From Monocercomonoides exilis PA203 (lineage: Eukaryota; Protista; Preaxostyla), in the NCBI GenBank assembly GCA_001643675.2, contig LSRY02000025.1, forward strand, positions 124,001-188,000: a stretch of DNA of 64,000 nt. Direction: 5' to 3'. Within the stretch, counting starts at the first letter, position 1. Every line of letters starts with the position of its first letter. The position numbers and the translations under genes were made by a program. The notes beneath the pieces were generated by a model. The model did not search any database, was not told the origin of the DNA, and saw only the letters and a list, made by a program, of their open reading frames with translations. Of the stretch, positions 1-64,000 are shown one piece after another.

Positions 1-245
1 TCTTCAAATTTAATAAATACTATTGCACTTGAAGAGCCGAAACACATTTCATTACATGGGGATTTCATCCATGAAGATAAAGATAATGATTCACTTGTTA
101 GGTATTGCAATGAATTTCAAGAGAGAGATAAATATCAACAGTTTTTCAACAAAATTACTTCAGAGTTTGGCTCAAAAATTTTGATGAAACTCCTTTGGAT
201 ATGTCTTATGTTAAATTCGTAATGAAATACATGTTGGAATATTAA
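1..245 (+). pseudogene. 3' end of putative penton/minor capsid protein (frameshifted)
   Basis: Frame 1 reads SSNLINTIALEEPKHISLHGDFIHEDKDNDSLVRYCNEFQERDKYQQF. After a frameshift near 140-150, frame 3 reads FRVWLKNFDETPLDMSYVKFVMKYMLEY* (TAA 243-245). The pattern resembles Polinton-type penton C-termini, and the viral context supports it. Confidence 0.45.
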
Positions 246-465
246 ATCAAAAATATATCTAAACTGTTCTCATTATTTATTCCTATATTAGTCATATTTT
301 TTCATTTATGTTTAATAAACACAAACTATTCACAAAAGAAATATCAAAAAAGAATGTCAGTGCACCGGGTCATTTAACTTTCTATAAAATCAGTGACCTA
401 ACGGCCAAATCGGCCAATACGATAATAAAAACATTAACGATTCTATCATCTCATATCTTTTATTA

Positions 466-489
466 GGGATGCTGGAATTCCAGTATCCC
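466..489. other. GC-rich hairpin next to left inverted-repeat arm
   Basis: GGGATGCTGG-AATT-CCAGTATCCC, a 10-bp stem with one G:T pair. Confidence 0.7.
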
Positions 490-496
490 CAAAAAA

Positions 497-720
497 TGAT
501 ATCAAAACAGTCGATTTCATAGTCAAAAATGATTCGGCACAAGTGACTAAGTTTTGCATGTGCCAACATGTGTCATGTTGTTTTTTCATATAAGAAGTAC
601 TGATTTCAGTCTCAATATTAATCAATCTTGCATCAAAAACGGTATAAGACCGGAGCAAGTGGAGCGGAGCAAGTTGTAAAATCGTTGTCTCTGAAAATAG
701 TGGCCATACGGACATATTGG
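497..720 (+). repeat. Left arm of 224-bp inverted repeat flanking primase-helicase; iteron-like sites
   Basis: Ungapped reverse-complement match to 3395-3618 (position x pairs with 4115-x), 29 mismatches by manual count. Confidence 0.95.
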
Positions 721-794
721 TCATTATTATAAGAAAACAAGAAAATAAGCTTAATTTCAAAAAAATAACTTTTTTTATTTCCACTAAAAGACAT

Positions 795-1895
795 ATGCAA
801 AACTTTTTGGACATAAACTCAAAACTGTTAAGAAAGAATCCTGCGTTAATGGTTCATGAAGATCCAGAAATTGAAGAGATGTTTGTGCAAGAAGAACAGA
901 AACGGAGAATAAGAAAAGAAATGATGAAAAAGAAGACAATCGGTGAAAGAATAAAAGGATATCAGAAACCATTATATAATTACAAGAAAGTGTCTCGAGA
1001 ATTCAAGAACAAAACTGCTGATGAAACAGTTAATGAAACAGGACAGAACACTGGACATTATATTGATATTAGAAAAATTGATAATCTAGCTGTTGTCGAT
1101 ATCGACATCAATAAAGCAGTTGACGAAGAAAGAAAAGAGAGAATCAGACAATCAATTCTTTTGAGATTGCCAGAAAATGTCGGATTAGTGCAGACAGGAA
1201 ATGGTGGATTGCACATATACTGTGACAGAGATGAATATCCATTAAAGACTGATTCACAAACAAAAGTCTTCAAGTGTTCCGACTTTGAGATAGATGTGTT
1301 TGCTTGTGTTAATGGAAATCGACGATTTCTTGTTCAAGCTGATACAGAAATAATAAAGTACACTGAAGAAGAGAGCAAGAATGCAACAAAATATATTCCT
1401 GAGAAATTGACAAAGAAAGCAGAAGAAGAGAGTGATTTAACTAGTCGATATGATGATTCTGCAATCAATCAATTCATCGAACAAGCTGAGACCAGAATAC
1501 GTGAAAGAGTCAAAGGAGATTCTAAAGTGATAAAAAAATATATTGACTTGAATAACTACCTTGACAAATCGAATCTTTCATCACTGGAAGACATTCTCAA
1601 CATATTTGGTATTGATATTCGATATGATTCATCAAATGACGATACAAACAAACATCTAACAACTGATGGAATCAATTTAATGTCGAAAGAGTTTGCTGAA
1701 GTACTTGTCTGTGGATTCACAAATGTTTCAATACATAATTATTGTCATTTCAGTATTGATAAAGAATTATCGTTGTTCCCATTATTTTGTGCCGTTAACA
1801 GTCTCATTAATATTGAATCAGTACAAGATGAAGACATCGATGCATACTATCAAGAGATAAAAACAATAATTAATTTACAGCAAATGCTGATATGA
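795..1895 (+). pseudogene. Bifunctional primase-polymerase (Prim-Pol, AEP superfamily); N-terminal half of a disrupted primase-helicase
   Basis: Motifs LAVVDID and VQTGNGGLHIY. Likely start ATG 795, inside ORF 717..1895. Reading continues through a frameshift at ~1877 (LTANADMNWDRT), TGA at 1910-1912 and a second frameshift at ~2031-2050 into the helicase ORF. Confidence 0.8.
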
Positions 1896-2111
1896 ATTGG
1901 GATCGAACATGAGAGAAATGTTCGAACAAGAAATCAACTCCTTATGCTTCACAAAAGATCGTCAAAATCTGGTGTCCAGAATTTTATCAAAACACTGTTG
2001 ATCCTGAGATTAAGAAAATGAAACTGATGAAAACTCAAATTATTAAAAGAAGTTATTGAATTTGAGAGGTGCACAGAAACATATAACTATCTCATTAGGA
2101 ATGTTACGAAG

Positions 2112-3383
2112 ATGTCAATACCAGATATTAAACAACATCTATTACGAACATTTGCGAAACTTGTCAAAGGAACTGACGTTATTGCGCGAATGGAAACCAA
2201 TATTTATTTCGTAAGAGATGCTGAATGGTTTGAGAATCAATTGAAACGTTTTATCATTCCATACGGTGTATCAACTATCACATTAAAGCAGTTATTCGTC
2301 GAGCAATTCAAAAACTTCACTGTATATGATGAGGTTGCTCCTGTCTCAGATTTGCCAAACATTTTCAACACATTCAGAATGAGAGATCCAACAGTATATC
2401 TGAATAATGAAGTCAAAACGATGATTGATTTTCTGAAAACTACATATGCTGATGAAGTTGCTTTCTATTTCAATCTTGGACGAGATCAATGGAGATTTAG
2501 AAACAATTATAAGCGAACAAAAATATCATTGGGATGTTATGGTGAAAGGGGTGGAGAAGGAAAAGGTTTTCTTACTTCATTAAGGACAAAAGTGTACGGC
2601 AATGAATTCTCATCTGTTAATGTTAGATTCAGTCAATTGGGAAAAGAGCAAACAAAATCTCTTCTTGAAAATAAATTACAGATTCAATTCGACGAACTTC
2701 CACGCATAAAGGATGGAAAAGTTGTTGTTGAAGACTTCAAAATCCTTGATAATGACATGCTGTCAACAAGATCGATGGCTAGAGATGATGAAAACATAAC
2801 TCTCTATTTCGATTGTGATTTCTCAACTAATAATTCATCATTTGCTGGGATATATAGTGATGAAGCAGTGCAAAGACGTTTGTATCCCATCGAAAGAATA
2901 CTTTCGACAAGAGAAGATGCGGTGGAGATGTGGAAACAATTGTGGAGTTGGATTAATAATGAAGATTTCATCTTCTCTTATGTCAAATACATAAGAGAAT
3001 CAGAAGATATTGAAAAGAATACAACAATCAAACCATATTCCAGATTCACAATGCTAGTTTTCTTTAACAGAATACATCAATCATATGAATACTCTTTCGA
3101 TATATGGTTAGAAGAATTCACTGAAGAACAATATAATAAAAATCTTTCCTATGAAAGAAAAGCAGATGGTATCAAGGGATTTAATGCAATTGATTTATAC
3201 AAGAACTACACGCAATATTGTTCACTAAACAAACTTCCATCAACAATGAACAAAATTGGAACATTTAATGAAAGACTCAAAAGAATTTTCGATTATGACA
3301 TTAATACAATAATGTGTACAGATGGAGTCAAACGAAGATTAATATATATTATCATAAAAGAAGATGAAAACATTAATCAATAA
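2112..3383 (+). CDS. SF3 / D5-like helicase with C-terminal winged-helix-like region (C-terminal half of primase-helicase)
   Basis: Walker A-like YGERGGEGKGF, Walker B IQFDE, motif C-like FSTNN, arginine finger AVQRRL. C-terminal DLYKNYTQYCSLN...F..RL resembles the D5 C-terminal domain. Confidence 0.8.
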   Translation: MSIPDIKQHLLRTFAKLVKGTDVIARMETNIYFVRDAEWFENQLKRFIIPYGVSTITLKQLFVEQFKNFTVYDEVAPVSDLPNIFNTFRMRDPTVYLNNEVKTMIDFLKTTYADEVAFYFNLGRDQWRFRNNYKRTKISLGCYGERGGEGKGFLTSLRTKVYGNEFSSVNVRFSQLGKEQTKSLLENKLQIQFDELPRIKDGKVVVEDFKILDNDMLSTRSMARDDENITLYFDCDFSTNNSSFAGIYSDEAVQRRLYPIERILSTREDAVEMWKQLWSWINNEDFIFSYVKYIRESEDIEKNTTIKPYSRFTMLVFFNRIHQSYEYSFDIWLEEFTEEQYNKNLSYERKADGIKGFNAIDLYKNYTQYCSLNKLPSTMNKIGTFNERLKRIFDYDINTIMCTDGVKRRLIYIIIKEDENINQ

Positions 3384-3394
3384 AACATCAGTGT

Positions 3395-3618
3395 CCAATA
3401 TGTCCGTATGTCCGCTATTTTTAGAGACAACGATTTTACAACTTGCTCCGCTCCACTTGCTCCGGTCTTATACAGTTTTTGATGCAAGATTGATCAATAT
3501 TGAGACTGAAATCAGTACTTCTTATATACAAAATCGACATGGAGCAAGCTGGAGCAAGATAGAGGAAGTCACTTGCTCCGTATCATTTTTGACTATGAAA
3601 TCGGTTGTTTTGATGTCA
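3395..3618 (-). repeat. Right arm of 224-bp inverted repeat; five GGAGCAAG sites
   Basis: ACTTGCTCCG at 3441, 3455 and 3571; GGAGCAAG at 3541 and 3551. Starts 11 bp after the helicase stop. Confidence 0.95.
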
Positions 3619-3715
3619 AAAAATGATGTCAATAGAATTCATTTAATGTGAATTATTGATACAAATAAAAATTATCGTTAATTTTATTTTTTCGAATTTT
3701 TTATCTTCTATAAAA

Positions 3716-4504
3716 ATGACAGTTACAACCGAGTGTATAATTTATAATAACGAAGAATTTATTAAAGGAACATACAACTCTTTCGAAATCTTGATCAGAC
3801 TGAAAGATAAATATGTAAATGCATCGAAGTTAGTAAAGGATATAAACAAACGAGAAGGTCGTACAAAACAGGTTAAAACGTTCTTTAAATCTCATATGTG
3901 TAAAGATCTATTGGATGAATTTAACAAGCAGAAAATTATTCAAAACAGCTCTTCAGATTCGTCGGGTAAAAAATTACCCGACGCAAGATATGATCTACAC
4001 AAGTCGTATTCTAATGATTTTAGAGGAACTTATGTTCATCCACGTTTAATAAACGCAATTGCGATATGGGCATCTCCAAGATATTTAATTATAATCTCTG
4101 AAATAATGGACGCAATTAATGAACGCACACAAGCAACAGGAGAGTCGTTTGATACAGTTACAAAAAGTATTATTGAAGAACAACGTAAAATAATAGAAGA
4201 ACTCAAACAGACAGTGACTGTTCAAAAAGAATACATATCCAACACATCAGTTCCTGACACCAATTGTGTTAAAAAGCTGTCGATAGTGAAAATATCTGAT
4301 GAACAATTTAGGTTATCAGCTGATACTTCAAGATCATTAGAGTATATATATCAATTTGAATTTCCAGCAAGCATGAATATCAGACAAGTGATAACTCAAA
4401 AATTAAATATGAAACTTCCTTATTCATTTGAAGAATCTGAAATTGAACAAGTATTAACAGTAATACGTTCTCTGAGTCCTAAAAGAGAAATAACAGCGTC
4501 ATAA
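3716..4504 (+). CDS. KilA-N domain protein with coiled coil
   Basis: YVNASKLVK...RGTYVHPRLINAIAIWASP KilA-N signature. Likely start MTVTTE within ORF 3656..4504. Confidence 0.85.
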   Translation: MTVTTECIIYNNEEFIKGTYNSFEILIRLKDKYVNASKLVKDINKREGRTKQVKTFFKSHMCKDLLDEFNKQKIIQNSSSDSSGKKLPDARYDLHKSYSNDFRGTYVHPRLINAIAIWASPRYLIIISEIMDAINERTQATGESFDTVTKSIIEEQRKIIEELKQTVTVQKEYISNTSVPDTNCVKKLSIVKISDEQFRLSADTSRSLEYIYQFEFPASMNIRQVITQKLNMKLPYSFEESEIEQVLTVIRSLSPKREITAS

Positions 4505-4566
4505 ATAATATTGATGACTCAAATTCGATATATCGAAATTGTTTTATAATAAAAATATATATTCAT

Positions 4567-5448
4567 TTATTTTTCTTTCGTGTCATTCAAGAATGTGTGA
4601 ACAAGAGAGACATGATAACCTAACAGTCTGTTGTAAATGTGATTATATTTTATTTGAAGATCCAATCCACCAACTAATATTCGAGAGATATCTTTAATGA
4701 ACTTCACTTTTCCTGAACGCGACACTGCTTGTTCTTCAATAATGATTTCAACATCGTTGACTCCTGACAATAATGCAATCAATATTAATAATTCATCAAC
4801 AGGAAGAATAATCATTTTGCTGGGTTCAATGCAACTCTTGAGTACTTTTTTCGGAGAATTGATCACATTAATGAGTAACTCGATATATTTATCTTTTAAT
4901 CTGTTTTCATCATCAGGATTAATAGTTATTGATTCTCGAAATGAGAACTGCGAACTGTTTCAGGTACTTTGTGATGAACACAATGGATAAGGATGTGTTG
5001 ATAAAGAGGGCGCTGATGGTTCAAATGGAACGGAAGGATGAGCAGTGAAATTATCGAAAGATTCTGTTTGTGAAGGATGTGCTTCGGGGACAAAGTCCCC
5101 TCGAGGATCAGAGATCCGTTCAGGAATTGATTGTTCTCGCTCTTGCTGACTGCTTCTTCTAGAAGCTGCCTCCTTTGTTGAATCTGTGTTTCCAGCTGCC
5201 ACATTTACGTTAATAGTATTAGACATCGATGGAGTTGAAGTATGTGTTGATTTGGTTAAATTTGCTGTTACAGAAATTGGAATAGGCATACTATTTTCAT
5301 TGGAATAAAAAAGATTTCTTTCATTAATGTTTTCTTCATTATTACTCTCAGTGTTTTGATTAGTGGTTTGAGTGTCTGAATCTGTCAATTCCACCTTCAA
5401 TTGGTTAATGTATCTTTTTGGAGGGACTTTCACAAGTGTTTTTAACAT
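4567..5448 (-). pseudogene. Maverick-associated hypothetical protein split by one in-frame TGA
   Basis: ORFs 4960..5448 and 4567..4866 are in the same frame. Reading across TGA 4960-4962 gives ...SQST*NSSQFSFRESITINPDDENRLKDKYIELLINVINSPKK... Confidence 0.6.
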
Positions 5449-5502
5449 TATCTTTATAAACAGTTAAAACGATTAATTTTAGTTTTTTTAATATCATTGA
5501 AA

Positions 5503-6060
5503 ATGCAAACATCAGATATTTATCAGAGACAGCTCAGACAGACAGGCACAAGAAATTTAGTGTTTGATTCAGCTTCAGAGATGCAAACTTGGATCGATGT
5601 GAACAAAGGAAATCTCGTGAAAGGACAATTTATACTTATTAAAGGAAATAACGTTCCTGATTACTGGTGGGATGGAACAGCGTTAAAGAAAATTGAGTGT
5701 GACATAAGTGAAGTCAGTGTGGGTGGACTTAACGAGTACTATAAAGCAGTTCAGATTGATAATATCGTTGAAATCTGCGAGAAGATTGAGAATAAAGGAC
5801 AAGCGAATGGATATGTTCCTCTTGACAATAATGGAAAAATTGCATAATCATATTTTACAATATCAGAAGACATGATAGATTTAACTGGAATTGAGTTGGA
5901 AGGATATGAAAAAACAACATTTAAAGGAAAAGCAAATGGATATGCAGGATTGGATGAAAGGGGAAAGTTATCAGTTGATGTTCTTCCTGATGAATTATCA
6001 GAAAAAGCAGGAACAAGTTATCCGTTAATGGATGGTTCTGTTAATGTTGGAACATCAGTG
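5503..6060 (+). pseudogene. Tail-fibre-like virion protein, one in-frame TAA, truncated
   Basis: ORFs 5497..5847 and 5872..6156 share a frame across TAA 5845-5847. Two KG.ANGY..LD..GK repeats, PDYWWDGT and PLMDGSVNVGTS resemble phage fibre repeats. Similarity ends at ~6060, where a host repeat starts. Confidence 0.6.
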
Positions 6061-6850
6061 ATCGTGACTTCCCCATTAGTGACGATCTCTCAAAACAGAA
6101 GAGAAGGAAGTGAGAAAATGTTTTCTTTTGAATCAAAGAACACGTGCTTTGATTAATAATACTATCAACCACCAAAAGAAATATATCTCGTTTATCTCAC
6201 CGACACCAGGCATACGAGGGATATAGGGCAGAAAAGGGATGAAAGTGGATTATTTGTGGCTGGGGGTAGGAGTTGAGTATATTTTTGAACGTAAATATTT
6301 CGAGAGGTACTTTTGAATGAAAGAAATTCTGAGACAAAGGGATGCGGAAAAGCAAGCGGTGATTAATAGAAGATAATGTGGAAAATATATAGAGAAGTGA
6401 TTGGAGATGGAAAAGAAGCATTTATTGGTGATGGTGAAAATGGATTTTGAAAAGAAAGAAAAGAGGGTAAAAGCGGGAAAGAAGATGAATATTTTGAAAT
6501 GTTCAGATGAAAGATAGATATTTTTTGAGAATAGAAAAAAAGGAGAGAAGATTTTTTGAAGATAGAAATGAAAAAGAAAGGAAATTGAGAGTTATTAACA
6601 TTTTTTGTTATTGAAGAGAAAGGAGAGGAAATTTAAAAAAGAAGACAAATGTCTTTGAAGAAATGCAGCTTAATTGATTAATTACAGAATATTTGCCACA
6701 ATAATTGTAATTTGGGATTATTGCCTTCTTGTGGAGTCATCTTGCCTTATACGATCTTGCATTCATCAACACCATCATTTAAAACTTATCAACTTCTTCA
6801 CAAAATTCATTGGATTATAAATGGATTTCTCTGTTGTTTCAATCATTCAC
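6061..6850 (+). repeat. Degenerate multicopy repeat/pseudogene (copy 1; inverted homolog at ~11330-12180)
   Basis: For example, TCTCACCGACACCAGGCATACGAGGGATA matches revcomp TCTCATCAACACCAGGCACAGGAGGGATA near 12020-12047. Collinear over ~800 bp with many stops. Confidence 0.7.
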
Positions 6851-6921
6851 ATTCTTAACCTTCTTCTAAGATGCCTCCTCTCATTAGACGGGGGATCATC
6901 CTGTTGACCTTCATGCGCAAA

Positions 6922-7650
6922 TGGGTGATTTTTTTTGAAATCATAAAAAAAGATCAAAAAATGAAAAAGAAATATAATTGTGGTTCATTTTGATCATTGA
7001 ACAAAATTTTTATTAATTAAGTGTTTGGTTTTTTTTTTTATCATGATATTGGTTTGTTTCGTTCATATATATTCAAAAAAAAAAGGTAAGTGGGAACAAA
7101 ACGTACTGTTCAAAATGTTTTTAAAAACATGAATACTTGTTATCAAAATAAGTAATAAGTCCATGTGGGATATTTTTACTGGTAAATTTCGTCTAATTCG
7201 AAAAATTACGTTGGTGACCCATTTTTGAAATTCTTAATCAACAAAACACATGATTTTTTATCATTTTTGATAGACAAAACCCTAATCAGTTATTTAGGTT
7301 TATATTTTAATTTTTATTATACCCTAATTCACTTGTTGTGAAGGCATTGAAACCAATGGCCTCTTTTAAACCTAATTAGAAATTATGAGAAATAATATTA
7401 TTAGGGTTTGATCACAGATTTTTTGATGAAAAAGGCGATTATTTATCACTTGAATTTTGAGTCGAAAATGAATATTACAATTTTATTGATTGCTTTGTAT
7501 TCATTTAATCTCGCTTTTTTTTGGAAATAAAACTTTCTTTGTGTTATTTTTTGAATAGTACGTTTTGTTCCCATTCACCAAAAAAAAGAAAGAAAAAAGA
7601 AAAGACCTTTTTATCTTAAGAGTATAAAACAAATTATTGATCATGTTTGA
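6922..7650 (+). repeat. AT-rich ~220-bp dispersed repeat unit interrupted by a MITE (inverted homologs at 15200-15420 and 15185-15200/13000-13033)
   Basis: TGGGTGATTTTTTTTGAAATCATAAAAAAAGATCAAAAA matches revcomp of 15380-15420. Similarity resumes after the MITE (GATCATGTTTGAAAAAA). Confidence 0.6.
7085..7579. mobile_element. MITE with 31-bp TIRs (Mutator-like GG ends), inserted in poly-A
   Basis: GGTAAGTGGGAACAAAACGTACTGTTCAAAA vs revcomp of the right end GGTGAATGGGAACAAAACGTACTATTCAAAA (3 mismatches). A-runs on both flanks are compatible with an 8-9-bp TSD. No ORF. Confidence 0.8.
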
Positions 7651-7989
7651 AAAAAAAAACCAAAAATGATTAAAGTTTATCCAACAAATTCATCAGAAAG
7701 ATATAATAAAAGTTCTAATCCTGTAAAACAGAGGCCATAAAAGAAAAAATATTGAAAGATCTGGGAAATATTGCAAAATCTTCGAAAATTTAAATATTCT
7801 GTGAAAATAAATGAGTTTTCTTTTTCTTCATTTGAAATGAAGTCACCAAGTTTTCAAAACAGCCATATTGCTCAACGGCTTCATCAAACGTTAAACGAAA
7901 TTAAAGATTATCAAATTACATTAAAAACAATATCAAACTTTATCATAGCATCTCTTTCTCTTTTCCAGATCCATAGATCAAACAACTTT

Positions 7990-10900
7990 CTTCTATATCC
8001 TTAGCTCTTCTTCCTTCCCTTTCCACTCTTCCTCATCCAAATCTTCTTTCGAATATGACTTTGATATTGTCAGATACTCCTTTTTGCACTTTTTCATAAT
8101 TCTTATCACTGCAATGCTCGATAACTCCAGCAGCTCCTGCAAATCTCCTCTTTGAAAACGTTTTTCTTTTCACAAAGTTTAGCCTGTTCTGAGTGAACGA
8201 GAAAGTAGGTGAATGAGAAAGACTCAGAAGAGATATGTGTTTTGTGTTCGAGTCTCGTCTTGCTTCTGAGGAAGAGCCATTATTCTCCTCATGAGAAGCA
8301 TCATTCAAAAGAATAATTCTATTGCAGGTAACGAAAGAACAAAAGCATTCAGCAATTGAAATGTTGGGTTGTTAATATTACTGGATTGATTCTTTGCAAA
8401 TATGGTGTATATAATATGTTCATTTCATAGAATAATTGTTTTGCGAATTGTAAAATGAGAAATGCGAGAGTGTGCACAAAGCGATTAGGCTTTAAAAGAA
8501 GGTGCAGGACATAAGGTGCATAAAATTGCATGAGCTGTTTTATCGGAGTATTGGTGCTCTTGATGGCCAAAGATGAAGGAAGAAGTGGGAAGGATGTTGT
8601 GAAAGAAGAAGAGAAAGGAATGATTGGAGAGAGCATGGGAGTTGGAATGGTGATTATTGGACCCAGAATTGAGAGGACATTGTCAGAGAAGAGCAAAATA
8701 AAAAAAGCAATGAAGAAAGTGTTTGGTAAAGGAGGAAGAGTAAATTCGGTTAATTGCTTGAATAAAGAAGAATATCAGCTTTTATCAGATATTTTTCTGG
8801 ATGCTGAGTAAATTTTGTCAGAATGCGTTTGAAAAGAGCGAGAATACTGCGAATATTGGCATACAGAGCGTTTTGCATATGATTTCACAAAAAACCCATC
8901 TCCAATTCAAAGTTGACGAAAAGGGAGATCTTTTCAACGGCTGAAGAAGTTAAGACCGCTGATTTATACAAAGTCCTTGGCTCTTCCACCACAATTCCTC
9001 TGTCTTTCAAGAATTCTTCTCATTTCTTCCATATCCATTCTATTTTCTTCCTCTTTTCCTTTAGAATCAAAACCATGTTTCTTTGCGTCTTCTTAACAAG
9101 CGCTAGCTCAGCCTCTGCTCAATGTTTCGCTTCCTTTCCATTTGCTTCATCTTCTTGTAAATAAAGAATTCGTTGTTTTTCCCAGCTTTCATAAAGCTTC
9201 TGTATCTTCCTCCTCTTCATACACTGCCATAACATCACCACAAACAGGCAAATAATCTCTCATCAAAAACTCGGATTCATTCCACTTTTCTGCATCTTTA
9301 CAAGCTCGTCCACTCGCCTAACTTCTATTAACTCCCCCGCTAACTATCTTCCTCTTCTTCTTAAAAAAATACTCACTTCTTTTCTTGCATCATCCACTTT
9401 TCTATTTTTTCTTTTGTTTTCGATCAATCTTTCAGTCTTTGGGTTAATTGTGTTTCTCCTAGCAAATTCTGTTTCAATGAGTTCAAATTTAACAAATGCG
9501 GCTTCCTCTCCCCTTCTTGAATATCCTTCCTCTTCTTTCTCATTTTTATCAAACTCGTCTTATTCTCCTTTCACAATCTGTAAGCTCTTCCAAAGTTCTT
9601 TCTCTTGCAGCTCAGGTGCCGAAATCAACGTTGAATTTGACACAGCCCTCATTCTTTTTTCGTAAATCCAATTTCTTCCCCCTTTTCATCATCTTCTTCC
9701 TCTTTCTCTTGCTCATCTTTTTCTTTTGTTTTAGCTTCCACTTCATTTGACTCTCTCTCCCTCTACCATTGCACTCATTTCGCCATATGGCTATTTTATC
9801 ATTTGATTTACAAGCGACTCATTTCGATGTTCAAAACTGTTCACTTCTCTTCTTTTAAATCTTACCAATTCTCTCTCTTCCTTCGGCTCTCATTATCAGC
9901 AACAATTCAACAGTGGCACGCCTTGTTCTTCCCACTCTTGTGGAGTTTGACATGTACTGAATACTTTATCATTTCACTTCACTTTCAACTGTTCTGGCCC
10001 ATATTCATTCTCAAAGCAGTTTGGGCAGCACTTCTCTACTCCTCATGATTTGTCGACAAGTTCTGTTCGATTTGTTGTAACATTGGCACAGACACTCAGA
10101 GAGAATTCAGGTTATGATATAAGTTGCGGTTTTGGAGAAGAAGAAGAAGAGCTTGCAGAAGGTGAAAAAGATGGAGAAGAATAAAATGAAAAGAATGAAA
10201 GAGAAGGTTCAAAATGTTGAGGAATTGAATTTGCCCTCTTTCAAATACAATTTTGAAACCAGAAAACTGCAATGAGATTAAAAATGGGGATTGGCGACTA
10301 AGATATGGCTGCTTTTCTGCGTTCCCTTGACAGTGTTGCACCGTGTCTGTTTTGTGCTGTCTTTTGTAAAAGCGAGTGAGCTGCATGTGTTCTTCAGGCT
10401 GTGAGCATCACGAATGATTGCAAGATCTGTGCTGCAAAGCTTTGATGATGAGGCAATCTATGGAGTCAGCTGCGAAGGTGAGTGCAGGATAGAATGGAGC
10501 CGAGACATAGTGCTTTGATTTCCTTGTGTGTGAGGACCAGCTCAACATGAACACCATTTTATCTTCTTCTTTTTTTTGAGCTCCTTCGTTGTATTCACCA
10601 ATTCTTCATCTTCCTCATCTTTCTCTTCTCCTTACCCTTTCCTCTTTTTCTATTGCTGCCTTTGTATGTCTTGTATTGAAAGCGTTAATTTGAGATGTGC
10701 AAAACTCACCATTCTCATTCGTCCTCCTCTTTGTCTTTGGATCTTCATGCTGTCCACCTTTCCTCTGCTCTGCACTCAATTTGCTTCTGAAATCCTCCTT
10801 CTTTGCCTTTTCCATTTGAACTTGCACTCCTTTCTCTTTACTTCTAATCGGTGTCATGAAGTGAGTGGATTATTGCGATGAGCTGGCAGCCCCTTCCCCT

Positions 10901-11330
10901 TCACACTCTCATTTCTCTTCTCATTTCCGTTCACCTGATACAGGAGAGCTTGTGAACAAAGAAGAACTAGCTCCTGAAGCATAGTTAGATGTACCGATGA
11001 AGAAGAGGAAAGCAGCTCAAATGATCATCCTTTTGAACCGCACAAGGATTTGATTGCAATGATGTTGCTGTTGTGAGAAAGCAAACTGAATGACAAAATT
11101 TAGGAGCTTGCAACCAATCTGCCAAATGAACAGCTTATATGCATCAAAATGTCTATGGTTTGATCCTTCACGAAGTCAGAAGAAATGTCTAATAAGAAAC
11201 AATTGAAGAAGAAACGAAGTCGACAACAACGAGATGAATAAGGTTTTGTTGATGGGAAAGGAGAAGACTTTTTAGAAGTTTGAAATTTGAAGAAGAAGAT
11301 ATTGGAAAGGAGGGAGAAAATGAGTGAGAA
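7990..11330. pseudogene. Mosaic of degraded fragments of lineage-specific multicopy protein families
   Basis: Coding-like composition but only short stop-riddled frames on both strands. 10615-10857 (EFCTSQINAFNTR) is homologous to ~31211-31420 (EFCTLQIDAFDTR). Confidence 0.5.
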
Positions 11331-12180
11331 TGCGGAGATGAGATGATTGAGAAATATGAAATTTGTCGAATGATATTTCTGAAGAAGATTACTTGACTTC
11401 ATATGATGTTATCGAATGAATGCAATGACGTATAAAACAAGTTAACTTCACAAGAAAACAATAATCGAAATTGCAAAATTTCTGGTAGATGTTCAGTTAT
11501 CAGTCAATGAAGTCGGATTCCCTCAAAGTCATTTGTTCTCTTTCTGTGACTTTCTCTCCTTTCGCTTCAATAATGAAAAATGAAGATATCACTCAATTTC
11601 CACTCCTTTCCATTCCCCTCTTCCATTCAGCTCATGAACTTCTCAGAAAATATCAATCCCTTCCTTTTCTTCATCTTTCCCTGTCTATTCCAAAATATCT
11701 TCTCCTCTCGAAAATAAAAATACCTCTCTTCCAATCAAACACTTCAGAATATTCTTCTTCTTTCCTGCTTTTGACCTATTTTCTTTCTCTTCAAAATCCA
11801 TTTCACCAATCAACAATAATCACCTTCTTCATCATTCCCAACAACTTCTCTACATATTTACTGTATTATCTTCTCCAAATCAAGATCCACTCTTCTCCAT
11901 CCCTTTGTCTCCAAATTTCAATCAATCAAAAACCCCTCTCGAATCTAAACCCCTTTAAATAAACTCATCTTCTACCCCCTATTACAAAAAATAGACTTCC
12001 ATCTTCCCTCTGCACCGTATCCCTCCTGTGCCTGGTGTTGATGAGATTAACATCAAATACTGCTTTTGATGGTAGAGACAATTTTTAATAAGATCGATCA
12101 CGGCTGAAAAGAAAAAACCCCTCTGGACATCCACCACGATGTGTACAGGCTGAAAAGACACTCCAGTGAGTTACACGATA
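11330..12180 (-). repeat. Degenerate multicopy repeat/pseudogene (copy 2)
   Basis: Inverted homology to 6061-6850. Confidence 0.7.
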
Positions 12181-13033
12181 TATTTTGTGGAGAAGCATTC
12201 AATGCTACAATTTGACCATTCTGAGGCTGAAATGAAGAGATTGATTTATTTTGAATGATGATGGATATGGAAATGAGGTTGCTTGGCAAAAAGCAGTCGA
12301 AGGGCAGTTTGGCATTATATATTTTTCTATATATGAACATTTATCTGTTGAATGTTTTTGTTTCATTTTCAGGGTAGCCAGAGGAAATGAATGAAAATAA
12401 ATGAAAGGGGACATCTCGTAATGCAGGATAACGATGGAGTTTGGAGAAAGAATTTATATGGAAAGTGTGCTTGATGAAGGAATTTAGAATGAAATAGGAG
12501 ATGATATTCTTTGAAGAAATACAGAGCGCCTTGAATTGAGAAAGATGGAATTGAGGAGAAAGCAAGAATATTTAATTTTCAGAAGGAAGGGAAAACGATG
12601 CATTTGGTGGAAAAATAACAGCTGGAAAGGATTAATGTGAATTCGTTGTTAAAACCGTTGAAATTTATTAGTCAAAAACAAATGTTTGTAGATCTTCTTT
12701 ATCAATTTTGCAATTTCTTTGCAATAACATCATATAACAAATATTCACGAAAGATATTGATTTATTGTGTGTAATTAATTATTATTATCATGTTTTTGAA
12801 CAAGTTAACTTAGGTTTTGTTCTGTTTATTGATGTTCCGTTATTTTTTTAGACCAAATAAATAATTTTTTCTAAATCAAAAATAAAAACAATTTATTTCT
12901 GAGAAAAATCACATAACATATTATTATAACTTAATATAAAGCAATATTTTTTCTTGAATGACACTTTCAATCTTCTTTTTTGGGCAACACTTAATGAAAA
13001 ATATTTTTGATCAAACGTCGGAATTTTTTATGA

Positions 13034-15183
13034 CACAGTCTGTCCCAAATAAATGTTGATCTGTCCTTTTTTAATGTTGAGCATCCCGCAATAAATAAAA
13101 ATTAAATTTCCCACATTCGCCTTTCGTCATCATAAACATTTTCACAACATGGAAAATATTCAATTATTGGATGCCAGAACAGTTGAAAAGAAAAAGAAAA
13201 TAATAGAATCAGTTCCAACAATTTCAGAATTCAGAGTTAGTGCAGTTTTATTACCTGTTGTTCATCCTTTGGAAGAACGAATTCATCAAACCATAAAAAT
13301 GAGAGCATCAATGAGAGCAGAGGAAGAAAGAAGAAAGAAAATAGAAGATCTGAGAAATGTTGAAATTCATGAGAATCAAAAAATGAAAAATCCTTATACC
13401 AATGCAACTGATGCAAAAAAAAGGAAATTATCTAATCTTTTTCAAATCCATGGTCAGGAGAAGAGCGAAACATGGTACGCGAATGAGTGCACATATACAA
13501 CAATTGCAACAGCTAGGTACTTATCGAAATTAAAGGCGGGAATAGACATTACACTTCCATTACATCAAAAAGGGAGAAAGAAAAAGGTCGAAAACGAACA
13601 ATATCAATCAATTGTTCGGGAAAAAATGAAGCAGAATCCTTTGAATACAGTGAGGAAAATTGCTTCTGAATTATCAAATCATGGAAGCCCGATTGGGAAA
13701 TCAACAATATACCGTATTCTTACAGAAAAAAATAAAGATACCCAAAAATATCCTATTTTTTCCTTCAAAAGGATAACAAAGAGAGAATCCGCAGCTAATT
13801 CAGAAGAAAATAAAATTCTCCGTATAAAATTCATCGAAAAACTCAACGAATATCAAATGGATGGTGCAATGATATTTTATATAGATGAAACATCCTGGAA
13901 TGTGGAATGCGTCAGAAAATACGGATGGTCCCCAGTTGGAGAGAAGGTTCTAATTCCTCCTCCACCAGTTCATCAGTCACTTACTGCCATCACATCCATC
14001 TCTCAATCAGGAATGGGATATTCCGAAGTTATTAGAGGATCAATAAGCCATGAAATCTTTGAGGCATACATTAAAAGGTTTTTGTTATCAATAAAAGTCC
14101 ATGGATCATCGGTTATTGTGATGGACAACGCTTCAATATATCATCTTAACACAGACGCAATAATAATGGAAGCCGGTCATCATGTACTATACAATGCCGC
14201 ATATTCTCCTATGCTGAATCCAATAGAAAACGTTTTTGGTTATTGGAAAAAAAGAGCTGAAGAAAGTTATTTCAAATGGAAAGGAGAAAATCATTTTATT
14301 TCTGTGCTTGTTGAGACCTTCAAAGATATTACAGAAAGAGAAGTTCGAAGAACCATTGCTAATGTTGAGAATGAAATATGGCCAATGGTTTTGGAAAAGA
14401 AAAACCTTTAACCTAAACGTTACACTCATTTATTCAAACTTCATTTATGGACGAAAGAAAGATTATTATTGCATTTGTATTTATTTTTTTTTAATCTCAC
14501 ATCATTTTGTTTTCATTTCTTTTATTTCAATCAACGATCTTTATTAATATCAAAGGAAATTGGCTTGTTTGCTCTTTATAATTATATTTTTTAACAAAAA
14601 AGAGTGAATAATTCTCAAACATTTACATGTCATAATGTCATAAAAGGCTATCTATCAAAAAGAATAAGAATTGTGAACAGTTAACTCAAAAGAGTATTAT
14701 TGACAGTTTTGAAAGTTGTTTCAAAAACAAAGATTCAAATAAGCATTTCGTTTTTAAATGAATGGCACAGTTTTTCTTTTTTCATGGAAATTCCATCCGC
14801 TTGATTCAATATTTGAGAAAAAAATGAAAAATAAGTATTTCTGAATTAACATATTCTTTTATTAAAGTTATCTTTCCTATGAATCAAAAAATAACATTTA
14901 AAAAAGTTAGTTGGTTATTGACACACAATAAAACTTAAAAAACAACAAAAGTGATAAAGCAAAATAAATAATTTATTACAATCAAACATCCCTTGATATA
15001 TTCAAAGAAAAAATACATAAAAACTCAATAAATCTTGCTTTTATACTCGAAACAGTGTTTAACCCCTTGCCAATAAAATGTTTATTATGACGAAAGGCGA
15101 ATGTGGGAAATTTAATTTTTATTTATTGCGGGCTGCTCAACATTAAAAAAGGACAGATCAACATTTATTTGGGACAGACTGTG
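13034..15183 (+). mobile_element. IS630/Tc1/mariner DNA transposon, 2150 bp, 109-bp TIRs
   Basis: TIRs 13034-13142 and 15075-15183 (CACAGTCTGTCCCAAATAAATG...), 2 mismatches seen. Right flank TA, left flank GA. Confidence 0.95.
13149..14411 (+). CDS. IS630/Tc1-family DDE transposase (DD33E)
   Basis: HTH (TVRKIASEL...IGKSTIYRIL), FYIDETSW, VMDNASIYH, YSPMLNPIE. 33 residues between the second D and E. Uninterrupted 420-aa ORF. Confidence 0.95.
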   Translation: MENIQLLDARTVEKKKKIIESVPTISEFRVSAVLLPVVHPLEERIHQTIKMRASMRAEEERRKKIEDLRNVEIHENQKMKNPYTNATDAKKRKLSNLFQIHGQEKSETWYANECTYTTIATARYLSKLKAGIDITLPLHQKGRKKKVENEQYQSIVREKMKQNPLNTVRKIASELSNHGSPIGKSTIYRILTEKNKDTQKYPIFSFKRITKRESAANSEENKILRIKFIEKLNEYQMDGAMIFYIDETSWNVECVRKYGWSPVGEKVLIPPPPVHQSLTAITSISQSGMGYSEVIRGSISHEIFEAYIKRFLLSIKVHGSSVIVMDNASIYHLNTDAIIMEAGHHVLYNAAYSPMLNPIENVFGYWKKRAEESYFKWKGENHFISVLVETFKDITEREVRRTIANVENEIWPMVLEKKNL

Positions 15184-16093
15184 TAATAAAAAATCACCCA
15201 CATTGTTTTTTAAAACTTGATCCTAAAAATCATTTTTCATCAAAAACATAAAAAAATGTATGTTTTTATCTATAAATAAATAAAACAAATAAATATAACA
15301 GAAATAAAAGCTAAATACTCGCAAAAAATCATTTATATTCTTTGATCAGTGAATACCACTATAGATTTTATTTTTTTCAATTTTTGATCTTTTTTTTATG
15401 ATGTCAAAAAAAATCACACATATTGTTTTCAAGTTATTGTATTATTTGAATTGCATTCGTTTCTTTTTCTTGTTTATTTGTGCCGTATTTGTTTCCTCCT
15501 CAAATGAGACGTTATGTTCATCAAACATAATATCTGAAAAATGAAAAAAAGCTGAAAGATAACAACCTTCACGAAAAAGCCATTTCTGTATTTTTGAAAA
15601 AAAGAAATTCAATTTAAATGTGATAAAAAACAAACTGAAATAGATTACTAACTTCTCGGAGAAAAATAAAAAATTATTAACACTATAACTTGGAGAAGAG
15701 CTCAAAAAGAATTGCTTTTTCGAATTTATAACGATTTTTGAAATATGCAAATAAAAGTCTGATATTAAATGAAAAAGAAGTTAGTAAGTTAAAATGGCTG
15801 AAGTACAATTGAACAATAATTAAAAAGAATACAACAAAAAGGTAATATTGAACATGCAAATGCAATTCTCCGATAAATAAGGCAATGTCTGTTTTTAAAA
15901 TAAATAAAATTTTAACATTTTTTTTAAAAAAAATTGATCTCACAAAAATTAGTTGCTGAAAATAGTGAAAAATAATGAAATGTTACATTTACTCTGACAA
16001 TTTCATATGACACATCTTTTAAAAAATAAATAAATACAAAAAATCCATTTTTAATATAATTAATGAAAAATGAAATAATCACCAATATGCCAA

Positions 16094-19000
16094 TCAATTA
16101 TCATCTTCTCTGTTTTGTCTCAAGCTTGCCAATGATGTTATCACTTCATCCAGAAAAGGTCTGTCATTTGGCTCATCTGCCCACATCTTCTCCATCAGCT
16201 CAACCATTTCTTCTCCTTCAATTCCTTCTGTCAGTGGCCGAACACCATCTCTAATCATCTCCTGCGCTTCTTCTGTATTACACTCGCTCAAAGGCTCCTC
16301 TCCAGCAATCATTTCATAGAGAGTTAATCCAAGCGTGAACACCACTGATTTTTCTATTCCATCTGCTTCTTGATCAAAAGTATCGTTTGCATTTCCATAA
16401 CTCATTTCTGGAGCTTTCCATCGCTTCATTGCATTCTTCATCATTTCATCTTCTATTTCCTCTTCCATTACAAGCACTTCGTTTTCTCCTTCTTCCCTCA
16501 TTTTTATAAAAATTGTGAATGGACACAGATTTGCTGCCATCACATGAACACGCTCATCTCCAGTCTTAAGCAGATGCGCAAACAGCTTTGCAACTGCAAG
16601 CACTGTTTCTTTCTCATCCACAACATCCATCGATCTTGTCCCCAGAGTCAAATCTCCTTGAACAGAATGAATAATCGAATGCAATATTTGTGCATCGCTA
16701 ATTTGTCTTTCTCGAAATGGTTTTTTTGTTGAAAGCATTTTAATCTGTTGTTCAACCGCTGAATGCTTGACTGATTCAACAGTGGAAGCGAAAGGTTGAT
16801 CCAAATGTTCGGGAGAATCACTTTCGTCTCCAGTAAATCCTTCTAATTCTGGGGGCGGAGGTAATTCCTCAAGCTCTTCTTCAACAAGCAGAGGAATTTG
16901 GCTTGTCATTCCTTCCAGTAGAGTTGATGGCATCTCTTCATTTTGGAAGCGACTGTCTTTCACTTTGTTGGTTCGACTAAGTTTTTCTTCTAAATTCTGA
17001 ATATCTTCTTTCATCTCCAAGATTTTCTCTTCGGAACGTGTTGAAAACTTTCGAAGAAATACAATCAGGATTATTGTCATAATAACAAACAGCACGAGAA
17101 AAGCTGCACACACAATGCATGCGATCATCCATGCTGAGTTTCCACCTGCATCAGACTGTGAAATAATATCGTTTAACGAAGAAGAGTCGTCCTTTGATAA
17201 ATTCTGAAGCATGAGGATCGTCGTATAGCTTGGATTTCCGCCATTTTTCTCGTTGAATACGAGTTGAACTGACATCACGCTCTTATCCCCCTTTTCTGCG
17301 ATTTCTGCTTCTGGAACAGTTGCAATGGCTTCGGTTTCTGATACAAACGAAGAGAATTCGTGGTTGACAATCTCACTTGATGAGCTGTGGTCGTAAATAA
17401 TCCTGAATGATAGATCACACGGAATCAGCAGAGAACCACTCACTGTGATTTCACGGTTATCTCCAACAGTTCTGTTGGTCGCTCTCTTCAGCGAAGGAAT
17501 GAAGAAAGGCGATTGTCTGTCAGCAGCTGCACCAGAAAGCTTGCATCCTTCGTTCAGAATCCACAAAGATGATGTTGCTGCGTCTGATTCATCGCCACTG
17601 CCATCCACATTTTCAACAGTAAGCATCGATTCTTGTCCAACACAATGAATGTTCCGATTCACTGATTCAAAGCCGGGGATGTTCGGCTTGTTTCCCTCGA
17701 AATCGCTCTTTGAAAGAGTTGCATTGCTTTTTGTGATTGAAAGGCCGCCCTTTGCAGAGTTGGCAAAAGTGGCAATTTCAATCACAGCGTTGCTCTGCTC
17801 CAAATGAAGGAGAGAACCTTGCCATGTGCAGATTTCTGGATCATCCAATTGAGCATTTGTCATTCGCTTGTGCTTGTCATCGTTGACTTTTGCATTCTTT
17901 TTATTTGATATTGTTGCTGCTGATGCTGCTGAAACTGTTGAGCCATCAAAGAGACAATCATGCAGTTGGATGTCTGGACACGAGAAGAATGATGCAATGC
18001 TGCCTTTTGTGGATGGAGAATAGCAATCGATGAAAGAGCAATTCGTAAACTGCAAAGTGAACGGAGTTGAAGCAGAAAGAGAAGAATAAGGTGAAGACAA
18101 GGAAGACGAGGAAGAAAGAAGAGTTGATTCGCCAGAGGCAGAAATGACACAGGCACCATTTGTGGTTCTTTTGACGTGTTCAACAGTCAAAGTGTTGATT
18201 GTCAGCGCATGGTTGATTGCTTCCTCATTTGGCAATTGCAAAGCAGAAAATGAAGAATGTGATGAAATATCATCAGGATTTTTGTCTGCATTTATCAAAA
18301 TGACAGCCCCATCTTTGATCTCAATTGTTGAAATTTTCACTTTCAGCAAAGAACCACAAGATTGTGATGAGAAGGCAAAAACACTGGTATTTGAGTTGCA
18401 ATTTGTGATGTTCACCCGCTCAAGAGAAGCATTTCCTTGTTTGCCATCCAATATTCCATTATTTGCATTGATATTTGAAACAGTTGAGTTGCTCAAAAGC
18501 GCATTTCCTTCTTGTCCGGTTCTTATGAGAGAACCACCAACAGTCAACAAAGAGATGCTTGTCTTTAAAATATCTAATCTTCCCTTTTGAACACTAAACA
18601 GAGCAGAATGTATTGCCACTGTTTCATCTTCACCAGTGAATGAGCATTGCGTAATAGAAGTCGTTCCATTGATCTGATTGAACACAGAAACATGCTTCGA
18701 TTGGAAGGCCGAGCCAAAGGCAAAATCACACAAAGTGATAACAACATCATCTGCTGTTTGAATCAACGAAGAATCTGCTGATGTGCTGGCATATTCCTTG
18801 CTCAGAATTATCCTGCAATTTTCCTTCAAGCGCGATCTGACTGTCAAATCATCCATCACTGCCTCTCCTCCCACCTCTGCCTCATCCAAAATCCACAGAA
18901 AGCGCGCATATCCTTCGTCAATATGCTTCACTCCCTCAGAAACTGTCTGGCAGGGCGATTTAACTGACCCGCACGTGTTGTTGTCCAATGAGTCTGAGGA

Positions 19001-22000
19001 TGTCACAAAGATCTGCTCTGAACGGTAAAAACGTATCAAAGAAAGAAGATTAACGTCTGTTTTTGTTGCATCCGTTCCGCGAAACGCTTGGTCATCGCTA
19101 AATGAAGACTGCGAATAATCCAAACTAAACAGTGCATTCGTAACTTGCTCGTTAATGTTGTTGCAAAAGATAAAGAAATCCTTTCCTTCTTTTGCATTAT
19201 TCATTGAGAAATTAATTGCTCTCATGTAAAAATTCAATTTAGGTGACTCCGTCTGAGAAGAAGGAGGTTTATTCGGAACACAATCAAGATACAATCCACC
19301 CCCTCTTCCATTATTTGATGAGGTGCTGCACTGTGTGAACGAGCATTCTTCGATCCTCAAAGAGCCATCTGGTGCTGGATGATTAAATAGAATCGCTCCA
19401 CCTGTGTCCGAAGATGAGGAGCAGGTGCTAAATTGTGTTCCATTAATAATACAGTTAATTGCTTCGAAGTTTGATTTAGGATTCGGAGAAATAACACATC
19501 CGCCCGCATTTTGACTGAGTCCAATATTCGTAAAATTGCTGTTTGTGACGCTGACAATGCATTGGTTGTTTGTACGACGATCATTCTCAACTGAAAATTG
19601 CGCATTTGAAGAAGAAATAGAAGCAGATGCAGAAGGAGCAGGCGAAAGAGCAATTAGCGGTGAATCTGAAAGTGTGATGCCATCAACTTTGAAGTTATCG
19701 ATCGTTCCAGACACAGCAGACGACGATATTGCAAGAATTGACGATTTCAAATTCTGACCGTTCAACTCACAGTTTATGATGCTCACTGATCCTTGGAGTG
19801 CATTTATGATGAGTGTATTGCATTCGCTTGAAAAAACAAAGTCGTCGTTGTTCAGAATGAGATTAGAAACAGGTACTGAAAGCTCAATTAATGAAGTATG
19901 ATATTCAAAAGAGGGAGGGATGTTCAATGAAACATACTCAAATGTGCATTTGACTTTCACATTTATAAGTCCCTTTGTACTTGTTCCGCCATTTGCAATA
20001 ATCAGTTTTTGCTTTGGTGGAACTGGATCGGCCTGTTGGCTAACGCCATTTCCAATGATCAAATGCTCAATTTCTTCGATGGCCAATTCTCCATCAATTT
20101 TCGCTCCTTCCATAACAAATACTTGCTTTTTTTCAGCACTTTCTATCTTTCCCAGTGCTTTTTGAACAGTTTTGCACGGATATGCTGTAAATCCACACAC
20201 AACAACATCCACCCCATCTTCTCCCACATATGGAACATCACCATAAGAATGGAAGAAATAAACAAGCGGAATCGCGTTGTCTTTATCGCTTCCATCAAAT
20301 CCTTTCATCGAATCAACGTTTTCAATTGAAATCTGCTTGGCAAATGGAAGAGTTTGCTCTGTGATGCTGTCTTTGAGCGCGGCAGAACTTGCAAACATAT
20401 CTTTTCCAAACGAAGCAACGTTGACTTTATCACCTTCACCAAAAGTTGGAGAACTGATGACAAAATTGTTGGAATTAGCTGCCAAATCGAGATAAATGCC
20501 TCCTCCATAACCAATCATCGTCGGTGGATATGCTGGAGCTTTGCATGACTTGAAAGAGCATGAACTAATTATCAATTTTGTGCTTGCAACTGGTCGAGCG
20601 TAAATGGCTCCTCCCTTTCCGTTTGAGACAAACGTTTCACATTCCTCAAACACGCAGTTGTTGACGGTGATTTCGGAGGTAAAGTCAGTTGCTTTCGATT
20701 CTTCAATTAAGATTGCGCCTCCATTTGCTGAAATCGCTCTGCATTGCTTGAAAGTGTTGTTATTAATTGTTAGACTCTTGCTGCTTGTGACTTTGATGAC
20801 TGAGCATTCGCTATTACTTTCATGAGACAAAGTGGCATTTTTAATCTCGCATTTTGTTTTGCCTTCAATCAGAATGATTTCGCTTGTCCCTTGATTTGTA
20901 GTGAAACTTCCTGTTAGAAAAGAAATGACTCCAGAAACACTCGATTCATCTGTTGTCCGATATGCAATGAAATGCTTTTCACTAGCCGGATACACATCAT
21001 CCATTGAAAGATTATCCACATTCAGACATCCCGCTCCTTCAACCACAATAACATCATAATTAATATTTGTGACAGATTGTGCCATCACAACGTGGCTATT
21101 CCGAAAAGACAGCGTTTGAGCTGAACAATCAAACAGAGATGCTCTTGAAGCATTCAAATTCTCAGGAATTGACAAAGTGATTTTGCTTATCGAAAAGTCC
21201 ATTGCAACCGAAAAGAAGCATTGCTTGCTGTTGCTGGCATCTGTGTCTGTTATACTCACAGTGCTCTCTCCTTTTGAGCTTTCAAGACTCAACTTCTTAT
21301 TTGAAGAACTCAGATGCAGCGGCTTATCAATAGAAGACAACGTTTTGACCTTCACAACAGAATTATCTGCTGTAAATGTATTGAATCTCAAGTTGAGAAT
21401 ATGATTGATTGTCTCGCAAGGTGCTTCAGAAAACCCACAGCCACTGAAATCTCCTCCATTTTCATTCCCCACAAATCCAGTGGAAGTGAAATTGCTCCAC
21501 AAATAGACAAGCAGCGGTATGTCCAAGTTCTCATTGGTTGTCGAGCGTTCTCTGCCCATCATTGCATTCAAATCTGTTGGCAGTGAGTCAAAAACGAACG
21601 ATGAAGAAGAAACAACACTTTTCAAGTTGCTTGCATCGACAAAGACAAAAGTCTCTTTTTCTCCTGTTTGTCCAGCAGTTTTCGTGAATGTTAGCTTTTC
21701 AATGTGTAACTGATTGTCAGTTGAAGTAGATGGATCGATTGAGTTATCTAATTGAAGATATAACGAAGCAGAGGCTGTGCCCGAAGATCCGCTGCACTTC
21801 GCAAATGATGAACTTTTCACAGAGAAAGCATTTCCTTGTGTCATTTTCACAAATCCCACTGTTCCTGTTGAGCTAGTTGATGAAATATCATTGAAAGTTG
21901 ATCCTTCAATTGACAGTGAATCGCATTCATTTGAGTTAATAAGTACATCACTTCCCAGAACAATAGAAGAAAATGTGGATCTGTCAATTTTCAGTACGGC

Positions 22001-24661
22001 CCCTGATGAAGCTTGAATAACACCTCCTTCTTGTGCTGAAGAAAAAGACATGCTTTGAATGCTCGTCTGCTGCAGAGAAAATATCCCTCCTGTCAAAACA
22101 GCAAGATTGACAACACAGCTCTTCTTTGTTTGAGCATTTGCCTCACCAAAATCGCAGCTGGAAACAGTTATCTGCCCTGCTGATTGAGTAAACAATGCTT
22201 TCACAGCAGATGGAGCGCCTTCACTTGGAAGATTAAAAATCAGGTTGTTATATGCGACAGAATCAGAAGCAGATGCCGTGTTGCATGTGAATTCAGAGTC
22301 AATAGCGACTTCAACAGAAGATTTTGAAGAAGAAGAAGAAGATTGAAAAGAAAATGATTTTTCGCTCAAATCAACAACTGCATTCACAGAAAGTTTAGAA
22401 ACAATTTTGATAATATTAACATTTTCGCTGAGGCGATTCATTGCCTTCAGAAGAGTTGAGCAAGGCCATTGAGAATAACCACACGCATCGTCTTCATTTT
22501 CATTGACACCTTCTGAAGAGTCAACATACACAGAATTGTCAGTAAGTGAAAAGAAAAACGGATACAGAGAGAATTCATCGCTTGTTCCAGAAGGAGGAGG
22601 AGGAGAAGTTACACTGCCATACAATGCATTCAGTGACATTTCAGATTTTGTTGTCTGACTCCAATCCCAATCAGCTACACAAGTCTTCAAATTTTCATAT
22701 AGAATATACACATCTGTCCCCTTTGCTGCTTTGTTATCTGAGAAAATCAGTTGAGTCAATTTGATAGCATTTGTACCGATTTCTGATGAACCTGTAAGTG
22801 ACAGATAGACAGCACCTCCTCTGCCATTCGCTTCTGATGCTTTGCAAGAAGAGAAAGTGGAGTTGTGAATCATCAAAAAGGGAGAAGAAGAAGATGATGA
22901 TGATGAAGATGGAATTGTGATAGAAAGTGCTCCTCCACTCAAAGAAGAGGAAGAAGAAATGGATGAAAATGTGCAACCTTCGATGGAAACAGAGTTAGCT
23001 GCACTGATTGCAATAAAAGGAGAATTCGATGCGTCATTTGAAACTTCTGTGCCTGCATTCAAAGACGAAGAAGATGATGGTGAAGTCATTGAATTTTTCA
23101 TTGCACCGCTTCCTGTTTGAATTGACACATCTTCAAACTTGCAATTTTTCATTGAAAAAATATGCGTTCCACTTTCACAGCAAATGAAAGACGATTTTTG
23201 GAGAATTTTCTCTGCAAAATTGAACTCAACGTTTGTCAGTGCAAGTTGTCCTGTTGTTGCTTTGACGAAAGCATTTGAGCTCCACTCTAATCCTGTAACA
23301 GAAACTGTGTTTAATGAAAGCTTTCCTCCATTTCCACCTTCGCCTTTGTCGAGAAGAGAAAACATGGCGTCGGAAAAAGTCGTCGAAGAAGCTGCAGTTT
23401 CAAAGTCGAAATTGCATGATTCAAATGAAAGTGATCCCAATGAAATCGAAGCAAAAGAAGATATTTGAGTTACGCTGGCTTCCCATTTAAATATTAAGTT
23501 TGAGAATACCAGCAACTTATTTGCATCTGCAGCATCATCGTTTGCAAGCGAGCCTGTTCCAGATATCTTCACACACACTGAAGAATTCGTTTCGGACGGG
23601 CAAATCTCTGCTTTTCTCCCGCAGATCTTCCATTCTTCAGTCAATTCAACTGAATGAATCACAAACACAATGTCATCCTCGCTCAAAGCAGAAACCGCAC
23701 CATTTAAAGTTTTCTTTGGGCTTTCCGCTGAGCCATCATATGCATCGTTTCCTGAAGCATTAACATAAATAGCAACGATGCATTCTTTTGATGAAGGGAT
23801 CTCAGAAACAGAGAATGAATTGTCAACAATAGTGCCGTTTTCGTCAGTAAATAAAATGCTTTTTGGTTCGTCTGTAACTCCTTTCAAGGAAGCAAAATTA
23901 TCGGGAGTGATAGGATATTTTTCTCTGTTCCAGTTTGTTACACATAAGCAGTGCCCTCCTTTATCAGAATTTGTTGAGCAGCTGTCAAATGTCAAGCATT
24001 TTAATATAAATTGGTTTTCGAATTCATTGTTTGCCTTAAAGAAAATTGCTCCTCCTTCTTTGTTGGAAGTGCATTCGGAGAACCGACACCCTGTAATTGT
24101 TAATTTTCCTTTTCCAATGCTTCCAGAAATCGCACCACCACTTCCTGTTGTTGATTTGCAATTGGTAAAATTGCACTTTGTAATATCAAGTGTAGAGCCA
24201 GCGAGTCCAATGTCAAAGTTTATTACAGAACCATCTGACTGCCTTGATGTTTCAGAAAATTGTGTGTTTTCAATTATAACTTCGCGAGTTCCTTTCAGTT
24301 CAATTACAGGCTTATCAGAATTCATAGTGATCGTATTAAATTTACAATCTTTTATTGTAATTTTTCCATTTTGTCCAAAAATAAATTTACCGTTGTGATT
24401 TATATTTGTCCATGAACAATTTTTAATCGTAAATGAATGTTGTTGATCCATAACTTCAACCAATACCCTTTTTCCACCAATATTTTCATAGTTTTTATTC
24501 TCAGCGCTCACTGTATTGCCAGTATCAGGTATAACTGGCCAATCAGTCCAATATTCGTTGTTTGCTCTTTTATGCCTCAAAAAATTCTGTAAACTAGCAT
24601 CGTTTAATTGTTCGGAGATAATTGTAATTGCAAAAACGAAAAAAAAGCAAATTATTCTCAT
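16094..24661 (-). CDS. Giant type I membrane protein: signal peptide, tandem Pmp/pectin-lyase-like beta-helix modules, TM helix, degenerate TKL-type pseudokinase
   Basis: 2855-aa intronless ORF with a hydrophobic N-terminus and GGA(I/L/V) and F..C/F..N repeats. Five YV...G.D...(C)G...P(C).T module caps. TM WMIACIVCAAFLVLFVIMTIILIVFL at ~17055-17131. Kinase C-lobe motifs RWKAPEM, VFTLGLTLYEMIAG and WADEPNDRP. Confidence 0.9.
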   Translation of the reverse strand: MRIICFFFVFAITIISEQLNDASLQNFLRHKRANNEYWTDWPVIPDTGNTVSAENKNYENIGGKRVLVEVMDQQHSFTIKNCSWTNINHNGKFIFGQNGKITIKDCKFNTITMNSDKPVIELKGTREVIIENTQFSETSRQSDGSVINFDIGLAGSTLDITKCNFTNCKSTTGSGGAISGSIGKGKLTITGCRFSECTSNKEGGAIFFKANNEFENQFILKCLTFDSCSTNSDKGGHCLCVTNWNREKYPITPDNFASLKGVTDEPKSILFTDENGTIVDNSFSVSEIPSSKECIVAIYVNASGNDAYDGSAESPKKTLNGAVSALSEDDIVFVIHSVELTEEWKICGRKAEICPSETNSSVCVKISGTGSLANDDAADANKLLVFSNLIFKWEASVTQISSFASISLGSLSFESCNFDFETAASSTTFSDAMFSLLDKGEGGNGGKLSLNTVSVTGLEWSSNAFVKATTGQLALTNVEFNFAEKILQKSSFICCESGTHIFSMKNCKFEDVSIQTGSGAMKNSMTSPSSSSSLNAGTEVSNDASNSPFIAISAANSVSIEGCTFSSISSSSSLSGGALSITIPSSSSSSSSSPFLMIHNSTFSSCKASEANGRGGAVYLSLTGSSEIGTNAIKLTQLIFSDNKAAKGTDVYILYENLKTCVADWDWSQTTKSEMSLNALYGSVTSPPPPSGTSDEFSLYPFFFSLTDNSVYVDSSEGVNENEDDACGYSQWPCSTLLKAMNRLSENVNIIKIVSKLSVNAVVDLSEKSFSFQSSSSSSKSSVEVAIDSEFTCNTASASDSVAYNNLIFNLPSEGAPSAVKALFTQSAGQITVSSCDFGEANAQTKKSCVVNLAVLTGGIFSLQQTSIQSMSFSSAQEGGVIQASSGAVLKIDRSTFSSIVLGSDVLINSNECDSLSIEGSTFNDISSTSSTGTVGFVKMTQGNAFSVKSSSFAKCSGSSGTASASLYLQLDNSIDPSTSTDNQLHIEKLTFTKTAGQTGEKETFVFVDASNLKSVVSSSSFVFDSLPTDLNAMMGRERSTTNENLDIPLLVYLWSNFTSTGFVGNENGGDFSGCGFSEAPCETINHILNLRFNTFTADNSVVKVKTLSSIDKPLHLSSSNKKLSLESSKGESTVSITDTDASNSKQCFFSVAMDFSISKITLSIPENLNASRASLFDCSAQTLSFRNSHVVMAQSVTNINYDVIVVEGAGCLNVDNLSMDDVYPASEKHFIAYRTTDESSVSGVISFLTGSFTTNQGTSEIILIEGKTKCEIKNATLSHESNSECSVIKVTSSKSLTINNNTFKQCRAISANGGAILIEESKATDFTSEITVNNCVFEECETFVSNGKGGAIYARPVASTKLIISSCSFKSCKAPAYPPTMIGYGGGIYLDLAANSNNFVISSPTFGEGDKVNVASFGKDMFASSAALKDSITEQTLPFAKQISIENVDSMKGFDGSDKDNAIPLVYFFHSYGDVPYVGEDGVDVVVCGFTAYPCKTVQKALGKIESAEKKQVFVMEGAKIDGELAIEEIEHLIIGNGVSQQADPVPPKQKLIIANGGTSTKGLINVKVKCTFEYVSLNIPPSFEYHTSLIELSVPVSNLILNNDDFVFSSECNTLIINALQGSVSIINCELNGQNLKSSILAISSSAVSGTIDNFKVDGITLSDSPLIALSPAPSASASISSSNAQFSVENDRRTNNQCIVSVTNSNFTNIGLSQNAGGCVISPNPKSNFEAINCIINGTQFSTCSSSSDTGGAILFNHPAPDGSLRIEECSFTQCSTSSNNGRGGGLYLDCVPNKPPSSQTESPKLNFYMRAINFSMNNAKEGKDFFIFCNNINEQVTNALFSLDYSQSSFSDDQAFRGTDATKTDVNLLSLIRFYRSEQIFVTSSDSLDNNTCGSVKSPCQTVSEGVKHIDEGYARFLWILDEAEVGGEAVMDDLTVRSRLKENCRIILSKEYASTSADSSLIQTADDVVITLCDFAFGSAFQSKHVSVFNQINGTTSITQCSFTGEDETVAIHSALFSVQKGRLDILKTSISLLTVGGSLIRTGQEGNALLSNSTVSNINANNGILDGKQGNASLERVNITNCNSNTSVFAFSSQSCGSLLKVKISTIEIKDGAVILINADKNPDDISSHSSFSALQLPNEEAINHALTINTLTVEHVKRTTNGACVISASGESTLLSSSSSLSSPYSSLSASTPFTLQFTNCSFIDCYSPSTKGSIASFFSCPDIQLHDCLFDGSTVSAASAATISNKKNAKVNDDKHKRMTNAQLDDPEICTWQGSLLHLEQSNAVIEIATFANSAKGGLSITKSNATLSKSDFEGNKPNIPGFESVNRNIHCVGQESMLTVENVDGSGDESDAATSSLWILNEGCKLSGAAADRQSPFFIPSLKRATNRTVGDNREITVSGSLLIPCDLSFRIIYDHSSSSEIVNHEFSSFVSETEAIATVPEAEIAEKGDKSVMSVQLVFNEKNGGNPSYTTILMLQNLSKDDSSSLNDIISQSDAGGNSAWMIACIVCAAFLVLFVIMTIILIVFLRKFSTRSEEKILEMKEDIQNLEEKLSRTNKVKDSRFQNEEMPSTLLEGMTSQIPLLVEEELEELPPPPELEGFTGDESDSPEHLDQPFASTVESVKHSAVEQQIKMLSTKKPFRERQISDAQILHSIIHSVQGDLTLGTRSMDVVDEKETVLAVAKLFAHLLKTGDERVHVMAANLCPFTIFIKMREEGENEVLVMEEEIEDEMMKNAMKRWKAPEMSYGNANDTFDQEADGIEKSVVFTLGLTLYEMIAGEEPLSECNTEEAQEMIRDGVRPLTEGIEGEEMVELMEKMWADEPNDRPFLDEVITSLASLRQNREDDN

Positions 24662-24774
24662 TTTACAAAAGGGAAATGAGAATATCTTATTCTCAAAATA
24701 CTATCAAATTGAAATTATATTAGGGTATTGGATCATTTTATAAAATGTGGGTTGTATCAAAAAAAAAAGTATAT

Positions 24775-26244
24775 TTATGAATGAAAAGAGAATGAAAGAG
24801 ATTCATATGAAGTCCCTTCTTCGTATGAATTTTCCTCCTTTTCAGCAGTTTCATCGCTTTCTTGAAATCTTTTTGACAAAATCTGTGCAAGGAAAGCAAT
24901 TTCTTGTATTTTGTGAGAGGTCAAAACTTGAAGGATATCAACTGCATTCACAGCTTCAATAAGCACTAAAATAATGTTCTCTGGCCCATCATCTTCATCC
25001 TTAATGTTATCTTTGCCCAATTCATCCTCATCATCAGAAAATGGTGTTTTTACGGATTGCTCAGAAGAAGCAGAGCAAGTGTCTGTATCACTATCATTTT
25101 GGGGATTTTTGCCTTTTCTCAACTTATTTTTATATAAATAAAAAAAATAGAAAATTATAATGATTTTATGGGAAGATAATTAAAATCAAGAAATAAATAT
25201 TCAAATAATAATAATTATTATTATTGTAATAATAATAAATACTATACCTGATTAATTTCCTCATAATTCTTCATTTCATCTCCCTCTTCAACCCTTCCTC
25301 CTTTCCCTTCCTCCTCTTCCTTCTCTTTCCTTCTCTTCCTTCTCCCACAACATTCTCCTTCTCCATTCTCCTCTTCTCCATTCTCTTCTTCTTCATCTTC
25401 TTCCTCCTTTCCCCTTCTTCCCTTTCTCCTTCCCCTTTCTCTTCCTCTTCTTCTTCTCCTCCTCCTCCTCTCCTCATCCACCAAACCCACCATCACCACA
25501 AGGCACTCCAGCGCCGTCTTTAAATTCCCCATCTCAGTCGAATGCAGCGCATCACACACAAACTTCACCATGTTCATCGCCGCCAATCTCCGAACTGCGG
25601 AATAATTCTGCGCTGAGTTGCGGATTAACAGGAGGAGTTCTAATTGAAGAGTGAAGGGGGAAGAGGAGAAGAAGAGAGAGGAAGAAGAGGAAGAGGAAGA
25701 AGAGGAGGAAGAGGAAGAAGAAGAGGAGGAGGAGGAAGAAGAAGAGGGAGAGAGAAGAGGAGGAGGGGAAGGAGGGAGGGAAGAGAGGGAAGAAGAGGAA
25801 GATAATGATGATGAAGGTAAAGTGGAAGAGGAGGAGGAAGAAGATGAAGATGATGGAATAATAGAAGAAGCAGAAGAGGAAGAAGAAGAAGAATTAGATG
25901 AAGAAGAGGAAGACGAAGAGGAAGAGGAAGAAGAAGAAGAAGAACTAGAAGAAGAACTCGAATTCGAAGAAGACAAAATATTAGCCAGAGTCAAAAATAC
26001 ACCTTCATTGATGAGAAGGGGAAGAAAACGAGAAGAATTAGCAGCAGCAATGTTGGCTAAGATATGTGCAGATAAAATGACAGCGTCAGAGAAAGAGGAA
26101 GAGTGGAGGATGTGATGGAGGATGAGGAGGGTACCCGTGGAGAGAATGAACTGAGGAAGGAGAGGAGAGGAGGGAAGGAGAAAGAGAGAGAATGAGAATG
26201 AGAGAAAGAGAGAGAAAGAAAGGAGAGAGAGTGAGTGAGTGAGT

Positions 26245-26278
<34 letters not shown>

Positions 26279-29200
26279 GAAATAAATAGAAAGAAAGAAA
26301 TATGAATATGCAATCAGGAAATAAAAAAACAAATCTCCTCAGATTTTGGAAAAGTTTAAAAATATGAAAAAAAAACTCTTAATAAATCTAATGCAAAGAT
26401 GTTGATAATTCTTCTTTCTTTCGATTTTTTTTTCTTTTCTTTTCTTCTTTTGCTTCTTTTTCTCCTTCTTCATCACCTTCTTCCCTTTTTTTTTCTTTCT
26501 TTATCCTCTTCCCTCTCTTTCTTTCTTTCTTTCTTTCTCCTCCTTCCCCTTTTCTCTTCCTCTCTCTCTCTCTCACTCTCACTCTCTCTCCTCCTCTTCT
26601 CCTCTTCTCCCACACCTCCGTAGCTTCATCAGATGCATAGATGATGTGATCCACAATAGAAAGTGCATTGATAAGCACTTCGTGATGCTTAGACAGCATC
26701 AGCCGGTTAAGACGGGGAAATTTGCCGGACTGGAGAATTTTCTGTGGGAGAGAGAGAGAGAATGAGAGAGAGAGAGAGAGAATGAGAGAGAGAGAAAATA
26801 AATGTATAAATAAGGAAAAAAGGAAAAAAGGAAATAAGTGAATGAATAAATAAATAAATAAATAAATAAATAGATTTTACATAATTATTAACAAATAAAT
26901 TGAACAAAATCGAAAAAGAAATAGAAACGACAAAAAAATTTCAATATTTCTAACATTCAGACTAAAACCAAACTCACATCAACTTTTTTATCCAATTTCT
27001 CTCCATCTCACATTTTCATTATCTTCCTCTTCCTCTCTTCCTCTCTTCCTCTCTTCCTCTCTTCCTCTCTTCCTCTTCCTCTTCCTCTTCCTTCTTCTCT
27101 CTCTCTCTCTTTCTCTCTTTCTCTTTCTCTTTCTCTTTCTCTTTCTCTCCCCCACATACCAATCCAGCCATTCTGTTGTTCACCGTGATATAATTCATTG
27201 CAAACAATGCATATTTCAGTATTTCTTCGTCTTCTGCCTCCAAAAAGAAGGCTAATGCCTCCACAGCTTCTGTCAGAGCAATTTCTCCTTTCACTTGCGA
27301 GGAGAGGAGAGGGTCAGAGGAGGAAGAGGAAGAGGAAGAAGAGGAAGAGGAAGAGGAAGAGGAAGAGAAGAAGGAAGAAGAAGAAGAAGAAGAAGAAGAA
27401 GAAGAGGAAGATAAAATGGAGATAGAAATGGGGGAAGAGAGAAAGAGTGGTGAATCATTATCATCTAAATATGAAGGAAGAGGAGAAAAAGAAGAGGAGG
27501 AAGAGGAAGAAAGAGAAGAAGAGGAAGAAGAAGAAGATGATGATGATGATGATGAATCATCTAAAGAACCCATTCCAAGTGAAATAGCATTTGTATTTGA
27601 AGTGCTTGAAAGAAGAGAAGAGGAAGAGGAAGAGGAAGAAGAAAGAGAAGAAGAAGAAGAAGGAAATGAAGAATCGAAATGAGAAGGAAGAGGAAGAGGA
27701 GAAAGTGAATGTGAATGCGAATGTGAACGAAGAAGAGAATTCTGATGTGAAGAAGAATTTTCTTCAGTGAAATGGCTTGGAAGATGATGATGCTGATGAA
27801 AATGTTGATGAAATGGATGATGAAGAAGGTGATGATGATGATGATGATGGTTATGATGAAGATTTTGATGATAATTTCGATAGAAAGATATTTGTGAGTG
27901 CTTAAGAAAGTGAAATGGATGCAAAATATTGTCATTTTCGTGTTTATAGTTTTTTTCGGTTTTATTTGGAAGAATTTGAGAAGAAGAGGAAGAAGAAAGA
28001 GAAAGAGAATTTTCATTGGTTAAATTGGTGAATGGAAGAGAAAGTTGAGTAGAAGATGAATCTATGTGATTTGCATTGCTCATTTGATTGAGGTGATGAG
28101 AAGGGAGACGAGGAGGAAAGGAAGAAGAAGAAGAAGAGGAAGAAGAAATGGAAGAAGAAGAAAAAGAAGGTGAAGAAGAAGAGGATGAAGAAGAAGAAGA
28201 AGAATTGAATGAAGAATTCTTCGGAAGAGGAGGTGTAACAGCAATAGGCATCACATTCTGCTTCGAAAAGGAAGATGAATACGAATTTGGCTCATTTTCG
28301 TCTTTCGATTCATTTTTCTCTCTCTCACTTTCTCCTTCTTCTCCATCCATGCTCTTCTCTATATTTCTTTCTCTTCTTCCTTTCTTTTCCTTTCCTCTTC
28401 TTCTTCTGCTTCTTCTTTTCCCTCTTCCTTTTCCTCTTCCTCCTTTTTGTTCTGCTTCATCCTCCTCCATCTCTCCTTCCTCCTTCATTCTCCTTTCCTC
28501 CTCTTCCTCCTCCATTCCTCTTCCTTCTCCTTCTTCCTCTTCTTCTCCCTCTCCTTCTCCTTCCTCCTCCTCTTCTTCTTCTTCTTCCTCTCTCCCCCTC
28601 TCCCTCCTCACCACCTCTCTGTAGTGCCCTTCCACCTTCCTCCTCACCCTCCCTTCCTGGCAGCTCCCCACACACAAATACGCCACTGCCTTCAAACAGC
28701 TTCTTCTCACGCTGTCATTCAGTGTGCTGTTTAGCAGGCAGGCTACGAGAGAAGGACACACAGACGATCCGATGCAGAGCTGGCGCACGTTTGGGTTGTC
28801 GTAGAGGAGCGTGGAGAGGGTGAGGGCGACCTGGGGGGAGGGGGGTAAGGATGGATAGATAGATAGATGAATGCATGGATGGATGGGTGGGTGGGTGGAA
28901 GGAAGGAGAGGTGGAGGGAAGAGGGAAGAGGGAAGAGGAAAGAGGAAATGGAAGGGAATGTGAAAAGGATGGTGAAGAGGGAATAAAGAGGAAAAGGAAA
29001 TAGTGCGAGTTCAGAAGATGGAAGTTCCCAAATAGGAAATAAAAATTTTCATTAAAAAAGGATGTTGAAATTTTTATAGAAATTCTGAAATGTTCACACT
29101 GATTGAATGATGTCTTGATCATTCATCAAAATAAGACTCTCTGCATGCGTGAAAAAACCAGAGTATGCCACTTCTTCCTGACGATCTTTTTAATAACGAT

Positions 29201-29786
29201 AGTGAAAATAAAATAAAACAATTTATATTTTTAAAAATTGTGAATACCTAAAGAACTTAAGATGAAAAGAATATGTTGAATTGCAGTTGAAGACTTGACT
29301 TTACCCAGTAATTCAACAAGTGGATCAATGATGTTTGACTCAAAAAGCTTTGTCTTGATGGTGTCATTTAATTTATCTTTAAAAAATGTTTTGCATGAAG
29401 AAAAAGACAAAGATAAAATATATACATTTTGTTAAAAGAGTGACGAATTGCTGAAGAGATTGATAAACGATATTCATTGAATCCGTCTTAAGATTGTTGA
29501 TTGAAGATAGACCAACTTCGAGCTGAATATCACAAAAACAGATATTTTTGTGAAATTGAACAGATAATTATTTTTAAAGAAAACAAACATCACTTTTTTC
29601 TAAAGCAGTCAGAGTATCTCTGTTTCTTTGCCTTTTAACTTGTAATGATTCACTACGCGTCATAGACCTCAAACGAAATGCTTTTTCATGGCGACGCTTT
29701 TTTTGTCCATATAAATCCTTCTCGCTTGTATATTCACGGAATCTTGCACTTTCTCTATTTTGAAATAGTATCGAGTTCCGTTCCAT
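24775..29786 (-). CDS. Divergent importin-alpha-like ARM-repeat protein, multi-exon, with low-complexity insertions
   Basis: First exon has IBB-like RFREY...KKRRHEKAFRLRSMTRSESLQVKRQ. ARM-like blocks follow in importin-alpha order: LAFFLEAEDEEILKYALFAMNYI; RLMLSKHHEVLINALSIVDHII; SAHILANIAAAN; VKFVCDALHSTEMGNLKTALECL; AVDILQVLTSHKIQEIAFLAQIL. AT- and CT-rich introns lie between blocks; exact splice sites are not all resolved. Confidence 0.75.
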
Positions 29787-29860
29787 TCAAAACTAATCTA
29801 GCTTCTTCGATAATACGAAATATAAAAATTCTCAAATCATTTGATTGTGGTATTTAAGAT

Positions 29861-29898
29861 CATCCCATGATTAGTGCCATTTTGAACAAGTATAAATA
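29861..29898 (+). promoter_or_regulatory. Putative U5 snRNA promoter: USE/PSE-like ATCCCATG and TATA box
   Basis: TATAAATA at 29891-29898, ~28 bp before the inferred U5 start. CATCCCATGA at 29861 loosely resembles the plant USE core TCCCAC. Confidence 0.4.
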
Positions 29899-29918
29899 CC
29901 AAGATTCATTTGTGAAAA

Positions 29919-30030
29919 ATCACGCTGACTTCTAAATCGAACTTATCCTTCGCCTTTTACTAAAGATAACCGTGGAAGTCAGCTTAATTGTTATCTATAA
30001 TTTTTTGATGGTGACTGTCTTCAGTCACTT
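29919..30030 (+). ncRNA. U5: U5 spliceosomal snRNA
   Basis: Invariant loop 1 GCCTTTTAC (29952-29960) in stem TTATC..../..GATAA, followed by the CCG internal loop. Outer stem GCTGACTTC/GAAGTCAGC. Sm site AATTTTTTGA (29999-30008). 3' hairpin GTGACTG-TCTT-CAGTCAC. Confidence 0.95.
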
Positions 30031-30187
30031 TTAAACTTGACTATCTGTTTTGGAATTTGATGAATGAATTTTTAAAAATTAAAACTTAGATTTGCGAAAA
30101 TTAAGAAAATTATCTTAAAATTAGAGTAAAATTATTTAATTGGAATGAAAATTATCATTTTTTTCGTTATAGTGTTTAAAATTTGAA

Positions 30188-33100
30188 TAGATACAATGAG
30201 AATAGAAAGGTTTTATTCGAATAATAATAACTTATTCAAATAAACAAAATTTATTCGGAATTAATTATTTTTATTGGAATAAAAAAAATTAATTGGAATA
30301 AACTCTGGCTTTTCGGAATAACTTTTTTCATCGAAAATTTATTGTGGTTTTCAAAAATAATTCACTAAAATCACATTCTTAAAAAGCATTTACATGTTAA
30401 TTAATTCCACTTATATTTTGGAAAAAACTATTTAATTAGCAAGATTTTGTTTAAATGCATTACGATTAGAAATTTTTGAAATGTTATTAAAAATGAATGA
30501 TGACATAAAATATTCTTCAATTTGCAACTAATAAAAGCAATCAAAAATAGACTTACAGTAAGCAATAAATTATAATTTATCATTTCGCAATGTTTGTTAA
30601 TTCTTTTTTGTTTCTTTTTTCTATCTTCTCTTCACATTTATGATCAATCAGGAAAAAAGACCAAAAACAATATCTAATCGCAAAAGGTTAAATATTTCGA
30701 TGAAATCATTCAAGATACTTGATTATGTTTGTTGTTCACCCCTCCACTAAAAACTCTATCAGTTTCAGATAATGATGTTTTTGTTGTTTTTGAGTTATTA
30801 CATTTGCACAAAGGGAATAAATTCTCCTGATCATCTGTTATCTGCAGTTTCCAAAATTTTTGCAGATTCTTAGAACTTCTATTGGCTGTTGCATTTCGAG
30901 AATCATAGAACCCAATGAACGAATGGTTGGAAAAGGAAAATGAAGGCACGGACGATAAAGAAGAAGAGCTAGGGTTGAATGTGCGGAGGGACTTCTGTGT
31001 GAGTGATGAGAAGTCTGTGGCTGGAGATGAAGGCGTGAGGGGCTTCGGCGGAGTGTCAACAAGAACAGAAGGGGCAGACAATTGTGTGTGTGGCAAGGGA
31101 GAAAAAGGAGGAGAAGCAAATGTTGAGGAGGCTGTGATGTTTTGAGTGTGCAGCCGGGCAGATGAGAGGTGCTGTCAAACGAGTGAAATGTCTGCTGCTG
31201 TTCATCATTTTCATCGCCTCCTTCTTCTCTTCCATTCTGTTACTGCCTGTGCAAGCCTTGTGTCGAAAGCATCAATTTGCAATGTGCAAAACTCGTCTTT
31301 CTCCTTCTTCTTCATCTTCGCCTTTGGCTCTTCAAACTGTTTCACTTTCCTCTGCACAGCATTCATCTTGCAACTGTACTCTGCTTTCTTTGCCTCATCT
31401 TCCTGAATACGCGCTCCTCTCTCTTCACTTCTCGGAGTGAAACAAAGCTTGTGGATGAACGCAATGAGCATAACAGCTCCTTCCATCTTCCATTGCCATT
31501 TCTCGTGATACGCACATTCACCTCTTTCACTCCGCTCAGCACAGCCGGAGCGCTGAAGCTGTACGAAGATCTGAAGCAGAGCGAAATGCACCACTGCAGA
31601 AGAGGAAAGCAGTTCTGATGCATTTTTTACAAAACAATTAAAGGCATTGATAACAATTATGTTGATGTTGAGAGAATAAAAAGTAAATGAAATAATATTT
31701 AGTTCAGTTTGTCTGTGCTTCCGATTGAACAGCTTTAATGAATCAGAAGGTCGATATTCCGATCCAATGCAAAGAAAGTGATAATGGCATCGAAAAAGTT
31801 GGAGAAGAAGTTGATGAAGAAGACAATTACGTAGTTGAAGATGGGGTAGTTGGTGGAAAAGGGCAAATCGCAGAAGAAGAAGAATACGAAGATGAAGAAG
31901 CAGCAGAAGAAAAAGAAGAAGGAGAAAAAGAGGAAGAGGTTGAAGAAGGAGAAGGAGAAGGAGAAGAATAAGGCGAGGAGGTGGGGGAGGAACAGTGCGA
32001 TTTCGATAACAACAGAGAAATCTGTGGGGACTGAGTAAAGCCAGATTTTCCATCTTTGGCCGCTGAAAGCAGTGTCTGTATTGCCCTGTCTACGAAATCT
32101 GAGTGAGGCTGAGCAGATGGCAGAGGATAAGAGAATGCTACACAAATGAGAAAAATGGTAGATTGGAGATGAGCAAAAAAGCTGAGCTCGATTGCGGATT
32201 GTTTCCTGCTGTTTCCAGAGTGATACCGCAAACATATTTTACAATGGACTTCTGATAGAGTTGTGATCGATCCCCACATGTCCCACCTATAGTTGGCCAG
32301 AAGATATGCTAAGCAGCATTGTATAAGACAAAGAAAGAGAATTTGTCCCAATCACACTCACTGCTTTCCCTCTTCCAACAACAGAAATCTTCTTTTCCCC
32401 AACACTGATTGTTGAATTTTCGCTCACATGTCTCCCACTCAGCACTGTGATTTCCGTAGTCAGTTGTGAAATGCTTCCCCATGCAGCATATCCCACCGTT
32501 TTGTATGGAGCTTCCTTACTCATCCCGCATATGCAGCTCGAGCCATCTCCATTCTCCCCAACAAATCGATCCTTCGTTCATTCCTTCAACCACTATTTTT
32601 TTTCAGTATGTTGAGCGTGCCAGCCACCCGAAAATAATGCATAGCACACTCTCATCTCATTGTTGTTTGTTGAATAGGATTCATTGAATGGATTACTGGA
32701 TGAAAAGAAATTATTTGCATCAGAATAGTACATGTCATGACCAAAAGGAGTAGATTCAGTGCACATGCAATCGTGAAAGAAGAAGAAATAGAAATAAGTG
32801 TTAATGCTTGGAGCTGTTTGTTGATTCGGATTAAAATACTATCCTCCTCCATATGATAATGCGCTGTACGAAATAAATTGAAGGTTCCTCATTTTGAATG
32901 CAGCTGGAACAGTAATACGGCATATCCCTCCACCATTTAAACCTGTAAGTGAGCATGAAGTGAAACTGCAGACAAAGACACATTCACTCTCCCCTTTGCC
33001 ATTTTCCGCTCCTATTCAGATTTAAAAATCTGAAATCTCTTTCGAGGAAAAGCTTTTTCATTATCTCCTTTGTACGTTTGATTTTTTCTCAAATCTGTAA

Positions 33101-33577
33101 ATATGTTCTTCGAATAATTAACTGATTTCTTTTCATTTCCTCTTTTATTACCTCTTTTTCCTTCATTGAGTAATATTCAGCCAATTTTGCATGTTAACGT
33201 ACCGCATTCATAATTTCGAAAACATAGCATTTGAAATTCGTTATGAATCTGTGATTTCATCGATATTTAATTCTTTCGTTCAGAAAGTCAGATTAACATT
33301 TTTTAATTTATGACCACAACTGCTAGATTTGAATTTTAAGAATTGAATTTCAATAAATATTTATTCTTTATTTCTCTTTCAGTGTTCAAAATTTTCAGTC
33401 CTTTCAAATTGACTAAAAGGATCAGATAAATATTTTTGAGGGATTAATTGGAATAAACTTGGTCTTTCTGGAACACATTTTTTTAATTCGAATAAACTGG
33501 TGTAATCTGGAATAAACTTTGGTTATTCGAATTATAATATTTATTTCAATAAAATTTTCTTATTCCAATACCATCTA
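30188..33577. mobile_element. Possible non-autonomous TIR element with subterminal TTATT(C/G)GAATAA-like repeat arrays enclosing gene fragments
   Basis: Arrays of ~20-bp-spaced near-palindromic repeats at 30214-30325 and 33444-33570. Ends TAGAT... and ...ATCTA are loosely inverted. No TSD found. Confidence 0.4.
30710..33020. pseudogene. Degraded fragments of the beta-helix surface-protein family and other multicopy genes
   Basis: 32287..32523 SKEAPYKTVGYA...ITVLSGRHVSENSTISVGEKKISVVG resembles the module cap of 16094..24661. 30915..31145 (+) is a second fragment in the opposite orientation. Many stops. Confidence 0.6.
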
Positions 33578-34051
33578 ATGATCTTTGAACTTTCTAAATA
33601 TTTTTTGTTTTTTGTTTGAAATGCATTTATAGTGAAGGAGATGTTTTGAAAAATAATTAAAATTGTCATTTCGTTAAAATCATTTCTAAACATTTTATCT
33701 TGAGATTATATTCAAACTTGAAAGGTGTGTTAAGTTGGTAGAAATTATGTTTTGAAAAAATAATTGATTGGAACACTCATTCTTTATTTTCAAATTTAAT
33801 TTTGAATTTGGTGAAACGAAAATCCATGTTTTAAACAAATTTAACGTAAAAACAAAAGAAGATAGAAATTGTTTGACTTTAACAAAAAATGAAAATTGTA
33901 TAATCTTTCAAAGCAATTTGAAAAATAATAATTCCTTAATCAACAATTGAACAAGTAAAATCACTCAAGTTAAACAGAAATAGCATTTTAAAGAATTCAC
34001 ATAAAACATTAAAGGCTTTTAATAGTTTGTTTAGCAAAGCGAAGATCACAG

Positions 34052-36052
34052 CTATAAATCAACCGGGAGCAAAAACATAACAAGAAATAGAAGAGAAATA
34101 ATACATGTTACAATTGAAATGGGGCATTTGGGGCGAAGATTTAATTGATTTGTTGTTGATGCGGATGAAGAGGAAGAAGAAGAAGTGTGATGACATGCTT
34201 CTGGATGGATGTTAGAAGTTGAAGATGGAGAAAGCGTTAACATTTGATGTGATTTCCTTTTCTCAACATTTGCGAATTGAGAATTGTTATCATCCATAGT
34301 TTCAACATAAACCTCGTTTCTATTATCTTCTCTGTTGCCTCTCTCACTTTCATAAGAATCTGAAAAAGACTTCCCTTCTTCACTTATTCTTGAATCATAA
34401 TTATCGCCTTGTTCTGTCATTGTATCTTCTTTATTGTCACTTTTAGGTTGTTCGCTTTGTCTGTTCTTGTCAAATTTCTTCCTGTTAAATCCCCATTTAA
34501 TTATATCCGCAATCCATATTGTTCCGCTGATGAATGTGTGCGAAAGCATTCCCAGTCCAATTCCGTTTGTGATAGAGAATGTCAAAGGCATCATTATAAT
34601 TGTCAAGAAAATTGGCACAGCAAGCTTCGTGTCTTCCATCGGAATATATTTCGCTGTGGAGAACATCTTCACTCCCACAAACACAAGTGCCGGTGACGAT
34701 GCTGCGCTGGGGATGATCGAAAAGATGGGAGAGATGAAGACAGACAGCACAAACAGCAGCGCTGCTATTGCAGAAGACAGTCCTGTTCTAGCGCCAGCTG
34801 TGATCCCTGCAGCGCTCTCAACAAACGTGGAAACAGAAGAAGAGCCCAAAATGCCCCCCACAAACGTTGCCAGTGCGTCTGCCCACATGCACCGCCCGAA
34901 GTTGATCACTTTCCCTGTTTCATCCAACAGCCCTGCCGACACAGCACATCCGTGTAGAGTGCCCATCGTGTCGAACAGATTTACCAGAAAAAAGGTGATG
35001 ATGGTGACAACTGAAGTGATGATGTGTTTTCCTGTAAAGCAGTCCTTGAACCCCAACGCAAACATCCCAAAAGTACCTCCTTTTTCTTGATTAAATGAGA
35101 AAAACCCAGAAAATGCCTTGAAGACGTTCCATCCTTGTTTAATGCTGTTTAGATGGGTAACTCCACACGGTATTCCAATAAGCGTACATGTGATCATTCC
35201 AATGAGAACTCCTCCAGGCACTGAAAAATGGTCGAGCAAGCCAATGAGCAGAAATCCAAAGAAACATATGAAAGAGCTGGAGATTCTTTCCTGGAGCTGG
35301 GGATCCTTCGTCGTAAATATTTTCCTAAATTCCTGGAGGCCGATCAGAGAATTTTCACTTTTAACTATTAAAAAAGAGTTCTTAAGCCCCACAAAAGCAA
35401 TAAACATCCCTATTCCAACGGGTACAGCAGCACGAATACCTTGAGGAACAGCATTAAAAATATGTTCTCTCCATCCAATTATTGTGATAAGAAGAAATAT
35501 AACCCCAGACAATACAACTAAAGTCATTCCAGCAGCATATGAATATGGCAATCCAGTACCTCCAGATAAAAGTAATCCAACCTGAAAAGCTAATCCTAAG
35601 CCCGGAGCCTGTATGAAAGGCATATTTGCAAATAGACTCATTACAGATGTTCCAACAAATGCCCCAATGCATGATGCAATAAATACTGAATACCAGGTCG
35701 GCCCAAGTACGTCTGGCTTTCCCATAGGATAAAGCACAGAAGTTGGAGCAACTGCCAAGATGTATGAAACAGCTAAAAATGAAGTAAAGCCTCCAATAAT
35801 CTCCTTTGTCAACGTTCCCCCTCGTTCAGATAACTTAAAAAAACTGTCTATTTTCGAAAAATATTTAGATTTGCTGTGAAAAATCTTTCCTGGTGAAGAA
35901 AGAGTGTCTTTCTCAATTGTTGATTTCAAAGGTTGAGATTCGTCTGACGAGGTAGAAAACGTTTGTTCATGTTGCTGAAAACTATTTATTGATGTTTCAC
36001 TGTCGGATAAAACATCAGATGTTAAATTGAGACTGGTTTTCCGAGATTCCAT
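34052..36052 (-). CDS. AzgA-like (NCS2) purine nucleobase permease
   Basis: FFKLSERGGTLTKEIIGGFTSFLAVSYILAV, PFIQAPGLGL, LFDTMGTL, SSVSTFVESAAGITAGARTGL, MMPLTFSITNGIGLG. Multiple TM helices, intronless. Confidence 0.93.
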   Translation of the reverse strand: MESRKTSLNLTSDVLSDSETSINSFQQHEQTFSTSSDESQPLKSTIEKDTLSSPGKIFHSKSKYFSKIDSFFKLSERGGTLTKEIIGGFTSFLAVSYILAVAPTSVLYPMGKPDVLGPTWYSVFIASCIGAFVGTSVMSLFANMPFIQAPGLGLAFQVGLLLSGGTGLPYSYAAGMTLVVLSGVIFLLITIIGWREHIFNAVPQGIRAAVPVGIGMFIAFVGLKNSFLIVKSENSLIGLQEFRKIFTTKDPQLQERISSSFICFFGFLLIGLLDHFSVPGGVLIGMITCTLIGIPCGVTHLNSIKQGWNVFKAFSGFFSFNQEKGGTFGMFALGFKDCFTGKHIITSVVTIITFFLVNLFDTMGTLHGCAVSAGLLDETGKVINFGRCMWADALATFVGGILGSSSVSTFVESAAGITAGARTGLSSAIAALLFVLSVFISPIFSIIPSAASSPALVFVGVKMFSTAKYIPMEDTKLAVPIFLTIIMMPLTFSITNGIGLGMLSHTFISGTIWIADIIKWGFNRKKFDKNRQSEQPKSDNKEDTMTEQGDNYDSRISEEGKSFSDSYESERGNREDNRNEVYVETMDDNNSQFANVEKRKSHQMLTLSPSSTSNIHPEACHHTSSSSSSSASTTNQLNLRPKCPISIVTCIISLLFLVMFLLPVDL

Positions 36053-36365
36053 ATTTTTCAGATCAAATTTTTTCTATGTTCAACAATAAAAAATTGTGGA
36101 ATTCAAGAGAAGAATAGTTGAGCAAATTCTCGAAAAAAGAATTTAAATCTCTTTCAAATGAAAAAATATTACCTTCATTTTTTGATTTATAGCATGATAA
36201 TCAAAATCCTTCACGTGAAGCAATTTTTTGAGTCTCAAAATTATTTTTGGTTTTCTTACAGTGTTTCAAGAATCATGCTTTAAATACAATTTTCAAACTG
36301 TTTGTGTTTTTCATTTATGTTTTGTTGATATATTTATTTATTTATTTAATTTTTCCTGATGAAGA

Positions 36366-36663
36366 TACAGATGTCGCATAAAATACCGGACATCGCACAA
36401 AATACCGGACAAGATCGATATCTCAATGACAGCAAGAGGAACAATTCTTATAATTTTCCTCAATATACATCTCATTAATACAAACTCATTTGATATACAA
36501 ATCTTTCAAAATAGCTCCATTTGTGTTCACAGAAAATTATTTAAAAAATCTCGGAGGAACTCAAAATCCTATTTCTCCGAGAATTAAATAATAATTTTCT
36601 GTGAGCACAAATGAAGCTGTTTTGAAAGTTTTGAATATTAAATGAGCTAGTATTATTCAGATG
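36366..36663. repeat. Tc1/mariner-like end (TA-CAG, two 19-bp direct repeats) followed by a ~195-bp palindrome
   Basis: TCGCA(T/C)AAAATACCGGACA at 36374-36392 and 36393-36411. Imperfect inverted arms 36468-36556 / 36575-36663. No partner end found. Confidence 0.6.
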
Positions 36664-36944
36664 AATTTTGAGAAATCTTTTCTGATTTTCTCTTTTTTTT
36701 GGATTTTATTTGAAATTCAATAAAATTTTGGAAGGTTCATTTATAAATGGTGATGGCTATATCTTCCATAGGCGATTTTCTTTAAATTTGTATATTTCAA
36801 TAAAATTTTTTCGTTTGAGAAATTTCTTTGAATTATGATAAATATAACATTTAAGTTTCAATTCGATTCAAAGATAAAAATTTGATGAGGATAAATTTAC
36901 TCATTGTTTTCAAAAACAATTATAATTCATTTTTCATTTTAATG

Positions 36945-39900
36945 TAGTCCATTGCGACGCGACTTAAAAAAATTCATCAAGTCTGTCAGTTAAAAATATT
37001 GTCGAACAACAGGTTCGATTCCTGAGAAGAACACTTTTTTATTCAATTCAATTTTTTTTCAAACAAAAGTTTTGAACAGATTTATTTCGATGAACTTTCT
37101 TAAAATACTCAATGAAACAATTTAAATGTGAATTATAATGGCATCGATCATTTAAAATATGATCGATTGTATCAGACATCGACACGCGTTTTGAACTATA
37201 TGTTATCGTATGGCAAAGTTCAGAACCTTTCTTGAAATCAATTGGTGAATATTTTCCAATCCTTTTCTGCATTTTGGATGTTTCTGCATTTGAGTTAACA
37301 TAATTGGATATTTTTCGTCTGAACAATGAAGTGTTTAATAGTTTGTGTTTTTATTATGTTGAAATTGTATAGAAGATTCGTTATTCAATCGGTATTTTTC
37401 ATTTTTCATTCAATGTGATATCAATTTGTGTAACTTTATGAAGATTATAATATTATTTCGCCAGATGTTATTAGATGGATATTGCGCTAATTGTTGAAAC
37501 ACATTAGAACATTTAAGAAAAATTGCCTTATTTGCATCAAGCCATTCTTTGTGTATTTGAAAACTGTCTTTAATTTGAACAAAAAAATTGATGGAAGCTT
37601 TTTAAGAAGTGTTGAATTGCCAGATAACAGTGATTGTCAAATATTTTCTAGTATTTTCATTTGTGATTGATTTTTTTTTTTCAAACAATTCAATTGTTTA
37701 TTTATTGCTTTTATAGAAAAGCTGAAAAGTATTTTTTTTCTGAAATGATAATCTATTCATAATAATAAAGAAAGACTATAAAGCTCATCAAGATCCTTTT
37801 AATGATTTTTCTCTTCTTTAGTGAAAATTCTGAAATGCCAAACATTTAATAACATTTTATCATTTTCGTCGAAAAGGATAATTCATTTTCATCAAAACAA
37901 ATTATGACATTTAAAAATATAGTTGATTGAAAGTCATTCAAATATATGCGTTTCTTTTATCACTTCACATATCACAAAGAATCAAAAACAAGTATTTTAT
38001 TAACTATTTGTTTATTGGCGATATGAACTCATTGTTTCAAAGGAAAAAAATATTTATCAGATAAGAATGCAAAAATTGAAAAAAAAATAAACGAACTTTA
38101 ATGATCAAACAAGGAGTAGTGTATTCAATGTTTCTTCACTTAAAGAATGACGCCGATCTCCAACAATTCTTCTCATTTTTGAAAAAACCCTCTCACAAGG
38201 CGCTTCGCTGCAAGGACTGGCAATTAAAGACATGCAAATGTTTGCGTAAATGGTGTGAATTTTGCTTTGTGAACCAATGATTGAGTAATAAGTGAAAGGA
38301 TTAACCAAAATAGTTTCCTTTTCAGTTGGATATAGTGACTCATAAAATATCTTCTTGTATTCATCAATATGAATTCTCTTTGCTTTGGAAAATATATTCT
38401 CTATGAAAGAATTGAACGAAGATATTATTCTCATACTCCAATTAGATGTTATTGCAGATTCAATATTCGAAGATATTTCCTTAAGGTCATCTTCAGTTGT
38501 CATTTTGTTGCGAGTAACTTGTTCATTTGATCCAATTTCGTAAACATCCAACTCTATTTCCTCATTTGAACTTGATGTGGGTTCTTCGATATCTTCAATA
38601 TCCATTCTGGATGAACAATTTTCTTCATTTTCTGTATGCATATCTGAACTTGTCTTATCAGTGTATCTTGTGGAGTGACACATTAAATTCTCACTTGAAG
38701 TTGGAAAACATTTAAATTCGTCATTTTCTGCTTCCAATTCTGCATCGGTCAATCCAAGCAAATCTTCGAAATCTTCACAAATTGAAAAATCATTCGCTTC
38801 ATCTTTGTTTGAAATATCTTTTGATGCTAATTCAAATATTCGCAATAATTTATCCAATAGCTCATCATTTTTGTTTGTGATTGAAACTGAGCCTTCTGAA
38901 AAATGACTGGAAGTTCCTTCCGTTATGGTGGTTGCAAAGCCGAGTCCTTTTTTGTGTGATAAATGGATTCCTTCTGAGAAACTTATTGCTGAGTGAAAAG
39001 ACGTGATTGACAATGGGGTTTCAATGCCTTTGGGATCGGAAACAAATGAATTAAACAATGAAGTTGATGTTTGATTTTCATCAATTGAAGTTGGATCAGA
39101 GAAATGCGCTTGTGGAAATTGCGATTCTTTACATGCAGATGAATTGTCGGTTGATGAAGATGCTTGTTCCTCTTCATTATATTTCAAAGGATCAAAAACT
39201 GTTGATGTTGTAAATAAATTGGAATATCTAAAAAATTGAGAACTGTCTTTGGACACATCATCTGAAGGTTCAGTGGTTGTTTGATTCGACTTTGAACTTG
39301 AGACAATTTGATTTTGCTCTGCCTCAATATTGAATTTGAACAAAGCTATTTCTAAATTAAATATCGATGCAAATTCACCTTTTCTGAAATTGTTCAAACC
39401 ATTCGGAGTTAACACATACGCTAATGCTATCATGTCGCCTCTAGGTCCTGACAAAAACGAATTGAATAATTCAATCAAAAATTCACAAACACAAATAGAC
39501 CATTGAAGTTCTTTAAAACTTGGTTGATTGAGAATGACAAAATACCTTCCCAAAGCTTTCAGTAGTTCTGGAAATGCTCCTCCAAGTTTTGAAGTTTCAT
39601 TCTCAAAAAGAAATGCAATTGCTGCAATGGAAGAAGCAAAATTTCTGTTCTAATAATATCTGAGACTGTGTTTGAATCAAGAAGTTCAGCTTGTAATATC
39701 ATCTTTTTGTTGACTCTGATGAAACGACAAATTTGATATAAACAAAGCCATCTTGTTGCAACGTACGTCGGACATTTTGTTTTCAAAATCGAATAAATTC
39801 TGGGATTGTGAGCGCTTTTTGAAAACTCAACAATTGTTTCCTTCAATGTTTTCAGTGTTTGATTGTTGGAAAAAATTCGCACAATAATCAAATTAGTTAA

Positions 39901-41355
39901 ATGATTCATGCAGTATATAAAAAAAGGACCAAATGCGAATAAATGTTGAGGATCTTCATCTGAAAAAAGTCTGTTTCTTATTTGTTGCAAGGCTTTTCTT
40001 TGCGGAAGAAGTCCATCACTGCAAAAGCAGTGCACCTCCGATTTGCATATTGTTATTTCGCGGATTACATTCAAGGCCAAGTTTTCATAATCTTTTGATG
40101 AGTAACAAGCGGGATATAATTTCCAAAAAATTGGTTTCCCAGAAATTGTCAGTGGGACAACAGAAACAGCTGTATATTTCTTTCCGGATATTGCTCCTCC
40201 GTCAATCATGACCCCAACTGGTACATTTTCAATGTGTGAATATCTCTCTGATTCTATTCTTTTCCTTTCTATTGAAAGCATGTTAGACACTTTTCTTTCA
40301 GTAATCAGTGGAAATATTGTTCTTGCAGGAAGTGTGGGATTTTGCTGAGCAATTTGAATTAATAACTGCAAAAAGTTATTCAATTCTGATGAAGATGCTG
40401 AACGAAATGATACGTTGCAATGACCAACAAACTGTACAAATGAAGTTGACAAATCTGAAAATTGAATAAACTTTTCTGATGATTGAATTTGTGTTGATGA
40501 TAGTTTGCCTTTATCAGTATTCTTTTTCTGCATTAAGTGATCCAAACTTTGATTCGAAGTGATCGTGCATTTGTGTGAATCCAAAGAAACATATCCCCTT
40601 CTTCCAGAAAATCCACAATTGAATCCTTTCCGACTGTTTGGACAAAGAAGATATCTGTGACCATCTTTTTTGATACTTCCATCTTGCTGAATAGGAATAA
40701 AAGATATCCACAAATTATCTTTATATATTTCTAATGATATTTTTGTTATGAACTTTCCATATTCTTTCGGGTGCCTGTAAACTATTGGTGGAAAATAAAA
40801 ATTCAAAAACAGAAAAACATTAAAACCATTTCCTTTCTCAGTTGTTTTGACATATTCCAAAGCAACGAATCCACAACCAATCTTTTGTAATTCGTAACAT
40901 TTTTTGTAAAATGCTTTTTTCTTTAAATATAAAGAATATTTTTGTATAATAATTAAATGCTATATAAACTACATACAATTAAAAGATCGTTCAGGGATAA
41001 TTGAAGTTCAGGTGGTAAACTGTTTAATAGCTCAGGATCCATTTAAATAATAAATTTCTTGATGCCCAGACTCTCCACTGGAAAAGATTGTCATCAAATT
41101 TCCATGACTGACTGATCTTGTCAACAAACCATAACTTTGATAATAATCATTAAAATTTTGACAACATCGAAAAAGCAAATAAAAAAATGCAGATCCAATC
41201 ATATAAATATAAACATTTTATATTCTTTATTTATTAATTTATTTTCCATATTTTTTTGCTTTTTCATAAAATGAAATTTGAGTGACAAAAGTGTTTTATA
41301 AAGTCGGTCATTTTAACTTTTTGTTTCAAAAAATGTCACAAGTCGCAGAGGATTA
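36945..41355 (-). mobile_element. hAT DNA transposon, 4411 bp, with 8-bp TSD
   Basis: Exact TSD TTTTAATG at 36937-36944 and 41356-41363. Imperfect TIRs TAGTCCATTGCGAC / TAATCCTCTGCGAC (11/14). Contains a hAT transposase. Confidence 0.93.
38105..41042 (-). pseudogene. hAT transposase with 5' intron(s) and a single frameshift
   Basis: Catalytic and structural motifs VMIDGG, FCSDG, CMNH (CxxH), ATRW and C-terminal SPCSEAPCERVFSKMRRIVGDRRHSL. Exon 1 41042-40977 (MDPELLNSLPPELQLSLNDLLI) splices in frame across GT..AG intron 40976-40921. The frameshift at the T5 run 39605-39609 joins ORFs 39559..40860 and 38105..39553. Confidence 0.88.
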
Positions 41356-41960
41356 TTTTAATGAAAAAAAATCCTGAGAAATAAAATCTTTGATCATCAA
41401 CACTTAGAAAATAGTTATTATTCATAAATTTATAACTCAGATAAAACTATCTCCATCAATAATAACGATATTCAAATACTCAATCACATGAGAAAAGAAA
41501 ATATATGAAAACAATTTGGATTATCTTAGTTGATAATACAAAATAAACTAGAAATGAAATAAACATTTCTGATTTTTGAAAAAGAATTATTAACAAAAAA
41601 ATGAGAAAATTTTTACCGTTGTGATGAAAGTTTCAGAGAAAAAAATTTTTATGATGAATAGTTTGCAAATAAATATCAATTTTTGAACAGAAAATAAATA
41701 ACACAAAACTTTGATATATATGAAAATAATTCAAATATCCCAAATACATGAAGCAATAATTAAAAATATAAAATTTTTATAAAAAAGTTCAAAGAAAAAT
41801 TTCAAAATAAAAATACATCATCAAAATACTCACAAACACATATCAAAAATTATCAAATATTAAAAAAATTATTTTAAAAATACTTGAAAATTTTTTTAAT
41901 TTTGAACTTCTTATCACCCATAATTATAGAATATTTGGAGAATTATTTATCCAAAAATTT

Positions 41961-42034
41961 CGCCTACCAAGGGACTCGAACCCTTGACCGTTCGGTTAAA
42001 AGCCGAACGCTCTACCAAACTGAGCTAGGTGGGC
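41961..42034 (-). tRNA. tRNA-Lys (anticodon TTT)
   Basis: Revcomp GCCCACCTAGCTCAGTTTGGTAGAGCGTTCGGCTTTTAACCGAACGGTCAAGGGTTCGAGTCCCTTGGTAGGCG folds as a cloverleaf with A and B boxes and a downstream T5 terminator. One C:A mismatch in the acceptor stem. Confidence 0.95.
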
Positions 42035-42925
42035 TTCTTGTAAAGGTGAATTTTTTATATTCATAATATATATAGTTATTAAATACAGTGAGAGAAGTTG
42101 TTTAGCTAATTATTAGTATCAAGGTTTACAGATTGCATTCAACAATTTAACATAGAGAGAATTGCTTCTATTACATTGATAGATTTTTATTCAACAACGG
42201 ATTCATTTCCAAAATAATAAAAAAATGTTATATTGTGAATTTTTCACAACCTGTTTGCATTATTATTGGGGTTTTGTTTTGAATTTAGCATCTGCTAATA
42301 GAACAAAAAAAACAAATGATAAAAATGACTTACTTAAATTTTTTCTCAAATGAATTGTCAACAGTTTCAAAAATTACATCAAACAAATAAAAATCAATTA
42401 AAAACTATCAGAAAACTAGTTTGAAAAGTTTTAACAGGAAAGAGAATGTCAAAGTCAATAACAGATCCTAATCAATTCAAAAATAAAAGAAAAACTGAAG
42501 CATTTTTATTTTCATTTTCTGAAAATTTGGGAATATTTTAACACAAAGAGCATAATTAACTATGAATATTACTCTTGCGGCATCAGCATTCCGTTGATGG
42601 GCATCTTATATAAAAAATATATTGAAATGAAATCCGAGTTTAACACACTCCGTGGAAGAATAAAACTCAAATGTTAGCAAACAAATAAAAACCAATACAC
42701 AAGCACAAGGCCCGGGAGATGGTTCATCTCCTCTTTGCCACAGTATGATGTAATAATAACAGATAGATAGTTCTTTTTTCTTTCTTTTCTCTCTCTCTCT
42801 CTCTTTCTTTCTTTCTCTTTCTCTCTTCATTTCCATAGCTTTTCTCATAATACTCATTAATTTATTTCTCAACTTTGCTAAAATAAATAAAATAAAATAA
42901 AAAACTCCACATTTCCTTCCCAACG

Positions 42926-42928
<3 letters not shown>

Positions 42929-42979
<51 letters not shown>
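42929..42979. repeat. ~50-nt poly(A)/poly(T) run
   Basis: Direct observation. Confidence 0.9.
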
Positions 42980-42980
<1 letters not shown>

Positions 42981-43355
42981 CAGACAAACGTAATTAAACG
43001 TGAAAATAAAATAAAATAAAATAAAATTTGAAAAATAAAAAAGAATAAACAGAAACACCAAAAGAACACTCCAAAGAGGATGAACAATAGCTGGCAGTTC
43101 AATGACATCGACTCTCTCATAGAGGAATCAACCAAACTGCCTCCCTGTGCATCTTATTCATGCTTATATTCTCTCTTGCCTTCGTCGGGATAAACAATAT
43201 ATTTTTATCAATTAAAATAATAATGCTAATTATATTAATAATAACAAAAATCAGAAAGAAACAATCCAATAAACAAAGTGAACTATTACCCTCATCCCCC
43301 CCCCCCCCCCCTCTCTCTCTCTCTCTCTCCTTTTTTTTGGATTTCTCTTTATTAT

Positions 43356-45396
43356 TTACAGTTGAACGCTCCCTGCGCTCATCCTCTCATCCTTCCTTCC
43401 CAACAGCAGCCGGCTCTCTTCCTCTTCGTAGTCTCCTTCCTCCCCACTGCCCTTCCCGCTGTTGATGCTTGTATCCATCTGTGCACCCTTCTTCCCCACT
43501 TTCAGCACAAGTGAGCACAGCGTAGCAACAGCTGACACCAGCCCCGTCGCGAAGAAGTTCCATTGGATGAACCACCGCCCGTTGATCGGCCGACTGTCTG
43601 GCAGCGGCGCATTGATGGCAGCACACATGCCTTGTGAAATAGCCTGCCCCAGCAGACAGAAGATGTTCAGCACACCCGCATATACCCCTGACTCTTCCTG
43701 CGGCACTGTCATGTTCACAATCGCAAAGGGAACAGAGTTGAACATTGAGAAGTTGAATGCCATCCCGCAGTATGCCAAAAACACCATCCAGACGTATTTC
43801 TCATCGATGTTGCGGGGAATCCACATTGCCATCAGCGACAGCGTGGCCAGGAGCTGCGTCAGGAAATACGTCATCCGGAGGCCGAAGAAGCGCTGCACGA
43901 ACTCTGAAATGGCAGAAAACACAGACGTCAGCAGCGACATCGCCATCATCGCGAGCGAGCCCACCCGCATCCCCAGCTGATATGCATCGTTTTCAGGTGT
44001 GCCTGCAGCAGTAAAGACAGAAGAAGAACGGGACTGCAACGCAGCGGAGAGCGTCTTTCCAAGAGAGGTCGAGGAGAGCAGTGAAGTGTGTGACGCCCGC
44101 TCAAGCACAGAAAAGACCAGCCGTTTCGCGTCGCTCCTCATCGAGCTCACATATTGCTCGTTGCTTGCCCCAGTCTCCTGCTGATATAACTGTCGTGCCA
44201 CCAGACACATCGCTCCGGGTATCGCACCAGACGCTGCCCCGCCCATCGACATCGACATCGCTGCCATCGGCAGCTGCAGCTGGCTGAGCGCATGGCGAAG
44301 GCCTTCTCCAAACGCTGGTTTGATTCAATAATAATGCAATGACAAGGACAGACGGAATACAAAAAAAATTATTTTTGACAAGAATGAATTTTATTTTGAA
44401 AAAATGACTAAAATTTGAATAATTAAAAAAAGCAAACTTTCCCCATCAAACGTGGCAGTTGCTGAAGCTTGCGCTGGAACACCGTTGTACACACATTTTG
44501 CAACAAACAACGTTCCATTGGTGTTGAAAGCAAAATATGCACTCCAGCTCATGAGATACACAAACGCAGCTCGAAGAACAGGCCCTCCTTTCAGTATCTT
44601 GAAAAGTGCTTTAAACGTCACCTTAAACGGATTTTGTATTTTTTCACCAGGGGCTCTGACATATTGCTTTTCTCTGACTGCAAGAAATGTTGGGATTGAA
44701 AGAAGAACCATAAATCCCAATCCATAAGGATAAGGATTTGCGACAAATGCTGAGAATAAGTAAGAAATAAGGTTTCCTGCCCCAACGAGAAGCGCAATAA
44801 AATTGTTGCCCATTGTTTCTTGACCTTCACCGCAAACATCGAACACAATAGTTCGAGCAGGAAGCATCAAAATGTTGATTGCCACATTTATAATGATAAA
44901 TGCAATGATCCCAATAACAATTGCAACTGTATTATTTTTAAATGCTGATAAAACAATTATTTAAATAAAAGATAAAGTTTGGCCTCAAATTATAAAATGA
45001 ATATTAAACCTCCTTGCTCAATAGCAATAAAAAATCCATAGCTCAAAAGAACAAAAGCCAAGCCAATAAGAATAAAAGGACGTCTCCTTCCAAATCTAAA
45101 TGTTGCTTTATCGGAAAATACACCTATGAAAGGTTGTAATAACCCACTGAAGGGACCAATCAACCATAAAATTGGATTTATCCACGAATCAACTCCAAGT
45201 TCTTTAAAAATTTAACAATGTGAACTCTTCTTTATTGAAAACCATTTACGAACAACATACTTGACATCATTGGAGTAAACAAGGCAAATGCAAAGCCAAA
45301 TGCAATTTGGACGGTAGTGTACGAAGAAGCAGCACAGAATAACCGAAAAGGATGAATTCTAGGTCTTGGCGCGGAAGTTTCTGCAATTGACGCCAT
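43356..45396 (-). CDS. MFS sugar transporter, sucrose/H+ symporter (SUC/SLC45, GPH) like; multi-exon
   Basis: Exon 1 MASIAET...VQIAFGFAFALFTP; exon 2 LWLIGPFSGLLQPFIGVFSDKATFRFGRRRPFI (SUC signature); then INILMLPARTIVFD, YQLGMRVGSLAM and SVPFAIV...SGVYAGVLNIFCLLGQ. At least three AT-rich introns. Confidence 0.9.
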
Positions 45397-46561
45397 TGTT
45401 AATTCGTTAAATTTGATGTTTTTTTTCTTGAATTGATCCTGACCATAACTGTCCACATTGTAAATTGCAAAAAATCTGAGATTCAGCAAAAGAGATATAT
45501 TTTGAATCGGAAAATCTGTCTTGCACATGACATTTGAGATGAATTTATATATTTTGCAAGTATTTATGTATATTTCATGTGTAAGAGTGGAAATAACCTC
45601 CGACTTAAATACTGATCTATTATGTAATAAAATTGAATTAACGAGATAATTTTTTAAAACATTTATAATTTGAGAATTATCACATTTCAAAAAAAAAATC
45701 ATTAAAATTAAAATTTGAGAAGAAAAATTATTCGTTATTTTTTTAAAGAAAGCATAACTTTTGTATTAAAAAAAAAATTATTTTATAAACCCAAATTTGA
45801 ACTTTCTCCAGATAAATAACTAACAAAATCGATTAAAAATAAACCACACAACTTTTGCAAAAATTAAAAAAATCCATGACTTTATGCATGAAAAATTTCC
45901 GTTCTAAACTGCAAAATATACAAATAACGTCAATGATAAAATTTTCATTTAATGCAACAAAGAAAATCGCTGTATACAGATTTGGTTTATTGCATATTTT
46001 CGGGAACTTTTGTAATTTTAGATGAATAATTAAAAATTCAATTCTCTGATGAGATAAATGATTTTGATACCATTCAACTACAACTGCAGCAAGAATAACT
46101 TAAACTAAACAAACATTTACTAAAACATTTCGCAGTTTTCCTTGCATTTAGCTCAAACGAAAATTTGAAAACATTAAATGAAAAATTGCTTAAAAATTAT
46201 AAATACCAAGCTTTAAGTCTATTATTTATGAAGCATTCATAAAAAAACAAAGTGCATACAAAACACATGAAACTTATCAAAAAATCTTTATGACTTTCAC
46301 AATTTTTCAGCAATCATTAAAAGCATTTCAATTTCGATTCCAGAAAAGTTCCAAATACGTTATAATCACTTGAATTTATCGTTTCAATAAAACGCACAAG
46401 CTTTGTTTGTTGTAATAAAGAGCAATTTCATCTATCCATAAGTACAGCCCCAAATGTTCTGATTAATTTGATCTTTAGTACCATTTTATTTTTTGAAGGA
46501 TCCCAGAAAAATTTATTTAAATTATTAAAAATCAATCATAAACTTAAAAATTTGATTGAAT

Positions 46562-48048
46562 ATGAAAAACAATTTAATAAAATTTATATTTGGAGAAAAT
46601 GAGGAATATGATGATGTATGTGTTTGCTTCATTAAAATTTGAAGAATTATGATTTTTGTTTTGAAAATTTTGTATTGAAGGGTGAGTTGAATTTTTTATT
46701 ACAATTTTTTTCATGGAATAGCATTGGAATAACGGACGATGAAGCAAAATACAACAAAAGTATTTATTTGCATTATTGCTTGATAAATATATTTTTTTTA
46801 TTTATTCGAATTGATTTGTTTTTCTTCTTGAATTTAAATAATTCTATTACTTTACAGTTCAATCGAATGTTAATATATCAAATGAATTAGAAGCTTTTGT
46901 ACCACTCCACATTGAAAGGATACCTAGATTTATTTCGTTGTTTTCTCCAATTGCAAGATGTAGCATTATATTCCATCAACCATATTTAGATTCTAAATTT
47001 CGCACAACTTATAACCTTTTAGAAGAACCGTCAGAATATTACATGTTTTTTATAAAACCTTTTCCAAGATATAGTGATATTACTTCTAATTATCAAAAGG
47101 AAAACAAAAGCTTCTCGCAAAATGTAAAATGTTACATTGGAAATCGAAAAAAATTGCAAACGAACAAAAAGGAGCAATCAAAGAAAGATAATTCTAACTT
47201 TCTTCTTGAAGATTTTCCTTGGGAAAGTCCTGATACATGGGATCCAAAACAAAGGAATAATATCAATGTAAAGCGACGAAATGATATTTTTTCAACACAA
47301 CTCTTTTGCAGATATTTTGATGAAATAGATTTCAATCAATGGATCAACTCCGAATCGAATGCAGAAGCCGAAAAACAAGTGCATTTTGATGATCATTTAT
47401 GCAAACAGTCATTTTTTGACAGGCATTCCATTGAAGCATTCTCCAATGAACAAGAGTGGGAAGATGCCTGGTGCGCTGCTGGTTGGGAAGAGGCAATTCC
47501 GTTCTATCGGTCTGTTGTGAAGTCAAATTTGAACAGAGAAAATGAAAGTGGAATGAAAAGAGAGAGGGAAAAGGGGGAGATTAATGTGAAGAAAGAACTG
47601 GAACGAGTTAAAAAGCAGAATTTGTCATTCTTTGAAGAGCAAGAAGAATTAATTGATGATCCACGAAAGGAAATTCAGAATATTCTTGATAGAAAAAGCA
47701 TTTCTTCTTCTTCTTCTATTTCATCGTCATCATCATCTTCTTCTTCACTATCATCATATTCTCATTTCCAACATAAAGAACAACCAAAACAAACAAACAA
47801 AACCTTATTGTATGACATGAATGATGTCAACATGCTTTTTTCTATCACTTCACCTTCAATCATTCCTCCTCCCCCTCCTCTTCCCCTTCCTTTTCCTCAT
47901 CTTCTGCCTTCTCCTTTACCTCCACCACCGCCACCTCCTCATCCATTAACGGTAACTCCTCTTCATCATTCTCGTATTTATACTACTACTACTTCTTCTT
48001 TATTTCCTTATGCTTCATCATCGTCATCTTCTTCTTCAATTTCTTCTT

Positions 48049-48079
<31 letters not shown>

Positions 48080-51000
48080 TTCTTCTTCATTTCATTCAAA
48101 CACCATTTCAACTGCCAATTCATCTTCTCATTCACAAAACACAAACACAAATGACCCTTTTTTCCATCCAACTTCTTCTTTCACTTCATCTTCTGTTTTT
48201 AACTCGAATTTTCATCATCATCATCATCGTCATCGTCATCATCATAAACATCGTCATAATAATCACAATCACTGCCATCATTCTAAATCATATCATTTAT
48301 CAGCAGCAGCATCTTCAGAAGGAGATATAAGCGATTCTGAATCGACTTCTTCTTCTTCTTCTTCTTCTCTTTCTTCCTTTTCTTTATCTTCCTCTTTAAC
48401 TTCATTCTCATCGCATTCTTCATTCTCATATTCTTATTCATCTTCTGCTTCTTCTTCTTCTTCTTTTTCTGAAAGACAATTAAATTTATCTTCAGAAAAC
48501 CAAGAAATAGCACAAATAAACAAGAAATATAAGAAAGAAAGAAAGAAAAATAAAGAAAAAGAAGATAACGATGATATTTGTAATGATAATAGAATTGAGA
48601 AAAGTATTACCAGCAATTCAGATGAAAACAAAGAAAATGAAGAAAAACTTAACAAATCAGAGGAAAATATAGAAAACTTCTCAAATTTCTACCAGAAACA
48701 TCAACATAAGCACAAGCATAAGCATCATAGTCCTCATTATTCTCATCAATCTCTTTCTCACAATAACATTTCCCTCTCTAACAGCAACAATGATAACAAT
48801 GACAATAACAAAGGCAGGCGCAAACAGGCATATTACACGTCTCTTCCTCTTCTTTCCCTGTCAAATGCGACAGGAGCATCTGACATGAAAAGATTGAGCG
48901 AGACAATTGCAGTGGGGTTGGTGTCACACAGTGGAGGAGAAGTGATTGGAGGAGGAGGAAGAGGAGGAAGAGAAGGAAAGGGAAGAGAAAGAAGAGGAAG
49001 AGGAAGAGAAATGGAGAGTGAAAGTGAAGGCAGCAGCGATAGCGATTCAGAAGGAGAAGGAGAAGGAGAAGGAGAAGGAGAAGGAGCACGCGCAATTTTC
49101 AAGCTGAAAACGCAAAAGACGCAAACAAAAAACGAAAATTCAAACAAAATTGGATGGGAAGATGGAGTAAAACCGCCAGAAATACGGCCAGTTGCTGACT
49201 CTGTTTATTTGCTATCAACAATGAATGATGAGAGAAGTGTTATGAACTCGTTTTTGCTGCTTTCAAAGGCGAAGGAGATGAAAAGGAAAGAGAATGAATG
49301 GAAGAAGATGAGGGAGAGAAAAAGAAGAAGAGAAAGAGGAGGAAGAAAGCAGATTGAGGAGTTGAATGAAAAGAGGGAAAGAAAGGAAGAAGAAGAAGAA
49401 GAAGGAAAAGAGAAAGAGAAAGAGAAAGGGAAAAGAACTATTGAGATTGCAGAAGAAGAAGAAGAAGCAGAAAAGATCAAAAACGAAGAATTAAAACAAG
49501 AAAAGTATGAGAAGATAAACAAGCTATTGGAATGGTTTCGAACAAGAAAGAAAGAGAAAGAGAAAGAAAATGAAGAAAATGAAGAAAATGAAGGAGAAGA
49601 TATGAAAGAAGGAGGAGAAAGAGAAGGAGAAAGAGAAGAAAATGAAGAAAATGATGCAAATGTTGATCAAAAGAAAGCGAAAACAAAAAGAAAGGCAAAA
49701 AAGAAGGGAAAAAACGACAAAAATAATTCAATTAAATTTGAAGTTATTTCTCCTTCTTCTCTTTTGTCAGCACAACAACCAACAAAATTGATAGATGGGA
49801 AAACAAAACAAAACATTTCTTCTTCTTCTTCTTCTTCTTCAATTTCTACGCTAACCCAAACACTTTTGCCTTATTTTGAACAAAATTCTAACAAAGATGA
49901 TGAAATATCGAACGATTCTATTGTTCCTTTCTCAATTTCATCATCAGCAGCATCAGCTTCTTCTTCTTCTTCTTCTTCTTCCGTTCAATCAAAACCTCTT
50001 TCAAATCCAATCATTCCATCAACTTCTTTTAATACCCCTTCTTCATCACTTCCTTCCTCTTCATTATCTTCTTCTCCTTCTCCTTCTTCTTCTCTTCCTT
50101 CCTCTTCTTCTTCTTCTTCCTCCTCCTCCTCTTCTTCTTCTCCCTCTCTTTCTTCTTCCTCTTCAGCTCAAACCTCCACCCTCCAAGCAGCCCTGCGCCA
50201 TCGCCACATCGTCTCCAACTTCCATCCCTCTCACCGAACAGACAGAATCGGCTTTTTGCACGTTCAACATTCACTTCCTTCCTATCTGTTTCTTTTTTCT
50301 CCCACAGAAATGAACAAAAACACCATCAAAAGATTCCACAGACCATTGCTTTTTGAAGAGAATGCGATGAAAAACGAGCTTTCACAGGTGTTGATAGGAA
50401 AATATGTGGTTATTTATCCATTTGTTCCGTATGAGAAGCCGAGGTTGATACGAATGAGAGAGGCGATGAGAAGAAGAAGGAGGGAAGAGAAGAAGATGAT
50501 GGCGTGTTTTGATGGATTTTCGAATGAAGAGCAAACAAATCAGATGGGAAATGATCAGAATTCGATTGTTTTGATGAGAGAAAGAGAAAGAGAGAGAGAA
50601 AGGAGAAGAGAAGAAGAAGAAGAAGAAGCAGAAGAAGAAGCAGCAGCCGAAGAGGAAGACAAATATCTTCTGAACAATCCAACAAAACTGCTAAGCACAA
50701 AAAATGACCTTTCAGCAAATGAAGGAAAAATATATTTGTTTGAATATGTTGAAGAAAATCCACTTTTTGTGTCAAACAATGGAATGGCTACGAAGCTGTA
50801 TCATTATTACAGGAAGGAGGAAGGAGAGGAAGGAGAAGGAGAAGGAGAAGGAGAGGAAGGGGGGAGAAAGATGACAAATGATGGAAGAGGAGGAGAAGAA
50901 AAGGATGATAATAAATTAAAAGAGGAGAAAAAGAACAAAAACAAACCAACAAAAATTGAATATCATACACGAAACAATCCCAATCCTTCAGCAAATTTTG

Positions 51001-54000
51001 AATCAGCTTCGGCTTCTTCATTTGATATTTCACTTTCTTCCTCTTCTTCCTCTTCTTCCACTTCTTCTTCTTCTTCCTCCTCCTCTTCCTCCTCTTCCCA
51101 TTCATTCACCGATGGCGAGACAATCATTCTGAGTCCAGATGATCCGCCTCCTCTTTTGGGGGACATTATGATCGGGACGAGTGTCAGTGTGATAGAAAAC
51201 AACATGTTCAAAGCGCCTGTTGTGAAACATGAACTGGAAAATACAGATTTCTTGGTGGTGGTGAAGAAGAGGAGGAAGGAAGGAGAAGGGGAAGGGGAAG
51301 AAGAAAATGAGGAAGAAGAAGGGGAAGAAGAAAAAGATGATAACAGTAATGAAAATAACAATAAAATAAAACCTAATCCCAACAAATCCAGTATGCAATC
51401 AACACAAATTTCCTCTCTTTTCACAAAAGATTCAGCCATCCAAGTGTTCATTCGCGAAATCGACAGTGTTATTTCAGTAGGGCAGGAGCATCCGAAGATG
51501 AATGTGCCAATAGCTGGAGGGGTGGATAGCATGAAATACACAACAAAACGAGTGTTTTTGTATATTTGCGAGGTGTTTAGAGAGAGATTGAGAAGGGCAA
51601 AGGAGAAGTACTGGAGGAAGATGAACGAGCAGAAGAAGAATGAAAGGAATGATTTTCATTCGAATTATGCAATGAAATCATCATCTTCTTCCTCTTCTTC
51701 TTCCTCCTCTTTCTCTTCTTCTTCTTCTTCCTCTTCTTCTCTCTCTTCCTCCGCCCAATCAATATACCTCCCTTACCACTACATGCAATCCCACGTATAT
51801 GTCACCTCCCTCGAAATCCATTCTCTTTTTTCCTCAGTCAAATACGCCACCATCCTTCGCCAGCTGCGTCGTGTTGCTGTGAACGACAGCCGGCAAAGGG
51901 GAAGATGGTATCTCAAATCAGAAAGCGCTTTGCCAAGTTCTGAAGAGCTGAGGCAGTTGCTGTCACCTGAAGATGAATGTGCGTATCAATCGATGTTGAG
52001 GTGGGAAGTGGAGATGTGTGATTTGGATTTGGATGGGCTGCTTATGGAGACGCTGGTGAGGGAGGAGAAGAAGAGAGGGAAGGAGAAGGAGAAAGAAGTG
52101 AAGGAGTGGAAGGCTCTGTGCAAGAGGGAGGAAAGGAACTGGAAGAGAAGAAGAAGAAGAAGAATGGAGAAGGAAGCTGAATTGCAGAAGAATAAAGAGA
52201 TTGAACAAAAACGCAATATGTCTTCATCGTCATCATCATCATCATCTTCTTCTTCTTCTTCTCTTTTCTCTTATTTTTCACAATGTGCTGCTCCCATAGA
52301 GATCGAAGATGACGATAATAAAGAAGAAGGAGAAGGAGGAGAATCAAAAGAGAAGAACGAAGAATATATCGATGTTTCTCTTCACCCTCTCCTCTCCACC
52401 ACATCCTCCTCCAATGTTCTGAATGTGCTTCCATCAGTCCTCAGCCTCTTCTGCACATTCATCACCACTTTTGTTTCTCTCTCCCCTTTTGAATTGACAC
52501 ATGCATTTTTGGATGCAATGCATGGAACAGCTCTTTTGAAGCTGAATGGCGTGGGAGATCCGACTGGGACTGGACACGGCTTTTCGTTTGTGCGGCAGAC
52601 GATTAAGGAGTTTGAGAGGGAGGAGATTGCAGTGAGGAGGATGATGCAGAGGAAGTGGAGCGAGCGAGAGGAAGAAGAGGAAGAGGAAAGAAAGAGAGGA
52701 GAAGAGGAGGAAGAAGAAGATGATGACGATGAAGGGAAGAAGAAGAAGAAGAAAGAAGGTGACGAAGAAAGAGTTGGCTCCAAATCAAAGAGCAGAAGTG
52801 GAAAGACGAACAAGATATCCAATCTGACGAATGCTGAGCTTGATCGCATTCTCACAAAGCTTGGAATTCCCGCAGACGAACGAAGGGCGATGAAAAGAGG
52901 AGAGAAAATGAAGAATGTGCGGTTGCTTTCGGGGGCAAGTGGAAGGAAAGACTTGAAGAAGTATGTGAGAGGAGCACAGAACTTCAAGTTTGCGCACTCG
53001 AGATGCTATTTGGATCAAATACAGCAGATATTTCGAGATCATATGGCGTTTTTAGAGGGGAAAACAAGCAATTTCATGAAAGAAAAGAAGAAGAAGAAGG
53101 AAGAAGAAGAAGAAGAGAAAGAGGAGGAGGAGAGGAGGAAGAAGAGGAAAGAGGAGAAAAAGAAGGAAAGAATGGAAAGAATACAGGAGATTCTGAAGAG
53201 AGAAGAGAAAAGGCAAGCAAAAGAAGAAGCGAAATGGAAGAAGAGGATGTTAAAAGAGCAACAAGAGAAGGAAAAAATCATCAAAATTCAAAGAGAGGCA
53301 ATAGAAAAGAAGCAGAAAATGACATTTGCGTTGGAAGAGGCGATGATGACGAGGGAGAAAGCGAAGGAAATGAGGGAGATCGAAAAGATGATCAGAAAAG
53401 CGGAATGGGAAGAGAGGAAGAAGGAAGTGATGAGAAGAGAAGAAGAAAAGAAAGAGAAAGAAAAAAGAACAGAAAAAGAAAAAGAAGGAATGAATGGAGA
53501 TTTAATGCAAAAAGAAGAAAAATCAATTGAAGGAAAAGAAGAAGATGTTGTTCCAGGAAGTGAATTTGTTCCGATTGTGTTGGATGATTCATCAGAAGAA
53601 GAGGAAGAGGAAGAAAGAGAAAGAGAAAGAGAAAGAGAAAGATTAAATACAAGAACTAGATCAAGAACAAAAGCAAGCACGAACAAGAAGACAACAAGTA
53701 AAACAAAAGGAACAAAATCAAAATCAAATAGAAGGAGAGGAGGAGGAGGAGGAGGAGGATCGAGAAAAAGGACGAAAAAAGGAAAGAAAACGAGAAATTC
53801 AAAAAATGCTTCGAAGAAGAATAAAAAGAAGATGGAAAAGAAGGAAAGTAATAATGCAGATGAATCTATTGAATCTCTTTCAGCTGAAATTGAAGATAAT
53901 TTCATAAAAGAAGAAGATGAAGAAGAAGGAAGAGAGGAAGAAGAAAAAGAAGGAAGAAAAGAAGAAGAAGGAAGAGGAGAGGAAGAGAAGGAAGAAAGAG

Positions 54001-55041
54001 AAAATGAAGAAGAAGACGATGAAGAAGAAGAAGAAGTGAATGAAACACAAATTATTGGAGAGATTGAAGATTTCAATAATGATGAAGATGTTGATGAACA
54101 GATGAAAATGATAGAAGACAATGAAAATGAGATAGAAATCATTGAAACTCCAATAGAAATACCAAAAATGGAAGAAGAAGTAGAAGAAAAAGCGAAAGAA
54201 GAAGAAGAAGAAGAAATGAAAGAAGCTGAGGAAGTTAAAATGGAAGAAAAAGAGGAAATTCTTATTGAAGAAGAAGAGGAAGAAGAAAAAGAAGAAGAAG
54301 AAAGCATAAAAAAGGACATTTCATTACCAGAAGTTGTTGAATGCATCGAAGCTAACACAATTTCAACAACATCTTCATCTTCTTTATCTTCATCATCATC
54401 TTCTTCCTCTTCTTCCTCTTCTTCCTCTTCTTCCTCTTCTTCCTCCTCCTCCTCTTCCTCCTCCTCCTCAAATCTTCTTCTTCTTCCTCTTTCTCCTTCT
54501 TTGTCTCGCACAGAAATTGTCAATGAGAATCCATCAGATGACATCTTGTTCTCCACTCCCCTCACAAATTACACACAAAATTCTCCATTTTATTCAGAAA
54601 ACAAAAGTTTGGATTTATCTTTTGCAACATCATCATCAACAACATCATCAACTTCTTCTTCTTCTTTTGGAAATTCTGCTGTTTCTTTGAATTCTTCTTT
54701 GAATTCTTCTTCTTTTTCAAATCTTTCTCCAACGTCTTCTTCATCTTCTTCAACTATGACTTCTCCTTTATCGTCTTCTTCTTTCTCTTCTTTCTCTTCA
54801 ATTTCATCATCATCATCATCTTCTTCTTCTTCTTCTCCTCCTTTATCTTCTTCTTCTCCTTTATCTTCCTTTTCACCTTTATCTTCTTCTTCTTCTTCTC
54901 TTCAAATAGCAAATTCAACCAATCCAACTTCCTTTCGACGCCAATCTCGTTTTCGCTCTTCTTTTTACTCAGCAATATCTTCTCCTCCTTCTGAATGCTT
55001 ATCTTTAGCCAAGAATGATTATGATGATAATAATAACAAAA

Positions 55042-55088
<47 letters not shown>

Positions 55089-58000
55089 TGCAGAATTAAC
55101 AATGATAACAGCACAGTTAATGGAGATTTCAAAACTCAAAGTGAAGATGACCATATTCATAATGCATATGTCGATAATAGCAATAACAATAATAATAAAA
55201 GCATTATTGAACCAAATAATAATAATAATAATAGCACTAATAAAATCAATGAATGTAACGATATCCTTCTCAATTCTCTCACAACTCCCCATTCAAACAC
55301 AGAAAATATCAAACTTAGCCAAAATGTTGTTATTGATTGCAATAAAAGTTTCCTTAATGTTTCTGTTGAATGCAATGTTTTGTCTCCTCTTTCATTCAAA
55401 ACGATGAGAGACGACTTTTCACAGAAGTTTGATACACAAAAGGAGGAAGAAATGAAAAATTGTTCTGTTTCTTCTGATGTTTCTAATGCAACTTCTGTTT
55501 CTAATACAAATTCTGATTTAAATTCTAATTATTCTTCAACTTTTGCTAATTCTTCTGATTCTATTTATTCTTCTTCAAACTTCTCTTCTTCTTCTTCTTC
55601 TTCTTCAACCTCTTTCCAATCTCCTTTTAAACAATCGGATTTCATTTCTTCTTCTTCCTCTTCTTCTTCTTCAGACAATGTCCAATTTCCTCTGAAAGAA
55701 CAAGAACTATTTCGTTCATCAACAACAACAACAGCATCATTGGCACATCCTCATTCTCTTTCTCTTTCTCCTTCTCCTTCAAACACTCCCACTTCTCTTT
55801 TACCTTCACTTTCGTCTTCTCCTTCTCCTTCTCCTTCTCCTTCTCTTTCTCTTTCTCCTTCTCCTTCTTCGCCTTCTCCTTCTCCTTCTCAATCGATTTC
55901 TCCTTTTCTTTCACCAACTCCTTCCTCTTCCTCTTCCTCTTCCTCAACTTCTTCTTCCTCAACTTCTTCATCTTCCTCATTTCCTTCTCTTTCTTCTCTT
56001 TCCTCTTCTTCTTCTTCTCTTTCTTCCACCTCTTCTTCTGCTGATATTCCCATTCTTTCTTCTTCATCTCTTTTTAAACATAATTCTGATGTTATTCCAA
56101 CACAACCACACAAAAAGCACACATTTGGAGAAAGTGACAGCGAAAGCTTATCTGATTCATCTTGTTCTTCTTCTTATTCTTCTCCTTTTTCATCTTCTTC
56201 TGCTTCTTCTTCTTTTTCGTCAAAGAAGCAAGAGAAAAGGAAGAAGAAGAAGAACAAAAAGGCAAATGATTTATTGTCGTACATATGCAATGGAGGAGAA
56301 GATGAGGAAGAAGGGGAAGAGGAAGAAGGAAAAGAAGGAAACAAGAAAAGAAAAGAAGAAGAAGATGATGATGATGACGATGAGGAAGGAGAAAATTACT
56401 CAAAATTAACAAGTGAAGAGCAATTGTGCAAAGCATTGAAGTGGCTGGACGAGTTGGAAAATGAAGATAGCAACAGTGAAAATGAAATAAGCAAACAAAA
56501 AGAAGGAGAAGAAGATTTTTCATTGAAAAATGTGAATGGAACGAAAAATGAGTTAAAGAAAAGAATGAAAGTGACAAGAGCAGAAGAAGCTAATGTTGAT
56601 TTGAAAAACATTGAAAGTTCAAATGAAGGCAAGAATTCGACTGAATTGTTAAAAGAAGATGGAATCAAAGAAAAAACAAATGAAAAAGAAGAGAAAGAAA
56701 AAGAAAAAGAAGAGGAAAAGGAAAAAGAAGAAAATGATGATGATGATGATGATGAAAATCCACCATTTGTTATGCTTCCACCAGAAGGCTCGTTTGTCGC
56801 TATTTCTCATCCTCATTCGCTCGCTGATCAGATTATGAAGTTTGTGAAAGCAGAAACAGAAGAGAAGATAAAAGAAATAGAAATAAAACAAAAAAATGAT
56901 AAAAAGATAGGAAAAATGGAAAAAGTTGAAGAAGATGAAGAAGAGGGAGAAAAGGAGAAAGGAGGAAAAGAGGGAAAAAATGAAACGAAAGACAAACCAA
57001 TAATGATAGACGATGATTGCACAATTTCAACGACTACCAATGAACTTTCTATGAATCCATCAAATTCTTCTTCAAATCTCAATTCTTTCGCTTCAAATGA
57101 AACATCATCGAACAATCAAACAGAATCAATGCAACTTTCTATTTCAAATGAAACAAATGCATTTTTCAATAATTCTTCTTCTTCTTTTTCCATTTCTTCT
57201 TCAGCTTCTTCAGCTTCTCCAGCTTCTTCATCCTTTCAAACTCCAACCTCAACATTATCAACTCCAAAATCCGATTTATTCGGCATTTCTTCTCCAGCCA
57301 ATCTGTTTTTCTCTCTTCATCCATCAAATAACTCTCTATTTGATTCAAATTTACCTTCTCTTGCTTCAAATTCCTCTTTTGCAGCATCATCGTCATCTTC
57401 TTCTTCTCTTTCTCCTTCTTTTCTTCCATCCTCCTCCTCTTCCATTTCTTCCCTAATTTCTCCTTCCTCTCTCATCCAGCCTATCTATCAGCCTCACAAA
57501 CCCTTCAGTTTAACTTCCTCTTCTTCTTCTTCTTCCTTCTTCTCTTCTTCTTCTTCTTCTTTGTCTTCTTCTCTTTTAGGCAGCAAAAGCAACGCTTACA
57601 AAATCAGACAATATTTCGGATTTGGCAAAGGGAAGCCACGTTCAATGACTGCAATGTCTTCTCTTTATGAGGAAGAGAACGAAGGGAATGGCGAAAGAAA
57701 GGAAGGAGAAGGAGACGAAGAAAATAAAGAAAAAGAAGAAGGTGAAAATGAAAATGAATCGAATAAATCCATTTTGGAGAAAGAGAAGATGGATGATATT
57801 TCAAATGTGCAATCAAATATTGTTGCAGATGAAGCTGTTGATCAAGCAATTGTGTTGGAAAACTCTGCTTTTTCGTTTCCGAGCATTGGACAGTTTAACA
57901 AAGATATAGATGCAATGCAAAGTGAAGGAATGAATGAGGAAGAGAATAAAAATCTAACAAATAATTCTATTTCTAATGCATGTGATTTGCTTCCTCAAGC

Positions 58001-61000
58001 ACAATCACCGTCATTGGCTACTTGTTCTCCATCTTCTGCTTCTTCTGTTCTATTCCCCGAAACCAATTCTTCTTCCCCTTCTTCTTCACTGAATGCAACA
58101 GTGTCAACCAATAATTCCCCTCAAAAAGACAATCTTCGCTCCGAATTGAAAAAGCTATTGTTTCCACTCAAATTGCCTTTTCTTTCGTCTGATAACTGTT
58201 CAACAAAGTCAAATTCACATCGAATGTTTGATTTTTCTCCAAAATCTGCAAAGAGCAAAAGCGAAAAAGATGATAATTTAATCAGTCAGTTGCAAAACAT
58301 TGCAGTTAATGAAGGGAAATTACCAAATAATACAACAGCAAAGCCATCAGAGCTTTTATCTTCTTCCATTTTTTCAGAAAATATGTCTCCATCGCTTTTA
58401 TTGCAGACTTCTTCTCCTTCCTCAAAAACTTTATTTGCGACTTCTTCTTCTTCTTCTCTTGAGGATAGTCAGATGGCATCTTCATCCGCTTTTTCCGTTT
58501 TGGATGAAATAGCTAAGTCAACAAAGGCATCTCATATGAAAAATCAAAAGAACAGCAAATCATTTTCTTCAGGCAATAAATCAACAAATTCCTTTTCGAA
58601 TTCTCAGCAATATTTCGATGAAATGATAGAAAAGAACAAGAAAGGTTTTGTGAGTGATACATCTGAGCCATCAAAGAGCAGGAAAAACACGAAAAGGAAT
58701 TTAAACAAGGGGAAGTTGCAAAACTCCAATGCTTCTGTGGATAATGATCTCAATGAAGGAAATTCTGAAAGTTCAATTCTCAAAGAAATATTAATGGACA
58801 ATAACACATTTAGTGAAACAAGTGGATTATTGCCATTCACACAAGAACAAATTGAACTGAGTGGGCAATATGATCAATACACACAACAACCAGAAATTCT
58901 GTCTCAAATGCATGGTTCTGCTTTTCCTGCGAACGAGTTAATGTCAGATGCCAAAGCAAGCAATGGAGCTGCGGAATATGGTTTATCAGTGTGGAATGGC
59001 ATAACTGTTGCTGATTCACAGCAAGCAATGGAAGAAGATGCAATCAATCTTTCAACAGAAGCAAGATCAAACTCGAATCCATCTTCGAGAAGGAGGAAGA
59101 AAGTGATCAAGGTGACACACACAGAAAGAATGCCAAGCGGAGATACGATTGTCAGTGTGCTGTTCATAAGAGAAGGGAAAGTTGTGGAGCAGATTGACAA
59201 ATTGACAAAGATTAAGCAGAAGAAATGGTGGATTAAAGGAGTTGTGCCGTCTGAGGACGAAGTGATTGGGAAAAGGATTGATTTCAACATAAGACAATTA
59301 AAACAATCGAGAACAAAATGGGAGAGGAAAAGAGAGATGATTCTATTAAAATTGAATGAGAGAAGCAACGAACTTTTGGAAGAGGCTATTAAAGAGAAGA
59401 TGAGTGAAGAAGGTTATTTGACAGAGGAAGACAAATTATTTGTAATCTCACAGACCAATGGAAAATATGATAGTGTTAATTCTTCAACTGAACTTGGTTC
59501 ACTTTCTTTAGAATCACCTTGCATTCCTCTATCAGAGCGTGTCAATGTGATGGTACTGACTGACGAACCATTCCAGCTTTTATTAGCGTCTGTGCAGAGA
59601 ATTGAAGAGTGCATGCTAATTCATTCGATGCTGCTCACAGCGATGGAAGCAGACGGAGCAAAAGTGATGAGCATGTTGAATGGAATGGGCACGAAAATAA
59701 TAGAAGTGTTTGGACTTGAAGGGCTGGCTCTGGATGGAGATAATATGGATATTAGAATTGAAGATGGCAGTGCATTAGATGAAGAGGAGGAAGAGGAAGA
59801 GAACAGCGACAACAACATATTCAGACTCTGGCATAAGCGCCCAGCAAAAAGTAAGAAAAGAAACAACAGAAAGTCCTTCTCTTCTTCTCTAGCTTCTGGT
59901 TCAACTTCTCAAATCTCACATTTCCCGAACTCAAGAGTCTGCAGCGCATGCCATCGGCCTGGTCATTTGCCGACTCATAGAACATGTCCAATGTATCTAA
60001 GGAATTTGGAAGCGTCTTTGCAAAAGCAGATGCAAAGTGGAGAGATTACAGAAGAAGAAGCACTGAAAACAATGAGAATTGAAAGGAAGAAGGTGAATCA
60101 TTCTCTTTCTACAAGAAGATGGAAGCTTTTGATGAGGAATGGTGGGAAAAGCGTTAGAGACAAGAAGATCAGTAGAGGAATTCGCAACAAAAGAGCACGA
60201 TTGAACAAGATCATGCTTCGAATGGAAGGCATTGAAACAACAGATTCTGAATCTCCGGAGAGTGATGGCTTTGAGAAAGCAGTCGATGGGAAATGTTGGG
60301 AAAAGAGTTACAATGCAAGAGAAAATGAAGGAGATGGCAATGATGAAGAGGATGGGAAGAAAGTTGGTGACAATGAAGACAGCTTTGATGCGTTTGATGT
60401 GTTTACTGATGATGAGGATGTGTATGGAGATGAAGATCTTGTGTTTGTGCCATCAACTGGCAGGCGATCTTCAGGAAAACGAAACAAAGACGAAAAGAAA
60501 GAAGAACAAAAGAAAGAGATGAATTCAAAGTCTGATGAATCTGAGTCACAGAATGAAGAAAATAAATCAAAGAAATTGTCTGATGAAACCGGAAAGGATG
60601 GAAGAGAAGCAGATAATGAAAAAAGCAAAGAACAAGAGAGATTAGATTCAATTCTTTCTAAGACTAAATCAAACAATGGAGATAAAAGAATGAAAAAGGA
60701 TGCAAAAGCTAAAAAAGCGAATTCTTCGACAAAGGGCAGTTTAAGATCATCATCAAAAAAGCAATCTTCAAAAAATACAAAAGCAAAAGCAAAGGAGGGA
60801 AAGAAAAAGAAAACCAGTTCAAACTCTCATTCAAAGAATCCAAATGAAGAAGAAAATAAGGAAAGCACAAATGATGAGAAAGAAAAGAATGAAATGCCCC
60901 AGAGTTCAGATGGCGCAGATGGCAATAGCAATAAAAGAAAAAGTAAAGAGGAATTCTCATATTATTCGTTATCAGACTATTATCCTGGGAATATCAGTAA

Positions 61001-62651
61001 ATCAAATAGAGGCAAGAAAGACAACACAGAACAGGACAAAGTGAATGCTCAGGACTCAAATTGGGTGTTTAGGATTAGTACGAAGCGGATAGCATACGAA
61101 GAATTTATGGCAGCAGCTGTCAGCTGGCGACAGATTTGGCTGTCGCAGAAAGAAGAAATGGAGAGGAAGTGGGCGGAAGAAGAGGAAAAGAAGAAAACAG
61201 AAGCTGTGCTAATTGACGAAGATGACGATGATGGAGATGATGATGGGTTCGCCTCTCCACCTCGACCTCGATGCATGAAAGAGATGGATGCACCGATCAT
61301 GACACAGAGGACACAGCTGATTCTGCCATTGGACAAGACATCGCCAACAAATCTTGTCATTCCTCGAGAGCAGCAAATAGTGTCACAGAGAATCGAAATG
61401 CTATCTGAACCTTCTTTCTCCTCGTTTGCAAGTCAATCACAAATGTTTGATGATTTTAGCCAAATTGAATCACAAGCAGCCGATTCCTCGCTGGATTCTT
61501 ATGCATTTTCTTCTCTCATTCAGACCAGAGGAGGAAGAGCGACTGTGCCAAGAAGATGGAAGAATGAGCCATTGATAGAGCTGAATACGCAATTTGAGAA
61601 TGTTGTGCGATATCTGAAAGTGTCCTCATATGGCACGTGGTTCCTTCGCCCTGTGACTGGAAAAGATGCGCCTGGTTATTATTCAGTTGTGAAGCATCCA
61701 ATTGACTTGAGCATCATCCAAAACAAGTGCCGACAGCGAATGTATCTGAACAGACAGGCGTTTCTGAATGATCTCTATCAGATTGCACATAACGCCCATT
61801 TGTACAGTGACAAGATATCTGAAAGTGAGGAAGTTACGAGAGATGCCGACTTGCTTATTGAAGCTGCAGAGTACGACTTCTTCAAGCGGAACAGGATGTT
61901 TGAGAAGATGGAGAGGAAAGTGGAGATGTGGATAGCAGAGATGGAGAAGGCAGTTGAAGGAGAAGAATGTTATGACGAGACTTTCACAGGAAGCACAGGC
62001 ACACAAAATTATGATTCACAACCTGAAAATGCAGCAGCTGAAGCTTTAGTTAATGGGCGAAGAAGGGATGGAGTGATAAGCATGGTTTCTGTAGATCAAA
62101 GCCAAAACAAAAGAAAAGTTGTGATTGAATCCACATTTGAATCGCTGCTGATATTACGAAAAAAGAGCAAAAGAAAGACCGAAGAGCAGAAACGTATTGA
62201 CAGAATCAAAAGTATCAAAAGGCATGAAGAAATCAAAGCAAAAAGAGCCCAAAAGCTACAAAGGGAAAAAGAAAGGCATGAAAGATCGAGGCAGAAGTAC
62301 AGAGAGAAGAAGGAGAAGGTTCAAAAGGAGAAAGAAGAGTTTGCACAGTTATCTCAGATTCTGGAGCAGATTGATTGTATGGGAGAGAGTGTGAAGAAGA
62401 CAAAGCATTGTTCATCTTCTCGCAAGCAGACAACACCAAAAAGGAAAAATGAAGGAAATAAGAGAAATGTTTTGGCTGATCAGGAATTTATGAGCAGCAG
62501 AAGGGAGATGATGGATTCATCTATGGCAAGTGAAAGCGCAGCAAATGATGCTTCTTTGGATGAAGAGCACCAAGTTGACGAATTAGAACGACTTTTATCA
62601 ACGCTCACTTCAATTAGTTACTCGACAGATCCGTTAGAAGCAATTCAATGA
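46562..62651 (+). CDS. TAF1: TFIID subunit 1 (TAF1), hugely expanded (>5200 aa)
   Basis: DUF3591 blocks (LFEYVEENPLFVSNNGMATKLYHYYRK; IENNMFKAPVVKHELENTDFLVV; LPSSEELRQLLSPEDECAYQSM; GVGDPTGTGHGFSFVR), zinc knuckle CSACHRPGHLPTHRTCP (~59940-59990) and a bromodomain (~61570-61900). Probable short 5' exons from ATG 46562 (MKNNLIKFIFGENEEYDD, TAND-like) splice onto ORF 46938..62651. Confidence 0.93.
55025..55090 (+). repeat. (AAT)n microsatellite encoding poly-Asn within TAF1
   Basis: Direct observation. Confidence 0.9.
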
Positions 62652-63212
62652 AGAAAATATTCGTCTTATTTTTCATATGTGATAAATCGGTTATGTATTT
62701 ATTATCTTCTTTTGTGATTAGAAATTTCATAGTTCGTTGATTTTGGATTGTATTTGATGTTTTTCATATAACTTTTTTCTGTTTCATTTTTCAATTTTAT
62801 TGTTTTATTTGTTAGTTTTCTATGTTTGAATTAGCTGTTGAAAAAGAACAAAAAATCTTAATTTGTAACAGTGGAAAAGGTTTTTTTGGAAATGTTTAAA
62901 AAGAAATGGTGAAGATGTTAAAAGAAATAAACAAAAACATTTTAAATTTACATAATCTGATGATTGTAATAACAATAATAATAATAATTAATGCATAAAT
63001 AGTTGTTTGCTTCCTTTAAAAAAATAGAGAAAAAACATAAATAGAGGCAAAAAAGGAAAACAAGAACAAAAAAATAATAAAGAATGTAATATCAAAAAAA
63101 TAAGTAGCGCAACATTAGCTTTTAACATATATAAAAATAAAACCAACAATTTCAATACAAATAGAAATGAAGAAATCGAAAGAATTGTTGTAATATCTCA
63201 TATTTCTCACAT

Positions 63213-64000
63213 TCACAGCTGCTTTTTTGACGCATCTGTCTCATATTCTTGCGAAATTGTCTGAGGAGGTGCTTTCTGTTGGCCTAACTGTTCTTCTTTG
63301 CCTTTGTGTGGGGACATCAATTTCTGAATCACCTCAGGCAAATCCAAATCTGTCTGGTCGAAATAATCTGGCACTTTCATTCCCAATGTGACAGATGCGA
63401 ATTTATACGCAATTTCGTTTTCCCCAAAAACATCTGCCTCGTTCATTTCTTCTTCTTCCAGTTCCTTCTGTCTCTGCTCTGCCTCCTGCCTCGACTTCTC
63501 CCGCTCAGCCAGCAGCTTCTCCATCTTCACTTTCCGTCTCTTTCTCCTCTCCGCCCTATCCAATTTGTCTTCTTCCTCATCTTCTTTGTCTTGTATCTGC
63601 TGGGCAAGGTCGTTTTGCATCCTCCGCAGTTGTGTAATCTTCCGAATTGCGATTAAAATGCAGATAAGCAGTATGATAAAGGCAGCCACACAGCAACAGA
63701 TAGAGATGGCCTCAAGAGAACTGAGGGGCACTGATGATGAGGTGGATCGTGAGAAATGAGCTGTCGATGAAAGAAATGAAGATCTGGAGAATTTGAATAT
63801 GAAATTTAGAGAGGAAAGAAACGAAGAGCGAATAGAATTACATAAAAGTGAAGTGTTTGTAAATAAATAATTCATCACAAAGGAGAATTCCCTTGACATC
63901 TTCAACAAAAAGCTGTTTGAGGTGGGTGAATTTGATTTTGATTTTGAATTTTTGGATATGTCTGACCGTATCAACCATTCATTGTGCACTTCTTTGTTGT
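63213..64000 (-). CDS. C-terminal part of single-pass membrane protein (TM plus charged coiled coil); continues beyond window
   Basis: TM AISICCCVAAFIILLICILIAI followed by a charged helical tail. The frame is open to the window edge. Confidence 0.7.
   Translation of the reverse strand, partial: NKEVHNEWLIRSDISKNSKSKSNSPTSNSFLLKMSREFSFVMNYLFTNTSLLCNSIRSSFLSSLNFIFKFSRSSFLSSTAHFSRSTSSSVPLSSLEAISICCCVAAFIILLICILIAIRKITQLRRMQNDLAQQIQDKEDEEEDKLDRAERRKRRKVKMEKLLAEREKSRQEAEQRQKELEEEEMNEADVFGENEIAYKFASVTLGMKVPDYFDQTDLDLPEVIQKLMSPHKGKEEQLGQQKAPPQTISQEYETDASKKQL

Follow-up and report, generated by a model that had tools for sequence, protein, structure and literature searches.

The window, a stretch of 64,000 nucleotides of Monocercomonoides exilis PA203, begins within a virus-like remnant that runs from the left edge to approximately position 6058, where another mobile element splits a fibre-like gene (PHROG minor tail, E = 5e-4) and where contigs show loose ends (6054/6058). 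Inside this parent element, with genes of the latter on both sides, a primase-helicase gene is enclosed by two inverted arms, which are repeats separate from viral TIRs. The unit delimited by the arms is referred to as the cassette (Table 1). Related copies were examined as contigs from four runs (X1 to X4) of one sample. A penton gene at 1-222 and an assignment to the Mavericks, both proposed in an earlier sequence-only reading of this DNA, were not confirmed by Pfam and PHROG profiles, and neither pPolB, rve integrase, capsids nor TIRs were detected within 1-6058; the parent element extends past the left window edge, and an integrase of this virus, if there is one, would be encoded beyond the window. 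According to Pfam, transposase and recombinase families are absent from the frames of the cassette, with no DDE family in either frame, and no serine or tyrosine recombinase was identified in the eight frames scanned in 1-6153 (Pfam, PHROG). Likewise, a Pfam scan revealed no endonuclease gene beside the cassette.

Table 1. Features of the cassette and its flanks (window positions).
Feature	Position	Strand	Evidence
Hairpin in the left flank of the parent element, 7 bp outside the cassette, marking the target site	466-489		Near-perfect palindrome; z = -3.2; 1 of 200 shuffles equally stable
Left copy of direct repeat; its A tract 491-496 may be a 5-bp target duplication or the core of a recombination site	490-520	+	77% identity to 3617-3647
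Terminus of left arm, begins with TG, kept between arm types	497-530	+	3 mismatches in 34 to right arm (91% alike)
Type-B (GCAC) outer patch with sites 536 (+), 557 (-), and 567 (-)	531-587		Arm comparison; contigs
77-bp spacer separating divergent iteron pairs	575-651		Portion 588-650 kept between types; GC 29%
Two inner type-A sites of left arm (GGAGCAAG at 652 and 666)	652-673	+	Arm comparison
N-terminal gene part: Prim-Pol-type primase and helical linker	795-1895	+	PHROG 3022 DNA primase, E = 4e-4; weak match to Pfam Prim-Pol protein
Central piece of the gene in a different frame, interrupted by two in-frame stops (lesions)	1871-2059	+	Frame analysis; contig X4 record 27
C-terminal gene part: SF3 helicase (NrS-1/D5 type) and predicted winged helix (approximately residues 380-443)	2031-3383	+	Pfam PF19263, E = 1.9e-6
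Right arm, five of five sites type A, ends with CA	3395-3618	-	Arm comparison
Right copy of direct repeat: A tract 3619-3623, followed by 24 bp similar to the arm end	3617-3647	+	17 of 24 letters
KilA-N gene belonging to the parent element, beyond the cassette	3716-4504	+	Pfam PF04383, E = 5e-19

The arms (497-720 and 3395-3618) pair without gaps over 224 bp with 29 mismatches; a repeat finder widens the pair to 497-723/3392-3618 at 87% identity. Three mismatches are located in 497-530, 21 in 531-587, and five in 588-720, and none of 100,000 random placements reproduced such a clustering of 21 out of 29 mismatches inside 57 bp. The motif GGAGCAAG, referred to as type A, occurs in seven copies in the window compared to approximately 0.9 expected from base composition, and every copy is situated within the arms (652, 666, 3442, 3456, 3541, 3551, and 3572). 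The outer sites of the left arm read GGCACAAG (536, +), GGCACATG (557, -), and GACACATG (567, -), and an AG>CA change is common to all three; these GCAC sites are designated type B. The sequence-only reading was exact with regard to the arms, the motif sites, and the mismatch clusters, and the coordinated change at the three outer sites which it had emphasized is present as well. If the three sites are treated as independent, the probability of the common change is P = 0.0006, and it rises to P = 0.04 if the tandem pair is counted as one event; on the latter count, the evidence of the window for a coordinated motif change is weaker than it appears.

Each arm is composed, from the outside to the inside, of a terminus of 34-39 bp, one inward site, two tandem outward sites, the 77-bp spacer, and two inward sites. 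Two sites per arm are thus situated on each side of the spacer, the pairs pointing apart. With a GC content of 29-30% in comparison to 28-32% in the surroundings (AT 70-71% versus 68-72%), the spacer shows no AT enrichment. The right arm starts 11 bp past the stop codon of the gene and the left arm finishes 74 bp ahead of its start codon.

The gene itself, treated as intact before, is broken in the window into two long frames and a short middle frame (Table 1). The frame break near 1858 falls into an A run for which contigs of all four runs have one more A, and is likely a one-letter error of the window. In contrast, the two in-frame stops and the second frame change are reproduced by contig X4 record 27 (1795-2513, no other letters, one gap). 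In the primase half, the D-x-D and His positions are conserved in an alignment of relatives. Its nearest relatives are P0001 and proteins of Streblomastix strix, and all named relatives belong to this species (two of three matches in one search, 24 of 24 in another), for which endogenous viruses of a Metamonada group have been reported in the accessible part of PMC10120064.

For the helicase half, a model was obtained from a 27-sequence alignment (pLDDT 81.9); a single-sequence fold (pLDDT 35) was not used. This model was matched to the NrS-1 protein with Z 19.4 and rmsd 7.8 (359 aligned, residues 35-443), to SaPI5 PriRep with Z 17.0-17.3 and rmsd 7.4 (373 aligned, residues 19-450), and along its length also to ASFV and poxvirus D5-type helicases. 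Its last domain consists of one strand, two helices, and a terminal hairpin. The C-terminal 107 residues resemble Pox_D5 clusters (24 out of 30 matches, top scores 0.95, with the family on 18-50% of their members), and PF03288 was matched by two of 40 relatives. The protein is predicted to combine a primase, an SF3 helicase, and a C-terminal winged helix of the D5 type, and the winged helix had indeed been anticipated. A search for longer proteins with the helicase half yielded no relative. The two halves differ in their nearest relatives: among full-length proteins, BLASTP matched six to the N-terminal half only, five to the C-terminal half only, and four weakly to both, fitting the domain swapping that is treated in the accessible part of 10.64898/2026.10.13.758929.

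The cassette ends with TG...CA and is bordered by an A5 tract on either side. Both arms overlap a 31-bp direct repeat (490-520/3617-3647, 77% identity), and past the A tract, 17 of 24 letters in the right flank agree with the end of the arm itself. Insertions of the DDE type with a 5-bp duplication, as well as recombinase cores at targets that resemble the end of the element, are familiar patterns, and the end structure fits either of them, the latter with an end-mimicking target. Since A5 is of low complexity and also sits within the 31-bp direct repeat, it argues only weakly for a target duplication.

Contigs that start in the unique left flank and cross the GCAC patch (224-617/671) contain zero to one other letters in all four runs. 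Due to the occurrence of the patch in contigs of every run, an assembly error, for which the first description had suggested a check, does not account for it, and we regard the patch as genuine in this one sample. The comparison of the right arm comprised X1 and X2 only, and the findings apply to the contigs listed, among which several type-A arm variants occur. Contig X1 record 5 represents a second diverged type-B outer arm, in which 15 of the 21 patch changes are common and six are absent. It has differences of its own (six listed letter changes and two gaps) and is absent from the X2 listing. AG>CA is present at all three of its sites, namely at two clean type-B sites and at a third that was aligned through gaps. 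Eight of the 15 patch changes common to both type-B contigs are located in the motifs, which make up 42% of the patch.

In another X1 contig AG>CA occurs at both inner sites with the same 14-bp spacing (30 listed letters before 3462, compared by eye), for which a probability by chance of 0.0002-0.004 was obtained at 37-75% divergence. The 127 loose letters of this contig before 3462 are unlike the interior of the window cassette. A complete second arm type with five switched sites probably exists, judging from contig letters in which the all-GCAC inner arm comprises 30 letters of one contig in one of the two runs compared, the type-B contigs being unphased to each other or to a gene.

A site devoid of the cassette was observed in contig X2 record 16, where a homolog of the hairpin runs directly into the right flank (3615-3720). 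This homolog agrees in 15 of 20 letters and lies at equal distance to the A tract (by eye; letter differences are listed only beyond 30 letters from the junction). Furthermore, an X3 contig joins 307 to 3667, in agreement with a cassette-less site, the intervening sequence not being given. Presence or absence of the cassette among related viral copies is therefore represented by one X2 contig and one X3 joint of one sample. Taken together, the second type-B arm, the contig with inner GCAC sites, and the empty site indicate that type B is a lineage and that the cassette is inserted or deleted as one unit of 3127 bp. Because the empty site is made up of the left flank of the type-B terminus and the right flank of the type-A terminus, type A and type B cassettes appear to use the same target site. 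Elsewhere, the three loci recovered in searches for relatives, namely L001 and L122 (both with phage-type genes) and L123 (a lone primase), had no comparable arms. In a pattern scan of viral stretches (120 of approximately 190 recovered) none encodes a relative, and of 121 loci L001, which was found otherwise, is the only one that does.

Short iterons are recognized via a C-terminal winged helix by the Reps of SaPIs, whose origins are located directly after the gene, with at least two iterons in opposite directions on each side of an AT-rich centre (PMC9371898, accessible part). The cassette protein shares with SaPI5 PriRep (PDB 7OLA/7OM0; PMC9371898) the fusion of a primase, an SF3 helicase, and a C-terminal winged helix, the latter predicted here. 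Similarly, each arm contains at least two short sites per spacer side, opposed and next to the gene, and the existence of different cognate origins in different islands is a SaPI feature that parallels the two arm types. Unlike SaPIs, the cassette resides in a eukaryote, has 8-bp sites, and is bounded on both sides by a copy of the origin-like array, the two copies being inverted; its spacer does not exceed the background in AT content, and the unit lacks an integrase.

Given this SaPI-like layout, we infer cognate origins in the arms, the helicase of a sister cassette as the partner of type B, and one crossover as the source of the hybrid left arm. The reading we prefer, with a probability of roughly 0.6, is that 497-3618 is a mobile replication cassette with a single gene, residing in an endogenous Polinton-like virus, with arms that are predicted origins of its own primase-helicase and a left arm that is a recombinant of two types. 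The winged helix would bind the 8-bp sites, two per side of the 77-bp spacer, load the helicase, and prime synthesis in the manner of a SaPI Rep. A sister cassette with GCAC sites would carry a helicase of different specificity. One target with a likeness to their own end would be shared by both types, whose insertion would depend on an integrase or recombinase that acts in trans on the common terminal 34 bp. Termini that are constant while the sites switch fit such a mobilizing enzyme in trans combined with a private origin code. A single crossover in the conserved block 588-650 may then have joined a type-B flank and outer arm to a type-A inner arm, gene, and right arm.

Recombination between related cassettes is the best explanation of the left patch. 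Of the two origins initially considered for a second site type, exchange between cassettes is hence favoured, with a second arm type present in other copies, and an active inversion or conversion switch is disfavoured, given the broken gene and a motif set that inversion would leave unchanged. The copy in the window is a decaying relic without an active switch.

Octamer iterons are present in phage P4. Terminal inverted repeats and residence inside larger viral genomes are known for TG...CA-ended DDE transposons and for transpovirons. The cassette resembles these transposons and transpovirons in its terminal inverted repeats, its candidate 5-bp target duplication, and its location within a viral genome, but it lacks a transposase and its sole gene encodes a primase-helicase. 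The P4 alpha protein, whose winged helix is confirmed in PMC2777425, and ORF904 of pRN1 likewise unite primase, SF3 helicase, and winged helix in one chain (PMC2777425, accessible part). Differences are given by the DnaG-type primase of P4 alpha and by pRN1, for which no iterons were found in PMC2777425 (accessible part). In both structure and profile comparisons, the helicase half is matched best by the primase-polymerase-helicase of NrS-1 (PDB 6K9C), a phage protein; according to the accessible part of PMC9371898, recognition of an origin by the C-terminal domain of this protein has been left unaddressed.

In Polisuviricotina, repeats besides TIRs bracket AEP or PolA replicases according to Barth, Ha and Aylward (bioRxiv 10.64898/2026.10.13.758929, section 13), who found one element to consist of an AEP gene alone and proposed autonomous mobility. 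Repeat-flanked mobile D5-like helicases have been described for entomopoxviruses and their PLVs, with the inverted repeats proposed as origins (PMC11296320, section 9); the word iteron is absent from that publication. Both cases correspond to the cassette in that non-TIR repeats bracket an integrase-less replicase, independent mobility is proposed, and primase and helicase domains swap. The statement of the sequence-only reading that no internal module flanked by inverted repeats had been described is accordingly wrong in general terms. In their accessible parts, 10.64898/2026.10.13.758929 and PMC11296320 describe no site layout, two site types, hybrid arm, or empty allele, and the cassette further differs from these repeat-flanked replicases by the lack of an endonuclease gene beside it. 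In the accessible literature on virophage and Polinton primase-helicases, no description of two iteron types and an empty site was found for such a cassette.

The main rival to the origin reading assumes that the mobilizing enzyme reads the sites. An integrase, transposase, or tyrosine recombinase would bind them, the sites being of the subterminal or arm type; two transposon subfamilies would account for types A and B, with the gene as their cargo. Such an enzyme would agree with the TG...CA ends, the A5 on both sides, the end-like target, and the empty site, and also with the multiple sites per end, as Mu, Tn7, and lambda attP commonly have them. Inverted repeats of PLVs have, moreover, been proposed as recombinase substrate as well as origin (PMC11296320, accessible part). 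This is opposed by the lack of transposase and recombinase families among the cassette frames, by termini that remain 91% alike over 34 bp although the motifs switch, by the absence of the motif from the ends of the other transposons of the window (seven of seven copies are in the arms), and by the divergent two-plus-two layout, which is that of a known helicase origin. We therefore consider it rather unlikely that the mobilizing enzyme is the reader of the sites.

Ordinary divergence of the outer left arm, with the tandem pair acquiring the change in a single event and the third site acquiring it by coincidence, could account for the patch if only the value of P = 0.04 is considered. The gene is decaying, and eight out of 15 common type-B changes in motifs that span 42% of the patch are likewise in favour of it. 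Due to the sharp clustering of the mismatches, the second diverged contig with three switched sites, and the third contig with switched sites at both inner positions, this is improbable.

Long inverted arms with identical stretches are able to recombine, and two motif types occur in one genome, which could point to a programmed inversion or conversion that switches the orientation or specificity of the cassette. No recombinase family was identified in the eight frames of 1-6153, however, and the gene is broken. Furthermore, inversion through the conserved block would leave the motif set unchanged, because the type-B patch would stay on the left flank. No strand change was observed in the 14 contig joints listed, which says nothing on inversion because contigs break inside the arms; among the listed contigs, none reaches from a unique flank across an arm into the unique interior. 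A programmed switch is thus very improbable, and we assign the same low standing to a role in transcription, in which the KilA-N protein or a host transcription factor would read the sites and control transcription from either side of it. The KilA-N gene adjoins the cassette and the left arm is close to the start codon, but a promoter needs no 224-bp mirror copy after the stop codon, and one contig links the arm end to 4564, skipping the KilA-N gene (intervening sequence not given). Finally, a chimeric assembly of the left patch, suggested at most by the likely window error in the A run, is negligible in view of the nearly identical contigs from left flank to patch in all four runs; the junction between types A and B is bridged to 671 (X1 record 1, including the type-A site 652), since no listed contig links the patch to the unique gene start.

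With respect to the preferred cassette reading, mobile viral replicases bracketed by repeats are already proposed in the accessible literature, and the additions made here are the two site types in one genome, the hybrid arm, and the empty allele. For primase-helicase Polinton-like viruses, the start of replication and the swapping of replicases are addressed by proposals only (PMC11296320; 10.64898/2026.10.13.758929, accessible parts). Three items offered by the locus make specificity testable with one small domain and two oligonucleotides: a candidate binding site, the domain that may read it, and two naturally occurring site variants distinguished by two letters. The filled and empty alleles of one site offer a handle on how an integrase-less replicase moves. 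One may speculate, as a possibility that is more doubtful than the cassette reading itself, that an undescribed class of one-gene selfish replicons of eukaryotic DNA viruses is represented. These would possess two complete iteron origins, home to a fixed, end-like viral site, and form incompatible types via re-coding of iterons together with a swap of the helicase/winged-helix half, the hybrid arm being a snapshot of type displacement. If true, types would diversify by iteron re-coding like those of bacterial phage satellites.

Over the primase half, contigs are 87-92% alike (X1 record 3, X3 record 19), and X1 has one matching contig over 2311-2520. This patchy cover of the helicase half would fit sister copies with another helicase half, missing cover by itself proving nothing. 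Read depth, which is no measure of copy number here, was approximately 740-1030 over the arms in most bins of X2 versus 208-258 over the near-identical gene. A reading of TAA as glutamine, as in Streblomastix, was rejected because the standard code leaves host frames of 2855 and 5202 codons open; in addition, one of the two stops of the gene is TGA.

The KilA-N module (window 3619-4563) is, like the primase-helicase cassette, variable between copies. In a contig of sequencing run X1, position 3618 is joined to 4564, passing over the module, and in contigs of X2 and X4 of the same sample 3721 is joined to 4100 inside it, in both cases either directly or through intervening sequence. Furthermore, copies of this region occur on contigs with different upstream sequences ahead of 3667/3669. 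The section 3619-4563 is a modular-exchange hot spot.

Where other copies depart from the window over 1-6300, an unusually large share of the changes are A/T transversions (108 of 367 places in X1), with T>A as the top single class (63). In the reverse-strand gene region 4567-5448, contigs of other copies have short deletions (4938-4981 and 5077-5120). The two frames of this region likely represent one gene, for which family searches including Pfam and PHROG matched no family.

Further features of the window, with the basis of each assignment
Feature	Position	Strand	Basis
Two in-register frames, one stop between	4567-5448	-	open-frame reading
Element breaking fibre-like gene at 6058	about 6056-12100		depth, repeat finding
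Tc1/IS630-type transposon	13023-15194		inverted ends, DDE gene
Long fold-back; arms of 126 bp show 77% complementarity across a 12-bp gap	36434-36697		repeat finding
Two neighbouring frames, one with terminal hAT dimerisation domain	38105-40533	-	frames, domain match

The element interrupting the fibre-like gene shows higher depth and contains internal inverted repeats (6422-6525/11716-11819, 81%). In the Tc1/IS630-type transposon, the inverted ends measure 120 bp (98%) and the DDE gene is open over 420 codons.

A related primase that lacks a fused helicase is encoded at 2-1357 of the separate locus L123. This AT-rich 1.7-kb contig is assigned to a bacterial metagenome-assembled genome but is possibly a misbinned protist-virus fragment.
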